A stretch of 64,000 nt of DNA from a virus, in the IMG/VR virus record IMGVR_UViG_3300045988_176106; one strand, 5' to 3'. Positions within the stretch are counted from its first letter, which is position 1. Each line of letters opens with the position of its first letter. A program made the translations under genes and the position numbers. Positions 1-64,000 of this stretch are shown here, in pieces. The notes beneath the pieces are model-generated. The model worked only from the letters and a program-made list of their open reading frames with translations, ran no database searches and was not told the DNA's origin.

Positions 1-1332
1 TTGATATTGGAGTATGTAGATACAACATACCCTGTGTATATAAATTCCTCATACAAAAATTACGAATCAATATATTCTATAGATGGTAAAGTGTTTAAAT
101 CTGTATTTGATAAAGACCATTACACTATAACATGGAATAATACAGAAACATCGTACAAGGTATTAGATACTCCAATTTTTAATGTATCAGAATATTCTAT
201 TTATAATACTGACATGTTAAGTTTATTTATAAATAGCTTCATTATGAAAAGAAAAGGTATTAATTATTCTACTATTAGGCACGGCCTTAATTTAGTAAAA
301 GTAGAAAATGAAATAGCAAAGTATTCAAATAATGAGATTTTATTAAAAAATTCTGGTGTATCAAAAACTAATATAAAGATATCTTTTATTAAAGACGGGG
401 TGTCTGTAAAAGATATTCTAGGAAATTCTTTAGAGAATTATGAAATAGAACCCAAATATGGGTCAATTAAACTACACAGATTTAAAGAAGAGATATCTGC
501 AATATCTTATGATAAAGTTATAGTAGACTATTATTATTATGACTTTATATCTAATAATATAAAAATACCTAGATATATAGTAGACTCTTCTGAATATATA
601 TCTGTTGGGTTAACTAAGGATGGATTAAAATATTACGCTTATGATTCTTTTGGTTTTATTATATTTTCTAACCATAAAATAAATAACTTGCCGTACGCAA
701 TAAATTTAGTTGATAAATCTCCTTTAAAATGGGAAATATCTGGACAGCCTGAAAATAGTGGCAATATGTACACTGGAGAAAAGGTAGCAGAAGATTTTAT
801 AGAGATATCAAAAATAAGCATTAAAGATATGTCAAAGCTTAAATATGTTTTAAATAAAAGACCATCCCTACCAATATCTGGAGGACATGGGCTTAGAGAA
901 ATATATATTCCAAATCTTGCATATTGCAGAATAGTTATAGGAAAAGAAAAGGAATCGTATTTTAACTCTGGAGTTTCTGAGTTAAATGTAGGTATGTCAA
1001 CCCAGGGAACATTATCATTGTATATGAGCACAGATACAAAAGTTGTATTTCAGCTAGACTACTCTAAAGATAAATATAGTGATGATGTTGAATATGTTGA
1101 TGAAGATATGCAAAAGGATCTAGATTTTAAAAATCCGACATTTATAAACAAGGACCCGTTAAAGTACGAGGTAATATATATAGATGGTAAAACATATTCC
1201 AAGCTTAATAGTATAAAGAAACACTATGATGACAAGGTTTATTTTATAGTAAACAAAGAGGACATAAAGCCGGGCTATAGATTTAGTGTAGTATACGGCG
1301 ATTCAATCCCCACAATGGTGCATAAGATATGA
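1..1332 (+). CDS. virion-associated protein of unknown function, 5' end probably cut by the window edge
   Basis: The frame is open from base 1. Its stop overlaps the next start (ATGA at 1329). It heads a co-directional block that ends in fibre and lysis genes. No motif recognised. Confidence 0.45.
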   Translation: MILEYVDTTYPVYINSSYKNYESIYSIDGKVFKSVFDKDHYTITWNNTETSYKVLDTPIFNVSEYSIYNTDMLSLFINSFIMKRKGINYSTIRHGLNLVKVENEIAKYSNNEILLKNSGVSKTNIKISFIKDGVSVKDILGNSLENYEIEPKYGSIKLHRFKEEISAISYDKVIVDYYYYDFISNNIKIPRYIVDSSEYISVGLTKDGLKYYAYDSFGFIIFSNHKINNLPYAINLVDKSPLKWEISGQPENSGNMYTGEKVAEDFIEISKISIKDMSKLKYVLNKRPSLPISGGHGLREIYIPNLAYCRIVIGKEKESYFNSGVSELNVGMSTQGTLSLYMSTDTKVVFQLDYSKDKYSDDVEYVDEDMQKDLDFKNPTFINKDPLKYEVIYIDGKTYSKLNSIKKHYDDKVYFIVNKEDIKPGYRFSVVYGDSIPTMVHKI

Positions 1333-1721
1333 GGAAGTTTATTGAAAATCAGCAATTTAACTATGTTAATGACATATTAAATCTATCGCTTCTTAATGGC
1401 AATATAAATAGACTTGGCATTGATTTTATAAATAGAAGCCTGCTGAGAGTATCTTTGCAAGCAAATCCATCTGTTGAATTTCTTAAAGAGTCATTAGACA
1501 GAATAGATAAACAGATTGAAGACTGGTACTCTGGATATGTTAAGAAAATAGATTTAGTAGAATCTAATAATATGTTTATACAGCTATTAAATCTGTCAAC
1601 AGAAGATAGTGGATATTACTCTCTGTTTGAGATAGACACATCGAATTCCGACTCTGTTATATATTCCTTATCAGACAAAGGTTATGTACTTAGCAGTTAT
1701 GACGAGAAAGAACTATTATAA
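1329..1721 (+). CDS. hypothetical structural-module protein
   Basis: 130-aa ORF with overlapping start and stop codons on both sides (translational coupling). No motif recognised. Confidence 0.45.
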   Translation: MRKFIENQQFNYVNDILNLSLLNGNINRLGIDFINRSLLRVSLQANPSVEFLKESLDRIDKQIEDWYSGYVKKIDLVESNNMFIQLLNLSTEDSGYYSLFEIDTSNSDSVIYSLSDKGYVLSSYDEKELL

Positions 1722-2503
1722 TGGAAATAAAGAAAACATTTTCTTCAGAGTCATTATTTTTTAATAAGATAATACTTAAACCAAAAATATCAGATATTTT
1801 TGTAAAATCAATATCATCTATAAATAGTTCTGGAACAGTAACACCTATAATGACCAATCCTTTTTATATAGATGATATAGTAAATATAAACAGTTTACAT
1901 AAAGACTCAATAGCAATTGAGATAGTCTTCGAGCATAATAATTTTACGTCTAATACTGAAATATCAGATTATATAGATGTAGATATATCTAGGATAAGAA
2001 GTAATTACACTGGTGTATTGAAAACTAAACCTGTCGAAATATTATGTAAAAATTATATAGCTCCTATAATAAAAATAGATAATAGCAACGGTGTTATAGT
2101 TTCTGCAGATGTAAGTGTAAGAGGCATATCTTCTGATGGAAGAACATTATTTAATGAATCACTTAATATAGGTATAGGTGATTCAAAAGAATATATATAT
2201 AAAAAAGACGGCAATATAGAATTTGATAAGATAAGATTCTTTAAAGATGGCATAGTTAGTAAATATTCTAAATCGACAAACATAGACACGTTTGATGAAG
2301 AGACAATTTATATTTGCCACCCTAAATATATAGATAGTTCAGAGAAAAAGAGTATATCGGAGAATATAGAAATAAATAGCAACAATAATATCTTTATATT
2401 AAATAAGGATACATATAAGGTTGAATGTTCTATAACTGCTACAATACTTGATACATTGTCGTCTTATCCTATAATAAAATATATAGGGGTAGTATCTAGA
2501 TGA
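1721..2503 (+). CDS. hypothetical structural-module protein
   Basis: 260-aa ORF with TAATG coupling upstream and ATGA coupling downstream. Confidence 0.45.
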   Translation: MEIKKTFSSESLFFNKIILKPKISDIFVKSISSINSSGTVTPIMTNPFYIDDIVNINSLHKDSIAIEIVFEHNNFTSNTEISDYIDVDISRIRSNYTGVLKTKPVEILCKNYIAPIIKIDNSNGVIVSADVSVRGISSDGRTLFNESLNIGIGDSKEYIYKKDGNIEFDKIRFFKDGIVSKYSKSTNIDTFDEETIYICHPKYIDSSEKKSISENIEINSNNNIFILNKDTYKVECSITATILDTLSSYPIIKYIGVVSR

Positions 2504-5121
2504 ATAATTTTTTAAATACATCAGAAAAGTATGTTGGGAATACTCCAAACTGGCAGTCTAATCTTATTGCAAAAGTTCAAGAAGATGGCAACAATCTAAT
2601 ATCAGATATAAATAAGCTCAACAATAAGATAACTAGCAATGTCGGTGAATTTGCAAAATATGTGGCCGCATTAAGAGATAAGATGGCCGAAGCTGTAGAT
2701 ATGTCATTATCTATGGCCTCTATATCTGGCAATAGTAATACACAGTACGATATTTCGCCTAGTGTTATATATTCATCAGAAAACGTTGTTGTAAAAAATA
2801 ACTCTGTATATATAAAACCAAAAGTTGCAAATAGATATACAATAGAGAATATAGAAGTTGATACATCTGGAACATATGGCAATTCTTCAGATTATGAAAA
2901 TCAAAGGTTTTACAATAAAGATACTATAGTATCAGATACGCAATTTGAAGTAGAAAGATTTAACCTACCTGTGTCTGCTACCTATACAATAAGATTATCT
3001 AAATTGTCTCCAGTTAATTTAATATCTTTTAAAGATGTCAATTTTGGCGTAGACATACCAGAAATAGTATCAATAGATGTATCTTCAGATGGAAAATCTT
3101 TTAAACGTATACCGTTCACAGTATTAAATGACTCTTTAAGAAGTATACAGATAGACGAATCATTTGTTAGAGTTTTAAGAGTTACAATTGTTCAGGATAA
3201 TGGATATATCTCTGATGGTAAAAGGAATAGATTTGCTATAGGCATATCAAATCTTTCGATTGGTATTACTACAGTTGAAGAACATGGAGAGATAATATTT
3301 GGCCCATTTAATTCTGGATATGAAATTTTAAAAGCATCAATAGCTGCTAAAATAAATAATGATGGATACTCTTTTAATAATTCACAATTCTCTATTAGCC
3401 CAGATTTAACAACATGGTATGACATAAGCACTCCGTACTCTATAAGTGAAAAACCTAAACATTTAGATTTTAATAATATATCGGATGGGTCTATATCAAC
3501 AGAAAACCCTGTAAGGGTTTTATATTTAAGAATAATATTCTCTGGTAAAAAATATAGCAATTCATATTCTGATAATAGAGTACAGAAACATACACAAAGT
3601 ATAACAAAAATAAATCCTGTAATAGTATCTCCATTTGATCTAGGAGAAAAATATATCTTAGGTAAACTTTTAAATAGTTATTATGGCGGAAGTATTACAA
3701 CAACTTCTTACTCTGATATAACTGGGACTACAGACTATATATCATCTATAAAAAGAAATAATGAATATGTATATAGATCTTTTGATAGTATGGGATATAT
3801 GGGAGAAACTAAAGTAAGGTATACTCCTAAAAGATGCAGAGTTGAAAAAGATAATAAATATAAAATAATATCTAGTGAGACTATAGAGCCCGAATCAGTA
3901 AAAGTATATTCATATTCAAATCCTATAAGAAGAGATATAAGAGTTGCAAATTCAGAAAATGTTGTACTAGCGTTTAATGAGCATGCCGGAGTGTATAGAC
4001 TTACAGATGGGAATATATACAGGGATTTAGATTTAACATCTGGATTTTTTGAGTCATGCTTCCAATGGACTTTTAAGCCATATGAAAAAGACTTATATTT
4101 ATATGGTCCATCAGGTGTAATAGTTCATACATTTAATGCTGGTGAACCTGTAAATCTTTTAGATTATTTTACATTTATTGCTCCGTTCTCATCTGAGAAA
4201 TCACCAGTAAATATGAAATTTAATAAGAAGTACCCAGAAGTTAAATTAGAAGATTCTGAATTTACTATAATAGATGGAAAAATATTTGCACATAATAGCT
4301 CTGCTATTATAAACTCAGACTATGTAGTAAAGAATAAATTAGACATAACAACAGATTTTTCTATAAATAGTATAGATATATACACTGATGATGTAAGATT
4401 GTCTAAAACTTCTGAATCATTAAATTCTTATGATGGATTAAAAGTTGCAAAACTGTTAAAGACTCAAATAATTAAAGGGTCTTTAGAATTTTCATATAAG
4501 AATGCTTCAGTATTCACATTCCTTAAAGAAGTAGATTTTATAAATGGGATCGATGAATTTAATACCGGCAACAGTATTGAAATACAATTGCCTAAGGGTG
4601 CTAATAAATTTTCATTAGGAAGGCTAATAGATCACTTTTCAGATTTAAATTTTGTAGGATATACAGACATATTTAAGACACAAGTTTACTCTGAAGCAGA
4701 ATTAATATATGCTGGAGATTATTTATTAACAGATGAAAATAATCAAACATATATAACATTAGCTGATAATGCAAAAACCCATGATTTAATAGATACATCT
4801 GTAATATTAGATACAAATATATCATCTGCTGGTACTGGATACTATTCTATTGATTACAATAATGGAATAATATATTCTCAATCTATAATTAGTGGTGATA
4901 TAAGAGTTTCATATTTGTACTCAAATGTATTTATAGAGGGCCAAAGTATGGAAACAATAGATAAAGAAAAATACGGAATATCTGGCAGAACTGTTACTGT
5001 AAAAGAACCATCAGACTCTGACACTTATGCTGTACTATCTTTATTAGAAGATTCTATAACGGTCAATATAAATAAATCTCCAGTTGTATCAAATATAACA
5101 TTAAATACAGTGATAGGATAA
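2500..5121 (+). CDS. large virion protein (baseplate/tail-fibre-like)
   Basis: 873 aa, Asn/Ser/Tyr/Ile-rich, coupled to the upstream ORF. Its position is just before the fibre genes. No catalytic motif seen. Confidence 0.45.
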   Translation: MNNFLNTSEKYVGNTPNWQSNLIAKVQEDGNNLISDINKLNNKITSNVGEFAKYVAALRDKMAEAVDMSLSMASISGNSNTQYDISPSVIYSSENVVVKNNSVYIKPKVANRYTIENIEVDTSGTYGNSSDYENQRFYNKDTIVSDTQFEVERFNLPVSATYTIRLSKLSPVNLISFKDVNFGVDIPEIVSIDVSSDGKSFKRIPFTVLNDSLRSIQIDESFVRVLRVTIVQDNGYISDGKRNRFAIGISNLSIGITTVEEHGEIIFGPFNSGYEILKASIAAKINNDGYSFNNSQFSISPDLTTWYDISTPYSISEKPKHLDFNNISDGSISTENPVRVLYLRIIFSGKKYSNSYSDNRVQKHTQSITKINPVIVSPFDLGEKYILGKLLNSYYGGSITTTSYSDITGTTDYISSIKRNNEYVYRSFDSMGYMGETKVRYTPKRCRVEKDNKYKIISSETIEPESVKVYSYSNPIRRDIRVANSENVVLAFNEHAGVYRLTDGNIYRDLDLTSGFFESCFQWTFKPYEKDLYLYGPSGVIVHTFNAGEPVNLLDYFTFIAPFSSEKSPVNMKFNKKYPEVKLEDSEFTIIDGKIFAHNSSAIINSDYVVKNKLDITTDFSINSIDIYTDDVRLSKTSESLNSYDGLKVAKLLKTQIIKGSLEFSYKNASVFTFLKEVDFINGIDEFNTGNSIEIQLPKGANKFSLGRLIDHFSDLNFVGYTDIFKTQVYSEAELIYAGDYLLTDENNQTYITLADNAKTHDLIDTSVILDTNISSAGTGYYSIDYNNGIIYSQSIISGDIRVSYLYSNVFIEGQSMETIDKEKYGISGRTVTVKEPSDSDTYAVLSLLEDSITVNINKSPVVSNITLNTVIG

Positions 5122-5125
5122 TATA

Positions 5126-6886
5126 GTGGATTTAAATAAAATATCTAGGCTTTTTGATTCATATTCGCCAATAAATGAATCTACTATAAATAATGAAAGT
5201 TCAGATATAACACCGTTATCATTAAATAACGGTGTTTATACTGATAAAAATATTAGGGACACTTTTTGGAATTGGCATAAGATATTATTTCATAATCAGG
5301 ATAAAGTATATGAGATAACAGAGAGGGCTAATAAAGTGTACGAAAAAATGCTAAACTACACAACAGATATTGGGAATAGAATTAATAAACTTTCAACATC
5401 TGCTAAAGGTGCAGCATTAGCTGATAGGTCCAACTCTAAATATACTAAGATCGTATACTATACCCCGACAAATAAATCATATAATCCTGAAGATACAACA
5501 GCATCAGTATCAAATGGTAAAATATTCGGTGTAAACAATTCAGATAAGTTTGATAGCGACAAAGATATATCTAATTCAAAGATAACATTAGAGCATATAA
5601 GATGTACAATGTCAGATATAACAGGTGTAAATGATTGCCTAATAAGAAGTCATGATAATACACCTATTATGAAAACGGACGAAATAATAAATATTATGAA
5701 GCAGTTTAATGTCACTGGTACATCATCATTATCTGGAAACAAAACAATTGAATTTGTAGTTGATAGAGCAGAGTATAATTCATTTAACAATATACAGATA
5801 AAAACAGAAAAACCATATGTTTATACTGTTTACACTAGTGCAGATGGGGTCTATTATAATCACTTAAATAGTGATAAAATATTGACAAATGAACTAGATT
5901 TATCATTTAATTTATCTAATGATAGATATATAAAAATATCTGTACATTTTTCTAGACATACATTATTAAATAATGGATTGTATAATTATATATGGGATGT
6001 AAATCATATATTTATAGCTATGAAGAAATACAAAAGTGAAACAGTATTTCAAAGCAACGATATAGATATAAATACTACCGGTGAATATATAGCAATAGAC
6101 ACATGCGATAATTATGAAAATAAAAATGTAAGTATAAATTACATGATATCTATTGATGGTGGAATATTTAAAACAATAAAACCATTAAGAGCTATATCTA
6201 GAAGCGATTACACAATAAGATCACTAATCCCAATAAATGACTTTATAGATAACAATGTCGGCGTTATGACAAAATTTACAGAGTCAGAAGGAAAACATAT
6301 CTATACAAATTTAATAGATAAAGGTATGTTCGAGAGCAATATTATCAAATTCTATAATGGATCTAATCCATTTGTTGATAATGGAGACAGTATATCTATA
6401 ACCGGCATAATAACTAAAGATAAAAAAGTAAACTTTAATGATACTGTATTCATAAATGGAGTACCATTTAGTGGAGAAACATTATTAAGGTGCGGGTTAG
6501 TAACAATAGATGTGCCAAAAAATAAATTTAATATACTTTTTGATTACCCTAATGTAGAAATAGTTTCATATTCAAACGGCACATTTATTATTAAAAAAGA
6601 CAATATAGAATCAACTGTATATGACAGAGACTACGAATCTAATATGTTTGTATTAATTGTTAATACATTTGACTATATACTTGGAAACGAAATAACAGAT
6701 GATATAGAAATGGACACTAAAGAAGATGGTGTTCAATTAAAAACATCTGATAGCGTTTCAAAATTATATGTATTGGCGAGAAGTAAGTATTCTTCTGTTA
6801 AATCTGTTAAGATAAGAGCAGATATGAAATCATTAGATTCATATACTAAGCCTGAAATAACAAGAATAATATTTAAAGTCGTCTAG
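5126..6886 (+). CDS. large virion protein (baseplate/tail-fibre-like)
   Basis: 586 aa with a GTG start 5 nt after the previous stop. Composition is the same as the preceding ORF. Confidence 0.45.
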   Translation: MDLNKISRLFDSYSPINESTINNESSDITPLSLNNGVYTDKNIRDTFWNWHKILFHNQDKVYEITERANKVYEKMLNYTTDIGNRINKLSTSAKGAALADRSNSKYTKIVYYTPTNKSYNPEDTTASVSNGKIFGVNNSDKFDSDKDISNSKITLEHIRCTMSDITGVNDCLIRSHDNTPIMKTDEIINIMKQFNVTGTSSLSGNKTIEFVVDRAEYNSFNNIQIKTEKPYVYTVYTSADGVYYNHLNSDKILTNELDLSFNLSNDRYIKISVHFSRHTLLNNGLYNYIWDVNHIFIAMKKYKSETVFQSNDIDINTTGEYIAIDTCDNYENKNVSINYMISIDGGIFKTIKPLRAISRSDYTIRSLIPINDFIDNNVGVMTKFTESEGKHIYTNLIDKGMFESNIIKFYNGSNPFVDNGDSISITGIITKDKKVNFNDTVFINGVPFSGETLLRCGLVTIDVPKNKFNILFDYPNVEIVSYSNGTFIIKKDNIESTVYDRDYESNMFVLIVNTFDYILGNEITDDIEMDTKEDGVQLKTSDSVSKLYVLARSKYSSVKSVKIRADMKSLDSYTKPEITRIIFKVV

Positions 6887-6921
6887 CATAAGAAGATTAA
6901 AATATAATCAGGAAACAAAAC

Positions 6922-8202
6922 ATGCAAGTTACATTAACTTCTAAAGATACCAGCTTTACCTTTGTAAATGGCATCTCTGTTACACGTAATGGGACTAGTG
7001 TTGATTTAGATAAGGCCAGTCTAGATACAGTATCTGCTATATTAGCAGCTATTGATGATGGTCGTATTACATCAGATACTCCTAGATCAACTGTTCTATC
7101 TAAACGTGGCTCATTAATTGCAGCCAGAGATGGAACAGCAGTTTTAGATGCATCAAGTATAGACCAAGACATGCTTAAACAAGCTGTTAGTGGAGCTGTA
7201 ACATCAGCATTAACAGATGAGTCAGTTAAAAATCAAATAGTTTCAGGCGTCAAAACAGCAGCAGAAGAAGCTAGCACTAAAGCACTTCAAGCTACGCAAA
7301 CTGCATCTGCTGCAAGTACAGCTGCTCAGCAAGCTGCACAGCAAGCAACTTTGGCTATAACTAAAGCAAGTGAGGCTTCGGGTGCTGTTACTACAATAAC
7401 AAACAAAGCAACAGAAGCAGAAGATAAAGCGCGTAGAGCATTAGAAACTGCTCAACAAGCAGCTACTACAGCAACTAAAGCTGCCGAAGCGGCAGGGAAG
7501 GTAACAGAAGCTGCAACCAAAGCAAATGAAGCTAGTAGTAAAGCAGCTCAAGCAGAATCTAAAGCTGCTGAAGCTGTAAGCAAAATAACACAGGCTGAAC
7601 AAAAAGCTTCTGAAGCTTCGTCTAAAGTTGATGCTGCTGCAAGAAAAATTGAACAAGCAGAATCAAAAGCCTCTCAAGCTGAACAAAAAGTTGCTGAAGC
7701 TACTAAATCGGCTACAGAAGCAAAAGAAGCAGTTAGAGCTATCGAAGATAAAGTTGGATCTTTGCCTACTTTAGAGACAAGTGCTAAAGATAGCGCAGTT
7801 GTAGCTATAAATGAAGTTAAAAGTTTGGCAAATGCAGCATCTACTAAAGCTACTGGCTTGGAAGAAGCTCTCAAGACTCTGAAGACTAAAGTTGAAACAC
7901 TTGAAAAATCTGGTGTTAAACCTGCTACTCCAGTTACTCCGCCAAATCCAGTAACTCCACCTCCAACACCACAGCCTAATCCTGCTAATCCGGTAACACC
8001 AGCAGATCCATCAGATCCACGATCTGGACCAAATAAATATATTATCAGAAAAGATAATGGACAAAAACTTTACGTATATGGACCTCGTCGTAACCTAGTT
8101 GATCTTACCGACTATGTATTAGCAAATGGTGATGACCAAATAGATGATGATGGATTCCCTAAACCTGGCGAAACAGTGTATACCGAAGAAGAAGGAGCTT
8201 AA
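6922..8202 (+). CDS. fibrous coiled-coil protein with a Pro-rich linker and a globular C-terminus (tail fibre/whisker-like)
   Basis: About 200 aa of Ala/Glu/Lys/Thr/Gln repeats (AAEAAGKVTEAATKANEASSKAAQAESKAAEA...), followed by the linker PATPVTPPNPVTPPPTPQPNPANPVTP. RBS-like aggaaac lies upstream. Confidence 0.6.
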   Translation: MQVTLTSKDTSFTFVNGISVTRNGTSVDLDKASLDTVSAILAAIDDGRITSDTPRSTVLSKRGSLIAARDGTAVLDASSIDQDMLKQAVSGAVTSALTDESVKNQIVSGVKTAAEEASTKALQATQTASAASTAAQQAAQQATLAITKASEASGAVTTITNKATEAEDKARRALETAQQAATTATKAAEAAGKVTEAATKANEASSKAAQAESKAAEAVSKITQAEQKASEASSKVDAAARKIEQAESKASQAEQKVAEATKSATEAKEAVRAIEDKVGSLPTLETSAKDSAVVAINEVKSLANAASTKATGLEEALKTLKTKVETLEKSGVKPATPVTPPNPVTPPPTPQPNPANPVTPADPSDPRSGPNKYIIRKDNGQKLYVYGPRRNLVDLTDYVLANGDDQIDDDGFPKPGETVYTEEEGA

Positions 8203-8204
8203 TA

Positions 8205-11200
8205 ATGGCAACAGATGAACAATTAGCCACTATAGTTAACAAGTCTGTACTTAAAATAGGTAAGGACCAATTTAAGCTTAAAAAAGAACTGCCTGTAACA
8301 ATTCGAGAATCCTTCTATGATGAAGAGACATCAAAAGGATTAGCTGAAAAGCGTAAACAAACATTATTAAATGAAGCGGCCCTTAAGTGGCCTCTTCATG
8401 ATGAAGACAAGGTTTTCTACCTAGAAGACTGGTTTGAAGGCGAAGAGAGAGAAAGAATTATTTCTGGTTTCTACGAGAAAAATAGAAGTAGAGATGCCGA
8501 AACTAACCACTCTATAATTCTTCAACAAGCTTTTGACGCTATTCCTGATGGTTCTATAATTAAAACTAGAAAAACATCTAGATTCTTAATTGATAAAAAT
8601 GAAAACTACATGGTAGACGAGTTCTCATTTAAAGTTCTTGAAAATGGCGTATATAAGAAAATTTCAAGAGTAGAACAATCTGATGGCCCAGATACACGTA
8701 GCCAATTACAAAAACAATTGGCCGAAGCTGGTGAACTGAGACATGAAGATTTGGGTCTAGAGCTTAGACCAATGCAACCATGTGTATATATTCACCACAA
8801 ACGTAGACTGTATATTGACTTTAACGGAACAATGTTCATAGTTAAAAAACTTGGTCAATCTGCTTTCTATCTTGGTTCTCACGATGGATATAACTCAGGC
8901 AACCACTTTATTAAAGACTTTGGTATATTCACTACCAGATGGTTCCAAGAGCGCGGATATAAAGGTGGTAAAAAAGGCTTCATGCCTCCTATAGATGGAT
9001 GGTCAGAAGAACACCCTAATCATGGTAACGGTTATTCAACAAAAGGGTATTGGAAGTTTGGATTCAATACTTCTAACTATACTATTGATTTGTCTAGATT
9101 TGACAACAACTCTGCAATAACAGAAAATATTCAAGAAACTCCTGCTCTTACCAAACTTATCACTAGAGATATTCTTAACCGCGTTTATGAAAACGGTAAT
9201 GATGCCGGCTTACAATCTGACCCAGTTACTAAACTGAGCGGACAAGAGTTAAATGCTCGTTCTAGAGTTAGTCCTGGTGGATATGTAAACACTAAAACAG
9301 GTAAACATGAATTCCCTCAAGAAGATGGCACTACAGCTGAAAGATGGGGAACATGGGGTGGAATGCAATATGGCTCAAATGGTAACGCAATTACAATTTT
9401 CGGTGACGAAGATACTGTAATTATGGACTTCTTGGCTGAAGGTTTCCACGGCGGCGCTATTGTATATGGACGCTTAGGACGTATTGATGGTGTATCAGTT
9501 GAACGTGGAGATATTAAAACAGCAGAAGCTAATGGTCTTGTTGCAAGACGACAATATCTTCTTGGCGGTAATGGACGCTACAATTATACTGGTATCGTTG
9601 GTTTAAACCGTGTAGACCGTATTGTAATATCAGGATTAGAATGTGATGGTATAGTAGGACATCCAGATTGGCACGTACAGCACTCTCGTTCTGGTACTAG
9701 TACAAATATTGACCCTGGCTATGGTTTATGGGTATCTAGATCACTCCCAATGACAGATATCCGTGCTGAACATAATAACTTCGGTGTATGTGCTCGTAAA
9801 GTAATGGATGCACACTGTGGATCTAAAATTTATTACAGATGGAATAAGGGTACAGCAGGCTACTACGGCGTATCAGTAGTTGTTGGTGAATCATTAGCTA
9901 CAGGCGATGATGGTGTAACAGAGGAACTGTTAACACACACATACTCAGACTCTGTAATGGATATTTCCTACAATACATTTACAGTTGGTGTAATGGGTCT
10001 TCACTTCAGTAATGGCGACCTTGGCCCTAATGAAAGACGTAGGCTAAATAAATGGTGGTTGCGCGGAAACTTTATTGTACATGGTAATAATATATACGCT
10101 CCTTCTGGACTATATTATAACTATGGACACTATGGATTCTCTATTAAAGATAACGTGTTTACATATGCATTACCATTTGGCGAATCATATGGAAGCAGAG
10201 CTGTAAGAAGCATCAGAGTTACAAAACCTGGTACTGGATATAAAATCCATGATCGTATTGTTATAGATGACAGCTACGAGTCAACTGGATCATACGATGC
10301 ACGTGGATGTTTCGGTTGGGTTACAGAGGTTGACGCTAACGGCGGCATTAAAGCTGTTGGACTGAATAGAGGTCATGACTACTACAAAGCTCCTAGAGTA
10401 TCACATGTAATAACAGAGAACGGTACTGGTGCTGAATTTGAAACAAGCACAATTAATGGTTCTGCTGCAGTTACTATGGGTGCATGGAGACATCGTGGCC
10501 CAGCATTCGGCGATAAGATAGTAGACAACAGAATAAGAAATAGCCGCGACGGTAACTTTGCATATGCATTCAATTTGTATTCACTTGTTAATGCAACAAT
10601 AACTGGGAATATAGTAGAGTCATCTCCATATTATACTATTGATCCAGTAATGAAAGAAACATTAACAATGCCTTATGCGTCTAAACGCGCATTCAGATCT
10701 GGTATTGAAACTAATCCGTACTATATGGATACATCAGATGGTGGTACAGGTGTTATAGCCTCTAAATGGGATAACAACTGGATGGTTAATGATGCAAATG
10801 GTAAATACTCTTATATTAAAGAGCCTCCTACCAATAAAGATACTTATGGTGTTGATGGTAATATGTTCAGAGGCAATAATTATAAGGCTATAACTGTTCC
10901 TGTAAGAGAAGATAAGAATCCAGATAAAGAACTTATAATGCCTGCATTCGATGCTAGTGAAGAAAGAATTATATTCAACTTCAAAGGCGATAAGAGGGAT
11001 GACTACGCATGGGATACAAATAAAAAATATCCTGTAGTTCCGTTTATAACTATTACTAATCAGGTAAATAGATACGCTAATCCAGAATGGTATTATATAG
11101 ATCCATATCGTGATCGCGGTAGACTAGTTACTCTTGTAGGTAGAATAAATGGCACACCTGTAACTGGTGGTCAAATAGGTTTATTGCAAATAGACTTCGG

Positions 11201-11858
11201 TGATAACGCTGACAATAAAAAATCTACAATCTCTGCAGAAATGAGAGTAAGTAGCAAAGGTGTTAATAGCTATGGTCGTGTAGTGTTATTTGGCAATAAC
11301 AACGAATCTATTGAGGGACTTATACCTACAATTGGCGGTAAACGTGCTGATTACTTCTATATCATACAAAGAGGAAATCAAAATACCATTTATATAAATG
11401 GATCTAAAGCAGTTACAACCACAGATGCTAAGATAACAGCTGGTACAGCAGATTTAGATGGTGCCACCAAAGTTATGTTAGACCAATGGTTTAGAATATC
11501 TACACATATTACAGCTAAAGGTAAATCACTTGCAGTTGGTAGTAGATATTCTAATGGAGCCGGTAATTTAGCATCAGATATGGTTGCTAGAGGCAACTTC
11601 ATAGTAGATAAATTTATCGAAAGATCTGAAGAAGAGATGGCTACTCTATCAGTTAAATCTGGAGTAGAAGATCCGGAAGATCTTCCTGATAAAAGAGAAA
11701 TAGTATTCTCTATGGATAATGCGAATGCCGGAGACAATAAAGTTCTTGGAGATAAAGCAAGCGATAATGCAGTTATAGAATTAGCTAGTACAGAATCGTT
11801 AGATTTATCTGAAGCAAGATATGCTCCGGATGGATTTAAATTAGTAGGTGCTATTTAA
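8205..11858 (+). CDS. tail fibre / tailspike-like receptor-binding protein
   Basis: 1217 aa, Gly/Asn/Tyr/Trp-rich. ATG lies 2 nt after the upstream stop. The C-terminal ~200 aa look like a ConA/LamG-type jelly roll (by eye, weak). Confidence 0.5.
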   Translation: MATDEQLATIVNKSVLKIGKDQFKLKKELPVTIRESFYDEETSKGLAEKRKQTLLNEAALKWPLHDEDKVFYLEDWFEGEERERIISGFYEKNRSRDAETNHSIILQQAFDAIPDGSIIKTRKTSRFLIDKNENYMVDEFSFKVLENGVYKKISRVEQSDGPDTRSQLQKQLAEAGELRHEDLGLELRPMQPCVYIHHKRRLYIDFNGTMFIVKKLGQSAFYLGSHDGYNSGNHFIKDFGIFTTRWFQERGYKGGKKGFMPPIDGWSEEHPNHGNGYSTKGYWKFGFNTSNYTIDLSRFDNNSAITENIQETPALTKLITRDILNRVYENGNDAGLQSDPVTKLSGQELNARSRVSPGGYVNTKTGKHEFPQEDGTTAERWGTWGGMQYGSNGNAITIFGDEDTVIMDFLAEGFHGGAIVYGRLGRIDGVSVERGDIKTAEANGLVARRQYLLGGNGRYNYTGIVGLNRVDRIVISGLECDGIVGHPDWHVQHSRSGTSTNIDPGYGLWVSRSLPMTDIRAEHNNFGVCARKVMDAHCGSKIYYRWNKGTAGYYGVSVVVGESLATGDDGVTEELLTHTYSDSVMDISYNTFTVGVMGLHFSNGDLGPNERRRLNKWWLRGNFIVHGNNIYAPSGLYYNYGHYGFSIKDNVFTYALPFGESYGSRAVRSIRVTKPGTGYKIHDRIVIDDSYESTGSYDARGCFGWVTEVDANGGIKAVGLNRGHDYYKAPRVSHVITENGTGAEFETSTINGSAAVTMGAWRHRGPAFGDKIVDNRIRNSRDGNFAYAFNLYSLVNATITGNIVESSPYYTIDPVMKETLTMPYASKRAFRSGIETNPYYMDTSDGGTGVIASKWDNNWMVNDANGKYSYIKEPPTNKDTYGVDGNMFRGNNYKAITVPVREDKNPDKELIMPAFDASEERIIFNFKGDKRDDYAWDTNKKYPVVPFITITNQVNRYANPEWYYIDPYRDRGRLVTLVGRINGTPVTGGQIGLLQIDFGDNADNKKSTISAEMRVSSKGVNSYGRVVLFGNNNESIEGLIPTIGGKRADYFYIIQRGNQNTIYINGSKAVTTTDAKITAGTADLDGATKVMLDQWFRISTHITAKGKSLAVGSRYSNGAGNLASDMVARGNFIVDKFIERSEEEMATLSVKSGVEDPEDLPDKREIVFSMDNANAGDNKVLGDKASDNAVIELASTESLDLSEARYAPDGFKLVGAI

Positions 11859-11868
11859 TAACTTAATA

Positions 11869-11889
11869 AGAGGGGTTAATAGCCCCTCT
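11869..11889 (+). terminator. stem-loop after the fibre gene
   Basis: agagggg-ttaatag-cccctct, a 7-bp GC-rich stem 8 nt after the stop. No clear U-run follows. Confidence 0.35.
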
Positions 11890-11902
11890 ATAAAGGTAAA
11901 TT

Positions 11903-13102
11903 ATGTTAAAATTCGTTAGAACAGGCAGAAAAGAAACTTCTTATTCAGCTGGCCTACATCCAGTAATAAAAGCAGGACTTAGAGCTGGAAAAGGAGAACA
12001 TACTGTATTTGTTCCATTTAGATTAGAATCTATCAATACACAGCATAATATAGGCGTATTGGTATCTGGTAATGGATACTCTCATGGTATAGTTGTTACT
12101 GACCCAACAAAAGAAGGTAAAAAGTTTAAAATAACAAGTAATGTAGATAGATATAATATCTATATTAATGGGGCAAAATATGATGGTAGAGAACTTGACT
12201 TCGGGCAAATTTATACGCTATCATTCTCTGCAGAATTAGGTACACTAGTACATCTTGGAGCATCTAAACTTGTATCGGCAGATTTCTATCAAGGTATAAA
12301 AATATTTTCAGAACGAAGAGTAGATGATACAGAGATAGAAGGTGAACATATATCTTGGTTAGAAAAATATGGCGAGGAAAAAACTAAAACATTAGCAGCT
12401 ATTGAAGCAGCTAAACTAAATCCAGTTAAACCTAGTCCAGTAACGCCAAGCCCAGTTACTCCAGTTACACCTGAAAATCCTAAACAAGATGATCGAGCCA
12501 TTAGAAACAATGATATAAACTCACTTGAGATAAATGAAAAAGAAAAGCTGGGAATATATACATTTAATTACAACGGTGCATACGGCGGATTAGATTCAAT
12601 AGGATCAGATGGTGCAGGAGTACTTACAATTTCCATAGTTCCATCTAATCCTCCTGTAGTAAATTATTCATTATTTAATTCAACTGATGGTGAGGGAAAT
12701 AGTAGCACCTCTGGACAAACATCGCCAGCAACTTCAGAAACTGGAACGCCACCTGTTGTAGAAAATAAACATGAAGGATCTGGAGAACAAAACACTACAG
12801 CAACAGAGCAGCCTAATTCTGGCACAGGTACTAATACCCCATCTAGTGAAAATGCCCAGCCTGGTAATAACTCTGGAACAGAAGTAAATCCGCCAGTAGC
12901 AAATACACCAGAAACGGGTAGTGAAACTGCAAAAGAAGAAACTGTAGCAGAAAAAGAAGCTAAAGGTATATATACTTTAAATCTTAAAAATGCAACAGAA
13001 GAATCAGTTAAATCTGACGGAGAAGGTTTAACAGTTAGAGCAGTATACTCATCTACTCCAGTAAATGGATATAAACTTCTAGTTAAAGAAGAACAACAAT
13101 AA
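11903..13102 (+). CDS. fibre-module protein with an N-terminal lectin-like domain and a Pro/Ser/Thr-rich linker
   Basis: 399 aa. The PVKPSPVTPSPVTPVTPENP linker echoes the one in 6922-8202. A low-complexity Ser/Thr/Gly/Pro/Asn segment follows. Confidence 0.5.
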   Translation: MLKFVRTGRKETSYSAGLHPVIKAGLRAGKGEHTVFVPFRLESINTQHNIGVLVSGNGYSHGIVVTDPTKEGKKFKITSNVDRYNIYINGAKYDGRELDFGQIYTLSFSAELGTLVHLGASKLVSADFYQGIKIFSERRVDDTEIEGEHISWLEKYGEEKTKTLAAIEAAKLNPVKPSPVTPSPVTPVTPENPKQDDRAIRNNDINSLEINEKEKLGIYTFNYNGAYGGLDSIGSDGAGVLTISIVPSNPPVVNYSLFNSTDGEGNSSTSGQTSPATSETGTPPVVENKHEGSGEQNTTATEQPNSGTGTNTPSSENAQPGNNSGTEVNPPVANTPETGSETAKEETVAEKEAKGIYTLNLKNATEESVKSDGEGLTVRAVYSSTPVNGYKLLVKEEQQ

Positions 13103-13116
13103 TATAAGGAATAAAA

Positions 13117-13671
13117 ATGTACTTTTTGCAATCAAAAACTAATCAAGCTGGTTATGGACACTATCCTAGAATTGACGGACTAGATATCCAAGCTGGAGAA
13201 CAAATTACAGCAGTAATACCGGTAAGATTCCATGACGCTCCTGTAGAAAGAACAATATTACTTGGCTCCGTAATTGATTCACCTAGTGGCGAAGAGACTA
13301 GCGGAATAGGATATTTAACTATATACAAACGTGAAGTAGATGGAGTTAAAAAATTCTCTATTGCTGCTACTAGCTGGACAGCACAATGGGACGAATGGAC
13401 AAATAAAAATAGTCCACGTACAGTAGCAACTCCTGGAAACCAAAATGAATTAACATACGGAACAGAGTTTAACGCTGGAGAGTGGCACGTACTTGTAGTT
13501 CAAGGACTAACTAAAACCAAAGGCTTACTATTAGGATCTGGACATAAGTCACGTTACGGTATAGAAGCTGACTTTGGTGAAGGTATGATGATCATCAAAG
13601 GTACAGTTAAAGATGAAGTAATTGACAAGTATGTTAAATACATTAAGGAAAATACACTTCCACAAAAATAA
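13117..13671 (+). CDS. fibre-module accessory protein (LamG/ConA-like by eye)
   Basis: 184 aa. The NAGEWHVLVVQG segment is typical of a LamG-type strand. It is co-oriented with the fibre genes and shares their GC-richer composition. Confidence 0.4.
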   Translation: MYFLQSKTNQAGYGHYPRIDGLDIQAGEQITAVIPVRFHDAPVERTILLGSVIDSPSGEETSGIGYLTIYKREVDGVKKFSIAATSWTAQWDEWTNKNSPRTVATPGNQNELTYGTEFNAGEWHVLVVQGLTKTKGLLLGSGHKSRYGIEADFGEGMMIIKGTVKDEVIDKYVKYIKENTLPQK

Positions 13672-13797
13672 AAGATAAATTTAAACTAATGATATAAGAC
13701 AGGCAAGGTGGTTTTATATCTATTTGAGGAGTTTAAGTTATCTTTTATAAGGGGCGCCTACTTAAAATGGGCTGCCCCATTAATAAGGAATAATACA

Positions 13798-14136
13798 ATG
13801 GCTTTATTAAATAAATATGGATATATCCTGATAGGAATAGTATTAGTTATACTAGTGTCTCTATTTGCAATAAAATCATATGGGGATCTAAAATTTAATG
13901 ATGGATATATAGCTGCACAAAAAGCATATGATGATTCAAATAATAAATTAAATGCAGCAATGAATGACATAAGATATGAAATCAGTAAAAACAATTCTTT
14001 GCAAAAAGAAGAATTTAAAAAAACTGTTGAAAAGCAGAATTATCAACTGATTGAAATCTTAAAGGGTGATTTTTATGATCAAATTTGTGTTAAACAAGAA
14101 GTAGTAGAATCACTTAACAATCGGGGCAAAAAATGA
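13798..14136 (+). CDS. i-spanin (inner-membrane spanin subunit)
   Basis: Internal ATG at 13798 preceded by aagga. It has a single N-terminal TM segment (YILIGIVLVILVSLFAI) followed by a charged coiled-coil. ATGA overlap with a lipoprotein gene. Confidence 0.6.
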   Translation: MALLNKYGYILIGIVLVILVSLFAIKSYGDLKFNDGYIAAQKAYDDSNNKLNAAMNDIRYEISKNNSLQKEEFKKTVEKQNYQLIEILKGDFYDQICVKQEVVESLNNRGKK

Positions 14137-14405
14137 AAAACGTATTATTACTTTCACTACTATCTGTATGCCTATTAGGATGCAAATCATTATACAACCC
14201 TAACCTAACAAACAAAACAAAAATAGAAATACCAGAAGAAATCAGACACGGTGAATGTGAAAAAGATAGAGCATTACTAACAGGTAATACTTCTAGAGAC
14301 TTAGTAAACTACGCTGCTTCACTTATTGACCATCTTGAACAGTGTAAGATAGAAAAAGCTTCACTGATTAACCAAATTGACAAAATAAACGGTGAGTTAA
14401 AATGA
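14133..14405 (+). CDS. o-spanin (outer-membrane lipoprotein spanin subunit)
   Basis: Signal peptide plus lipobox (MKNVLLLSLLSVCLLG|C). Small periplasmic protein, coupled to the i-spanin gene. Confidence 0.7.
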   Translation: MKNVLLLSLLSVCLLGCKSLYNPNLTNKTKIEIPEEIRHGECEKDRALLTGNTSRDLVNYAASLIDHLEQCKIEKASLINQIDKINGELK

Positions 14406-14827
14406 ACACAAAAACAGCAACATTAACGTCGCTTGGAAATACATTATATACATTATCTGAATCATATGTTGCTGGCTCATTACAAATCAATAGGTCTGGA
14501 CACAGGATAGACGAATTAGATCCTAGTGCTGGATTATTCCTGATAGAGCCACCTATAAATCAAGATGAAGAATTTACTATTACCTATAAAACAGGTGATG
14601 GAACAAATACAAATGTAACTAAAACTACATTTGTTGAAAATTTATCAAATTCAACTTTAACAAAGATAATTAAAATTTTGGGCGAAATAATATACGCACA
14701 AAATAGATTATCAAAAGAATTAGGTAAAAGAGTTACATATACAGAAATACATGATACTCTAGGCGATTTACAAAGCAGGGTAAAATTGTTAGAAGAAAAA
14801 GCATCATTATACGAAAGATTAAAATGA
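14402..14827 (+). CDS. hypothetical protein in the lysis cassette
   Basis: 141 aa, ATGA-coupled on both sides. No TM segment or motif seen. Confidence 0.45.
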   Translation: MNTKTATLTSLGNTLYTLSESYVAGSLQINRSGHRIDELDPSAGLFLIEPPINQDEEFTITYKTGDGTNTNVTKTTFVENLSNSTLTKIIKILGEIIYAQNRLSKELGKRVTYTEIHDTLGDLQSRVKLLEEKASLYERLK

Positions 14828-15615
14828 GTTTAACTAAAAACAAATTAATACAACATGCATTGGGCTTAGAGATAGATGGAGTAGTTGGTCCAAAAACAAT
14901 AGCAGCAATTAAAGAACTTCAATCTAAAAATGGATTAGTAGTTGATGGTGTTGCCGGTAATAAAACAATGCTTTATGTATATGCAATAATTGCAGAGAAA
15001 GAGCATAAAGAATTAAATAGACAAGCATTTTTCAATGCACTAAAAGAGCAAAAGCTATTTTCTTCATTTACTCAATCTCAAGTAGATGGTATCAACACTA
15101 TACTAGATGTTATAAGTAAAAATACTATAACTGAACAAGCATATATGTTGGCCACTATTTATCATGAATGTGCTAGAACAATGCAGCCTATTGGTGAATA
15201 TGGTAAAGGTAAAAACTACGTATACGGTAAATGGCATACACACAATGGTAAAAATGCATGCTATACAAACGGGTCAAGAACTAAAGTATATTATCAATCA
15301 GACCTAGACCACTTTTACTACGGCCGAGGATATGTTCAATTAACATGGCTGGATAATTATGAAAAAGCTAAAAAATATATTGGTCAAGACTTTGTAAATA
15401 AACCAGAGCTAGCATTAGATCCTACAAATGCTGCTAAAATTATGTTATGGGGAATGACATACGGATGGTTTACTGGTAAAAAATTATCAGACTACATAAG
15501 TATGTTTGATGCCAATTATTCAGAAGCCAGAAGAATTATAAACGGCACAGATAAACAATTAGCTATTGCAAGTTATGCAGATAAATTTGAAACAGCTTTA
15601 AGAAAATCTAAATAA
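14824..15615 (+). CDS. endolysin: peptidoglycan-binding domain plus GH19-type muramidase/chitinase-like domain
   Basis: The N-terminus has the PG_binding_1 repeat pattern (LEIDGVVGPKT...LVVDGVAGNKT). The C-terminus has YYGRGYVQLTWLDNY and HECA, resembling the GH19 signature. Confidence 0.85.
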   Translation: MSLTKNKLIQHALGLEIDGVVGPKTIAAIKELQSKNGLVVDGVAGNKTMLYVYAIIAEKEHKELNRQAFFNALKEQKLFSSFTQSQVDGINTILDVISKNTITEQAYMLATIYHECARTMQPIGEYGKGKNYVYGKWHTHNGKNACYTNGSRTKVYYQSDLDHFYYGRGYVQLTWLDNYEKAKKYIGQDFVNKPELALDPTNAAKIMLWGMTYGWFTGKKLSDYISMFDANYSEARRIINGTDKQLAIASYADKFETALRKSK

Positions 15616-15624
15616 AAAAAGAAA

Positions 15625-15648
15625 GCCTATAGCAATTAAGCTATAGGC
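15625..15648. terminator. bidirectional rho-independent terminator at the convergence point of the two arms
   Basis: gcctatagc-aattaa-gctataggc, a perfect 9-bp stem flanked by an A-run upstream and a T-rich tract downstream. It lies between convergent genes. Confidence 0.75.
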
Positions 15649-15655
15649 CCTTTAT

Positions 15656-16108
15656 TTATGAGATACATTCAATAATTTTATTATAGATATCTTCTGAACT
15701 ATAATTTTCATACGCATCAAGACACTCATCTAAAGACAAAGTTCTGCTATTTAGCTTATAAACAAGAAAAGAATATTTTTCATATGTCTTAATAAAATCG
15801 TTTAACAAGGATTCACCCCAAACGCGCATATTTGATTCTATCTTTCTAGAAGCCATTAATAGACTAAGATCTTTTACTGTAGTGATACCAACAGAGTCAA
15901 TAACACCTTCAATGTCTTTTGAATTAAATAATATCTTTATTAAAAATTTAAAAAACTCAAATTCATTATTTTCAATTAGTAAACCGCTATTATACAGTCT
16001 TTCTATATTCTCAGATTGACCAGTGTCAATATCTGATAAAACATCTTTGGATATCAATACAAAGAATTTATTAATCCCGTCCTCTATATCCGAACGTACA
16101 TAATGCAT
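15656..16108 (-). CDS. hypothetical protein
   Basis: 150-aa ORF, the last gene of the minus-strand arm. No motif recognised. Confidence 0.45.
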   Translation of the reverse strand: MHYVRSDIEDGINKFFVLISKDVLSDIDTGQSENIERLYNSGLLIENNEFEFFKFLIKILFNSKDIEGVIDSVGITTVKDLSLLMASRKIESNMRVWGESLLNDFIKTYEKYSFLVYKLNSRTLSLDECLDAYENYSSEDIYNKIIECIS

Positions 16109-16227
16109 AAAGACACCTATAAATTAAAATTATTTATTATTCTTAAATAGCATTGACATGCCTGGGAGCCATGATATAAATCCGGCCATTTTTATAAAAG
16201 TAATTTTCTGGATATCCATATTAAATC

Positions 16228-17127
16228 CTATAAATCATTAGTATCTCTAAACCCTAAAAATATTGGAAACCTTGGAGCATCTTTAACTCCCACTTCAAAA
16301 CACTTAAATTTAACAAGCTTACCAATATAAGATTCTTTATTGTTCCATATTTCTAAACGCTCTTCATGAGTAAACCCAGAACCAATATTGAATTCAATAT
16401 CATTGAATTTACATATTAAAGATCCAAGTCTACCATTTGGAACTAATCCATCTTTAGAAGAAGATCTTTCAGTATGGCCAAGTTCATTCTTTTTAGCTTC
16501 ATTAAGATTCTTATATTCTTCAACAAATCCTATTATTGTAGCTTCATAATCGCTAAATCTTTTGAGTTTAAGGATTATCCCTTCTTTTAAGGTAGATCTC
16601 CCTAATTTATATTTACCATTAGAATCTCTAATCATTATACCTTCATAACCAGCATTAAGACAATACTCTTCATATTCAAGTATATCATTATTGTTATTAC
16701 AAATCTTGTATTCAAGATTTTCAAAAAGAGGGTCATCAAAAGCTGGTATAGATTTTAATCTATCTATATAAGGTTTATCAAGATTATTTATATCTAAAAT
16801 GTCAAATACGTTTATTACAAATTTATGAGAATCATCTTCTTCTTTGTCAAATGAATTAACATAAGATGTAGTTATCCTATAGACATTTGGATCAGTTTTA
16901 TCAACTACAGTTATTTCGCCATCAAAATTAATATTTTTATATTTAGAATTTGAAAATTTATTTATAAGAGCTTTATTCCGTATAGGTTTCATAGATCGAC
17001 TATATAAAGTACCATCTAAAGCTAAAACTCTTACACCATCTATTTTGGGACTACAAATAACAGGATAATTTAAATTATCTAAATGCTTTTCTTCTACAGG
17101 AGATGCGAGCATAGGTTTAATAATCAA
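16228..17127 (-). CDS. lig: ATP-dependent DNA ligase
   Basis: Motif I SPKIDGVR (KxDG adenylation lysine), EGIMIRD (motif IV), ILKLK (motif V). About 300 aa, the minimal phage ligase size. Confidence 0.85.
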   Translation of the reverse strand: MIIKPMLASPVEEKHLDNLNYPVICSPKIDGVRVLALDGTLYSRSMKPIRNKALINKFSNSKYKNINFDGEITVVDKTDPNVYRITTSYVNSFDKEEDDSHKFVINVFDILDINNLDKPYIDRLKSIPAFDDPLFENLEYKICNNNNDILEYEEYCLNAGYEGIMIRDSNGKYKLGRSTLKEGIILKLKRFSDYEATIIGFVEEYKNLNEAKKNELGHTERSSSKDGLVPNGRLGSLICKFNDIEFNIGSGFTHEERLEIWNNKESYIGKLVKFKCFEVGVKDAPRFPIFLGFRDTNDL

Positions 17128-17129
17128 AT

Positions 17130-17627
17130 TTATTTACCTTTAAGAGAATTAATAACTTCCATTACAACTCTAGAATCAAACTGGCCATCATAATTAGCTT
17201 TCATGTGCGCCATGATTTGTCCTATTGATTTCTTATCATTTAAATCTAAACCAGATGCCTCAGAAAAACTTATTACAACATTATATATCTCATCATTAGA
17301 CATTTGTTTAGGAAGAAGAGAAGATACAAATTCTATTTCATGCTCAGTCTTATTTATAAAAGTTAAAGCTTTATCAGATTCAGATTCTTCTGTATTATTA
17401 ATTCTATCAGAAAAATCAATAAGAGTTTTAGTTAAACTTTTATAGAATGATTGTAAAGCATCCAAAACAACTTTAGATTCAAAATCTTTATCTGTATTAT
17501 TATGAAGTTTACCATCATTTTCTATTTTAGAAATAATAAGTGCAAGAATATTTTCTTCTACTTTATTCTTCTTTTTAAATGATTCTACTTTAAGTAATTT
17601 AAGTTGTTCTAAACTATATTCTTTCAT
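17130..17627 (-). CDS. GatB/YqeY-domain protein
   Basis: The C-terminal segment LPKQMSNDEIYNVV...SIGQIMAHMKANYDGQFDSRVVMEVI matches the YqeY pattern by eye. Confidence 0.45.
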   Translation of the reverse strand: MKEYSLEQLKLLKVESFKKKNKVEENILALIISKIENDGKLHNNTDKDFESKVVLDALQSFYKSLTKTLIDFSDRINNTEESESDKALTFINKTEHEIEFVSSLLPKQMSNDEIYNVVISFSEASGLDLNDKKSIGQIMAHMKANYDGQFDSRVVMEVINSLKGK

Positions 17628-17647
17628 ATAAAACCCTTAAAATAAAA

Positions 17648-17669
17648 AAGAGGACTATAAAGTCCTCTT
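17648..17669 (-). terminator. rho-independent terminator
   Basis: Minus strand reads AAGAGGACT-TTAT-AGTCCTCTT followed by TTTTTATTTT. It overlaps the stop of 17655-18269. Confidence 0.7.
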
Positions 17670-18269
17670 ATTCTTTAATGCAATAGAGATAAGTTCAATA
17701 CCATCTCTATTAAGCTTTATATCACTATCCGCTATATATATCTTTTTATCATCTTTTAAAATTATATCTACTATATCAATATAAGTATTATATTCACTTT
17801 TAGCATTTTTAGACCGCATAAATTCCAATACTTCTTTTTGAAAGCAATATGGAATAGATGAGCCGAAAAAGGTAGAGAACTTTATTCCGTAAGATATATC
17901 ATATTTATCAAGTGATATACGGATAAATTTATAAAAGGTCCTACTCATTATTTCAGACCAATTATCATTTATCAAATTTCTTATGTATTCGTTTTTATAA
18001 TATCCTGATCTAGAAAGCATATGATTTAGAACAGGATCTTTTTTATCGCTTTGTAAAAGCGAGAGGCATAAATCTTTATTATTATATATTTTAAATAAAT
18101 ATTCAGTGCCTCTCAAATAGTTGCCATCTTTAACTAGATGATCCAATTTTAATCCAGAGTATAGGGTAGCTATTCCATAATCTCTGGACAATTTAGAACC
18201 AGTAAACTTGGCCAGTTTTTTAATATTTTGATATCTTAGTTTACTAGTTAAATATTTTCCTTTAGCCAT
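17655..18269 (-). CDS. hypothetical protein
   Basis: 204-aa ORF. No motif recognised. Confidence 0.45.
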   Translation of the reverse strand: MAKGKYLTSKLRYQNIKKLAKFTGSKLSRDYGIATLYSGLKLDHLVKDGNYLRGTEYLFKIYNNKDLCLSLLQSDKKDPVLNHMLSRSGYYKNEYIRNLINDNWSEIMSRTFYKFIRISLDKYDISYGIKFSTFFGSSIPYCFQKEVLEFMRSKNAKSEYNTYIDIVDIILKDDKKIYIADSDIKLNRDGIELISIALKNKRTL

Positions 18270-18445
18270 TTTGTAATCTATAGGAAGGATATTGCTTATT
18301 AAATCTTTTTTCTTTTTGAGTTATAAAATCAAGAAGAAAGTTTATTATTCTTTTAGCGACAATAAGCATTGCTTGAAACGTTAAGATACCTAAAAATTTT
18401 GAAACAGAAACCATAAAAATAAAACGAAATACTTCAATTTTAATA

Positions 18446-18703
18446 CTATTCTATTTTACTCTCATCAATGTGAAGTATGTAGCCATCATGAGAGTCCGGA
18501 CTAAGAATTGGCTCTATAGTAAACGTTGCGCCGCAACTATGAGAAATTCCATGAATAAAGTTTAATTCATGGATATCATTCCATACTAATGATAATGACC
18601 ACTCTAATGGTGTACCACAAAGGTGACATGACGTCATTAAAGCTGATTCTATTGAATCAAATTCCATACCGTCTTCAGCTTCTATACAATTACTTAATAA
18701 CAT
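18446..18703 (-). CDS. hypothetical small Cys/His-containing protein
   Basis: 85-aa ORF immediately upstream of the kinase gene. No confident motif. Confidence 0.4.
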   Translation of the reverse strand: MLLSNCIEAEDGMEFDSIESALMTSCHLCGTPLEWSLSLVWNDIHELNFIHGISHSCGATFTIEPILSPDSHDGYILHIDESKIE

Positions 18704-18705
18704 AT

Positions 18706-19260
18706 TTAATCCTGAAGGTCTTTTAAATAAGGTCTATAAATAACCTTAAGAAAACCTGCAAATCGTTCATCAAAAGTATTTTTAATAATAAATGTTTTAT
18801 CATTATCTTCCGGAACGAAAGATTCTGAAATATGAGATGATAATTCAATATCTTTAAAGTTTTTATCAGTTGCAATATTTATTATTATACCACCATTATT
18901 TACAATGGCGTCATACTCATTTTTAAATCTAACATCCGGAACAATAATTATATCAGATTTAGATTTATTAACCTTCATCATGAAGATATCAACCCATAAG
19001 GAATCAGAAACAGAGTTTCTTCCCCATTCTGTTCCAAGAGTTTGCATAAGCTTTCTTAAGGAAACTCCTAATTCTGGAATAATATCTTCTTTTGTCCCAG
19101 ACTTATAAATATGATCAACATCCACTATTGCTTTAAGCATATCTCTTACAGCATCACCAAAGGATATAATTTCAGCATTTGGATATTCAGATTTAATTAT
19201 ATCTGCGGCATAGTTTTTACCACTATGGGCTTTGCCACAAAAGCCGATTATTTTCTTCAT
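18706..19260 (-). CDS. deoxynucleoside monophosphate kinase-like P-loop kinase
   Basis: Walker A FCGKAHSGKNY, LMQTLGTEWGR, and VPDVRFKNEY, which resemble the phage T5-type dNMP kinase layout. Confidence 0.6.
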   Translation of the reverse strand: MKKIIGFCGKAHSGKNYAADIIKSEYPNAEIISFGDAVRDMLKAIVDVDHIYKSGTKEDIIPELGVSLRKLMQTLGTEWGRNSVSDSLWVDIFMMKVNKSKSDIIIVPDVRFKNEYDAIVNNGGIIINIATDKNFKDIELSSHISESFVPEDNDKTFIIKNTFDERFAGFLKVIYRPYLKDLQD

Positions 19261-19445
19261 ATTTTGTTTCCATTAACTGCAACTATATTTACAAAACCCC
19301 ATGTATCATCTACATCGATTGTTATATCTATAGTACCTACAGAAGAAGCAATAGCTTCTTGCTGCTCATCATTAAAATTTAAAGAAAAGTGAGAGAGTTT
19401 TTCTCTCCCACTTTCATTGAGTGAATATTTCAAATCAATTAACAT
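19257..19445 (-). CDS. hypothetical small protein
   Basis: 62-aa ORF overlapping the start of the downstream kinase gene. Confidence 0.35.
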   Translation of the reverse strand: MLIDLKYSLNESGREKLSHFSLNFNDEQQEAIASSVGTIDITIDVDDTWGFVNIVAVNGNKI

Positions 19446-19453
19446 ATTTATTT

Positions 19454-19675
19454 TTATAAGGTAAGATAATCTAAAGCCTTATTAATGCCAAGCATAATGA
19501 AATCTCTGGCAGTCTCAGGCTGAGGTTCAATAGGAGCGGGCTCAACATAAGTATCTTCTGGCGGAATGCGTCCATATTTTTCCATAAACCTTTCATTTCT
19601 CCAAACTCTATTATTAACTTCGGCAAGACTTTGCCCAATAGAGGCATTAACAATATCTTTTATGCTTATAATCAT
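19454..19675 (-). CDS. hypothetical small protein
   Basis: 73-aa ORF with ATGA-type overlap with the nrdA stop. Confidence 0.4.
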   Translation of the reverse strand: MIISIKDIVNASIGQSLAEVNNRVWRNERFMEKYGRIPPEDTYVEPAPIEPQPETARDFIMLGINKALDYLTL

Positions 19676-22005
19676 AAGCTACAACTCTCACAATGTTCTT
19701 CTTCTTGAGAAGCGACAGGTTCAACTACCTCTGCCTTTGTTTGAGAATCGCCATTATACAATGATACATCCATTGTATCTTGGTTATTATTATAATAAAG
19801 TGTCTTTAGACCATAAGCATAGGCAAGGTATAGTTCATTAATAATAGATGTAACTGGAACCTTGTCATTTGAAAAATTCTTTCTATTAGTATAAGTATTA
19901 GCAGATATGGCTTGGTCGGTATATTTTTGCAAAACAGCAACTGTTTTTATATAACCTTCATTATTTTTCCAATCCCATACTATATCATACTTATCTTTTA
20001 ATCTTATTAATTCAGGAACTGTAAATTTAGCAACAGTCTCTTTACCGCCCTTGCTTTGAATTAAAGCTCTAACGGGTTCAATACCATTTGTTGTACCTGA
20101 TCCAGAAATTTTAGCAGAAGTTTCAGCAGGGAACAATGCAATCATAGATGCATTTCTTACACCATATTTTTTAACTTCATTTCTTATTTCATCCCAATCA
20201 TAATATTCTTTATGAGGGATTATATCTTCTAGCGCGGGTTTACGAATATCTAAAGGCAATATACCTTCTGCCCATTTTGTATCCATCCACCCTTCACATG
20301 GACCACGTTTTTTAGCTAATTCAATAGAGGCTTTAATAACTGCATGAGAATATGTCTGCATCCAATAATCAGTTAATTCATAATTATTATTATAGCTTAG
20401 ATTATTTTTAGCAAGCCAATATGCGAACCCAGTTATACCAAGACCAATAGGTCTAAATAGATTATTATGCCGCTTAGCAGCACCAAACGGATGTTCTTGG
20501 TAACTTAATATATTATCAATGGCATTCATCATTACATCTGCAATATCATAAAAATCATCAGGACTATTAACTGCGCCCCAATTAATACCACCAAGATTAC
20601 ATAATGCTATAAGACCATCAATATCGTATTTTTCTGTAGTGCTATCATATTTGAATTCTAAATCAGCAGTAGGTAATGCAATTTCCATACATAAATTACT
20701 AGAGAATATAGGATGCTTATCTTCATTATAAGTAGACTTCTCATTAAGAGTATCAGCAAATCCTATATAAACTCTTCCAGTACCAATACGTTCAGCAACA
20801 AGAAGTTCAATATATCTAGATGACGGAACAGCAATTTTATTTATTTTAGGATCAGCTACACAGCGATTATATTCTTTAGCAAATTCAGATAGCTTAGAAG
20901 AATAAAAAAGTTTCCAAAGTTTAGGAACTTCTGGCGGATCAAATAAATAAATATCTTCATTATTACGAATTTTATGAAGAATAAATCCATTAATCCAGAT
21001 AGCATGATCACTATGTTTCATAGAGTCAGCATCAGGTCTAGCACTATTTTTATAACTTACAGTATCAAGAAAATCTTTATGTAATCCATGCCAATGAAAA
21101 GTTATGCTACCTTTACGAACACCACCTTGAGAACAAGACAAAGCAGCACGTTCTATCGATTGAGCATGATACAATGCACCAGTATTGATAGCAGCACCAT
21201 TTCTTATTGGGGATAACTTACCTCTAAGATCGCCGGTATGAATACCTAATCCAGCTCCAAGAGTAGCATATCTACGCGCAGCCATATCGACCGCAGAGAT
21301 CGAATCAATCGAATCCCCTGTCTTGATAACAACACAGCTACTGAACGCTCTTGTAGGCGTTCTGAGCCTAGCTAAATGAGGCGTAGGAATATTCCACACA
21401 CCTTCGGATAAATATTTATATGCCTTTGCGACATATTGAAGTCTTTCCTCTTTAGAGTATAACTTATTCTCATTGAGGAAATACATCATTGCGACACACA
21501 TATATGATATTTGAGGAGTTTCAAAATAAGTACCTGTTGCACGATTCTGAACAAGATATTTCTTTTCCCATTCAAGTGCACCAGAGATACTGAAATTGAA
21601 ATCTCTATCATGATCAATAAGTGTATCTAAATACTCAATTTCTTCTTCAGTATAATTAGCCAAAAGATCCTCAGTATACATACCAAGATATGTATTTTCT
21701 TTTATTATAGAAAGAAGACTATCAGGTGTAAAATCACCATAGGCTTTTTTACGAAGATCAGACATTAAAATTCTTCCCGCAACTATAGCATAGTCAGGAT
21801 TATTTTCAGAAATTAGGGACTCGGCTGAGTCTCTTAATGCCTTATTAATATTATCAGTAGTAATACCATCATAAATAAGAAGGTCAGAATTCATTGCAAT
21901 ATCAGACATTGATGCATCTAACCCATCGCAAACAAATTCTAAAAATTTATTTATTTTTTCGGGATTATATTCTACTTTTAAACCATTACGTTTTACTACA
22001 ATCAT
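19672..22005 (-). CDS. nrdA: ribonucleotide reductase class Ia large subunit
   Basis: N-terminal ATP-cone (VVKRNGLKVEYNPEKI), active-site SNLCMEIALPT, and a C-terminal CxxC tail (CESCSL). Colinear with E. coli NrdA. Confidence 0.9.
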   Translation of the reverse strand: MIVVKRNGLKVEYNPEKINKFLEFVCDGLDASMSDIAMNSDLLIYDGITTDNINKALRDSAESLISENNPDYAIVAGRILMSDLRKKAYGDFTPDSLLSIIKENTYLGMYTEDLLANYTEEEIEYLDTLIDHDRDFNFSISGALEWEKKYLVQNRATGTYFETPQISYMCVAMMYFLNENKLYSKEERLQYVAKAYKYLSEGVWNIPTPHLARLRTPTRAFSSCVVIKTGDSIDSISAVDMAARRYATLGAGLGIHTGDLRGKLSPIRNGAAINTGALYHAQSIERAALSCSQGGVRKGSITFHWHGLHKDFLDTVSYKNSARPDADSMKHSDHAIWINGFILHKIRNNEDIYLFDPPEVPKLWKLFYSSKLSEFAKEYNRCVADPKINKIAVPSSRYIELLVAERIGTGRVYIGFADTLNEKSTYNEDKHPIFSSNLCMEIALPTADLEFKYDSTTEKYDIDGLIALCNLGGINWGAVNSPDDFYDIADVMMNAIDNILSYQEHPFGAAKRHNNLFRPIGLGITGFAYWLAKNNLSYNNNYELTDYWMQTYSHAVIKASIELAKKRGPCEGWMDTKWAEGILPLDIRKPALEDIIPHKEYYDWDEIRNEVKKYGVRNASMIALFPAETSAKISGSGTTNGIEPVRALIQSKGGKETVAKFTVPELIRLKDKYDIVWDWKNNEGYIKTVAVLQKYTDQAISANTYTNRKNFSNDKVPVTSIINELYLAYAYGLKTLYYNNNQDTMDVSLYNGDSQTKAEVVEPVASQEEEHCESCSL

Positions 22006-22280
22006 AGTGTTTTATTTGCAATTTTCTCTTGGATCATTTTATTATCACCAAGATACACTAATTCTTTCTCTTCAGTATATTTAAATATCTGTGGAACAGT
22101 TTTAGGACGAGGAAGACCCAAATTATCAAATATACTTAACAATTCATCTTTAAGTTCAGGACGTTCGTCAACATATAGAACTTCAACAGATTCTTCAAAA
22201 TCATCAAGATAAGATTTTAAAGAATGTAAAGCTTCTTTGCAATGAGGACAATTATTTTTTGAATAAATTTTAATTTTCAT
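22002..22280 (-). CDS. glutaredoxin/NrdH-like redoxin
   Basis: CPHC active site (YSKNNCPHCKEA). Start trimmed to the MKIKIY Met. Lies between nrdB and nrdA. Confidence 0.75.
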   Translation of the reverse strand: MKIKIYSKNNCPHCKEALHSLKSYLDDFEESVEVLYVDERPELKDELLSIFDNLGLPRPKTVPQIFKYTEEKELVYLGDNKMIQEKIANKTL

Positions 22281-23463
22281 TAAATAACCCTTTAATCTCT
22301 TTGGTGGATACACCAGGAGTATCATGCTCTATATCATCAGGCAAACCAAGATTAATCATAGTTAATCCTTCACGATAATCACCAGATCCATAATCAACAA
22401 TGCCTTTTTCATATGTAGTAATTTCTACTTCTTGAGGAGCCGGTTGATCGCCCATATCATTGCCAAGCCACTTATTAATCCATACAATAGGGTTTTCATG
22501 TACAGATTCAAATCCAGCAACTTCTTCTAGAGTGCCAATTTCAAAATACTCTAATCTTGTAGTAGCAAGATAGCAAAGATATTTAAACAATATCTTTTCA
22601 TTCAATCCGAATATTTCACCTTCTTTAAATAGGTATTTTGCCCATTCTGCTTCTTCAAGAATAACAGTACGCCACATTTCTTTAATAGCTTTTATTACTT
22701 CAGGATCTTTAGCAATAAAGGCAATATCAGGATCGTCATTTTTTACTATTTTTATAAGATTATTAGTTATAGCAACATGCACTTTCTCATCGCGGGCAAT
22801 AAGAGTTATAATCCGAGCAAGACCTGGAAGTACACCATTTTTACCAAATGCAAAACTACAAGCAAATGAGATATGGAATCTTAATGCCTCTAATGAATTT
22901 GCAGCATGTAGTGCCAAATAAATAGCTTTACAAGCTTCATATCTGGAAACTTTATTTTCATAAAATAATTGAACTTTTTCTATAGCATCATCATAATACT
23001 TAGCAATAGAATCAGAACATGTAACAATCTCTTTGATATCCAATACCGTATCTAAAACATCTTTAGGCTGAGAGAAGCTTGATTGGATAATATGAGTATA
23101 CGATTTACTATGTAAAGTCTCATATGCACTCCACCATTTAACACATGCTTCTAATGTAGGATCACTAGTAGCTATGCCAAATACTAAATCAGGAGCACGT
23201 CCCATAATACTATCTAGCATTATTTGACGTTTAATATTAGATATAACTATATGTTCTTGGGCCTTAGTTAGGCTACTAAAGTTAGATCTATCTTTTGACA
23301 TGTCAATCTCTTCAGGACGCCAAAAGAATCCAAGTTGTTGATCTAACAATTTAAGAATAACAGGATATTTAGGATCATCAAAACGCTGAATAGATAAACC
23401 ACTTTGTTTATTTAAAAATAGTGTATCAGATACAGCATCTCTATTAAAAACTTTTGAAGACAT
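22270..23463 (-). CDS. nrdB: ribonucleotide reductase class Ia small subunit
   Basis: FFWRPEEIDMSKD, SYTHII, RFHISFACSFAF and ARDEKVHV iron/radical-site motifs. Colinear with E. coli NrdB from its N-terminus. Confidence 0.9.
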   Translation of the reverse strand: MSSKVFNRDAVSDTLFLNKQSGLSIQRFDDPKYPVILKLLDQQLGFFWRPEEIDMSKDRSNFSSLTKAQEHIVISNIKRQIMLDSIMGRAPDLVFGIATSDPTLEACVKWWSAYETLHSKSYTHIIQSSFSQPKDVLDTVLDIKEIVTCSDSIAKYYDDAIEKVQLFYENKVSRYEACKAIYLALHAANSLEALRFHISFACSFAFGKNGVLPGLARIITLIARDEKVHVAITNNLIKIVKNDDPDIAFIAKDPEVIKAIKEMWRTVILEEAEWAKYLFKEGEIFGLNEKILFKYLCYLATTRLEYFEIGTLEEVAGFESVHENPIVWINKWLGNDMGDQPAPQEVEITTYEKGIVDYGSGDYREGLTMINLGLPDDIEHDTPGVSTKEIKGLFNEN

Positions 23464-23469
23464 TATTAA

Positions 23470-23668
23470 ACCTTTTTATTATTGTTATTATTCTTTAGGC
23501 ATATGCCTAATAAAATGGGTCGTATAGCTCAATAATGAATACTAAGATAATAGACCCAGCTCAGCACGGAGCTGCAGCTGATGCATGCAGATCTGGCTGA
23601 GTATCTGTACAATCCCAAAGCGATTGTACAGAAAACATAAAATATAAATCCCTAAGGATTTAAGCAGG
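23470..23668 (-). promoter_or_regulatory. structured GC-richer leader upstream of nrdB (function unknown)
   Basis: Several stable hairpins on the minus strand: CTGTACAATC/GATTGTACAG (10 bp), CTCAGC...GCTGAG, GGGTC...GACCC, and TTAGGCATATGCCTAA. Confidence 0.3.
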
Positions 23669-24139
23669 CTACTTATTTCGCCTGCTATTTTTATATTCGA
23701 GATAACGTTTATGTCTTATCTCTTTAGCTTTTTTATTTATAGGATTATCACGATTATCATCTAATACGAAATAATCATACTCTACTCCTGGATCTGGTAT
23801 AGAATCTATCAAAGACTTTAATTCTTCTTTAGTTTTAGGACAATCCCACTGATTTATCCTTAATAACCTGATACCCATTTCAGCAGCTATGGAATCTTTT
23901 TTAGAATCTTTTAATTGCTGTAACAAAAAGCCATTTTCATCTCTATGGAAATGCTTTACAAATTTTGTATGGTGGGCCCCATCTAATTCTACCACTACAC
24001 CTATTTGTTTTACAAAGCAGTCAAATCTCATGCCATTCGGCAAGGTTGCCTCATAAATCACGTCATAGTTTGGATACAATTCTTTTAAGAATCTGTATAT
24101 TATACGTTGTTCTTCTGATCCTCTATTATCAGAACTCAC
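23669..24139 (-). CDS. DUF559/Vsr-fold (PD-(D/E)XK-like) endonuclease, possible free-standing homing endonuclease
   Basis: The pattern MRFDCFV...VVVELDGAHH...GIRLLRI is typical of DUF559/Vsr-like nucleases. Its position next to the nrd genes resembles T4 mob genes. Confidence 0.5.
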   Translation of the reverse strand: MSSDNRGSEEQRIIYRFLKELYPNYDVIYEATLPNGMRFDCFVKQIGVVVELDGAHHTKFVKHFHRDENGFLLQQLKDSKKDSIAAEMGIRLLRINQWDCPKTKEELKSLIDSIPDPGVEYDYFVLDDNRDNPINKKAKEIRHKRYLEYKNSRRNK

Positions 24140-24447
24140 GATTTAAGCTTTCCGGTAAAATTATAATTCATACCATCAATTGCAATACCAAGTCCATTAT
24201 CAAAAAAGAATTTATGATAAGCATCAAATGCATCATCATTTTCTATTTTTGCAAAATTATGAGGAGCAAATTTCCAAATAGCATCTTTATCAATTATCCT
24301 ATTGATATAATATTTACCAGTAGAAATGTCAACAATACATGCTACTTCGTCGTTATCGTCTTCTAGAACAGACACTACAAGTTGAGTATCGCCAGTTCCT
24401 TCAACTATCCATCCTTGACTTAAAGGGGCCATATGAACTATTTTCAT
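24136..24447 (-). CDS. hypothetical protein
   Basis: 103-aa ORF with overlapping stop/start. Confidence 0.4.
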   Translation of the reverse strand: MKIVHMAPLSQGWIVEGTGDTQLVVSVLEDDNDEVACIVDISTGKYYINRIIDKDAIWKFAPHNFAKIENDDAFDAYHKFFFDNGLGIAIDGMNYNFTGKLKS

Positions 24448-24662
24448 CGTTTATCTCCATATCCAAGTAGGAAAAACATAGTCATAACTATAATTATAGA
24501 TACAGATACGCAACCAATAAATACTAATGGGCCAAGAAAAACTACTGCCCAAGAAATATTTATTATTCCGATCATTTTAAATATGCTTAAAGCAAGCATC
24601 ATTCCTGATATATATCCAAATAAAAATGGTCGTATATCATCTCTTACTCTATATATTTTCAT
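24444..24662 (-). CDS. small membrane protein
   Basis: 72 aa with two hydrophobic segments (LFGYISGMMLALSIF and VVFLGPLVFIGCVSVSIIIV). Confidence 0.45.
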   Translation of the reverse strand: MKIYRVRDDIRPFLFGYISGMMLALSIFKMIGIINISWAVVFLGPLVFIGCVSVSIIIVMTMFFLLGYGDKR

Positions 24663-24663
24663 T

Positions 24664-25512
24664 TTATATCCTATATATAGGGATCATATCTTTAACAGAA
24701 CACATATTATTATATTTACAAGTTCTACAAAAGATAAGATTACTGGTAAATGTTGGGTCTGCCCTACAGAAATTAATAGCAGACTGAACATTAACCTTAT
24801 TGATAGGAATTCTTTGCAATGAGATAGTATTACCTTCAGAAAAAGGAATTACTATTTCATATACATTTAGTAGATTTAATCCAAGATCATTGAAATGATT
24901 TATTATATGCAATACTCTAGGGTTAGATATAGTTCGGGCATTATTTCTTGCACCAAATACTTGGGGAGTTAGTATAAAAACTTCTATCCCATCTTCACTA
25001 ACAGTAATTAAGTCTACATATTGTTGATAACATAATCTAGGATTTCTACCATATGATAAATATATTTTCTCTTTAGAGATAAAACCAGCAGAATTCTTTA
25101 TTTTATCTTTTAATGTTTTAATACAAGAAACAAAGCTAATATAAAGAGTCGATAAATATTTTATTTGAGAATCATTTATATTAAATATCTTTAATTCTTC
25201 TGTATTGTCTATATGTGATGCAAGTTCAGATATATCTACATTTGGATCTTTTAAAAAAATATTAAAAGCTTCAAATATTTTAATGCCGCAAAATTCTTTA
25301 AATCTTAAATTATTGTTATTAATGCCTTCAAAATCTACTATAAATTCTGGATAATGTAGGGCAACATCATCATAATTAGACATTGCCTTACAAAACATTG
25401 ATACTGACAAATGATTAAATGAATTAAAATTAGGAACAGTTTTTGGTAAATCAAATCCTTTAAATTCTACTTTGCCAGCAACTAAATCCTCTTCTAATTC
25501 ATTATTAAACAT
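24664..25512 (-). CDS. Cas4-like Fe-S cluster protein (nuclease-like), divergent
   Basis: C-terminal CRTCKYNNMC has the same CX2CX5C spacing as the Cas4-like gene at 28367-29302. An upstream Cys sits in LCYQQY (compare ACMRQQWY). The catalytic D..ExK is not clear. Confidence 0.4.
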   Translation of the reverse strand: MFNNELEEDLVAGKVEFKGFDLPKTVPNFNSFNHLSVSMFCKAMSNYDDVALHYPEFIVDFEGINNNNLRFKEFCGIKIFEAFNIFLKDPNVDISELASHIDNTEELKIFNINDSQIKYLSTLYISFVSCIKTLKDKIKNSAGFISKEKIYLSYGRNPRLCYQQYVDLITVSEDGIEVFILTPQVFGARNNARTISNPRVLHIINHFNDLGLNLLNVYEIVIPFSEGNTISLQRIPINKVNVQSAINFCRADPTFTSNLIFCRTCKYNNMCSVKDMIPIYRI

Positions 25513-28022
25513 TACATTCCTTCTTCATAAGCAGTATTTTCAGCTACAATGGTTTTATATTCAGTCTCCGTTATTTCAACAAAGAATGCCTTTTCTGGCC
25601 ATGACTTAGTATATATATTACCTTTAAATGCAGCTATTTTATTTTTACCTACGGCCCATTCTACAATAGGACGTTTATATCGTTTAGGATCGTCAGGGTC
25701 AATATGATAAGCAGTAGCCTTTTCTCTTAAACCATGAAGCTCATTCCAGCCGTGCATAATTAAATTACTATCATATACAAGACTATTTGACTCAGCAATA
25801 TTATTATTATCTGGTTTTTGATCAAGAGGCATCTTTGTATATTCTACAGTACTAACAATAGTAGAATTATACTTAACTGCTAATGCTTTTACTTCATGAG
25901 ATAAGGTTTTATATTTTTCTCTACCTTCAGAACCATTATTAAGCTGAACCAAATGGAAATTATCTAAAAAGAAGTACAATCTTCTATTGGGATATTTATC
26001 ACGATATGTTCTAAGAAGCGTCTCAATAAAATCTAAACTTCTACCGTCTATTGAGTCATAAAGTACAAATCTGTCTTCTCTGGCATAAGATAAATATTTC
26101 TTATAAAATATTTCTCTTTCATCTTTAATAGAGGCATAAAGAACAGGGTTGTCTTTATATAAATCTGGCTTAGCAAATTTATTAATATCCAATAGCTTAA
26201 ACAGATACATATCATTATTTTCCCATGCCCTTAGGCATGAATCAAAACAACAAATACGAGGAAGGAGCTCTTTAGCACTATCATCAATAGATAAGAATAC
26301 AACCATAGAATCTGGATTGTTCTCTACTATTCTCCACGCTAAATTAACCTCCCATGAAGTTTTACCAACATTCGATCCACCGCCAATGAATATTACTTTA
26401 CCGGATGTATCCCCATCGGTAGCAGCATTAAGAGAATGAAATTGTGGTTTACCCCAATTAATAAGACTAAAGCTATCAGTATCTTCTTGATACTCTTTAA
26501 TAGCTAAAATATTATTAATGCGAGAAGAAGTTTCCATTATCCCAGCATTAAAATTCTGATTAATTTCATAAATTTCAGTAAGAGCTTCATTAAGCGCTAA
26601 TTCAGGATCAACAGAAGATTCATCAAGATTGCGCACAAGATTTTCTAAAACACGTTTTTTAGCATTTTCAACTTTACGAGTTTTATCAGATTCAGTTTTT
26701 TCGATTTCATCTCTAATAACTTTATCACTATATCCAGTATACATTGCAAGCTCATTAATCATTCTTTCTCTACGAATGTATGATGGCTCAGCACATATAA
26801 TAGGGATTACTGCTAGTGATATAACCTCAGGATCAGTATCGGAATCAAATCTTTGCAATCTCCAAGAAAAAGAATCTATAACAGGCAAAGCTTTAAAAGC
26901 TTCTTTGCCATGTTTCCTTATATATTCATCTGGATCGGTCTTTATTTTATTGCCATCTTCGTCATATTCATCTGGCAAAAATATAAATTTTATTTTAATA
27001 TCATGTATCTTAGATGCAACATCATCAAGAATTGCTTTAGCTTTTTCAGTTCCAGCATCATCATTATCAAGACACATAATAATTTCATAAATAGCATTGC
27101 GACGCAATGTATTTAAATGATGTTCAGAAAAATTCAAACCACAAATACCAACAGCATTAGTAATACCATTATTATGTAGTGATAATGCATCAGAATTTCC
27201 TTCTACAACTATAACGCTTTCATTACGTTTAGCTTTATCTAGAAGATATAATCTTTCTTTTTTGCGGTATATATTTTTCTTAATATTAGATATTGTAGAT
27301 CCAATAAATTTTGGACCATTTATAAAGTTGCCTGTACTTTCATCAACTTTTCCATCATAAGCAAGATTCCTTGCTTGAAATGCAACAGGACGACCATTGT
27401 CATCACATATCGTATAAATAATATTATTAGAATTAAATATACGTTTATTGCTTAAGTCAATTTCATCTATAAATGACGCCATATAACCACAAGATTTAAG
27501 ATGCTCCCGTAATTTATTAACGTCATTACATATGCCAACTTTATATGCTTTCATAAATTCTCTTGAAAAGCCTCTTTTCTTCATTTCAGCTTTTTGAAGA
27601 TCATTAAAATCTTCTTGAGAAATTATATAGTTTGCAGCAGCTTCATATGCCTGATACATATTTAATTCATATATATCATCTTCACTAAGCTTTTTATATA
27701 CAAGCTCAACACCATATTTATCTGCAAGATATGTAGCAGTATTGTCTATTAAGCCTGCACCCATAATAGGTCTGCCTTCTAAGACATTTGCTACATTAAA
27801 TATATCCATGACAGTATTACAGCCATGACAACGAAGAAGAGGATATCCCTCTTCAGTAGTAAACATAGACATAGATGGCGTATGATCATCATGGTCTGGA
27901 GATAGGCATCTTATTTTATGCCCATCTTTAACATCATGACCATGTTCCTCTAAATACTGAGGAAGAAACATACGCAACTTATCCATCTGAGTCTTAAAAT
28001 CAGTAAGTTGCTTAATAGACAT
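25512..28022 (-). CDS. bifunctional primase-helicase (T7 gp4-like)
   Basis: CHC2 zinc finger (CLSPDHDDHTPS...RCHGCN), TOPRIM (VVEGNSDALSL and CLDNDDAG), and a DnaB-family Walker A (IGGGSNVGKTSW). Confidence 0.85.
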   Translation of the reverse strand: MSIKQLTDFKTQMDKLRMFLPQYLEEHGHDVKDGHKIRCLSPDHDDHTPSMSMFTTEEGYPLLRCHGCNTVMDIFNVANVLEGRPIMGAGLIDNTATYLADKYGVELVYKKLSEDDIYELNMYQAYEAAANYIISQEDFNDLQKAEMKKRGFSREFMKAYKVGICNDVNKLREHLKSCGYMASFIDEIDLSNKRIFNSNNIIYTICDDNGRPVAFQARNLAYDGKVDESTGNFINGPKFIGSTISNIKKNIYRKKERLYLLDKAKRNESVIVVEGNSDALSLHNNGITNAVGICGLNFSEHHLNTLRRNAIYEIIMCLDNDDAGTEKAKAILDDVASKIHDIKIKFIFLPDEYDEDGNKIKTDPDEYIRKHGKEAFKALPVIDSFSWRLQRFDSDTDPEVISLAVIPIICAEPSYIRRERMINELAMYTGYSDKVIRDEIEKTESDKTRKVENAKKRVLENLVRNLDESSVDPELALNEALTEIYEINQNFNAGIMETSSRINNILAIKEYQEDTDSFSLINWGKPQFHSLNAATDGDTSGKVIFIGGGSNVGKTSWEVNLAWRIVENNPDSMVVFLSIDDSAKELLPRICCFDSCLRAWENNDMYLFKLLDINKFAKPDLYKDNPVLYASIKDEREIFYKKYLSYAREDRFVLYDSIDGRSLDFIETLLRTYRDKYPNRRLYFFLDNFHLVQLNNGSEGREKYKTLSHEVKALAVKYNSTIVSTVEYTKMPLDQKPDNNNIAESNSLVYDSNLIMHGWNELHGLREKATAYHIDPDDPKRYKRPIVEWAVGKNKIAAFKGNIYTKSWPEKAFFVEITETEYKTIVAENTAYEEGM

Positions 28023-28029
28023 TATTGTA

Positions 28030-28353
28030 TTACTCCGCTGAGTCTACTTTATCGTCATTTGCAGCAGATGCAGTTTGTACAGCTTCTGCAGCTTTTTCAG
28101 CATCAGCAAGAGCTTCTTTTTGCATTAACTCAATTTGTTCTGTAACTTTAGCAGAAGTTTTAGCAATAGCAGCAGTTAGATCTTCTTCAGTAATAAAGTT
28201 TTTCTGAATCAAAACATCCATAAGAGAAGATGCTAAAATACTCAGATTAGCAATACCTTCTTCATGACTAATTACGCCGTTAGAAAGATTGTTAACAGCA
28301 GCAGTTAATTGTTCTAATGTATAGACTTGTGTATTATTATTTTTTTGTGTCAT
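28030..28353 (-). CDS. hypothetical acidic helical protein
   Basis: 107 aa, Ala/Glu-rich and helical. No motif recognised. Confidence 0.4.
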   Translation of the reverse strand: MTQKNNNTQVYTLEQLTAAVNNLSNGVISHEEGIANLSILASSLMDVLIQKNFITEEDLTAAIAKTSAKVTEQIELMQKEALADAEKAAEAVQTASAANDDKVDSAE

Positions 28354-28366
28354 TTTATTACTTTCA

Positions 28367-29302
28367 TTAAGCTAATGATTCTTGTTGTTTTAAACATAAA
28401 GTTTTATAATTGCAATACGAACATTGCCAATCACCAATAGGATATTTCTTTTTATTAGATTCCCATTTTTCGTAATTGGTTTTTGCAATCTCCCCAGCAT
28501 TGTATAACCGGATAACTTTTTCATCAGAATATACGTGTTCGTAATCTGGACGAGGAGGAACTTCTTGACTTTCTCTTAAAGAGTTAATCAATTCTGTGTA
28601 TCTAGCAAGAAGATTTTCCATCGTTATTCCAGGCATATCATATGAAAATGATGCACCTTTAGAATTCTTACAATCAATATGAATAAGGGTTTTACCCTCT
28701 TCAACTGGATTAAGTGTAACCCAGAATTCTTGATTATTTTCTGGACCAGCACAACTTCTATCAAAATAAGTTAAAAGGACTCTTTTAACTCCACCATTTT
28801 CTGGTTTAGAAAAATACATCAAATATAATGCAGCTTGCATTACATTTTGTACTTTAGGTGTAGGGGTGCGCCCAGATAATCCAATTAATTCAGACTTAGC
28901 TTTATAATTATTACTACTATAAGTCTTAGATTCTATAATTATAACTTCATCAGTTTCTGGATCTCTAACAACAATATCAACTTCACCGGATAAATAATAT
29001 TCCGGCAGTGACCATTTTACACTGTTAGCTTCCCAGATTCCCATCTGTTTACATTGTTCAGTGAGCCAATCTTCCCATAAATTACCAGCAGCAAATATAT
29101 ACTGACTATATTCACCAGATGGATCGCTTTCTTTATAACCTGCACAACGATACCATTGTTGTCTCATACATGCGCCATAAATAATAGATGGATTATCCAT
29201 GTCTCGACAGCTAGCAGCACTAGGATACATTGTTGGCAATCTTTTTGCTTTAAGGGCTGGCTTACGTACTAAATGATTATTTAATTTATTAAAAAAATGC
29301 AT
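28367..29302 (-). CDS. PD-(D/E)XK exonuclease with a Cas4/AddB-type Fe-S cluster
   Basis: GEVDIVV...EVIIIESKT (D...ExK), an N-terminal Cys (GACMRQQWY), and C-terminal CSYCNYKTLC (CX2CX5C). Confidence 0.75.
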   Translation of the reverse strand: MHFFNKLNNHLVRKPALKAKRLPTMYPSAASCRDMDNPSIIYGACMRQQWYRCAGYKESDPSGEYSQYIFAAGNLWEDWLTEQCKQMGIWEANSVKWSLPEYYLSGEVDIVVRDPETDEVIIIESKTYSSNNYKAKSELIGLSGRTPTPKVQNVMQAALYLMYFSKPENGGVKRVLLTYFDRSCAGPENNQEFWVTLNPVEEGKTLIHIDCKNSKGASFSYDMPGITMENLLARYTELINSLRESQEVPPRPDYEHVYSDEKVIRLYNAGEIAKTNYEKWESNKKKYPIGDWQCSYCNYKTLCLKQQESLA

Positions 29303-29316
29303 TTAAATATTTACCA

Positions 29317-29454
29317 TTATTGAGAAACTTTTCCACACTTACAGCACTCTTTATATGAGCCACCATTGTAAGTTTTTATTTCTTTATATTTCCATTTGTG
29401 AATACAAAACAAATTTTTATGTATCCATTTATAAATTAAATGAATATAGTACAT
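29317..29454 (-). CDS. small zinc-ribbon-like protein (below the ORF-track cutoff)
   Basis: Hand translation gives MYYIHLIYKWIHKNLFCIHKWKYKEIKTYNGGSYKECCKCGKVSQ*, which has a C-x-H...CxxC pattern. Confidence 0.3.
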   Translation of the reverse strand: MYYIHLIYKWIHKNLFCIHKWKYKEIKTYNGGSYKECCKCGKVSQ

Positions 29455-29455
29455 A

Positions 29456-29848
29456 TTAATATTCAGTTAAAAAATCTATAACAGAGATTGGTAAATAGTT
29501 GGACATATTAATTGTATGTATATGTCCATCAATAACAAATACAACTTTACATTCTATTAATCCGTCATCTGCACGAAATAACCAAAAATGATGATCTTCG
29601 CCAAAATTAAAAAAGGAAAAATCAGCATAAAGCTCCATTTGATATACACTATCTCTAGTTTGAGTCATTGCAATAATAGCTTCTTTAAATTTTGTCTTGT
29701 TAATAGAAACGCCAACTATCCTGTCTCCATTAACAGATACAGCAGCAGAAATATCATGAGAATGTGCATCTATTATTTCTTCATACTGTTTAAACGTGGT
29801 TTTAAATACAAAATTATTATAACTATCAATATAAAATTCTTTTTTCAT
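29456..29848 (-). CDS. hypothetical protein
   Basis: 130-aa ORF. No motif recognised. Confidence 0.4.
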   Translation of the reverse strand: MKKEFYIDSYNNFVFKTTFKQYEEIIDAHSHDISAAVSVNGDRIVGVSINKTKFKEAIIAMTQTRDSVYQMELYADFSFFNFGEDHHFWLFRADDGLIECKVVFVIDGHIHTINMSNYLPISVIDFLTEY

Positions 29849-29914
29849 TAGAAACTTTCATATATTATTATTTTTCTAATTATATACAGTTTTTTGTTTT
29901 ATATAAAAAAGAAA

Positions 29915-29936
29915 AGGCTGAGATTTCTCTCAGCCT
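29915..29936 (-). terminator. rho-independent terminator after dnaE
   Basis: Minus strand reads AGGCTGAGA-GAAA-TCTCAGCCT followed by TTTTCTTTTTT. It overlaps the dnaE stop codon. Confidence 0.7.
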
Positions 29937-31368
29937 ATCTTGTAGCTATCGTAACATCAGGAAGCTTGTTTAACATCCTTATTACATCGACATCAATCAA
30001 TTTGGTATAAAATGGTCCAAATCTCATTTCAAAATCAGAGTCTTTCCTATCTATATTGACAGAATCGTATTTATTAGTAGGCACTTTAACCACTATTGAT
30101 ACAGCACCATCTGAGTCATATTTATTCTCAGGAATAATTTCTTGTATCTTATTCAATATAGACTTAAATCTTACACTACTAGGAATATCATCTAATATAA
30201 TAAAAGCTTCTTTTACTTTATTTTTATGTTCTTCTTCTCGAACCTGTTCTTTGCATCGTTCACCTAAATCTATAGCAACATTAACAATAGAATCAATTTC
30301 GCCATTACCTTTATAACTAGGCTTAGCAGATATAACTAATTGAAGATAATTACCAGAACGTAAAATATCTTTTAGTTTAGTATAATTAGGATCAAACACA
30401 GTAGCAGAAAAACGGTTTCCTTCACGATCTATACAATCTAGGAAGCACATCTTCTTACCAGTACGAGTATTTAAAGCACGAACAGATGAAATATAAGCAA
30501 CAACAGACCCAGAAAACATACCTTTGTACATTACAGCAGATTTAACTTCTTCTGATGTAAAATGTCTTTCGGTAACAGTTTTTACTACTAGATCCATAGG
30601 ATCGCCAGAAATATATACTCCAATAAAATTCTTTTCGTCTTCAAGAATATCAAATAAAGAAAATTCTTTAAAGGTTTTATCATCAAAATATTCAGATTCT
30701 TTTGATAAAAATTCTTTATATCTTTCTTTTATTTCATTAGTCATCTTGCCATCTTTAGCTATTTCGCGCTTAAATGATTTCTTAGGATCAAAGTCTAATT
30801 TAAACTTTTCATAAGAACGGAGCATAACACTTCGTTTATATCCAAAACAATCCATAGATCCAGAACGTATTAAAGCATCAATAGCTTTTTTAGTAATACT
30901 TGATCCAAATAAATGTGTTTTTAATAAGAAATCGCCGAAACTTTTAAATGGGCGCAATTCCATAATTTGCTTATAAATAGGTTCACCAATATTAACAATA
31001 CCAGATAAACCATAAATAATATCATTATTCCTATCTAGTGTAAAACTACTATCAGATTCATTAAGATTAGGAGGTAAAATTTTAATACCATGAGCTTTAG
31101 CATCTTCCATATAAATACGTTGAGTAGTAGAATCAGTCTCACAACTTATAATAGAACAATAAAACTCATTAGGATAATTGGCTTTAAGCCAAGCAGTATA
31201 ATAGGTCAAGTGACCATACGAGTAGGCATGCGAAGCATTAAATGCATACTGCGCAAACAGCATTAGTTCTTCCCAAAATGAACTAACTTTCCTTTCATCT
31301 TCGCCAGAAGCAACAGCACCACTAATAAACTTATCTCTTAGTGATGCAAGTAAAGCAGCATCTTTTTT
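29935..31368 (-). CDS. dnaE: DNA polymerase III alpha (DnaE-type), C-terminal gene, exon 4 (fingers end, beta-binding/OB region)
   Basis: FNASHAYSYGHLTYYTAWLKANYP aligns with E. coli [24 protein letters not shown], and GIKILPPNLN with GLKILPPDIN. The exon starts right after the intron-terminal G (..ATAATTG|AAAAAAGAT). Confidence 0.85.
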   Translation of the reverse strand, partial: KKDAALLASLRDKFISGAVASGEDERKVSSFWEELMLFAQYAFNASHAYSYGHLTYYTAWLKANYPNEFYCSIISCETDSTTQRIYMEDAKAHGIKILPPNLNESDSSFTLDRNNDIIYGLSGIVNIGEPIYKQIMELRPFKSFGDFLLKTHLFGSSITKKAIDALIRSGSMDCFGYKRSVMLRSYEKFKLDFDPKKSFKREIAKDGKMTNEIKERYKEFLSKESEYFDDKTFKEFSLFDILEDEKNFIGVYISGDPMDLVVKTVTERHFTSEEVKSAVMYKGMFSGSVVAYISSVRALNTRTGKKMCFLDCIDREGNRFSATVFDPNYTKLKDILRSGNYLQLVISAKPSYKGNGEIDSIVNVAIDLGERCKEQVREEEHKNKVKEAFIILDDIPSSVRFKSILNKIQEIIPENKYDSDGAVSIVVKVPTNKYDSVNIDRKDSDFEMRFGPFYTKLIDVDVIRMLNKLPDVTIATR

Positions 31369-31610
31369 CAATTATGTTATTCTATTGGCTTTTTATCCAA
31401 TAGTTCTTATACTTCATATTTGTATAAGTTCGGCGTACATTTTCATCCTATAGGGATGTCGAACACTCTTGGAGATATTATATCTTTTCAATCTCTACGC
31501 TCTACGGTGGCTTATAGTTTCTATAAACTTACCTCGGTATTAGCATCTCAGCCTTCACCGATTTTGCTCGATACACATTGTTTTATTACTAAAACAAGGG
31601 GCAATTACTC
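31369..31610 (-). mobile_element. group I intron (ORF-less) in dnaE, intron C
   Basis: It interrupts LRKAVG|KKDAAL (E. coli LRRAMGKKK). The 5' exon ends in U (GGT|GAGTAA), and the intron ends ..AATTG. It is a GC-richer structured island sharing GAAGGCUG-type blocks with introns B and D. Confidence 0.7.
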
Positions 31611-32067
31611 ACCTACAGCTTTTCTTAGTTTATCTGCTTCTATCTCTGTGAATCCGCACATATCCATTGATAAACGGAGGAAACCTTCCTGAAAAATCAA
31701 TTCGTTATGTGCATTTTCAAAAATATAATTATATTTTGGGAATATAAAGTCAGTCTTAGGGATTTCTCCACTGATCTTACCAATTATACGTTCGACCAAG
31801 CCATGTATACCCATTGGCCCAGGCCGCCATGTACTAACACATACTGCTATATCATGTATTGTTTTAGGTTTACACTTATTAATAAAAGAAGACATACCAG
31901 ATTCTTCAAATTGGAATATGCCATAATTACGCCTATCCCACATAATCTTATATGCTTTTTCATCATCCATTGGTAATGTATACCAATCTATATCAATACC
32001 ATGTCTATCTTTAATAAGCTTCTTAGCATACTCAAGTACGCCAAGCGTTTTTAAACCTAATATATCT
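31611..32067 (-). CDS. dnaE: dnaE C-terminal gene, exon 3
   Basis: DILGLKTLGVLEY...GIFQFEESGMSS...TWRPGPM...LIFQEGFLR aligns with E. coli FDFLGLRTLT...AVFQLESRGM...LFRPGP...ILYQEQVMQ. The frame extends upstream of the ORF-track Met. Confidence 0.85.
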
Positions 32068-32337
32068 CAAAAAAATTCTATATATCAAATATATAGTGTT
32101 AAGTTTTTTATCTTAACAGTCCAGACTTCTTTTAATCTGGTTCGGCATATTTTTTCAACCGTTCTGGTTGCACCGGCCTCGTGGGTAGATTATATTCTGA
32201 TTAACAGTTTCACCACCTATGCTCTGCGCCTGACTATTGCTTTAAAATAGCCTTCGGACTCGAGTTAGCATCACAGCCTTCTCGCTTAATTCCGGTGTAA
32301 TAATAACCAATATTCCTATTGGAAACGCCAGATTCCT
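32068..32337 (-). mobile_element. group I intron (ORF-less) in dnaE, intron B
   Basis: It splits codon CT|A in YAGIVKL|DILGL (E. coli YAGLVKFDFLGL). The 5' exon ends in U and the intron ends ..TTTTTTG. It shares long sequence blocks with the recA intron (for example ttctcgcttaattccg and cggcctcgtgg). Confidence 0.75.
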
Positions 32338-33293
32338 AGCTTAACAATACCAGCATATTCTTCAATTTTGTTCCCTTCCCATTGGGTAACAGTTTTACCT
32401 TTACTATCCCATAATGGAACATCTTCCCATAATGGTCTATCGGATAACGCTACTCCACAATTATGTACTGCAATACCATTAGCAACATATGAAGAATCAT
32501 CTAAAACAGTAAGATTATATACATTAACTGTTTCATCATTCGATTCATTGTAATAATTAGACTGTTTCCATACATCAAGAACTAATCTTGTGGAAAGGCC
32601 TTTCCCTCCGGTATGTGAACTAACAACACCATAATGGCGACTTACATTTCCTGCTTTTACCCACCTACATTTACCAATATATAATCCATCTTCATCTGGC
32701 TCATCACTAAGACTGTCAAGTATAAGAATAGGATGATCAAGTGTACATTTTACAAATGAAAAATCATCATAATTAGTTTGTTGATAGGCTAGATGAACAA
32801 GATTACTCTTTTTAGATTCATTTACTTGAGTATCTACTACAGGTTTCCAATTTAATGAAGCTGTTAAAGCTAAATATCCAACCTTAACATCTTCGATGTT
32901 CATATACTCAGGTTCAGAATCTTCAGCTCTTTTTATAGTAACTTTGGTTCCTGCAACGAAGCAAGCATGCAATCCGGTACTTGAAATACAGTCTTGTAGC
33001 TTAATAGCATCATCCCAGATTTCTTTAATTTCTGGATCAGAATTATAAAGTTTCTTTATATCAGAATTTTCTTCTAATAAAACTTCTAATCTGGGACAAT
33101 TTATATCAGGCATAAGATTAGAAATCTTATTTGCCTTTTCAAATGACATACCATGAATGCGGGCAGCCGATTTAAATACTTGTTTACCAGCGGTATAAGT
33201 AATAGTACCCAAATGAGCAAATCCATCACCGTATTTTGCTTTTAAATAATCAAATACCTTTTGACGTTTATCATTACTGAAGTCACTATCGAT
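32338..33293 (-). CDS. dnaE: dnaE C-terminal gene, exon 2 (contains the mini-intein)
   Basis: IDSDFSNDKRQKVFDYLKAKYG...ITYTAGKQVFKSAARIHG aligns with E. coli FDVDFCMEKRDQVIEHV...[20 protein letters not shown]. It is in frame for 27 codons upstream of the ORF-track start. Confidence 0.85.
32460..32963 (-). mobile_element. 168-aa mini-intein in DnaE (no endonuclease domain)
   Basis: It is inserted at GLHA|C...VHN|CGVAL (E. coli KHAGGVVI). Block A is CFVAGTKVTI, block B is CTLDHPIL, and blocks F/G are VYNLTVLDDSSYVANGIAVHN followed by +1 Cys. Confidence 0.8.
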
Positions 33294-34394
33294 CCTTTAT
33301 GTTCAGTATGGGTCGCTAATTCCATACCCGGGAATAACCCAGCTGCATATTACTATGCAGAGCAGACTATATCTTCACCATATTAAAATTAACTTAGGTG
33401 CTGTGCGCTTGGAGCCGCTTGGCTCTACTTCCAAAGGAATAGTCGTTACACGTTCAATATATAAAATATCGCTTCGCTCGGTATTGTCCATGTAGGAGTT
33501 CCACCGAATTCACACAGTTTTCATTTACTCTTTTCAGAATAAAGGGACTTTAAATCAACAAATCTATTATATTTTCTATCTAAAAATATAGTTGAATCAT
33601 TATATAGATAATTCATAATATTGAAAACCTGAATGTTCCCACCAATATCTATATCATAATTATCATTATTCCTGTCCTTATGTCTTTTATTAAGGGTTTT
33701 ATGTTCAAACCCTATATATTTAAGGACAGAATTTAAAAAAGAAGAAGTTCCGCATAGCCTAAATCTATAAGTATATCCATTTTTTGCTTTATGTTTAGAT
33801 AATGACCCATCGCCATCAAAATACCCACGTATAAAATGACGAACAAGATTCTCATCTATATTTGGAAAAACTAATTTAAAAGTCTTGTTTTCTAAACATC
33901 CATGACTTATCAGATCATTCTTAAGTTTATTACTATAAATAATTACCCTAGCATACTCTCTATTAATATTATTAGTGTACCTAGATATTTTATTATTAGC
34001 ATTAAGACTTGCTAAAAATTTCTCAAGATGATTGATATCTTCAGTTGAAAGCGACAGTCCTATAGCATCTCTATCTGAAAGTATATATCCATCTGCATAC
34101 ATAAACCCAAGCCAATATGCTTTTTCTTCAGTATCTATAATATTGAAAAAATTATCATTACATTTATATTTTTTAGAATTTATAGAATTACTTCTTCTTT
34201 TTATATTTTTAGATTCAAGAACCGAATATACAGTATATAAACTTATGTCAAGTTCTTTTGAAATTTTGCATCCAGAGATTTTATCATCTGTATACATTTT
34301 TACAATTTTATCTTCAATTTCCATATATACACCTTTCAAAAAAATTGATGTATACATATAGTAATTTATAATTTAAGATTTGTCAATAATATTA
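33294..34394 (-). mobile_element. group I intron with a LAGLIDADG ORF in dnaE, intron A
   Basis: It separates ..GGGFPD| from |IDSDF (E. coli MPDFDVDF, the catalytic Asp pair). The 5' exon ends in U (GAT|TAA) and the intron ends ..AAAGG. The 3' core contains GAAGATATAGTCTGC (S-like element). Confidence 0.8.
33521..34324 (-). CDS. LAGLIDADG homing endonuclease (intron-encoded), with an N-terminal HTH
   Basis: Two LAGLIDADG motifs (WLGFMYADGYI and IRGYFDGDGSL). Start placed at MEIEDK, preceded by AAAGGTG. The ORF-track start at 34357 is also possible. Confidence 0.85.
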   Translation of the reverse strand: MEIEDKIVKMYTDDKISGCKISKELDISLYTVYSVLESKNIKRRSNSINSKKYKCNDNFFNIIDTEEKAYWLGFMYADGYILSDRDAIGLSLSTEDINHLEKFLASLNANNKISRYTNNINREYARVIIYSNKLKNDLISHGCLENKTFKLVFPNIDENLVRHFIRGYFDGDGSLSKHKAKNGYTYRFRLCGTSSFLNSVLKYIGFEHKTLNKRHKDRNNDNYDIDIGGNIQVFNIMNYLYNDSTIFLDRKYNRFVDLKSLYSEKSK

Positions 34395-34649
34395 ATCCGG
34401 GAAGCCACCACCAACAGTATCAATACGTTTATGTGGCTCGATAGTTGTCATACCCAGTAAATATAAAATATTACTACTATTTGGATTATCAAGGTCTTTA
34501 ATACCAGCATTGTAAAGATTTAAAAAATAAGAATCAATATGATGGAGCTCACAATGATTAAGCTCAAACATGATATTCTTCTTATTATGCAAAAACCACT
34601 CCTCTTGGGAGTGGCTTAATACTAATTCTCTTAAAGTTTTATATTTCAT
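34395..34649 (-). CDS. dnaE: dnaE C-terminal gene, exon 1 (own start codon; unique 60-aa leader, then the palm segment up to FPD)
   Basis: It ends ..NILYLLGMTTIEPHKRIDTVGGGFPD and joins IDSDF of exon 2. The TAA directly after GAT is intronic. Confidence 0.75.
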
Positions 34650-34660
34650 TTTATCTTACT

Positions 34661-34924
34661 TTAGAATAACTCAAGTTGAGGATTTTCATATGCCCATCCC
34701 CATACTTCAAATTCAGTATCAGATACCATTTCAATAGTGAACTTTTTATTTTTAAGAATAGAGATAATTTTGTCAACAATATGTGGCTCATATGATTCCA
34801 ATTTAAATACATGAGAATCTTTACCTTTGCTTGCTGCATCAAATATAGCATCCCAAATAGGTTTCATTATATTATTTAAACCTTCTTGGTACAATGCATT
34901 TGCTTTATCTAATTCTTGATTCAT
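34661..34924 (-). CDS. hypothetical protein (last gene of the dnaE-splitting cassette)
   Basis: 87-aa ORF. No motif recognised. Confidence 0.4.
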   Translation of the reverse strand: MNQELDKANALYQEGLNNIMKPIWDAIFDAASKGKDSHVFKLESYEPHIVDKIISILKNKKFTIEMVSDTEFEVWGWAYENPQLELF

Positions 34925-34935
34925 ATTAATTCTTT

Positions 34936-35544
34936 CTAAGTAAGTTTAAAAGTTTTTTCCCAATAATACATTAAAGGTTTAGAGCAATATTTAATATAGT
35001 CTAATGCACTAATATTTTTAGGTAGTAGGTCTACAATAGCACATATTGCAGGTCCTTCTATATAAGCAGAGTGCTTTAATGTACAATCAAAAATAAAAGG
35101 TTCGCCATCATTATATTTTTTTATTGTCTCTTCCGAGTCAGAAGAATCTTTTTTATAAATGGTAATTTCTGGCGGATTAGTATAACGAATAGGAATAAAT
35201 ATTCTTATTCTACGATCATCAAAATTATGATCATCTACATGTGGATCTACATTACAATCTTCAAAAAGATTAAATTCAATAGAGGCTATTTTATATCCTT
35301 CTAAAGCTAATATTCTATTAAATGAATTTACACCCTTTAAAAGATCATAATAACCATTAAATCCAGTCCTGTATAATGCTTCCGTATTGATTATATCAAT
35401 ACCATATACTACAGCACTACGCCAAATGCCACTATACGTATCCATTGTATTATCAAAACTTACATCTTTATACGTTTCTGCAGTTTTATGAAAATAATTT
35501 GATATAGTGGTTTTAAGCTCGTTTATTCTCTTTGGGAATATCAT
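34936..35544 (-). CDS. cupin-type Fe(II)/2OG oxygenase-like protein (Asp/Asn beta-hydroxylase-like)
   Basis: HxD...H triad candidates VDPHVDDH ... RIRIFIPI ... FIFDCTLKHSAY. Paralogous layout to the upstream ORF. Confidence 0.45.
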   Translation of the reverse strand: MIFPKRINELKTTISNYFHKTAETYKDVSFDNTMDTYSGIWRSAVVYGIDIINTEALYRTGFNGYYDLLKGVNSFNRILALEGYKIASIEFNLFEDCNVDPHVDDHNFDDRRIRIFIPIRYTNPPEITIYKKDSSDSEETIKKYNDGEPFIFDCTLKHSAYIEGPAICAIVDLLPKNISALDYIKYCSKPLMYYWEKTFKLT

Positions 35545-36103
35545 CTATATATCTTTCTTTGTAATATTTATAAATAATCCCTAAATCATTAATGGATAAT
35601 CCATCTTTGTATATATCCATTATTAGGTAGTATCCATCATTCTCTTCTTGAATAAGAGAATGTGGCTCCATAGGTTTAAATATAGAAAACTGATACATTT
35701 GATCAAGTCTATGCTCATGATCTGTATTAAACAAACATTTTCCATCAGACATAGACATTATGATTCTAAAATCAATGTATTCATTTACTTTTTCAGAATC
35801 AGAATGCTCACCAACAATAGATCCTTCTGAAAATTTATTTATCCATGCAAACCCAATTTCATTATCATATAGCACATTATCTATACCATACAAATTATTA
35901 TTCCATGAAAAAGGATATACAGGGAAAGCAGACCATTTTGACTTAGAAAAACATATATGATCTATTGCATCTACGTTTTTCTTAATAATCAATCCATTGC
36001 TATCATCATCAATAATCTTTTTACAAAAAGAATTTTCATGCATCCACTTTATGATGTTTTGAATTCTATTTTTTAGGTTTTCTGCACCCATAAAATATAC
36101 CAT
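35513..36103 (-). CDS. cupin-type Fe(II)/2OG oxygenase-like protein, paralog of 34936-35544
   Basis: IVGEHSDSE ... FRIIMSM ... FKPMEPHSL (HxD...H). The true start may be the Met at 36091. Confidence 0.45.
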   Translation of the reverse strand: MVYFMGAENLKNRIQNIIKWMHENSFCKKIIDDDSNGLIIKKNVDAIDHICFSKSKWSAFPVYPFSWNNNLYGIDNVLYDNEIGFAWINKFSEGSIVGEHSDSEKVNEYIDFRIIMSMSDGKCLFNTDHEHRLDQMYQFSIFKPMEPHSLIQEENDGYYLIMDIYKDGLSINDLGIIYKYYKERYIDDIPKENKRA

Positions 36104-36734
36104 AATCTTTCCAAGATTTAAAATATCTTTTATTTATAATAACATCATCCCAGTCAAGAGATACGATTGAGCCGTTAATTATAAAATCAATGTAACTTAA
36201 TCCACCATATCCTATCATTATACCTTCTGGGCGCAATATATTATAAAGTCCAGAAGCATATTCATTATATGGATCAGCAGCAAGATCATCTACAAGATCA
36301 ACAACTATCAAATCAAATGTCTGAGTATTTTCTTTTAGAAAATCTTGAATTTTGACTTCATTAATATTCAGAAATGATTTATTTTCATAGCAGTGTTTTT
36401 GCTCACTATAAATCCTTTCAGGAATATTATCCTTATTTTCCTCAAGTAACTCAAAATATTTAGAAACTCCAGGGTCAACAAGCGTTATTCTATTCTCATT
36501 TGATAAGAATGTTTTGCTGCTAAGCAATTGGAAATCTCCACCACCAACAACAAGTATATTTAAAAATTCTTGAGGGGCTTTACCAGGAGGAAACATAGAA
36601 TTAAACACTCTCTGAAACATTAAGGAATATGTATAATATTCTCTAGATGCACTCCATTGAATCGCTCCATCTATATAAAATCCAGGAGAAGATATATCAG
36701 TTTTAAATTCTGGTACCATATTATCTATCATCAA
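36066..36734 (-). CDS. spermidine-synthase-like (PABS family) aminopropyl/methyl-transferase
   Basis: LNILVVGGGDFQLL (compare SpeE VLIIGGGDGG) and FDLIVVDLVDDLAADPY...LRPEGIM (compare DVIIVDSSDPxGPA...L..gG). Confidence 0.5.
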   Translation of the reverse strand: MMIDNMVPEFKTDISSPGFYIDGAIQWSASREYYTYSLMFQRVFNSMFPPGKAPQEFLNILVVGGGDFQLLSSKTFLSNENRITLVDPGVSKYFELLEENKDNIPERIYSEQKHCYENKSFLNINEVKIQDFLKENTQTFDLIVVDLVDDLAADPYNEYASGLYNILRPEGIMIGYGGLSYIDFIINGSIVSLDWDDVIINKRYFKSWKDYGIFYGCRKPKK

Positions 36735-37284
36735 AACAGAAAGTAAAATCTTTAGTTAAATCTGTTATATTATATTTATTTATAACAGCATCAACCTTTT
36801 CTTTTGTATAGTTAGTTTCACCAACTACAATACGATATTCATCAGTTATTTTAAATTCTTTTAATTCTGGAATAACAGACTGAACAACAGAGACAATTAA
36901 TTTATTCCATGTATTGTATTCAAAGAATCTATAATTATTTGATATTAGAGTGCCTCTAATTGCTATAGCTCTAATTATTTTTAATATAGCCATCTTGCAT
37001 GCATGTCTATGCATAAATGCAATGCCACCTATAGCTGAATTAGTTTCATCTATATCTTGACTAAAAAATCCTACATCTTTATATCCTGTATTAACTATAT
37101 ATAAATCTTGAGGAAGCTTAGGATTAACATAAGTCTGCACAGTTCTTAAATCTCTTTTTCCTGGGAATACATCAGTAATCCAGTCATCAAAATCCATTTG
37201 ATAATCATTAATCTGATAATCTTTGTTTATACATTCAATCATAAACTCAACATCAGATTCAGTAGCTTTTCTAATAGAAATCAT
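36721..37284 (-). CDS. GNAT-like acetyltransferase (weak call)
   Basis: It has an N-terminal IRKATESDVEFM opening typical of GNATs and is 187 aa. The acetyl-CoA loop is not clearly identified. Confidence 0.3.
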   Translation of the reverse strand: MISIRKATESDVEFMIECINKDYQINDYQMDFDDWITDVFPGKRDLRTVQTYVNPKLPQDLYIVNTGYKDVGFFSQDIDETNSAIGGIAFMHRHACKMAILKIIRAIAIRGTLISNNYRFFEYNTWNKLIVSVVQSVIPELKEFKITDEYRIVVGETNYTKEKVDAVINKYNITDLTKDFTFCFDDR

Positions 37285-38384
37285 ATTTTAAGTCTTTCAA
37301 ATATTTTAGGTAGATTATATATATATTTGTCTATAAATGGACTTATAGTTTTATCTCCAACATCAATTGCCATTACAATTTGATATAATGGACGGATAAT
37401 TAAATCTTGCCATTCATCACTTAGCCAATATAATTTATCATCTACCTTTAAATCTCTGTATTGTATATTTTTAACAGAACATAATGTAAGATTGTTTTCG
37501 TTCTTTTCTACAAATGGGAAAGATCCATTATCAATTTTTAAATTATTTTTATTAAAAAACTGTATCACTTTAGGAGAGAAAAACATTTCTTCTTCATTTG
37601 CAGCATGGTCTCTACACATGTAGATATTACCTCTAGGGCTTAATGCCCTAATCCATTTACTACATTGTGTCTTTTCCCCGTTATTATACCAAGATGAAGA
37701 TAATAACTCTTTAGCAATAAATAATTCAACCTCACCAATCATATTATTATCAGAAATATCTTTTATAACTTTATAGATATTTTTAATAAATGCTTTCATA
37801 AACTTTTGAGGAATAACAACAGCTTTATCAGTTTGAAATATAGTTAATGGCTCATAAGAAAAATATCTTACTCCAATATCAAAAAATTTTTTATAATTTT
37901 TATATATATTAGAATAATTAGATATATTATATAATACAGAACTTATACCAACATTTGCGCCATTATTAATAAGAGTTTTTAAATTTCGAATAACGAAGTT
38001 ATATTCCTCTAAACTATTAAATCGCTTAGCGTTATCTTCATAATCAAATCCATCAAGAGATAATAATATCTCATCAATGTTATTAGCTATAAAAGATAAA
38101 TCCTCATCAGAATAATCTTTAAAGACACCATTGGTATAAAGTCTATAAGAAAACTTTTTATCAGAATGCTTACTACTAATAAGCTTTATAGTATCAAATA
38201 TTAAATCTTTATGTAGCGTAGGTTCGCCACCATAAAACTCTACAACATTTTTATTAGTAGAGTAGGTACTAATAAAATCATCTATTTTATTTAAATCTAA
38301 AAACGGACTCATATTTTTAGACTGTATACAGCAGTATGTACAATCCAAATCACAATGGTTACTAAATACAATAGGTAATAACAT
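37281..38384 (-). CDS. radical SAM enzyme with a C-terminal Cys-containing (SPASM/twitch-like) extension
   Basis: CX3CX2C at residues 11-18 (NHCDLDCTYCC), EFYGGEPTL, and later CSKWIRALSPRGNIYMC. The layout resembles anSME/peptide-maturase enzymes. Confidence 0.75.
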   Translation of the reverse strand: MLLPIVFSNHCDLDCTYCCIQSKNMSPFLDLNKIDDFISTYSTNKNVVEFYGGEPTLHKDLIFDTIKLISSKHSDKKFSYRLYTNGVFKDYSDEDLSFIANNIDEILLSLDGFDYEDNAKRFNSLEEYNFVIRNLKTLINNGANVGISSVLYNISNYSNIYKNYKKFFDIGVRYFSYEPLTIFQTDKAVVIPQKFMKAFIKNIYKVIKDISDNNMIGEVELFIAKELLSSSWYNNGEKTQCSKWIRALSPRGNIYMCRDHAANEEEMFFSPKVIQFFNKNNLKIDNGSFPFVEKNENNLTLCSVKNIQYRDLKVDDKLYWLSDEWQDLIIRPLYQIVMAIDVGDKTISPFIDKYIYNLPKIFERLKI

Positions 38385-38402
38385 TAAAAGTCCTAAAAGA
38401 AA

Positions 38403-38422
38403 AGCCTGCCATAAGGCAGGCT
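38403..38422 (-). terminator. rho-independent terminator between the 213-aa gene and the radical SAM gene
   Basis: Minus strand reads AGCCTGCC-TTAT-GGCAGGCT followed by TTTCTTTT. Confidence 0.65.
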
Positions 38423-38428
38423 ATTATA

Positions 38429-39070
38429 TTATTTTGAACAAGCTTCGGCAAGTCGTTTTTTAAAAGTCTCAACGCCAGATTTATTTTCATCAAATAAAAC
38501 AAATGGATGAGTAACTATTGGCTTAATCTCTTGATTCATATTTGCAACATAATCTCTAATAACAGCATAATAAACATCTGTTTCGTAGTCAAATACAAAT
38601 TGGTATTTTAAATCTATAAAATCAGATTCTTCTATTCCATTCCAAAGATCATATGTAGCAATAAGAGAATTAACAATAGCGTTAACTGTAGAAGAAATAT
38701 TATTTACATCATCTTTTGTTCTACTTATTAGTTTAGAAAAACTTCTTGGGACGTAGTACATCTCTACAAGTCCTAAACCAAAACGTAATAAGCTAATGCA
38801 ATTTATAAATTCCTTAGAATTTTTATCTACAGTTTCACTTTGAGATATTTGCTCTATTGCCCAATTAAATAGGTCTTTAATAGAGACATATATGTCCATA
38901 TCAAAATCTAGATCTTCTAAGTCATTGGCAAGAAAAAACAATCTTTCACAAAGTAACGTATCGTCTTTATCTCTTTGCCATTCATTTTTTAAAAAATCAC
39001 CAAGACGTTCTTTATTAGGATCATTTACGACAAAATTGTCAAAATCATAAAAAGAAAATTTGCTAGCCAT
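38429..39070 (-). CDS. hypothetical acidic protein
   Basis: 213 aa. Its start overlaps the stop of the 69-aa ORF (TAATG). No motif recognised. Confidence 0.45.
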   Translation of the reverse strand: MASKFSFYDFDNFVVNDPNKERLGDFLKNEWQRDKDDTLLCERLFFLANDLEDLDFDMDIYVSIKDLFNWAIEQISQSETVDKNSKEFINCISLLRFGLGLVEMYYVPRSFSKLISRTKDDVNNISSTVNAIVNSLIATYDLWNGIEESDFIDLKYQFVFDYETDVYYAVIRDYVANMNQEIKPIVTHPFVLFDENKSGVETFKKRLAEACSK

Positions 39071-39279
39071 TAACAGCTCCCAATAGAGTCTGTATAACCA
39101 TGAGTATGCTCAGATAAAGCTTCTAAAAATGTACGCATATCATTAATGTCATTAATTCTAATATCATCATTAGTAGATACACGTTTAACAGATCCAGCAC
39201 CATCAGTTCTCATAAGAGAACTACTACCAGTAGTCCATTGAGGAATACTGAATCCAACAGGTTTACTTGTTTCAGGCAT
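39070..39279 (-). CDS. 69-aa peptide (Gly/Ser/Thr-rich N-terminal half; C-terminus ..SEHTHGYTDSIGSC)
   Basis: RBS AAGGGA lies upstream. It is the first gene after the dnaE-N terminator and is coupled to the 213-aa ORF. Confidence 0.45.
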   Translation of the reverse strand: MPETSKPVGFSIPQWTTGSSSLMRTDGAGSVKRVSTNDDIRINDINDMRTFLEALSEHTHGYTDSIGSC

Positions 39280-39349
39280 TTTATTCCCTTCTAAAAAGAA
39301 TTTATTATTCTATGGGATATATCTATCCACTTATATAACTTATATGATA

Positions 39350-39371
39350 AGCCACTTAATTAAAAGTGGCT
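39350..39371 (-). terminator. hairpin after the dnaE N-terminal gene
   Basis: Minus strand reads AGCCACTT-TTAATT-AAGTGGCT, 19 nt after the stop. The U-tract is weak. Confidence 0.4.
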
Positions 39372-39389
39372 ATACCTAAAAGTATTTAT

Positions 39390-40751
39390 TTACAATTCTT
39401 TATTATTCCATTCTTTCAATGGATAACCAGGAATTTCTACAAGAGGATATTTAGCACGACCACGATTTAAATATCTAGAAAATAACAGACCATAAGGAAT
39501 AGGATCAATAGCAGTCAACCCTAGCGCAAAGGATAATAAACTTCCGGCAGCACTTCCTCGCCCAGGTCCAGTCATAATATCATTATTTTTAGCATATTCA
39601 ATAATATCTTGAAGTACAAGGGGGTAAGAACTAAAACCCATTTTTTCGTAGAGACTCAATTCTTCTTCGAGTCTATCTTCATAAAGCTTTTTCTTGTCAT
39701 CTTCAAAATCTTTTGTATAAATATCATACCATGCATATGCACGATCTCTTAAAACTTTATCTGGATCATCAAATGGTTCTGGATATACCATCCTATCGCT
39801 ACTAGGTAATTCTACATTACACATTTCGGCAATTTTATTAGTATTCTTAAATGCCTCTAAATCTTCAGGATTAGAATAATATTCCTCAACAAGAACATGA
39901 TACGGTTTAACATAATACTGAGATGGCTGATAAAACATAGAATTATTATCCACATCAGAATCATCTTTTTCAGTATCTGTTAAATCAACATCTTTAACAG
40001 CCTTATTTAATTGTCCGCCAGTATTAAGCATAACAAGTTTCATATGAGAATCAGATTCCCAAGGATAAACATAATGGCTATCACAAGTAATAATCATTGG
40101 TATATCATGTTTTTTAGACAGCGCTGTTAAATTCTTATTAGCTAAATCTTGCTCTTTTAATCCAGTATAAGTCTTTTCGAGATAAAAACGGTCTTTAAAT
40201 ATATCTTTTAATATTAAAGCAATTTGTTCAGCTTCTTCTTCTTTGCCATCAAGATAAAGCTGATTTATAGGCCCACCAAGACATGCACTAGTACATATAA
40301 TCCCCTCATTATTTTCTCTTAATAAATCAAGATCAAATCTAGGTTTATAATACTTATATCTTGTCCATGCAATAGATGTAATTTTCATTAGGTTTTTATA
40401 CCCAACATTATTCATAGCGATAAGAAGGATATGGTAATTAGCCTTATATCCTTCTATTTTTTCTTTTCTTGAGCCGCTATGAAGAGTCATGTATCCTTCA
40501 TTTGCAAATATAGGTTTAATACCATATTTTTTACAAATTTTTTCTTGGTCTTTATGCCCCATCATATTGCCGTGCTCAGAAAGACACAATCCTTTAAATC
40601 CGAGAGCTTTTGCTCTTTCACAGTAATCTTGTAATTTCCCATAACCATCTAGTGGGCTAAACACACTATGCGCATGAAGATTAGTATACATACCAAAATC
40701 TTCAGGTTTAATATCTCCATTAGGATTATCAGGAGTAGATACAAAACTCAT
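39390..40751 (-). CDS. dnaE: DNA polymerase III alpha (DnaE-type), N-terminal gene: PHP domain plus first palm segment
   Basis: PHP motifs NLHAHSVFSPLDG and LSEHGNM. GPGRGSAAGSLLSFALGLTAIDPIPYGLLFSRYLNRGRA aligns with E. coli [39 protein letters not shown]. About 20 unrelated aa and a stop follow. Confidence 0.85.
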   Translation of the reverse strand: MSFVSTPDNPNGDIKPEDFGMYTNLHAHSVFSPLDGYGKLQDYCERAKALGFKGLCLSEHGNMMGHKDQEKICKKYGIKPIFANEGYMTLHSGSRKEKIEGYKANYHILLIAMNNVGYKNLMKITSIAWTRYKYYKPRFDLDLLRENNEGIICTSACLGGPINQLYLDGKEEEAEQIALILKDIFKDRFYLEKTYTGLKEQDLANKNLTALSKKHDIPMIITCDSHYVYPWESDSHMKLVMLNTGGQLNKAVKDVDLTDTEKDDSDVDNNSMFYQPSQYYVKPYHVLVEEYYSNPEDLEAFKNTNKIAEMCNVELPSSDRMVYPEPFDDPDKVLRDRAYAWYDIYTKDFEDDKKKLYEDRLEEELSLYEKMGFSSYPLVLQDIIEYAKNNDIMTGPGRGSAAGSLLSFALGLTAIDPIPYGLLFSRYLNRGRAKYPLVEIPGYPLKEWNNKEL

Positions 40752-40766
40752 ATCAATCTCTTTAAT

Positions 40767-41267
40767 TTACTTAAAAATATTTTCAAATTTTTTAATATCA
40801 ATATCTTTATAATCTTTATTATAAATAAATTCGATATCTTCCGATACTATACATTTAATACCTAAATCCTCTAGTGCCCAAAGAAACCATGCTTTTGCAC
40901 GGATCTCATTATACATAGATTGCTCTTTAGGCTTCCACATAGTATACGGCAAAGGCCATATTTTCTTAATTAATCTGATAGATCTACTTTCATTAAAATT
41001 AGATTTATTATTTACAACTAACATATAACATCTATATACATTAAATTTGTCAAAAGTAGACATTTCATTAATTTGTGATCTAAAAGATTCATCTTCTTCA
41101 TAATGTCTTTTAAACTTAGCCAATTCTTTTTTGGCTTCATTTAAAATGACTTTATCTTCTTTATAAACAAGTACATAGTAAATAGAAAGTAAAAGCAATA
41201 AAGGTAGCATAAATATAAGCATTACAAATATTGCTATTAAATAAAAAATAGATTTTAATTTATCCAT
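40767..41267 (-). CDS. membrane-anchored hypothetical protein
   Basis: N-terminal TM segment (IFYLIAIFVMLIFMLPLLLLLSIYYVLV). 166 aa. Confidence 0.4.
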   Translation of the reverse strand: MDKLKSIFYLIAIFVMLIFMLPLLLLLSIYYVLVYKEDKVILNEAKKELAKFKRHYEEDESFRSQINEMSTFDKFNVYRCYMLVVNNKSNFNESRSIRLIKKIWPLPYTMWKPKEQSMYNEIRAKAWFLWALEDLGIKCIVSEDIEFIYNKDYKDIDIKKFENIFK

Positions 41268-41752
41268 TAATATAATCCATCTAAATTAGGAGGGTAATAA
41301 TTTGGACCTTTAATAACTTTACCAAATTCATCTTTTACAGCTTTGCCATCAACTAATTTTGACATATTAGAGCCATGAACAATATTAAATGACTCTTCCA
41401 AATCAAAACCAAATGTATTTGCAGCACCAATATTTACATATTCAATATCCGTAATAGCATCTAAAACTTCTTTCATATTTACATCTTTAGGATTAAAATC
41501 CTGATGCTTAGATGCAAGTTCCAAAGCGGACATTGCAGCTTTTAAGCTTACAAAAACCATTTTAGTATAAGGAAGTTTTCTACTTTCACCATTAAATAGT
41601 GCCTCAATAAATTCTGTAACTTCCTCAAGAGTAAGCTTAGCTCTTAAATAGACAGCTTCTTTCGACGGAACTTTAGGAGTATAATTTACTTCTTGTTCAC
41701 AAGCTTCCATAAATTCTCTTATTGAATCTTGAGCGTTTTTTATTTTTTCCAT
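41267..41752 (-). CDS. MazG/HisE-like nucleoside triphosphate pyrophosphohydrolase
   Basis: LTLEEVTEFIEAL ... VLDAITDIEYVNIGAA ... FNIVHGSNMSKL matches the all-alpha NTP-PPase pattern by eye. Confidence 0.5.
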   Translation of the reverse strand: MEKIKNAQDSIREFMEACEQEVNYTPKVPSKEAVYLRAKLTLEEVTEFIEALFNGESRKLPYTKMVFVSLKAAMSALELASKHQDFNPKDVNMKEVLDAITDIEYVNIGAANTFGFDLEESFNIVHGSNMSKLVDGKAVKDEFGKVIKGPNYYPPNLDGLY

Positions 41753-42012
41753 GTTATAGAAAACCCTTTTAATTTAGAATCTTGTTCTTTAACTTTTACA
41801 TTAAAACCATTTAATTCTAACAATTTTATACAAATTCTAACATCATGTTCTGTATAATTCTCATTCATTTCGAAGGAATAACCATCATACAGATTAGACC
41901 CAGAAATATCAAGGCTATGATAACCATTAAATACTTGTCCTAAAGTACCAATAAAAAGAGAGACCGCATCCTTATGGGCGCGGTCATAAATAATATCAGA
42001 GAATTTACTCAT
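41740..42012 (-). CDS. hypothetical protein
   Basis: 90-aa ORF overlapping both neighbours. Confidence 0.4.
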   Translation of the reverse strand: MSKFSDIIYDRAHKDAVSLFIGTLGQVFNGYHSLDISGSNLYDGYSFEMNENYTEHDVRICIKLLELNGFNVKVKEQDSKLKGFSITWKK

Positions 42013-42451
42013 CTAATACTTCACTTTCAGAAGCTTCTTTTACATCTTCATCAGACATTTGATCAAAAATTGAGTCTTTATTCTTATTAACAATATGTCT
42101 CAATTCTTCTAGATGCTCTGGGTGTTCTTTATAATAAACACAACATCCATTTTCGCCCTGACATTTGATATATTCATCTTTATCATTTTTGACAGGGATA
42201 GTAAACCATGCACCAGCTCTAGTGATAATACCAGCTTTAACAGCTGTAGAAACTAATTCTTCAACAGCATTAAATCCTACACCAAAATAAAGATTACTTT
42301 CAGCAACACCAAATGGATTACCTACTTTATTTTTAACAACAGAGAATTCTACTCTTTGACCAATATAATTATCATTTAACCCTTTTATTCGCATAGATGG
42401 AGTAGAGTTAACTTTAACACGTGTACTTGAGTAAAATGGAATTGCTCTTCC
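42005..42451 (-). CDS. recA: RecA recombinase, exon 2
   Basis: GRAIPFYSSTRVKV...VVKNKVGNPF...GAWFT aligns with E. coli GNALKFYASVRLDI...VVKNKIAAPF...GAWYS. It starts right after the intron-terminal G (..CAAATTG|GGAAGA). Confidence 0.85.
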   Translation of the reverse strand, partial: GRAIPFYSSTRVKVNSTPSMRIKGLNDNYIGQRVEFSVVKNKVGNPFGVAESNLYFGVGFNAVEELVSTAVKAGIITRAGAWFTIPVKNDKDEYIKCQGENGCCVYYKEHPEHLEELRHIVNKNKDSIFDQMSDEDVKEASESEVLDE

Positions 42452-42751
42452 CAATTTGTTATCGCAGAGTTTTTTATCTCTGCTTCTACATCATTACAAT
42501 GTAGTTCAGCATATTTTTTTACCATATCTAAAAAGACTTAGGTATAGCGGCCTCGTGGAAGCATTATATTCTATTTATTAGTTTCAGCTTCTATGCGTTG
42601 CCCCTGACTGGGCCGTTAGGGCCAGCCTTCGGTTCGAGTTGTCCTATCTAAGAGGGAGGATTTTCTCGCTTAATTCCGCTATCGTGATTCATAATGTTTC
42701 CACTATGAACGGCAGAATAAATCATACTTAAGTAGTTGATTTATATAAATT
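42452..42751 (-). mobile_element. group I intron (ORF-less) in recA, intron D
   Basis: It interrupts GGSVTPG|GRAIPFY. The 5' exon ends in U (GGT|AAT) and the intron ends in G. An internal GCCG could pair with exon CGGU (P1). It is homologous to dnaE intron B. Confidence 0.75.
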
Positions 42752-43450
42752 ACCGGGAGTTACAGATCCGCCCCAAAGGTCCATCTTATCTCTTATTTGA
42801 TTAACAAATATAAGAGTTGTATTAGACCGTTTAAGAGGTTTCAGCAATTGAGGAATAGACTTAGACAAGAATCTAGCTTTTTCAGCCATAGTTTCTTGTG
42901 TAAAATCTCCACTCATTTCACGTTTAGTTTGTATTGCAGGCACACTATCCAAAATGATTAAACTGAATGCACCAGTTTTAATAGCATTATTTATAATATC
43001 AAATGCTTCTTCAGCAGAGTTAACTTGAGTAAATAAAATTCTCTCATCATTTTCCATATCAAGTCCAAGTAACTTCATATATCTAAAGTTTTGAGCTTGC
43101 TCTGCATCAATATACAATATAAATTTATCAGGATGCTTTTTAAGTGCATTAGCACAAGTCATAGTAACGATAGAAGATTTGCCACTACCAGACTGTCCAT
43201 GAATTTCATGAACTCTACCTTCTGCCCATCCACCATTACCAATAAGAGCGTCCAATATTGCACTACCAGTAGGGATGCCTTCAAGATTCATATCATAATC
43301 AGTTATAAATACTTGATCGCCATCACCATACTTTTTATTCATACTTCTTTTTAATATTTCTATTGCCGCTCTATTATCTTTTGATATTTCAGCAACAACA
43401 CCAGAAGATACTTCTTTATCTTCTTTTACATCTTTTGCAACTCTTGCCAT
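42752..43450 (-). CDS. recA: RecA recombinase, exon 1
   Basis: TGSAILDALIGNGGWAEGRVHEIHGQSGSGKSS (Walker A), IDAEQA, LIILDSVPA, and LIFVNQIR. Colinear with E. coli RecA. Confidence 0.9.
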
Positions 43451-43465
43451 ATTTAATTCCTATTA

Positions 43466-43990
43466 TTATTGGTATTGGAATTGATATTTATTTTCTATAG
43501 CAATTATATATCCAAGACTATTTAGTCTTGAATCATAAAATTTTATTTTCTCTTTTTGAGATTCCCAAAAATTCAAAAAGATTTCTGCTATATTCATAGC
43601 AATATATTCTTTATTACATCTAAAACTGGCTAATTGATTTATTGTGTCATTACCGGGAATTCTTTTACCAGCATTAGAATCTTGGAATTCTTGAATAACT
43701 TCATTCCTTTTTAAAGCGAGATTTCTTTCATAATGCATCTCACACGATTTAAAAGATGATTTAGCATAAGAATAATTATTTATTATTAATCTGCATATTC
43801 TTAAGAATTCAATATTAGAAGTTTTCAGCTCGTCAAGACCATCTGTTTCATTAATTGGCGGTAGCTCTAATAAACTTTCCCATTCTACTAAACTCTTGCC
43901 TCTAAATTTGGCATGAGCCATAAAATCAGATGTAACACTATCATAATCCGGATATCCCTCTAGTGCTGTATCTGCTATAGAATCAGTCAT
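43466..43990 (-). CDS. hypothetical protein
   Basis: 174-aa ORF. No motif recognised. Confidence 0.4.
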   Translation of the reverse strand: MTDSIADTALEGYPDYDSVTSDFMAHAKFRGKSLVEWESLLELPPINETDGLDELKTSNIEFLRICRLIINNYSYAKSSFKSCEMHYERNLALKRNEVIQEFQDSNAGKRIPGNDTINQLASFRCNKEYIAMNIAEIFLNFWESQKEKIKFYDSRLNSLGYIIAIENKYQFQYQ

Positions 43991-44300
43991 TTTTAAACCT
44001 TTCAGATAGCTTAATTAATACATGAGATTGCAATAACAATTGCAATCCTATATTTTCAGGATATTCATTACAATGCCTTTCAATACTCCAAGCATCATCA
44101 GGATTAAGATTAGATAAATCTGGATCTTTCTGAGTAAATTGTAAAGCAAATAATCTTACAATATTACCAATCATAATTAAAAACTCTTCATTAGTTGGAT
44201 AATCTTTTTCCAACACTTCAGAATAAGCCTTAATAAGATTTTTAACTTTTACTTTGTTCATTATTATTCTTTTCAAATAAAAGTCCATAAGCAACGGCAA
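43983..44300 (-). CDS. hypothetical protein (true start probably the internal Met at 44261)
   Basis: The ORF overlaps the ruvC 3' end by 59 nt. The MNKVKV Met reduces the overlap to 20 nt. Confidence 0.35.
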   Translation of the reverse strand: MPLLMDFYLKRIIMNKVKVKNLIKAYSEVLEKDYPTNEEFLIMIGNIVRLFALQFTQKDPDLSNLNPDDAWSIERHCNEYPENIGLQLLLQSHVLIKLSERFKND

Positions 44301-44763
44301 TTGCTACAGCATCTGATTCATCATAATTATTAAAATCAATAGAATCAAAATCTTCAATATATTTAGATAAAGAATCTCTTACTTCTTCTTTTGTAGCTCT
44401 ACCGCTTCCAGCAACAATCTTTTTAACAGATTGAGGTGCCAATACATCGAATGATTTTTTAAGATTATTGACTATTTGAAATCTATATAATCCACCAAGT
44501 TCGCCTAAGTCGGCTATCTTACCTGGAGATCCATAACTATAATTTTCAAGAACAAAAAAGGATATCTCTTTAGCAGCAGAAAAGTTCTCAGTATAAAATT
44601 TAAATACCTGATAATTTTCTAACTTTCTATCAAATCCCTTTGAGTGTCTAGATGGACTAATAGTCTTCTTATCAATAAGCTTAAATTTGCTGTCGCCAAG
44701 ATATTCGACGACAGCAATACCAGTCGATGATATAGATATATCTACACCAGCAAAATAGGCCAT
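44242..44763 (-). CDS. ruvC: RuvC-like Holliday junction resolvase
   Basis: FAGVDISISSTGIAVV (Asp 1), VLENYSYG (Glu), and YDESDAVAIAVAYG (Asp-x-x-Asp region). Confidence 0.8.
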   Translation of the reverse strand: MAYFAGVDISISSTGIAVVEYLGDSKFKLIDKKTISPSRHSKGFDRKLENYQVFKFYTENFSAAKEISFFVLENYSYGSPGKIADLGELGGLYRFQIVNNLKKSFDVLAPQSVKKIVAGSGRATKEEVRDSLSKYIEDFDSIDFNNYDESDAVAIAVAYGLLFEKNNNEQSKS

Positions 44764-44764
44764 A

Positions 44765-45145
44765 TTATTTATGGCCCATAAAGTAATTCTCTAGTGCAGC
44801 ATCTAATACGCTACGAGTATCACCAGCAGATGTAATATCTTTAATCATTTGTGCTTTAACAACATCAATAGCACCAAGAGCCTTGTAAACATCCATATTG
44901 GTATTATAAACAAGGGCTCCTTGAGTATTAAATCTAATATCAAAATACTCTACATTGCTTATTACTTCACTTTTATCTGGAGAATCTGATTCTGTGATGC
45001 TTTTTGGAGCATCTTTATATTCAGCAGATACAACATCCAACATATCTAAATTATTAGGCGGTGTAGTAGAAAGATCAGAGGAACTTTCCCCACTTGTAGC
45101 AATTACTTCACCGTCATTAACAGAAGTTAAATTTTCCATTATCAA
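44765..45145 (-). CDS. hypothetical acidic protein
   Basis: 126-aa ORF, coupled upstream by ATGA. Confidence 0.4.
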   Translation of the reverse strand: MIMENLTSVNDGEVIATSGESSSDLSTTPPNNLDMLDVVSAEYKDAPKSITESDSPDKSEVISNVEYFDIRFNTQGALVYNTNMDVYKALGAIDVVKAQMIKDITSAGDTRSVLDAALENYFMGHK

Positions 45146-45918
45146 TCCTTAATCCAAAAATCAATTTTATCTGAACCATAAATTAAAGCCATTTTTACTA
45201 TATTGCACATATCCTTATACGATAAATGTGCACCAGGAATTTTGTCATCAATAACATTTCCGGGGTAAATATTGAGAACTTTTCCTTCACTATTAGTAAG
45301 TGATATTCTATTAGTCAACTTAAGAGATTTACCAAGTCCAGGATCAGAAAGTTTTATTTCTTCTAAAACTTTATTAAGAAGATCCTCTACATTTATTGAT
45401 ACTAATTCTTCTGAATTTGTTATTACCTGGTCTTGTTTTTTAGAACCTAACTCTTTTTCTAATGGATCTTCGGCTAATCCAAAAGCTCCATCATCATGAA
45501 TCTTAGGTTCAGGTTTCATAACATTATCATTAGATTTTAAAAGTTCGAGATTCTTTTTAAAATCTTGGAGCAATTCCCAAAGTTGCATTTTATCATCGCT
45601 AACAGCAATGCTGGACGCATATTCCTTAATAGATCCAGTAAGGCCATATAATAGAACGCCTCTTTCTTTATCCACTATTGCGCCATTTAAAAGATCTTTA
45701 GCTTTATAAATCTTAGCGTCAATAAATTTACGAGCAATTACACCAAATAAACTATTAAAACATATAAATAAATTTTTATCAGATATGTCAATATCTGTAG
45801 ATGACACATCTAAAACCTTTATAAAGCTTTCAGAAACATCAATAAAAGATAAAACTTTTTTAATATCTTCTATATCAGTATTAGAAACTTTATCAGCTAT
45901 AATATAAACATTTTTCAT
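45142..45918 (-). CDS. hypothetical protein translationally coupled to the RT
   Basis: 258 aa. Its ATG shares one nucleotide with the RT stop (TAATG at 45916-45920). Confidence 0.45.
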   Translation of the reverse strand: MKNVYIIADKVSNTDIEDIKKVLSFIDVSESFIKVLDVSSTDIDISDKNLFICFNSLFGVIARKFIDAKIYKAKDLLNGAIVDKERGVLLYGLTGSIKEYASSIAVSDDKMQLWELLQDFKKNLELLKSNDNVMKPEPKIHDDGAFGLAEDPLEKELGSKKQDQVITNSEELVSINVEDLLNKVLEEIKLSDPGLGKSLKLTNRISLTNSEGKVLNIYPGNVIDDKIPGAHLSYKDMCNIVKMALIYGSDKIDFWIKD

Positions 45919-47954
45919 TAATTGACACCTATACTATTTTCAATAGTTTCAAATAGATTTATAAACTCTAAAGCAATTTTATCGCCATAAAAAATGGTTT
46001 TTAAATCAGAATAATATGATTTATCATTTATAGAATCAGAAAACACATCAAGCGGGAAAGAGATTATACTAGTATTTCTAAGATTAACTTTTGCAAATAA
46101 TCTTCTATCGCCAAGCTCATTATTACTTGCATAACTATAATTAAATAAAAAGTCTTTATATAATATATAATATATTAAAGTAAGTCTTAATTCGGGAATA
46201 CTAACTCTTTCCAATATATTCCTATTAGGAATAAATGCCCCACCAATGCTTTCATATTTTCTAATCGATATAGATTTCATAAATAAATCTGCGGAATCTT
46301 TTTCATGATATATGCGTATAATTGAATTAAGATATTCAGATTTTGAAACTTTTGAATTTTTAGATATGCTGTAAAACAATTCTCTGAAATCTTTTACTAC
46401 AGATTTATCAAAATATTTATCAAAAACATTTCTTAATCTATCGTCATTTAATTTAACATTCATACCATGATGGATAACGAAATCTTTGGTACCATTATTA
46501 TTAATACAATAAGATAAGAATCCTTTTGTTTTAGAGTCATAATTAAAATCCAAAGAATTAGAAATTAAATCAATCATTTCTTTACGTTTTGTAGATCCGA
46601 TATGAACAGTAGATTCAGAGGTCTTTCCAGGAGCAGGCACTACCAATCCCAAAATAGAAGCGTCTTCATGTCTTCTAAAAATCTTAGTCTTACTATAATT
46701 AAGATGAAGCCCATATCGATTAACAAGCTCATCTACTTTCTTAGCAATAGAGAAATCTATTTTATTTTCAGCAGACGTATTTGATGTGTAAATAGTAATA
46801 TCGTCAGCATATCTAATAAAATTATATTTAACATCCGTAGAAAGATCTTTTAGTAAACTTTTAAGTTTTATATCAAAATCCAATAAAAATATATTGCTTA
46901 ATACAGGGCTATAAGAAGCACCAGTAGGCAATTTATTATTATGCATTAAAAAAGACAGTGTTCTATAAAAGAATTGAAGAAAATATTCTCTTTTATCCGG
47001 CATACTTGGCTCTCTTAATGCAATAAATGAACCACTATCATTTACTTTATAAGACCCCGATACATTATTGCTACCAGAAGTAAAGAATTTATATAGCCTT
47101 CCCATCATTTTAATATCTTTGTATGGTTTAATTCTTCTAGGAAAAGCGAAAACACTTCTTATACTAAGCTTATTAAGATATATGCCATACTCATTAAATT
47201 TAAAAGATTTTGGACAACTTACTAAATCTTCAGATTCTTTAAACGAACTTTTTACAGCAGAAACATCTAAAGGCTTATTAAATACATACTCTAAATATTT
47301 ATATTTTTTACCAGAAATAGAATCAAATAAAATATTTACAACATCATTATCAAAGAATTTTTTCATATCAACATTGTTAAAAAATTTAGCAATGTCTATA
47401 TTAATAACTTCAGAGCGTTTATTCTGTAAAGTTTGCATTATTGACGCAATAGAAATATTTCTTCTAAATCCTATAATATTATGGTATAATCCTAAGCTTG
47501 AAATAGCTTTATCATATTCTTGTTCAAATATAAGAGTATAAAGACGATGAAAATATTTTATATTATTTATATCTTCTGCAGACAAAAGAGTATTTATAGT
47601 AGTGATTTTTCTACCTTTTCTATTTGTATAGTTCCTAAACAAAATTGTATCAGCAAAATCAGAAAGAAATTCAGATACAATAGAATAAGATTTTAATAGT
47701 TCGTCTCTTCCGCCAAAGTCGGGGAAATACATTTCCCGAAATTTATTTTTATTTACGCATTGGTTTAAAATGCCAATAGATTTAGTAACACTATCTTTAC
47801 TATTCTTGATATAGCATTTTTGACCTAAGTCTTTGTTAATGGCAGATTCACCTTTGATAATTTGATCTAAAATTAAGGAACACTTATTAGCATATCCAGA
47901 TGTAACAACAATAAGTGAATACCAAAATCTATTATCTGTAATATATCTATACAT
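45918..47954 (-). CDS. reverse transcriptase (retron/group II/Abi-like catalytic core) with large unique N- and C-terminal regions
   Basis: Motif A is INIDIAKFFNNV, motif B is LPTGASYSPVLSNIFL, motif C is FIRYADDITIY, and motif D is LHLNYSKTKIF. About 130 aa are inserted between motifs A and B, and the C-terminal region is ~230 aa. Confidence 0.85.
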   Translation of the reverse strand: MYRYITDNRFWYSLIVVTSGYANKCSLILDQIIKGESAINKDLGQKCYIKNSKDSVTKSIGILNQCVNKNKFREMYFPDFGGRDELLKSYSIVSEFLSDFADTILFRNYTNRKGRKITTINTLLSAEDINNIKYFHRLYTLIFEQEYDKAISSLGLYHNIIGFRRNISIASIMQTLQNKRSEVINIDIAKFFNNVDMKKFFDNDVVNILFDSISGKKYKYLEYVFNKPLDVSAVKSSFKESEDLVSCPKSFKFNEYGIYLNKLSIRSVFAFPRRIKPYKDIKMMGRLYKFFTSGSNNVSGSYKVNDSGSFIALREPSMPDKREYFLQFFYRTLSFLMHNNKLPTGASYSPVLSNIFLLDFDIKLKSLLKDLSTDVKYNFIRYADDITIYTSNTSAENKIDFSIAKKVDELVNRYGLHLNYSKTKIFRRHEDASILGLVVPAPGKTSESTVHIGSTKRKEMIDLISNSLDFNYDSKTKGFLSYCINNNGTKDFVIHHGMNVKLNDDRLRNVFDKYFDKSVVKDFRELFYSISKNSKVSKSEYLNSIIRIYHEKDSADLFMKSISIRKYESIGGAFIPNRNILERVSIPELRLTLIYYILYKDFLFNYSYASNNELGDRRLFAKVNLRNTSIISFPLDVFSDSINDKSYYSDLKTIFYGDKIALEFINLFETIENSIGVN

Positions 47955-47977
47955 ATTATTTTTCTTATAATAAAAAT

Positions 47978-48003
47978 GCCTGTACTCAATTAAGAGTACA
48001 GGC
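47978..48003 (-). terminator. rho-independent terminator between the E1-like gene and the RT
   Basis: Minus strand reads GCCTGTACTC-TTAATT-GAGTACAGGC (10 bp) followed by ATTTTTATTAT. Confidence 0.75.
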
Positions 48004-48012
48004 TAATTGAAA

Positions 48013-49443
48013 TTAAATATATTGTGCCACTTTTAATACACAGTATATTGTATAAAATAATGCGCCATAAGAGCAATTATAATAATCATATTTTGATGAA
48101 TCATTTCCATAATATGAAGATGTAATATTATCAGAATATCCTGTTCTATATACAACAGAAGGTAAACATATATTAAGAAGATGATTTCTTACTTCTTCAG
48201 AAATTTTTGTAGTAACAAAATTGTTAATAGTATTACCAAAATATAACTCTGAATTACTATCATTAGTCATAAGTCTAACAACAGTATTAAGAGAAGAAAG
48301 ATCATTTTTATTGACAGCTTTTTCAAACAATTTAAATGTTTCTTTTATGTCATCTTCACTTAAAACTTCTTTAAGTTTAATAGCACTTTCAATACATGAA
48401 AGAATATGTTCATTATAGACTTTGCGCTCAGTAGTTACAAGAACTGGAGACATTGCACTAAAACGAATTTCCTGAGGTAACGGACTAGTGAATCTATTTT
48501 TAGTAATATTATCAATCAACGTAACAAAATAAGAATGGCCTACAGTTGCAGCCATATCATTTGCTACCAAAAATTGATCTTGAAATTCTTCAGAAACATC
48601 AGCCTCTGCACAAGAGAAAACAACTACATCTTCATCAGAAGTAATAATGGCTTCATGATATTCTGCAAAAGAATCTTGAAGGATTAATGGTGCATTTTTA
48701 GGATAATTAGAATATGTTTCATTAATACGAGACATATTATAATATGACGCAAAAAGTTGACCATGAGTTTGTTCATTACCAATGTCAATAACTACATATG
48801 GAGAATTAGATGCTCTAATATATTTATGCAATTCACGACGTTCAACATCATTATCTACAAGATTGAAAATAATACCTAGTGAATTTAGTTTAGAAAGTGT
48901 ACCTTCTAAAACATCATTAAAAGAAATAAAAGCTTCAGGGTGTTCTTTTTTAGAAGGGTCTATCGTAAGATATTTATCATAAAATACACATTGTGTACCT
49001 TCAACAAGTGTTGATCCATAACGCATAGCCATTACTTCAGCTTTATTTTTACCAATATCATTCTCAATAAAGTTCTGCCTTATAAGATTCTTGGTCTCGA
49101 TAGTGTCAAAATCCACAAGATTTAAACAAAATTTATCTTTTGTGATAATATCTTTACGAATCATATCATTAATTGTCTTAGCAAGCTTAGGCATTAACCA
49201 TGATCCAGTACCGCCACATCCAATAACAGTAATGGCACCTACCTGAATAATATTATCAGAACTTAAATTAAATTTTTCAAAATCTTTAATAGAAAAAAGA
49301 TATTGTAAACCGCCTTTCAAAAAGGCTTTCTTACCAATCTCTTCAGCTTTTTTATTCAAAAAATCTGTACGTTGACGTTGTTCATCACTAATAATGTTAT
49401 AAACGTTAGATGAACTATCTTTAACTTCTCTATAAATACTCAT
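48013..49443 (-). CDS. E1-like (ThiF/MoeB/UBA family) adenylyltransferase with a ~200-aa unique C-terminal region
   Basis: Rossmann loop VIGCGGTGSWL followed by LVDFDTIETKNLIRQNF..DIGKNKAEV (the DxDxVxxSNLxRQ signature) and LVDNDVERR. Confidence 0.85.
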   Translation of the reverse strand: MSIYREVKDSSSNVYNIISDEQRQRTDFLNKKAEEIGKKAFLKGGLQYLFSIKDFEKFNLSSDNIIQVGAITVIGCGGTGSWLMPKLAKTINDMIRKDIITKDKFCLNLVDFDTIETKNLIRQNFIENDIGKNKAEVMAMRYGSTLVEGTQCVFYDKYLTIDPSKKEHPEAFISFNDVLEGTLSKLNSLGIIFNLVDNDVERRELHKYIRASNSPYVVIDIGNEQTHGQLFASYYNMSRINETYSNYPKNAPLILQDSFAEYHEAIITSDEDVVVFSCAEADVSEEFQDQFLVANDMAATVGHSYFVTLIDNITKNRFTSPLPQEIRFSAMSPVLVTTERKVYNEHILSCIESAIKLKEVLSEDDIKETFKLFEKAVNKNDLSSLNTVVRLMTNDSNSELYFGNTINNFVTTKISEEVRNHLLNICLPSVVYRTGYSDNITSSYYGNDSSKYDYYNCSYGALFYTIYCVLKVAQYI

Positions 49444-49473
49444 TTAAAATCCAATATAAAATATTAGAAAAAA

Positions 49474-49490
49474 TGGGGCACTAGGCCCCA
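49474..49490 (-). terminator. rho-independent terminator between the JAB and E1-like genes
   Basis: Minus strand reads TGGGGC-CTAGT-GCCCCA followed by TTTTTTCT. Confidence 0.65.
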
Positions 49491-49498
49491 ACTTAAAA

Positions 49499-50932
49499 TT
49501 AAGGAATGTTTCTAAAAGGCTTTTTGGTTAATGTATTTTCATAAATACTATAACGAACTGCCTCTAAATCTTTTACAAAATCATCAATATTTGAATCTAC
49601 TGATGTTCCATTTTTAAGCATGTACGCATGAATACCATGTAGTATTCCATTAAATATTGTAACACTTATATCTTCTTCTTTGCTATGACTTGCAATTGTA
49701 TCCAAGAATGACTGAACAAGGCAGCAATTCGCGTCATATTCTCCGCATTTATTTTTAAGAATATCTACTATTACTGATCCAGCTTTATAAATCTCTTGGA
49801 TTTCTTCAGTGGTAAATCCATCAGAGTTACCACAATATTCTTCAAAGATGCCATCATAGTCAAGAGGATCGGCATAATCCCATATATTAAGATGGGCAGG
49901 ACGCTGAAAAACATTTGATCCGCTATTATGACCGTATCCAGTATTTGTAGACATTACAGAATTATAAAGAGTAGAATAATCCTCATCATCAAAATCATAA
50001 TCATAAGGGCCATAATGAATCCCAGGCTTCCATCCTTCATTATTAAAATAATGATTCCCACCCTTTTTAACATTATGGTTGCTACCAGTTTTACCATAAG
50101 AATATCCAGTATGATAACTAGGATACTTAGGAGGAGTATGGACAATAGCAGTTACTTTAGAATATTCACTTTCTGGAATAGAAATAGTTCCAATAAGAGG
50201 ATCTTCTAAATCAAAAATATCTGACAATTGAAGCGGAAACTCATATTTATCATAAACACAACGCTGCACTGTAGTGTTAGTATAAGTACCATCAGGATTA
50301 ATTTTTAATCCACCAAATACAAATGAATAAATACCATTATGCTTAGCTTCATCAGCCTTATCAGTTCCGCTATAAAATGCACCCATAGTATGATGAGAAT
50401 GGCTTGTTACAACAAGAATCTTATTAGGATCATCATAAAATGGTCCAGTTTTATCAAATGAAATACTGGCTGAAGCTACACGTTGTACAGGAACTTCAAT
50501 AAAAAATTCTTTTAACTCTTTGTCCCACCAGATCTGAGCCATTACTTCATTTTTATTAGAAGCATAAATGGTTTTATAAAAATCACAGATAGCTTTATAA
50601 AAGCGACCAGGAATTTTAGGGAAATCTGGATTAGGAGTAAAAGTAACTTTGCCCTCAGGCAAATGTAACAACTTGTTACTAAAATCATCCTTACGGATAA
50701 AAAAGTCGCCAATAGGCGAAGAGAATACGCGATATATACCATCTTGCATTACAGAGATGTCGCCACGATTCTTACCTACCTCACCAATAAGAACGTTTGG
50801 TTTATCAATACCAGTAATAAGAGATGATAAAGAAGCCAGACTCATAACTTGAGCTGGAGCAGCATTCGTAGCTGCATTTGAAACAGTGGCAGCGTTATTG
50901 CCGCCACTAGTAGTAATATTAGATACTGTCAT
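49499..50932 (-). CDS. JAB/MPN (JAMM) metallopeptidase-domain protein with a long low-complexity and helical C-terminal region
   Basis: HSHHTMGAFYSGTD is an exact HxHx7Sx2D JAMM motif. An upstream Glu lies in NEVMAQIWW. The tail is rich in Tyr/Gly/Asn/Asp/His (YDYDFDDEDY..). Confidence 0.8.
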   Translation of the reverse strand: MTVSNITTSGGNNAATVSNAATNAAPAQVMSLASLSSLITGIDKPNVLIGEVGKNRGDISVMQDGIYRVFSSPIGDFFIRKDDFSNKLLHLPEGKVTFTPNPDFPKIPGRFYKAICDFYKTIYASNKNEVMAQIWWDKELKEFFIEVPVQRVASASISFDKTGPFYDDPNKILVVTSHSHHTMGAFYSGTDKADEAKHNGIYSFVFGGLKINPDGTYTNTTVQRCVYDKYEFPLQLSDIFDLEDPLIGTISIPESEYSKVTAIVHTPPKYPSYHTGYSYGKTGSNHNVKKGGNHYFNNEGWKPGIHYGPYDYDFDDEDYSTLYNSVMSTNTGYGHNSGSNVFQRPAHLNIWDYADPLDYDGIFEEYCGNSDGFTTEEIQEIYKAGSVIVDILKNKCGEYDANCCLVQSFLDTIASHSKEEDISVTIFNGILHGIHAYMLKNGTSVDSNIDDFVKDLEAVRYSIYENTLTKKPFRNIP

Positions 50933-50936
50933 ATTT

Positions 50937-51698
50937 TTATACTCTACAGTTAAGAGAAATAAAAGCCTCTAAATTATCTGCAAGAACACCATTTAGATAA
51001 TTAGAAACATTAAATTTAATATCGGGATTGAAACGCATTAATGTACAAAGTCTCACAAACTTATTAAACCTTGATGCTTTTTCAAACATGTCCTCAGTCA
51101 TGCCATTTTTTAATGCAGAAGACTTCAATTCTGTAAAATCTGCTCTGACTTCACAGTCTCCGCCCAAATCGCAATTAAATTTACTTGCCCAATACAAATC
51201 AGGTATTGTTTCAATATTAAACAAATCCATACCTGTACATACAGATTCTACCATATTAAAATTATCTCCCCAACAAATACCAGGAGAAAATGTAGAACTA
51301 TAATTATGCATTGGAAATTTAAAAATTTTTGTATTCTTGGTTAAACGCTTATCATCATAAGAGCCAATAATCGTTTTTACCAACCGGTTATTTCTAAATT
51401 TTAAAGCGTAAACAGTATTAGGAATGCGAATAGGAATAGTTTCTCTAGAATAAGCAGATACAAGATCAACATTTCTTCCAGGCTTATTTAAAACAATAAC
51501 AGTATGTGGACCATTTTTCCAATATTTAATAACAGAAGCAGGCATAAGAGGAGTTTCCTCTACGCTAGTTGAATCTGTGAAAGCGGTTATAAAATCTTTA
51601 AGTTGAACAATCTTGGTTGATTTTTTACCATCTTCATCGATAACAAGATTTACAAGCTCATTATCTACAATTTTAAAAGTTACATTATCTAACTTCAT
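50937..51698 (-). CDS. candidate E2-like (UBC-fold) protein
   Basis: FKFPMHNYSSTFSPGICWGDN resembles the UBC HPN-x(6-8)-G-x-IC flap with its catalytic Cys. Its position immediately upstream of the JAB and E1 genes fits. This is a motif-level call only. Confidence 0.35.
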   Translation of the reverse strand: MKLDNVTFKIVDNELVNLVIDEDGKKSTKIVQLKDFITAFTDSTSVEETPLMPASVIKYWKNGPHTVIVLNKPGRNVDLVSAYSRETIPIRIPNTVYALKFRNNRLVKTIIGSYDDKRLTKNTKIFKFPMHNYSSTFSPGICWGDNFNMVESVCTGMDLFNIETIPDLYWASKFNCDLGGDCEVRADFTELKSSALKNGMTEDMFEKASRFNKFVRLCTLMRFNPDIKFNVSNYLNGVLADNLEAFISLNCRV

Positions 51699-53121
51699 CT
51701 ACAATTTCCTTTACTCTACTTTTAATAATAGAGGTAAGTTTATCTGGATTAAGATAATTTTTACGTTCAATTATAATATTATCATAAAAATTAGATACTT
51801 TAGATACAGCAATTTGAACATCTTCATTTTTATTTACAATAAAAAATTTAGGTGCTTCATTCTCTGTAAATGCAAGCAATGAAGTATCGTAAAATTTATT
51901 ATCCCATGAAAGATTTGCCGGAGATTCCCCACTAGAAGAAACAAATTGTCTATTTTTATATTGACCAAAATTTCCGCGAGCAATATAGAAATTTTTACAA
52001 GAAATATTATTAACAAAATTGTTATAATATCTCAATGAACATTCTGCATAAAAATCTTTAGAAGTTTTATCTAGCATACCATAATTCAGGGCAGTAACTG
52101 CTAATGTAAAAAGCTTTTGAAGTAATGGAGACTCAGAATATTCTCTAGGAAAATCACTTTCATAATAATCAAGTTTATTATTCCTAATAAGATTTTTATA
52201 TCCAACACCCATTTTAGGAGAAGGATTTTGGAATCCATAATACGAATAATCGATCTTGCGGCATTTCATATCTGTTGTATTTAAAACAAGATCATAATTA
52301 AAACTTTCATGAATATGATACCCGAAATTAGGATCAGAATACGGAATCTCTCCAGAATTTCTTATGGCATAATCAAGATTCATTTCATTTAAACTATCAA
52401 AATTATAACGCGGAATACTAGATCCATTAATTAATAATCCAGTCTCATTCTTGATATACCTAAAATTCTCTACATCAAAAAACAGCTTAAGCTTAGGAAT
52501 ATCTATATCTTTATAATTATCAATTATAAAGTTGTGTGCATAGATAAGCTCTAAAACTTTTTTGGCATCATTTTTATCAATTCCAACCTCGATATTAGAC
52601 ATATCAGAATATACATAAAGCATATGTTGAAACCACTCTAAAAATGAATCGCCACCAATAGCATTATACCAAATATCAAATCCATCTAATGTTATTTTAC
52701 CTCGATGTGTATTTGACTTTTTAGCTTTTTTAATCGCATTAAATTCTTTAGAACCCATATTCTGAATACCAAAGAACATAGGATAATTCACAAATAGAAA
52801 AAATTTATATGCAGATTTAGCATAAGAATCTAAATCTTCAATAGTTCTAGGAAAAGTATTAATACCAATGTTACCGTCAACATTGATGGTAACATTATCA
52901 ATATTGACACCTATACTTTTATTAAATGATATTAAATTTTTAGAGCTAGAATTAACTTCTTCTTCAAAAGCAAGTTTAATTAAATTGCCCAATTGAGATT
53001 TATATGTTCTAGTGAAATTATTAGGATTGCCAGAATATTTAAATGTTTTAGATACACCAAAATCTTCAAAAGAATATTTTAATGAATTTAAAGCACCTTT
53101 ATAAATTATATGTTCATTCAT
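51685..53121 (-). CDS. hypothetical protein
   Basis: 478-aa ORF overlapping the E2-like gene start by 14 nt. No motif recognised. Confidence 0.45.
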   Translation of the reverse strand: MNEHIIYKGALNSLKYSFEDFGVSKTFKYSGNPNNFTRTYKSQLGNLIKLAFEEEVNSSSKNLISFNKSIGVNIDNVTINVDGNIGINTFPRTIEDLDSYAKSAYKFFLFVNYPMFFGIQNMGSKEFNAIKKAKKSNTHRGKITLDGFDIWYNAIGGDSFLEWFQHMLYVYSDMSNIEVGIDKNDAKKVLELIYAHNFIIDNYKDIDIPKLKLFFDVENFRYIKNETGLLINGSSIPRYNFDSLNEMNLDYAIRNSGEIPYSDPNFGYHIHESFNYDLVLNTTDMKCRKIDYSYYGFQNPSPKMGVGYKNLIRNNKLDYYESDFPREYSESPLLQKLFTLAVTALNYGMLDKTSKDFYAECSLRYYNNFVNNISCKNFYIARGNFGQYKNRQFVSSSGESPANLSWDNKFYDTSLLAFTENEAPKFFIVNKNEDVQIAVSKVSNFYDNIIIERKNYLNPDKLTSIIKSRVKEIVDEVR

Positions 53122-53133
53122 TATTTAAACCCA

Positions 53134-54348
53134 TTAAAAATAAGTGATAATCTGAACTTGAGGTAATAAACGAATATTTTTAATTGAAACTCTCATAGGC
53201 TTTCTATTATGAATCAGTAAATCTTTTTTATATTTTTCAATTCGTTCTTCAATATCAGATTCAGCAAAAGCAATTACTTCCTCTCTAGAGAGAAAAGAAC
53301 TACTACGAGCTTCTTCAAGTTTCTTCAAAATAGGAGATTCTTTAAATTCTTCAAAATCTTGAGCAGAATCAAAAATATATTTAACTCTATCTTCCATAGT
53401 TTCAAATATAATTTTCTCTTTTTTATCTTCTTCTTTTTCTTTCACTTTAGATTTATCATCAATAAGGGAAGATCTAAGAAGAGATAAAACTCTATTAGAA
53501 GACTCACTAACAGATTGTTCAGCCGGCATAATATCCTCCAGACCATCGTTTACATCACAAAGACTACAAATAACCAAATTTATAATACCTGATTCGAAAT
53601 CACATCTGTATTCGAGGTTAATTTCAGCTGCACATTCATCAAAATATTCTACAAAATGTTCACATTCTTCTTCTGTAAATAATTCATTAGCAGGCTTATC
53701 TAACTCAGTTAAATAATCTGTTACTATTGATAATACTCGTTCTGAAATATATGGTACATCTTCTGTTTTAACAACTCTTAAAAAATAATTAGAATCAGCA
53801 TATTCACTATCATCATATTCTACTAAAGAAGAAATATATAAAGTAGCTCTGCCAGCATGAATATTTGTACGAATATCAATAAAAGAGAAATTTCTATACA
53901 AATCTAATTTAAGCTTTTTAAAAAGAACTATAAAATCATTACCTATTATTTTATCTCTAGAAATATTAGGATTTAAACGCTGCATTGAAAATATAATATC
54001 GTCAACTTTCCTATTAATAAGATTTTGATAATGATCAGGAATGTGAGATATTGAACGAATATCAAGTCTGCATAGTTCAGAACTAGGCAAATATCCATTA
54101 TCAGAAAAACAAATTTCCCCTAAAATATTAAGTTTCAGTTGTTTAAATGAAAGATAATCACGTTGAGGAGCCTCAACTGGTCTAATATCCTCAACAGCAA
54201 CATAAACCGATTCAGGAGCATCAATAGTTCTAATTCTACTTAAAATTCTTGAAGTAGCTGACTCATCATGAGGACTATTATCTATGTCCACTCTTCTACT
54301 TCCAGATATAAGACTACGTAAGTCGCTAACATTTAAAATATTAGACAT
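53134..54348 (-). CDS. hypothetical protein
   Basis: 404-aa ORF with an acidic central region. No motif recognised. Confidence 0.45.
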   Translation of the reverse strand: MSNILNVSDLRSLISGSRRVDIDNSPHDESATSRILSRIRTIDAPESVYVAVEDIRPVEAPQRDYLSFKQLKLNILGEICFSDNGYLPSSELCRLDIRSISHIPDHYQNLINRKVDDIIFSMQRLNPNISRDKIIGNDFIVLFKKLKLDLYRNFSFIDIRTNIHAGRATLYISSLVEYDDSEYADSNYFLRVVKTEDVPYISERVLSIVTDYLTELDKPANELFTEEECEHFVEYFDECAAEINLEYRCDFESGIINLVICSLCDVNDGLEDIMPAEQSVSESSNRVLSLLRSSLIDDKSKVKEKEEDKKEKIIFETMEDRVKYIFDSAQDFEEFKESPILKKLEEARSSSFLSREEVIAFAESDIEERIEKYKKDLLIHNRKPMRVSIKNIRLLPQVQIITYF

Positions 54349-54374
54349 AAATTATAAACCTCTATAAAATTTAA

Positions 54375-54414
54375 AAGGCACCCGTATACTATATAAAGTG
54401 TATACAAGTGCCTT
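54375..54414 (-). terminator. rho-independent terminator after the 64-aa gene
   Basis: Minus strand reads AAGGCAC...GTGCCTT with an inner GTATAC/GTATAC helix, followed by TTTTAAATTTT. Confidence 0.6.
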
Positions 54415-54470
54415 AATTCTTTATGAGAACTGAATCTCTTATAAATCAAATTGTAAAGTTTTTAACTTTA

Positions 54471-54665
54471 TTAAGCTTTGCTGCCAGTTGACAGAGACAC
54501 TACCAAGATTTCATCTTGAATTTGGGTAGTGTAGTTTGAAGCATTGTTCAGAACTGGATGTTCTTGAGCCAAAGCTGACAAAATTTCAGAAACAGGAGCT
54601 ACTTGACCACCGAAAGTGGTAGTTTCGCCATTATAAGTAAAACCTTTTACGTATTGAGTAGACAT
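54471..54665 (-). CDS. 64-aa protein, possible beta-grasp (ThiS/MoaD/ubiquitin-like) fold
   Basis: The pattern FTYNGETTTF..VAPVSEILSALAQEHPVL...IQDEILVVSLSTGSKA resembles the ThiS layout (xNGe...tv.eLl..l...dgD.i.vv...G). GC-richer codon usage. It has its own terminator. Confidence 0.3.
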   Translation of the reverse strand: MSTQYVKGFTYNGETTTFGGQVAPVSEILSALAQEHPVLNNASNYTTQIQDEILVVSLSTGSKA

Positions 54666-54690
54666 ATTTTTGCCTTAAATTTAAAAATAA

Positions 54691-55101
54691 TTAAGAAATG
54701 ATGCTGTGTACGGCCACAACATTACCAAATTCATCGTGAAGTTTAATACGATCGCCGACCAAACCTTCTTGACGAACAAATTCATTGAACTCTTCAATAG
54801 TACCAAATACAATCAAAGTATCCAAATCAGATTGAACTGCATCACGAACAGTCTCTGCATCTGCTACAACAAGTTGTTGTTTTTTAATAAAGCTAGAGAC
54901 TTCTGATTTGTCCAAAACTTTAGGACCTGATACAGCTGCAGTAGGAGTACCAGAACCACGAACAGCGCTAACAATATCACTAGCGCTCATTACCTGAGCA
55001 GCACCAGGCAAACGAGCAGGAACAGTGATAGTCAGTTCACCGCCCAGAAGGGCAATGTTTGACAAATCAACGCCGGTAATACGAACATTAATTTCATTCA
55101 T
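54691..55101 (-). CDS. hypothetical protein (GC-richer, probably highly expressed)
   Basis: 136-aa ORF. No motif recognised. Confidence 0.45.
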   Translation of the reverse strand: MNEINVRITGVDLSNIALLGGELTITVPARLPGAAQVMSASDIVSAVRGSGTPTAAVSGPKVLDKSEVSSFIKKQQLVVADAETVRDAVQSDLDTLIVFGTIEEFNEFVRQEGLVGDRIKLHDEFGNVVAVHSIIS

Positions 55102-55107
55102 TTGTTT

Positions 55108-55587
55108 TTACCAGTTTAAAATTGAAGGAATAGAATGTTTAATTAAAACATTCAAAGCGAATGTTTCATCAACACTCAAAGGGATAGATAGTGAAGATTT
55201 TTCTCCACCAACATTTTGTGCAACAGACAAGAAATAAGGAGAAGCTCCACCAGTTGAACGTTTAAGTCCAATTGTTTTTGTGTTGCCATTAAATTCATGG
55301 AATAAATCAACATCTAATCCACGTTCAATTGCGTATCCTAATTTTTGCAAATCAGGCATACCCAATTTTACTCCAATTTTCTTGTTTTCCCATTCGTATG
55401 TTTTATTTTTAGCATTAGCATCTTTTACAGGTGCAGCTTCTAAAAATACAAATCCAGCATTAAGTTTTTTATTAGTGCCTTCTTCAACAACTTGAGGCTT
55501 TACTAAACGAAATCTTAAGGCAGCTTTGCCTTTAAAAATCGAATAGTGTTTTGCCTCTTTAGAAACATCATAATCAGCCATTACCAC
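55108..55587 (-). CDS. Whirly-family single-stranded DNA-binding protein
   Basis: YSIFKGKAAL (the plant Whirly KGKAAL motif), YEWENKK (YDWxxKQ), LFHEF (EFFHD), SPYFLSV (GxFFxLSV), and the C-terminal SIPSILNW (MPxLLGW). Colinear with plant Why1 over the full length, by recall. Confidence 0.7.
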   Translation of the reverse strand: MVMADYDVSKEAKHYSIFKGKAALRFRLVKPQVVEEGTNKKLNAGFVFLEAAPVKDANAKNKTYEWENKKIGVKLGMPDLQKLGYAIERGLDVDLFHEFNGNTKTIGLKRSTGGASPYFLSVAQNVGGEKSSLSIPLSVDETFALNVLIKHSIPSILNW

Positions 55588-55943
55588 GGAGTCCCAGATG
55601 GAATAGTAGCTTTAGATCTAACTTCTGTAGCCACTACAGGTTCTCTACGTTCTTCTACGTGTTCACTATTTGAACTATCTTTAGGTTTTGATCCACCTAT
55701 TAGTCCAGCTTCCTTAAGGATTGCTTCAGAGATACTATCACGTGCTTCTCTGTTAATAGGTCCAGCAGTTTCTTGCCACTTACCATCAGCTTTTTTATAG
55801 CCCGGATAAGAGACAAAATAGCCTTTAGATGAATCTCCCCATATTGTAAAGTTTAGCTGAACTGCGTCTGCTACAACTACAAATCCAGATCCAGAATGTT
55901 TATCTGTATCTCTCTTTGGCCACATTCTTACATTGATTTTCAT
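55581..55943 (-). CDS. SpoVG-like protein
   Basis: GFVVVADAVQLNFTIWGDSSKGYFVSYPGYKKADGKWQETAGPINREARDSISEAILKE parallels SpoVG [49 protein letters not shown]. Confidence 0.5.
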   Translation of the reverse strand: MKINVRMWPKRDTDKHSGSGFVVVADAVQLNFTIWGDSSKGYFVSYPGYKKADGKWQETAGPINREARDSISEAILKEAGLIGGSKPKDSSNSEHVEERREPVVATEVRSKATIPSGTPW

Positions 55944-56470
55944 TTTGTACCCTTTTTACGATAATTGATAAAATGTCTATAAACGCCAGCTTCTTTAAGC
56001 TCAGCATTAACATCTTTACCATACAGATGAGAAGCATCTGCAAAATATCTTACAGTATATCCATCTTTAGCAAAACGTTTCATCGTATTGCTCATTGAAC
56101 CAAATAAATCAAGTCCAACAAAGGATAAATTATAAGTATTTTTATCAAATACAAAATCTAAATCTGAACCATTAATGACAACATCAGAACCATCAGTAAC
56201 ATCTTTCAGGTACAATCTATTATCTACATGGAACCAGTCATCATTAGCAATAATTAATTTAGCTATAGGATGATTTTCATCATTCCATAAATTATTAGTA
56301 TCTCTATTATAATCAACCAATAATATACGGTCAGCTTTAATTAATCCTTTTGAAATACTATCTTTCAAAAAGGCTAATGTAGAGTCTGTGTTACGAATGT
56401 ATCTAGGACCACTTTTATCTGTAGTTTGGTCATTCAGCATAGATACGATGAGCAAATCTTTTTTACCCAT
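55940..56470 (-). CDS. hypothetical protein (possible isochorismatase-like fold lacking the catalytic Cys)
   Basis: DLLIVSMLNDQ and FVGLDLFGSMSNTMKRFAKDGYTV resemble the isochorismatase-family pattern, but Cys is replaced. Confidence 0.25.
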   Translation of the reverse strand: MGKKDLLIVSMLNDQTTDKSGPRYIRNTDSTLAFLKDSISKGLIKADRILLVDYNRDTNNLWNDENHPIAKLIIANDDWFHVDNRLYLKDVTDGSDVVINGSDLDFVFDKNTYNLSFVGLDLFGSMSNTMKRFAKDGYTVRYFADASHLYGKDVNAELKEAGVYRHFINYRKKGTK

Positions 56471-56513
56471 GTATAGTTTTCCTTATTATTATTATTGTTA
56501 TAGAAAACTGTAT

Positions 56514-56858
56514 CTAAAATACTACTTTACAACATAAAATTTCTCCAAATTTTATGTTATATTTTTCTAATGACAATTCTAATAAAGATTTAACCTCATC
56601 TTTATTTAAATCATCTTCAGAACATGTACTATATTGAATCGAAATATAATCATGTTCAGGAAAAGTATGCCAAGCGAAATGACTTGTTGATAATACAAAT
56701 ACTCCCGTATTTGCAATCATGTCTTCACTAAACATATAATGAGCACTAGAAACTATGCTCATATTTGCGTAATCACAAAATGTTTCAAACGCATTTTTTA
56801 ATTCCTCAAAATTATAAGTTGAAGAATTTTTCATATTAAAAATGTAGTGATTTAGCAT
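56514..56858 (-). CDS. speD: S-adenosylmethionine decarboxylase-like (SpeD/SpeH pyruvoyl family)
   Basis: VFVLSTSHFAWHTFPEHDYISIQYSTCSEDD aligns with B. subtilis SpeD [31 protein letters not shown]. The processing site reads T-S instead of E-S. Confidence 0.65.
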   Translation of the reverse strand: MLNHYIFNMKNSSTYNFEELKNAFETFCDYANMSIVSSAHYMFSEDMIANTGVFVLSTSHFAWHTFPEHDYISIQYSTCSEDDLNKDEVKSLLELSLEKYNIKFGEILCCKVVF

Positions 56859-56957
56859 ACAGCATGAAAGCTGGCGTATAAAGACACGCCATTATTACCT
56901 AGTGGACTTCTATGTCCTAACAAAAATAATAATAATCCCTAAGGATATGAAAACTAT

Positions 56958-57242
56958 TTACGCCAATGCGTTTTTCAGGCTATTAGCAACGGTTGCTTTA
57001 ACAACAGTTTTAGCAGGAATAGTCAATGCTTCACCAGTTTTAGGATTACGACCTTGACGCTCAGCACGTTCTTTAGCAGAGAATTTTACCAAACCAGGTA
57101 CAACTGCTTCTTCACCAGATTTAAGTGCTGTAACAACTTTTTCATGGACAAACTCAAACACTTCATTAAGATCACGTTCAGCAGCAGCTTTAGTGACACC
57201 TTTGTGTTCTGCCCAAGATTGAATCAATGATGATTTATTCAT
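56958..57242 (-). CDS. hup: HU/IHF-family DNA-binding protein
   Basis: FSAKERAERQGRNPKTGEALTIPAKTVVK is the HU arm signature. Start set at ATG 57242, preceded by GGAG. Confidence 0.85.
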   Translation of the reverse strand: MNKSSLIQSWAEHKGVTKAAAERDLNEVFEFVHEKVVTALKSGEEAVVPGLVKFSAKERAERQGRNPKTGEALTIPAKTVVKATVANSLKNALA

Positions 57243-57286
57243 TATAAACTCCAATATTAATGTAGATTTAACTACAAATTTTTGTT

Positions 57287-57784
57287 TTATTTTCTCTTTG
57301 TATAAACTTCTTGGAAGATAGTATAATCATCTTCATTAAATTCTGTAATGCCTTTAATAGAGTAATGTTTTGAAATTTCTTCAAATTTTAAACCAAATGA
57401 ATCAAAATCATATTCATAGTATCTCTTATCTTTGAATATAATTCTGTTTACAATTATTTCATCTGGAATAGCATTTTCAGCACAGAACTTATAAATAGAA
57501 GATCCGCCGCTAATAAGAACATTACAATCCGTATTGATAACATTAGACAACAAAGGATATTGTTTAGCCCCTTTTCTATTATTAATCACTACGGGAATAT
57601 TCAATCTTTTAGCTTTTGGCGGTAAATTTTCCCATGTTTTAGGACCACATACAGAAATGTCAGATTCTTGAAGAACTTTCATATACATTTGCATATCCAA
57701 TGGGCATTTCCAAGGAATAGAATTATTAAATCCTATACCATTGGTTCGCCCCTCGCAGGCATAAAACATTTTAATCATTTGCAC
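57287..57784 (-). CDS. folA: dihydrofolate reductase
   Basis: GIGFNNSIPWKCPLDMQMY, GPKTWENLP and LISGGSSIY match DHFR motifs (IGxxxxxPW..xxD and GGxxxY). Confidence 0.8.
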   Translation of the reverse strand: MQMIKMFYACEGRTNGIGFNNSIPWKCPLDMQMYMKVLQESDISVCGPKTWENLPPKAKRLNIPVVINNRKGAKQYPLLSNVINTDCNVLISGGSSIYKFCAENAIPDEIIVNRIIFKDKRYYEYDFDSFGLKFEEISKHYSIKGITEFNEDDYTIFQEVYTKRK

Positions 57785-58253
57785 CCTTAGAATAATACTC
57801 AGATATACTATTAATTAACCCATATGAAATAGGGTCTTTAAAATTCATAAGAAATTGACTGCTATCAAGTATATCAATATTTATTCGTCTATCAAACATA
57901 GATAGATTACGAATAATATTATAAGCAAATAGCATTTCTCCTTCTATCTGTTTATATACTTGATGTAAGTCAGCAGAATCACTACCTAAGGGGATAAACA
58001 AAATTTTCTTATTAACAATATTTTTAGGCAAATAAGAAAACTCATACTCAACAATATGAAATTTTGGATTATGAATAATATAAGGATTATTATAAAATTC
58101 TATATCATCTTTATGAAAACATTTAATGCTTGGCCCATAAACATAGTTCGGATTCATATCAATAATTTTTTCAAGATGAATATATCCATCAACATCTTCA
58201 GTATATCTAAAAAGTCCAATAGACTTATCATCAAAAATAATTTTTACAATCAT
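57771..58253 (-). CDS. hypothetical protein
   Basis: 160-aa ORF overlapping the folA start. Confidence 0.4.
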   Translation of the reverse strand: MIVKIIFDDKSIGLFRYTEDVDGYIHLEKIIDMNPNYVYGPSIKCFHKDDIEFYNNPYIIHNPKFHIVEYEFSYLPKNIVNKKILFIPLGSDSADLHQVYKQIEGEMLFAYNIIRNLSMFDRRINIDILDSSQFLMNFKDPISYGLINSISEYYSKGAND

Positions 58254-58259
58254 AATAAA

Positions 58260-58916
58260 TTAAAATGGAAGCTCATTATTATTAAATACAGCATCTAAAG
58301 CAATAGGTCTATTATTTCTATTACGAATCAAATTACTATTGCTCCTGAAAAATCTAGCTTTATAAATAGAATAATTCTTACTAAAAGATGGATACTTAAG
58401 TAAAATATTTTTATAAATTAATTCATCTTCTTCATCCAAATCAAAATCATCAAGATTATCAACAATAGATGCAATAATAATCAATTTTCCATTTTCAACC
58501 CTACAAATTGGTTCTGAATCTCCAAAAGGAACAACAACAAAAAACATTTTATTGTCTTTTACAATAGGATGAATATAAAAATAATCGACAAATTCATGCA
58601 AATTTGGATCTTTTAAAAATTTTTTACAATCTGCGCCTTCTTTTAATTTGGCTTTATAACGTGCACATGGATTAGAATTATAAGCATTTTTAAAATAATT
58701 TAAAGTAGCTTTTTCTTTTGAGCTTAAAAATCTAAAATTAGGATCAATCAGATTATCAACATCTTTAATTACAGTATAACAAGTATATAAATTGCCAGAA
58801 AATACTTTCATAAGATAATTCCTATTAAATGAAAAAGCTCCAGAGTCATAAAACTCCGGAGCTTTTTGAAAGTCATATATAATAACACACTTAGTATTTT
58901 TATGATCCAGTATCAT
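58260..58916 (-). CDS. hypothetical protein (start trimmed)
   Basis: The ORF-track N-terminus (MSPRRYAGSGAPGPS..) reads through a GC-rich structured island. The first plausible Met (MILDHK) is at 58916. Confidence 0.4.
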   Translation of the reverse strand: MILDHKNTKCVIIYDFQKAPEFYDSGAFSFNRNYLMKVFSGNLYTCYTVIKDVDNLIDPNFRFLSSKEKATLNYFKNAYNSNPCARYKAKLKEGADCKKFLKDPNLHEFVDYFYIHPIVKDNKMFFVVVPFGDSEPICRVENGKLIIIASIVDNLDDFDLDEEDELIYKNILLKYPSFSKNYSIYKARFFRSNSNLIRNRNNRPIALDAVFNNNELPF

Positions 58917-58968
58917 ATGATAAGTGAAGCGAGTCGAAAATATATGATTGATAAACTTAATAGTAAAA

Positions 58969-59078
58969 GTCCTACAGAAATGTAGGCCCGTGGAAGGCCC
59001 GGGGGCGCCGGAACCGGCGTACCTCCTGGGGCTCACCCGCGGGAGATGCCTAAGCTAACCTTGCGTTAGTTTAGGCAA
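58969..59078 (-). ncRNA. GC-rich structured island, candidate small RNA or 5' leader (unclassified)
   Basis: It shows a sharp GC spike in an AT-rich background. Minus-strand hairpins include UGCCUAA..CUAAC-GCAAG-GUUAG..UUAGGCA, CGCCGG-UU-CCGGCG and CCUACA-UUUC-UGUAGG. It lies between tRNA-Thr and a CDS. Confidence 0.35.
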
Positions 59079-59113
59079 AGTAAAATTAATTACTAAAAAC
59101 AATACCTAAATAT

Positions 59114-59187
59114 TGGTGCTGCCAATAGGAATCGAACCTATATACCTGGATTACAAAGCCAGTATAATACCATTATATTATGGCAGC
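59114..59187 (-). tRNA. tRNA-Thr: tRNA-Thr (anticodon UGU), CCA encoded
   Basis: Acceptor GCTGCCA/TGGCAGC, T-arm ATAGG-TTCGATT-CCTAT, anticodon loop TTTGTAA. Confidence 0.8.
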
Positions 59188-59193
59188 TTAACT

Positions 59194-59269
59194 TGGAGGT
59201 TATTAGTAGATTTGAACTACTCCTATATCCTTATGAGGGATATGTGCTAACCGACTACACCAAATAACC
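59194..59269 (-). tRNA. tRNA-Met: tRNA with anticodon CAU (Met or Ile2), CCA encoded
   Basis: Acceptor GGTTATT/AATAACC, anticodon arm TATCC-CTCATAA-GGATA, T-loop TTCAAAT. Confidence 0.8.
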
Positions 59270-59270
59270 T

Positions 59271-59295
59271 AAAAGTCAGACGTACGTCTGTTTTT
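59271..59295. terminator. palindromic hairpin flanked by A- and T-runs
   Basis: aaaagt-cagacgtacgtctg-ttttt. The palindrome is perfect and the element is orientation-independent. Confidence 0.4.
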
Positions 59296-59403
59296 GATTA
59301 GATATGATATGATCACCCGTGATCAGATCATATAATCAAAAATAAATAAATATATCATTTCCTAAGAAATGTAAAAATCTGACAAAAGCCAGAAAATTTT
59401 ATT

Positions 59404-59477
59404 GAGCCCTAGTGGCGTCCTGGCCTAGCTGTCGTGAAGGCCATGCGCCAAACGTCGTGGCCTGGTGCCTTGGGCTC
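59404..59477. ncRNA. 74-nt GC-rich closed helix element, candidate small RNA (strand unknown, unclassified)
   Basis: gagccc...gggctc closes the element. The interior has GGCC/GGCC and GGCG/CGCC pairings and an internal near-repeat (gtcgtgaaggcc / gtcgtggcc). It does not fold as a tRNA. Confidence 0.35.
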
Positions 59478-59526
59478 TGTAAAATTTTAATACATAAAAA
59501 ATCCTCTAAAGGATTTAATTATTAAA

Positions 59527-59599
59527 TGGATGCGAACCGCAGAGTCGAACTGGACCTCAAGGTTATGAGCCTCGTGTGCTACCGTTACACTAATTCGCA
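59527..59599 (-). tRNA. tRNA-Met: tRNA with anticodon CAU (Met or Ile2), CCA encoded
   Basis: Acceptor TGCGAAT/GTTCGCA, anticodon arm CGAGG-CTCATAA-CCTTG, T-loop TTCGACT. Confidence 0.75.
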
Positions 59600-59604
59600 A
59601 TAAT

Positions 59605-59679
59605 TGGAGACGAGTGAGGGAATTGCACCTTCCTCTACGGATTTGCAGTCCGTGGCACATCTGTCTATACCAACTCGTC
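59605..59679 (-). tRNA. tRNA-Cys: tRNA-Cys (GCA), CCA encoded
   Basis: Acceptor GACGAGT/ACTCGTC, anticodon arm ACGGA-CTGCAAA-TCCGT. Confidence 0.75.
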
Positions 59680-59681
59680 TA

Positions 59682-59770
59682 TGGCGGAAGTTATAGGAAT
59701 CGAACCTATGTCACGTTCTCACATGGACTCTGTTTAGCAAACAGGCACATTACCACTCTGTCAAACTTCC
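59682..59770 (-). tRNA. tRNA-Ser: tRNA-Ser (GCU), type II with long variable arm, CCA encoded
   Basis: Acceptor GGAAGTT/AACTTCC, anticodon loop TTGCTAA, long variable arm, T-arm ATAGG-TTCGATT-CCTAT. Confidence 0.75.
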
Positions 59771-59777
59771 GTTTGTA

Positions 59778-59966
59778 TTATTTTACTTCTCGAACATCAA
59801 GAACTCGTTTATTTTTGAAGTCAAACAAAACTTCGAAATCAAATTTTCCATCTTTATTTGCACGGTCTTGGAATTCAATTAATTTAGCTCTTAATTCTTC
59901 GGGAACGAAGAATCTTTTACTTAAACGAGCTGCAACATCTTTCAATCTTTTTTGACGATGAGTCAT
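59778..59966 (-). CDS. small basic protein inside the tRNA array (start trimmed)
   Basis: The ORF-track N-terminus overlaps tRNA-Gly. The Met at 59966 (MTHRQKRLKD...) gives 62 aa. Confidence 0.4.
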   Translation of the reverse strand: MTHRQKRLKDVAARLSKRFFVPEELRAKLIEFQDRANKDGKFDFEVLFDFKNKRVLDVREVK

Positions 59967-59980
59967 TTTAAAACCTTTAA

Positions 59981-60054
59981 TGGAGCGGGTAGCGAAACTC
60001 GAATTCGCATCATTAGCTTGGAAGGCTAAGGCACAACCTTTATACCATACCCGC
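59981..60054 (-). tRNA. tRNA-Gly: tRNA-Gly (UCC), CCA encoded
   Basis: Acceptor GCGGGTA/TACCCGC, anticodon arm TTAGC-CTTCCAA-GCTAA, T-arm GCGAA-TTCGAGT-TTCGC. Confidence 0.8.
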
Positions 60055-60486
60055 ATCTCTATGAAATACTTTACAATAAGATTTTATCTTATCTATTATA
60101 TTGCTTTGAACATATCCATCACGAGACAATGTTCTAGCATATACTTTATTTCTTCTATTATCAGTTCCATAAATAGAAATCATAAGAGTATCACTATTAA
60201 TATTATCAAAGAAATCTTTAACGAAGAAATCAATGCACTCTTTTATTTTAATAAGTCCACTTATTCCTATTGTGCCAGTAATACTATTATTATACATAGA
60301 AGAATCTATAGTATTTCTTTTTCTACCAATATAGGCAGCAACAACATAAACAGGAATTTTATTATATATTCTATTGAACCGAAAACTAATATAAACAAAG
60401 TTGTTACCAACTTTGTTCTTATAAAAGAATGATGGATAATCAGACTCTTCAATAATCTGATACATCCATCCTTTTTCTTCTATCAT
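60040..60486 (-). CDS. hypothetical protein inside the tRNA array
   Basis: 148-aa ORF. Its last 15 nt overlap the 5' end of tRNA-Gly. Confidence 0.4.
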   Translation of the reverse strand: MIEEKGWMYQIIEESDYPSFFYKNKVGNNFVYISFRFNRIYNKIPVYVVAAYIGRKRNTIDSSMYNNSITGTIGISGLIKIKECIDFFVKDFFDNINSDTLMISIYGTDNRRNKVYARTLSRDGYVQSNIIDKIKSYCKVFHRDAGMV

Positions 60487-60492
60487 AATTGG

Positions 60493-60571
60493 ATCCTCGA
60501 CAAAAAAATGTTACGATTCGTTTGCTTTTATTTCCAACAATAAAATGTAATCGTATACTGCATTCGAGGAT
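60493..60571 (-). other. 79-nt extended imperfect hairpin between tRNA-Ser and a CDS
   Basis: Three nested perfect helices: ATCCTCGA/TCGAGGAT (8 bp), TACGATT/AATCGTA (7 bp) and TTTTATT/AATAAAA (7 bp). Confidence 0.4.
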
Positions 60572-60579
60572 ATTTAACC

Positions 60580-60668
60580 TGGAGGAGGATAATGGAATCG
60601 AACCATCACCGTATCTCTACAGTGGGACGGTTTTCAAGACCGCTTCTACACCATGCAGCCTATCCTCC
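60580..60668 (-). tRNA. tRNA-Ser: tRNA-Ser (UGA), type II, CCA encoded
   Basis: Acceptor GGAGGAT/ATCCTCC, anticodon arm GCGGT-CTTGAAA-ACCGT, long variable arm, T-loop TTCGATT. Confidence 0.8.
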
Positions 60669-60687
60669 ATTTGTACAATTTGTTGTT

Positions 60688-61071
60688 TTACTTCGCCGGC
60701 TGAATATTATTTTCTTTAATATATTCATCCATTTTTTTATTAACAATTAGGCGAACTTTTGACATTTCTGGACTATTAGCAATAGTCTCTATTGTAGTGC
60801 CACCAAGATAAGCAGCAGACATGTAATAAACTTGCCGTTCATTAGGAACCAATGCGCACAATATAAGAGATGTAATTCCAAAGCTTAAAAGTTTTTTAAA
60901 TAATTTAATAGGATTGATATCTTTTAAGCTTTCAGTATTTTTTAAATCACATGATATAGGAATAGTTAGAAAAGCAAAAACTAAAAGAACTATACCGGTA
61001 GCACCAAAAAGAAGTTTCAAACCATTTGCAATTGATGCAAGATAAATTAGAAATACAATTCCTAAAGTCAT
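60688..61071 (-). CDS. membrane protein
   Basis: 127 aa with three hydrophobic segments (for example GIVFLIYLASIANGL and GIVLLVFAFLTIPI). Confidence 0.45.
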   Translation of the reverse strand: MTLGIVFLIYLASIANGLKLLFGATGIVLLVFAFLTIPISCDLKNTESLKDINPIKLFKKLLSFGITSLILCALVPNERQVYYMSAAYLGGTTIETIANSPEMSKVRLIVNKKMDEYIKENNIQPAK

Positions 61072-61279
61072 AACTATTCCTATTTATAAGTTATTTAATA
61101 GCCCCAAGATTCATTTTGGCTATAATATTTATAACCTCTTATTTTAATGTCTTTTAAAATTTTTAACAACTTAAAATAAATTTCACTATTTGTCATTTTT
61201 ATATCCTACAAATAATTTATTCAGTCTGGTACCCGAGGTGGGATTCGAACCCACAAGGTCATTACGACCGGAAGATTTT

Positions 61280-61991
61280 CCTACTACTCTTACTTTCGCA
61301 AGCCAATAAAAATTGTTGTAGTCTGGACTATATCATCACCTTTAGCATTATCTATTAAGGTGTCCTGTGCATAGTCTCTGAACCTTCCTCATATTAAAAT
61401 TAACTTAGAGGCTCGGCTGCTGATTGGCCAATTTCAGATATTTTTAAAACATTCGCATTCGTCATTTCTAACCATGCTGTAGTTATCTGAACTATAAGGC
61501 TTTTCCAGCAATTCTCAGGATTCTCATTTGCTGATTTCTCAACAATGACTCTTTGTTCATCTAAATATGAATGCAATTTGCTATGATCAGAACGAGACAT
61601 TAACAATAAATTACTTTTATCATTATTAAGATGGTTATCATCTATATGATGAATTACTTCATTTGAAGATAACTTTCTTCCTAATGCATTTTCAGCAATT
61701 TCTCTATGTAAGTTTTTAGAACTTTTGCTAACCTTTATATAATTGTTATTTGCTTTATTTTGCTTAGCAAAGAACAATTTTAAATTATAGCAATCTTTAC
61801 ATAGTCTTTGTTGTTTTCTCCATGCATCAAAAACAGTATTGCAAGCAACACATGTATTATGAAACATATATTTTGGCTTAGATCTTGCAAGATCTCTTGA
61901 TCTTTTACGATTGCATTCTTTGCATAATCTTCTGCCAGAGCTTCTTTCTGCTCCACAAATTTTACATATTAACAATTAAATGAACCCTACA
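61280..61991 (-). mobile_element. group I intron in tRNA-Leu(UAA), inserted after U34, carrying an HNH ORF
   Basis: The core contains GGTTCAGAGACTATGCAC (R-like) and GATATAGTCCAGAC (S-like). The intron ends ..TAGTAGG (omega-G). The 5' region GGGUU can pair with exon GACUU (P1 with U.G). Confidence 0.8.
61400..61975 (-). CDS. HNH homing endonuclease (intron-encoded), N-terminal zinc ribbons
   Basis: VIHHIDDNHLNNDKSNLLLMSRSDHSKLH is the HNH motif. CxxC pairs at the N-terminus. The only in-frame start is TTG at 61975. Confidence 0.8.
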   Translation of the reverse strand: MLICKICGAERSSGRRLCKECNRKRSRDLARSKPKYMFHNTCVACNTVFDAWRKQQRLCKDCYNLKLFFAKQNKANNNYIKVSKSSKNLHREIAENALGRKLSSNEVIHHIDDNHLNNDKSNLLLMSRSDHSKLHSYLDEQRVIVEKSANENPENCWKSLIVQITTAWLEMTNANVLKISEIGQSAAEPLS

Positions 61992-62079
61992 AAGTCTTCT
62001 GCATTTACCTGATTTCGCCACTCGGGTATATTGCCCTGTTATATACAGGACATATATTATTTGGCTGGCATGGTAGGGA

Positions 62080-62616
62080 CTATGCTTTATTTTCAGCTTT
62101 AGCCCAATATCCTCTAGGAGGTCTTTTCACGCCTAATAATTTACATCTTTTACCTATAGCAACATCGGATACACCTAAAAGTTTTGCAACTTCTACCATA
62201 GGTCTAGACCAAACCAATTCTTCTAAATCCTTAGCATTAATCTTAAATTTTCTTCTAAATTTTTTAGCACAACTAGAAGAACAATATTTTCTATCAGATG
62301 TATGTGTAACCTCAAAAATATTTCCGCATTCACACATCCTGTTTTCAAACACAATTCCCCTATCTTCAATCATATGGAGTCTAGTATGTTCAAGATTAGT
62401 CATTAATTGAAGATTATCTAAAGAATTATTAGCCTTGTTTCTATCTTTATGATGAACTACCTCATCAGGATACAAATCTCTACCTAAATGCCTTATCATT
62501 TTGAATCTATGTTCATAAATAATTCCGGCTTCATTTGCTAATTCATGTTCAGGAGCATAAGCCTGTATATACCCTAAGACTTTATTTAATTTAAATACTA
62601 AGTCTTCATCTTTCAT
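62080..62616 (-). CDS. free-standing HNH endonuclease with a C-terminal zinc ribbon and HTH
   Basis: VVHHKDRNKANNSLDNLQLMTNLEHTRLH is the HNH motif. Start trimmed to MKDEDL because the ORF-track N-terminus overlaps tRNA-His. Confidence 0.8.
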   Translation of the reverse strand: MKDEDLVFKLNKVLGYIQAYAPEHELANEAGIIYEHRFKMIRHLGRDLYPDEVVHHKDRNKANNSLDNLQLMTNLEHTRLHMIEDRGIVFENRMCECGNIFEVTHTSDRKYCSSSCAKKFRRKFKINAKDLEELVWSRPMVEVAKLLGVSDVAIGKRCKLLGVKRPPRGYWAKAENKA

Positions 62617-62655
62617 TTTTATTATATTAAAAAATAAAATCCATATAATCTTAAC

Positions 62656-62729
62656 TGGGGTGACAACTGGGAATTGAACCCAGATAGTCGGAATCACAAT
62701 CCGAGGCTTTACCATTAAGCTATTGCCAC
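62656..62729 (-). tRNA. tRNA-His: tRNA-His (GUG), with G-1:C73 possible, CCA encoded
   Basis: 5' end GTGGCAA.. and 3' end ..TTGTCACCCCA. Anticodon arm TCGGA-TTGTGAT-TCCGA, T-arm CTGGG-TTCAATT-CCCAG. Confidence 0.8.
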
Positions 62730-62922
62730 AGATAATGATTCTTTTAAGTTTAAAAATAATTATCTGTAGAAATTTTAAATATTTGGATAGTTCGGTTTAA
62801 ACCAATTTCATCACCGAAAGTTTTATAACACACTGGAACTTTGCCTATTCATTATATTTTAAAGCAATGCCGTACGTCAGAATAGGAATTAATTACAGCA
62901 CTTCTAATTTATTTTATTTTAT

Positions 62923-62994
62923 CATAGTGCGAAAGATTTGAACTCTCACTAACGGATTTGGAGTCCGTTGTGCTACCAATTACACTGGCACTAT
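62923..62994 (-). tRNA. tRNA-Trp: tRNA-Trp (CCA), 3' CCA not encoded
   Basis: Acceptor ATAGTGC/GCACTAT, anticodon arm ACGGA-CTCCAAA-TCCGT, T-arm GAGAG-TTCAAAT-CTTTC. Confidence 0.75.
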
Positions 62995-63115
62995 AAAGAT
63001 ATCGCTTTAAAGCGAATATGCATAATAATATAATTTAATATAAGTAATATAGCACTTGTGGTAGCTGACACCAATTTGTTTTGTCAGTGATAAAACCTAG
63101 ACAAAAGAAATACAT

Positions 63116-63406
63116 TTAATCAGGTAAATGTTGCCATGCAACAACATTTTTATTTTTAGATAAGAACATCAAATTTTCATATCTTCCGCAATATTTAGAG
63201 AGAAACACTTTATATTTCTTACCTCTAGAAACAGCACCATTAATTGGTTTTGCACTTAAAGAAGCCATTTCTCTATCGACAATCATTCTGCTGACATTAA
63301 TACTACCATCAGCATTTAGAATTATGATATCTTCACAGCAGCCTTTTTCAGATGGACAATCAATAAATCTCCATTTTTCATTATCCGCCGCATCTTCTAA
63401 ATACAT
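63116..63406 (-). CDS. hypothetical protein
   Basis: 96-aa ORF between tRNA genes. No confident motif. Confidence 0.4.
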   Translation of the reverse strand: MYLEDAADNEKWRFIDCPSEKGCCEDIIILNADGSINVSRMIVDREMASLSAKPINGAVSRGKKYKVFLSKYCGRYENLMFLSKNKNVVAWQHLPD

Positions 63407-63487
63407 CCAGTATTCAATATCTGCACTATTGTATTCTTTATAAATACTTATACCATCAATATCACCAACAGGAATTCCTGTAAATAC

Positions 63488-63661
63488 TTATTTACAGTTT
63501 TTTAAAAACTCTTCTCTTGGCAATATTTCATCATTAAATTCTTTAGGCAAATAACGCTCATAATAAGCAAAACCAACCACACCGTCTTTAGTTTTTACAA
63601 GAATATTTTTACGACTACGGTCTGGTTTCCGTTCTTTTATAGGAATCCATTTGTTATTCAT
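63488..63661 (-). CDS. small DUF551-like protein (below the ORF-track cutoff)
   Basis: Hand translation gives MNNKWIPIKERKPDRSRKNILVKTKDGVVGFAYYERYLPKEFNDEILPREEFLKNCK*. The KWIPIKERKP..ILV opening is typical of DUF551. Confidence 0.4.
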   Translation of the reverse strand: MNNKWIPIKERKPDRSRKNILVKTKDGVVGFAYYERYLPKEFNDEILPREEFLKNCK

Positions 63662-63687
63662 TTTTTATTTCCTATATATTTATATTT

Positions 63688-63775
63688 TGGTGAGGGCGGT
63701 TGGATTCGAACCAACTCCGTTTCATAGTGCCAGATTTACAGTCTGGTGCAATTCCGCCATCATTGCCGCACCCCC
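63688..63775 (-). tRNA. tRNA-Tyr: tRNA-Tyr (GUA), type II, CCA encoded
   Basis: Acceptor GGGGGTG/CGCCCTC (two G.U pairs), D-stem GCAA/TTGC, anticodon arm CCAGA-CTGTAAA-TCTGG, T-arm GTTGG-TTCGAAT-CCAAC. Confidence 0.8.
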
Positions 63776-63779
63776 ATAT

Positions 63780-63855
63780 TGGTACTGAAAGTCAGAATCG
63801 AACTGACAACCTATTGCTTGTAGGGCAATTGCTCTACCTATTGAGCTATTTCAGT
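63780..63855 (-). tRNA. tRNA-Val: tRNA-Val (UAC), CCA encoded
   Basis: Acceptor ACTGAAA/TTTCAGT, D-arm GCTC..GAGC, anticodon arm ATTGC-CCTACAA-GCAAT, T-arm GTCAG-TTCGATT-CTGAC. Confidence 0.8.
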
Positions 63856-63866
63856 ACAGAATAAAC

Positions 63867-63956
63867 TGGTACGAAGGGTGGGTCTCGAACCCACACTCCA
63901 GGTTCACTGAAACAAGATTTTAAATCTCGCATGTCTACCTCTTCAATCACCTTCGT
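63867..63956 (-). tRNA. tRNA-Leu: second, intron-less tRNA-Leu (UAA), type II, CCA encoded
   Basis: Acceptor ACGAAGG/CCTTCGT, anticodon arm CGAGA-TTTAAAA-TCTTG, long variable arm, T-arm GTGGG-TTCGAGA-CCCAC. Confidence 0.7.
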
Positions 63957-63964
63957 ATTTATTT

Positions 63965-64000
63965 TGGTACCCAAGGTGAGATTCGAACTCACACTTTATG
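63965..64000 (-). tRNA. 3' part of a further tRNA, truncated by the window edge (identity unknown)
   Basis: Minus strand reads ..GTGAG-TTCGAAT-CTCAC-CTTGGGT-A-CCA, i.e. T-arm, acceptor 3' strand and CCA. Confidence 0.6.

Follow-up and report, generated by a model that had tools for sequence, protein, structure and literature searches.

An HNH-encoding group I intron in the anticodon loop of a phage tRNA-Leu(UAA) gene is a member of a phage-borne intron family

We analysed a 64,000-nt stretch of viral DNA (the window) and found that one of its tRNA-Leu(UAA) genes is interrupted, between U34 and A35 of the anticodon loop, by what is very probably a mobile group I intron with its own HNH homing endonuclease, the splicing and cleavage activities of which we infer. 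The intron belongs to a large family carried by phages, which recasts a question raised by the first-pass annotation: whether the site was captured independently or reached by horizontal transfer of the cyanobacterial and plastid tRNA-Leu intron. That annotation had read the locus as a tRNA-Leu(UAA) gene with a group I intron after U34, an HNH endonuclease inside the intron and a second copy of the tRNA nearby; ARAGORN, Rfam, Pfam, covariation within the family and an empty-site allele all bear this reading out. The phage of the window is a large phage from the human mouth.

Results

The split tRNA-Leu(UAA) gene and its empty-site allele

The split gene is located on the minus strand, as a member of a tRNA array. 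Its parts and the second tRNA-Leu(UAA) gene are given below; L075 is a related phage contig in which the same site is empty.

61992-62027, minus strand: tRNA-Leu(UAA) 5' exon (exon 1), 36 nt, ACCCGAG...GAAGACUU, ending CUU, at U34 (ARAGORN on the joined exons and with -i; L075 alignment)
61280-61991, minus strand: group I intron, 712 nt, starting UGUAGGG and ending GUAGUAGG, with the omega-G at 61280 (Rfam RF00028; missing from L075; family covariation)
61400-61975, minus strand: HNH homing-endonuclease ORF, 191 aa, TTG start at intron nt 17 (ORF list; Pfam and PHROG HNH families)
61227-61279, minus strand: tRNA-Leu(UAA) 3' exon (exon 2), 53 nt, AAAAUCUUC..., starting AAAA (ARAGORN; L075 alignment)
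63867-63956, minus strand: second tRNA-Leu(UAA), uninterrupted, 90 nt, anticodon loop UUUAAAA (ARAGORN; Rfam tRNA, 41.5 bits)

Exon 2 contains the long variable arm, the T arm, A73 and an encoded CCA (61229-61227). When the two exons were joined, ARAGORN identified the resulting 89 nt as tRNA-Leu(taa), a type II molecule in which A73, a long variable arm and the anticodon loop CUUAAAA are present; the first-pass annotation had reconstituted the same molecule from the exon halves. The second tRNA-Leu(UAA), previously noted as intron-less and different in sequence, was detected by both ARAGORN and Rfam and is approximately 66% identical to the spliced gene in a pairwise alignment; it falls in a segment where the window and L075 differ. 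Codon usage indicated that UUA and UUG account for 55% of the leucine codons in the phage.

L075 matches the window at 93-96% identity, and its copy of this tRNA gene is uninterrupted, with 88 of 89 positions identical; A1 in the window as against G1 tells the two genes apart. Positions 8886-8921 of L075 align to exon 1 and those from 8922 onward to exon 2, and since the BLAST alignment of the window with L075 breaks exactly at 61992 and 61279, the splice junction is fixed after U34. The L075 site reads GACTTAAAATC, in which the loop is CUUAAAA, i.e. UAA and not GAA, and ARAGORN calls it Leu(taa). The intron is a presence/absence polymorphism between the window and L075, produced by either gain or precise loss. 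There is no sign of a fresh co-conversion tract, because the flanks of the insertion (about 89-94% identical to L075) are as diverged as the remaining genome. The intron-bearing gene was found, identical, in at least eight contigs from several samples.

The ribozyme core and its fold

A search with a group I covariance model, which had been proposed as a check, found the core: cmscan matched Rfam Intron_gpI (RF00028) at 61576-61305 with 73.6 bits (E = 8.8e-17; gathering score 50). The R-like and S-like elements described earlier for the 712-nt insert are GGTTCAGAGACTA at 61384-61372 and GATATAGTCC at 61334-61325, and the final base of the intron (61280) is indeed G. The intron has a complete P1-P9 fold supported by covariation, made up of the following elements.

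61553-61990, minus strand: L1, the loop of P1, a 438-nt non-ribozyme insert with the body of the HNH ORF (ORF-less relatives; ORF indel)
61547-61552, minus strand: internal guide sequence, the 3' strand of P1, AGAGUC (U.G invariance; covariation of neighbouring pairs)
61528-61545, minus strand: P2 hairpin, UUGUUGA GAAA UCAGCAA (compensatory changes in 7 of 7 pairs; 95.9% of cells paired)
61383-61520, minus strand: P3 5' strand (61520-61514) and P4-P6 domain (Rfam alignment; family covariation)
61510-61505 and 61423-61418, minus strand: P4, invariant in the family
61500-61498 and 61429-61427, minus strand: P5, which covaries
61491-61433, minus strand: P5a-P5b extension with a GAAA loop and an A-rich bulge; P5a and P5b covary
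61416-61383, minus strand: P6 and P6a; P6a covaries
61326-61376, minus strand: catalytic centre, with the P7 5' strand GACUAU (61376-61371) and the P3 3' strand CACAGGA (61369-61363) (Rfam; covariation)
61361-61338 and 61331-61326, minus strand: rest of the catalytic centre, P8 and the P7 3' strand AUAGUC, respectively
61280-61322, minus strand: P9 domain, with P9 ACUAC/GUAGU (61322-61318 and 61287-61283); every pair in the helices of the domain covaries

Across 31 family members, 94.5% of the cells in the P1-P9 fold were paired, compared with 31-40% in controls with slid partners; compensatory change was observed in 48 of 75 pairs, compared with 13-20 when the partners were slid. P3 and P7 together make up a pseudoknot. 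P9 encloses a small hairpin and P9b (CUUGC GAAA GUAAG, 61302-61289), and is followed by AGG up to the omega-G at 61280.

The guide AGAGUC is located 439 nt 3' of the 5' splice site. The exon sequence GACUU together with U1 of the intron can pair with it; G61551 then stands opposite U34, and this wobble pair marks the 5' splice site. This U.G pair of P1 is present in 31 of 31 family members, and the pairs flanking it covary. A local P1, formed by GACUU and GGGUU with a UGUA loop (61987-61983), was also considered and was ruled out by the conserved, covarying guide that the family has 3' of the ORF. In ORF-less relatives, L1 measures 13-41 nt.

The intron family in large phages

The HNH homologues form at least 99 clusters. 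We examined 24 distinct ORF-bearing loci, on contigs of 16-458 kb, and 23 of them are tRNA-Leu(UAA) genes; one nuclease variant was found on 458 contigs, and ORF-less forms of the family measure 278-333 nt. The family is widespread in large uncultivated phages, and the intron of the window is not a one-off. The annotation of its proteins stops at 'hypothetical protein' or 'HNH endonuclease', and default tRNA finders miss the family tRNA or call it Phe. For family members, the ARAGORN calls 'Phe(gaa)', 'SeC', 'Lys', 'Leu(tag)' and 'Tyr' were rejected after manual inspection of the exon/guide pairing, by which all are Leu(UAA). Core-only tblastn matches in Moorella, Neomoorella and other Firmicutes were not accepted as family members, because they are flagellin-gene introns that have the P4-P6 sequence in common and are not tRNA introns. 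A megablast comparison of the locus with GenBank phages gave a tRNA-Ser match only, and neither the exact core pattern nor the downstream 127-aa protein had a match in IMG/VR.

Within the family, gains, losses and swaps of the nuclease ORF have occurred independently of the ribozyme. L010 and L038 differ by a clean, in-frame 432-nt ORF indel at L1; the ORF is present in L010, L012 and L018 and missing in L038, L039 and L057, and in these phages the upstream flank is 96% identical and the intron core about 89-100% identical. L041 and L014 have the same intron and exons with a different HNH ORF, i.e. a nuclease swap. Similarity between ribozymes was uncorrelated with similarity between their host tRNAs (rho = 0.01, 325 pairs); for instance, the cores of L023 and L045 are 90% identical and their tRNAs 61% identical. 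Two splice registers exist in the family, U34 with the guide GAGUC and U33 with GGUC, and the guide tracks the register: a one-base change of the guide (GAGUC to GGUC) moved the splice site from U34 to U33.

Relation to the classical tRNA-Leu introns

The first-pass annotation had pointed out that the cyanobacterial and plastid tRNA-Leu(UAA) intron occupies the same position, between U34 and A35, and this coincidence extends to a P1 of CUU/GAG with its U.G wobble (compare CUU/a...g/AAAA in Williams 2020). It is possible, although we lean against it, that the phage family descends by horizontal transfer from this IC3 lineage and did not arrive at the site independently. The identical site and exon/guide pairing count in favour of such descent, and the periphery agrees with it: P2 has a GAAA cap and J2/3 is similar, and the P9 domain consists of two nested hairpins, the second GAAA-capped, followed by AAG, as in the bacterial IC3 tRNA introns of Williams' seed alignment. 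The terminal G and the lack of P2.1 and P7.1/7.2 are likewise shared with the classical intron. In addition, the 735-kb phage LR756501 carries a classical IC3-type tRNA-Leu intron, the P9 of which (ACUAC/GUAGU) equals the family consensus.

The core, however, speaks for no such descent. In a short MAFFT-added alignment with an alignable core of about 100 nt, the values of which are indicative only, classical Leu introns were identical at 55% of the core columns, other IC3-like tRNA introns at 54% and a retrieval-biased set of flagellin and phage protein-gene introns at 64%; the approximately 55% identity to Leu.3Ug introns is thus no higher than that to tRNA introns at other sites, and by the same table the cores of Leu.3Ug introns appear no closer than those of other group I introns. 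The P4-P6 columns are 88% identical to those of flagellin- and phage-gene introns, a set that was itself retrieved with this motif. The family has UCAGAGACUA/GAUAUAGUCC as its core signature, not the classical GUAGAGACUA/GGGAUAGUCC, and this R/S signature is shared with many introns in protein genes of phages and bacteria.

IC3 is, in the Michel-Westhof classification, a compact fold that lacks a P5abc-type extension. The family departs from it by the P5a-P5b extension of approximately 59 nt (61491-61433 in the window), the helices of which covary and which is missing in IC3; the Leu.3Ug seeds in Williams' alignment have a short L5. The general Rfam model, with which the intron of the window scored 73.6 bits, places the classical-type phage intron L063 below the gathering score. 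Classical tRNA-Leu(UAA) introns are hosted by a bacterium or a plastid, whereas that of the window is in a phage and has an HNH ORF in L1. As judged from these alignments, core identity and the P5 extension provide no specific link to the cyanobacterial lineage, and the periphery resembles that of bacterial tRNA (IC3) introns.

The HNH nuclease and its overlap with the ribozyme

The ORF sits inside the intron (61280-61991) and matches Pfam HNH_3 at 1.2e-9; its TTG start, at intron nt 17, lies 16 nt from the 5' splice site, as originally described. The protein has two N-terminal CxxC pairs and an HNH motif at residues 109-135 (approximately 61651-61571), and C7, C18, C42, C62, H109, N118, N122, H131 and H135 are invariant across 28 HNH homologues. 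A profile search of PDB sequences and a Foldseek search with a pLDDT-88 model returned no meaningful relative of solved structure, and tblastn of the protein against GenBank phages at 1e-8 returned no match.

The ORF had been taken as peripheral sequence of the intron. This holds for its body, which is in the P1 loop, and not for its last 153 nt (61552-61400), which are ribozyme sequence: the last 51 codons cover the guide, P2, P3, P4, the P5 extension, P4' and P6, and the stop codon UAA (61402-61400) falls within the P6a loop. Translation through P1'-P6 should hinder folding of the ribozyme.

We consider it rather unlikely, if conceivable, that the 5' half of the ribozyme (guide, P2, P3, P4, P5a-P5b, P4' and P6) serves both as catalytic RNA and as code, the same 153 nt specifying a structured, helical C-terminal module of the nuclease. 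All 28 aligned HNH homologues read at least into L6, and AlphaFold2 predicted a confident helix for residues 153-172; against this, ORF-less and flagellin-gene relatives keep the same frame open, the swapped nuclease of L041 stops 5' of the guide sequence, and a codon-position test for codon periodicity or protein-level selection in the overlap was not significant (p = 0.09). If this reading were true, no single transcript could be both translated and spliced, and the amount of nuclease would be linked to the folding of the ribozyme.

Discussion

Proposed splicing and homing

We propose that the RNA would splice itself through two transesterifications, using an external G and then the omega-G, and that splicing would release an 89-nt tRNA-Leu(UAA) reading UUA and UUG. 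The HNH protein may be made from the P1 loop, with either the precursor or the excised intron as its message. By analogy with known homing endonucleases, it could nick or cut the tRNA-Leu(UAA) gene of a co-infecting phage where that gene lacks the intron, as the L075 allele does, and recombinational repair would then copy the intron into the cut allele, i.e. homing.

The interrupted gene might instead be a pseudogene in which the intron no longer splices and the function of which is supplied by the copy at 63867-63956, but we regard this as improbable. That copy is a second UAA isoacceptor 1.8 kb away, the splicing of the split gene is deduced from DNA, and translation of the ORF across the 5' half of the ribozyme could impede folding. 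Yet all catalytic elements are intact and fit the family consensus, and both the U.G wobble and the omega-G are present. The exons differ from the intact L075 allele at one of 89 positions while the rest of the L075 genome is 4-7% diverged; the exons are therefore still under constraint. The recurrence of the identical intron-bearing gene in those eight or more contigs from several samples also argues against decay, as does the compensatory evolution of exon and guide in P1 across the family, which is relevant only with splicing.

For the working intron that we favour, the splice register was also examined with ARAGORN in its intron-detection mode, which upheld the gene bounds and the 712-nt intron of the first reading and set the junction one base upstream (CU/U...G/GAAAA), giving an anticodon GAA and a 'tRNA-Phe'. 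This placement is possible because the intron begins with U and finishes with GG, and either register has a U 5' of the site and a G at the intron end, but it is scarcely credible: the tRNA body is type II with A73 and leucine-like, in the pairing with the guide GAGUC U33 faces A and U34 faces G, which puts the cleavage-site wobble at U34, only the U34 register gives a terminal G in the closest relatives L010, L012 and L018 because their introns end in AAG, and the empty-site allele reads CUUAAAA.

Comparison with other systems

The homing endonuclease I-Ssp6803I belongs to the PD-(D/E)XK nucleases and is not an HNH enzyme. It is encoded by the tRNA-fMet group I intron of Synechocystis PCC 6803 (Bonocora and Shub 2001, as cited in PMC3984707), which resembles the intron of the window in being an anticodon-loop tRNA intron with its own homing endonuclease, and differs from it in the tRNA, the insertion site, the bacterial host and the nuclease family. 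The target of I-Ssp6803I is the anticodon region in the tRNA gene that lacks the intron; for the HNH protein of the window such a target is presumed by analogy.

Group I introns with HNH genes are known from protein-coding genes of phages, among them Twort, T4-type phages, and SPO1 and SP82, in which the DNA polymerase gene is the host gene (I-HmuI/II) (PMC3984707). They are phage-borne and self-splicing (as predicted for the window), encode HNH homing endonucleases and show presence/absence polymorphism among related phages, and the P4-P7 core of the window intron is 70-75% identical to several phage protein-gene group I introns. Their host genes encode proteins, whereas the intron of the window interrupts a tRNA gene. 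A 2014 review of bacterial group I introns stated that all phage introns then known were in protein-coding genes despite the abundance of phage tRNA genes (PMC3984707), and the phage tRNA-Leu intron is an exception to this generalization. In the literature searched, we found no account of a homing endonuclease encoded by a group I intron in a phage tRNA gene.

Introns termed 'enigmatic' and previously unreported were noted in tRNA genes of Lak megaphages (Devoto et al., 2018 preprint, doi 10.1101/356790). They too interrupt tRNA genes of large phages, and these phages likewise come from animal-associated microbiomes. The preprint's description of them goes no further than 'enigmatic' and appears to mention no group I core or ORF, whereas the insert of the window is a group I ribozyme of 712 nt that includes a gene for a nuclease.

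The family constitutes a natural experiment, with ORF-less (278-nt) and ORF-bearing forms, an ORF indel, a nuclease swap and a shift from U34 to U33 with a one-base change of the guide. The permuted-intron synthesis of circular RNA relies mainly on tRNA-Leu introns, and the compact phage variants, with their extra stabilizing P5 domain, may serve this purpose.

A free-standing HNH gene (62080-62616) adjoins the split tRNA and has overwritten a tRNA-Asn. It is paralleled by SegB, a free-standing GIY-YIG homing endonuclease of the T4 tRNA gene cluster that drives preferential inheritance of a tRNA gene region in phage (PMC2330249). SegB is of another nuclease type and has no intron, whereas at the locus of the window one nuclease is intron-borne. 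The intron and the neighbouring HNH gene over the tRNA-Asn are an instance of homing endonucleases remodelling phage tRNA arrays.

The split tRNA-Leu(UAA) gene and its exact junction

The first-pass annotation had described a tRNA-Leu(UAA) gene split by an insert that carries an HNH ORF with a TTG start, plus an uninterrupted tRNA-Leu(UAA) of different sequence. All elements of this observation are real, and the features were located as follows.

62027-61992, minus strand: 5' part of the tRNA up to wobble position U34, ACCCGAGUGGCGAAAUCAGGUAAAUGCAGAAGACUU
61279-61227, minus strand: remaining part of the tRNA, AAAAUCUUCCGGUCGUAAUGACCUUGUGGGUUCGAAUCCCACCUCGGGUACCA
61975-61400, minus strand: HNH ORF of 191 aa, beginning with TTG at nt 17 of the intron; similar to Pfam HNH_3 (1.2e-9) and several PHROG HNH families
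63956-63867, minus strand: second tRNA-Leu(taa), loop UUUAAAA, ~66% identical to the spliced gene

ARAGORN called the joined exons (89 nt) as tRNA-Leu(taa). The 7 bp of the acceptor stem are all perfect, the variable arm is long, and the sequence has A73 and encodes the CCA. When run on the window with intron detection, it returned identical outer gene bounds and a 712-nt intron, with the label 'Phe(gaa)' and a junction off by one base. This slide is possible only because the intron starts with U and ends with GG. The 'Phe(gaa)' register was ruled out independently: in the guide GAGUC, the partners of U33 and U34 are A and G, respectively, which places the cleavage after U34.

A 41-nt probe for the ligated junction, spanning the anticodon arm, was scanned against metagenome contigs and matched one, L075 (ERZ772909 NODE-13, 182,045 bp), a relative with 93-96% identity to the window across the entire tRNA array. 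Its tRNA-Leu(UAA) gene has no intron and agrees with the predicted spliced product at 88 of 89 positions. The BLAST alignment of L075 with the window stops at window 61992 and restarts at 61279, fixing the intron bounds as 61991-61280; gene anatomy and exact junction were established. The empty allele reads GACTTAAAATC, which shows UAA to be the anticodon, ancestral or restored. As L075 lacks the intron, its presence or absence is polymorphic among close phage relatives.

Other differences in the tRNA array

The split tRNA-Leu is separated from tRNA-His by a free-standing HNH_3 gene (window 62062-62616, minus strand). The most likely start codon of this gene is ATG 62616; the longer listed ORF overruns tRNA-His. 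It has only the HNH motif in common with the intron nuclease (48% over 48 aa). At this position L075 has a complete tRNA-Asn(GUU) as well as a spacer. Of that tRNA the window keeps only the final 18 nt (TCCCTACCATGCCAGCCA, 62079-62062) immediately after the HNH stop codon, indicating that the HNH gene overwrote the 5' 57 nt of the tRNA gene and that the breakpoint falls within the T loop. Comparison of window 62995-63956 with L075:7223-8427 shows that the array is a mosaic: in place of the lone Leu(UAG) of L075, the window carries Val(UAC) and the second Leu(UAA). An additional, odd Leu(taa)-like gene with loop CUUAAUG is inserted beside tRNA-Trp in L075 and absent from the window.

Several tRNA genes carry 49-55-nt inserts in or near the anticodon arm (L005:490-618, L075:3957-4081 and 4936-5062, L010:2265-2409); the L005 locus belongs to the same phage as the window, past the window end. 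ARAGORN -i called these genes Val(cac), Trp(cca) and Ile(tat), their Rfam tRNA matches span 114-124 nt, and no group I core was found in the inserts. They recall the tRNA introns of Lak megaphages; that preprint (doi 10.1101/356790) describes phage tRNA introns as previously unreported and its own as 'enigmatic'.

A conserved group I fold

With 73.6 bits (E = 8.8e-17; gathering score 50), the Rfam Intron_gpI model matched minus-strand positions 61576-61305 of the intron. That the P1 loop houses the ORF is evident from relatives without an ORF. We aligned 31 family members with the P1 loop removed, drew the structure on the window sequence and projected it onto the others. The predicted helices are listed below.

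61552-61547, minus strand: P1 guide AGAGUC, pairing with exon GACUU and U1
P2: GAAA loop
P5a-P5b extension: A-rich bulge and GAAA loop
P9: enclosing P9b, which has a GAAA loop
Other helices: P3, P4, P5, P6/P6a, P7 and P8

Standard pairs occupied 94.5% of cells, versus 31-40% when partners were slid by 1-3 columns, although a structure drawn from one member favours itself over slid versions on this percentage. Compensatory counts are less affected: two-sided changes occurred at 48 of 75 pairs, compared with 13-20 in the slid controls. None of 500 shuffles reached the observed pairing values, and the U.G wobble at the 5' splice site was present in 31/31 sequences. This comparison showed a predicted ribozyme fold that is complete and maintained in evolution.

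Insertion occurs in two registers, after U34 (CUU/...G/AAAA, guide GAGUC) and after U33 (ACU/...G/UAAAA, guide GGUC), and both fit identical column pairs. Five of the six U33-type members fell into one group in a neighbour-joining tree of the core.

These features are very probably explained by a splicing group I intron with an HNH homing nuclease in tRNA-Leu(UAA). The intron would splice itself out to give a tRNA-Leu(UAA) that would serve UUA/UUG codons (55% of leucine codons); the nuclease would be expressed and would cleave intron-less alleles, into which the intron would home. Most of the remaining weight goes to a non-splicing pseudogene, against which both the conservation of the exons and the covariation between exon and guide argue.

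A short complement of the exon 1 end lies near the intron 5' end, close to the ORF start (GGGUU, window 61983-61987, minus strand); relatives (L038, L012) have AGUCUU or AAGUCU at intron nt ~8-16. Such a segment could form a local hairpin competing with the long-range P1. In P6a (window 61390-61408, minus strand), CUAAG (61408-61404) stands opposite UAUG (61393-61390), which resembles the 11-nt GAAA-tetraloop receptor and is a candidate dock for the P5b GAAA loop, as in Tetrahymena P4-P6. Several family members, though not all, have this motif, and the ORF stop codon lies just 3' of it.

Gain, loss and exchange of the nuclease ORF

At least 99 homologue clusters of the HNH protein were found (90% identity clustering, E < 1e-20), with 36-99% identity to the window protein and most near full length; their best annotation was 'hypothetical protein' or 'HNH endonuclease [Caudoviricetes sp.]'. 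The HNH ORF of the window is intact and under conservation. Surroundings were collected for about 35 distinct loci, taken from IMG/VR, GTDB genomes and ENA/Logan assemblies. Full-length homologues occurred at 24 distinct loci, on contigs of 16 to 458 kb, and a split tRNA-Leu(UAA) could be recognised at 23 of them (all but L036), some after ARAGORN mis-calls were corrected by hand.

Family introns of 278-333 nt without an ORF occur in L038, L039, L057, L042, L046, L047 and L056, and L040 has a 480-nt form. Upstream of the tRNA, the flanks of L010 and L038 match at 96% identity, and blocks of their intron cores are ~89-100% identical; the two differ by a clean 432-nt (144-codon) indel, the nuclease ORF. 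The L041/L043 intron has exons and core as in L014, yet carries a different, unrelated HNH-like ORF of 162 aa, which stops ahead of the guide sequence. Over 325 pairs drawn from the family, similarity between ribozymes was uncorrelated with that between the tRNA exons hosting them (Spearman rho = 0.01); in one pair, the cores are 90% and the tRNAs 61% identical. Sequence comparison showed polymorphisms of intron, ORF and nuclease type. The indel, the nuclease swap, the ORF-less forms and the uncorrelated similarity are the signature expected if the intron moves from one tRNA-Leu(UAA) gene to another while its nuclease gene cycles into and out of it.

Overlap of the ORF with the ribozyme

The ORF is not confined to the periphery of the ribozyme: its last 51 codons (61552-61400) are also the guide, P2, P3, P4, P5a-P5b, P4' and P6. 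The frame runs on through P7, P8 and P9 in many homologues, producing conserved 'peptides' (ENCW, TTAWLETT, EIGQSAAEPL, EGSETM, DIVQTTT). Such ORF/ribozyme overlaps are already known (Fig. 2b, PMC3984707).

The evidence that the tail may be under protein-level selection is mixed. AlphaFold2 predicted residues 153-172 as a confident helix, which a highly conserved alignment alone could yield. Against selection, codon periodicity of column entropy in the tail was not significant (p = 0.09) and the L041 ORF stops early. The same frame is also open in ORF-less members and in flagellin-gene introns with a common P4-P6 sequence, so openness is seemingly a property of the conserved RNA.

Relation to known group I introns

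Among the 5,292 split bacterial tRNA genes found by Williams (2020), Leu.3Ug (CUU/a...g/AAAA) is the classical class, all IC3. Compared with the 26-sequence structural seed of that study, the phage family has a like P1 pairing, GAAA-looped P2 and similar J2/3, and in common with it a distinctive P9 domain (CCAG-P9-AA(A/C)-hairpin-[stem GAAA stem]-P9'-AAG). Unlike the seed introns, it has the P5a-P5b extension, and UCAGAGACUA/GAUAUAGUCC instead of GUAGAGACUA/GGGAUAGUCC. Its core identity to classical Leu introns (~55%) equals that to tRNA introns at other sites.

The P4-P6 columns were 88% identical to Moorella-group flagellin-gene and phage-gene introns, a set retrieved by that motif and therefore biased. 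By blastn, P4-P7 was 70-75% identical to many phage protein-gene introns. P7 is of the tRNA-intron type (GAGACUA/UAGUCC), versus ACGACUA/UAGUCU in flagellin and phage protein-gene introns. We conclude that the window intron would function, and is laid out, like a bacterial tRNA intron plus a P5 domain; membership of the family in the cyanobacterial IC3 lineage was not demonstrated. A compact classical intron of IC3 type, 205 nt long, splits the tRNA-Leu(UAA) gene of LR756501, an unannotated 735-kb phage.

According to a 2014 review, all phage introns known by then were in protein-coding genes, though phage tRNA genes are many (PMC3984707). Our full-text search, with most subscription journals outside its scope, returned no account of a nuclease-bearing group I intron in a phage tRNA gene, and an earlier one is possible.

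The window genome and its other introns

The window is AT-rich (~30% G+C) and encodes a ribonucleotide reductase, a primase-helicase and a DNA polymerase; its virion-protein match is weak. An identical HNH protein occurs on at least eight contigs from human oral metagenomes (longest, 186,693 bp), and no relatives of the locus were found among GenBank phages. The polymerase gene appears to be split by a second group I intron (33569-33343, minus strand; Rfam 85.5 bits), which neighbours a DNA-polymerase fragment (32316-33212) and adjoins an endonuclease ORF (33521-34357, minus strand, 278 aa, PHROG 4645; site 33343-34357). A 678-aa ORF (45918-47954, minus strand) matches PHROG 'polymerase' (6e-20) and 'reverse transcriptase' (1.7e-11) at residues ~340-465. 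L054, an IMG/VR contig, has three separate Rfam group I matches within 3.1 kb (307-572, 1454-1697 and 1907-2150; 57-67 bits).
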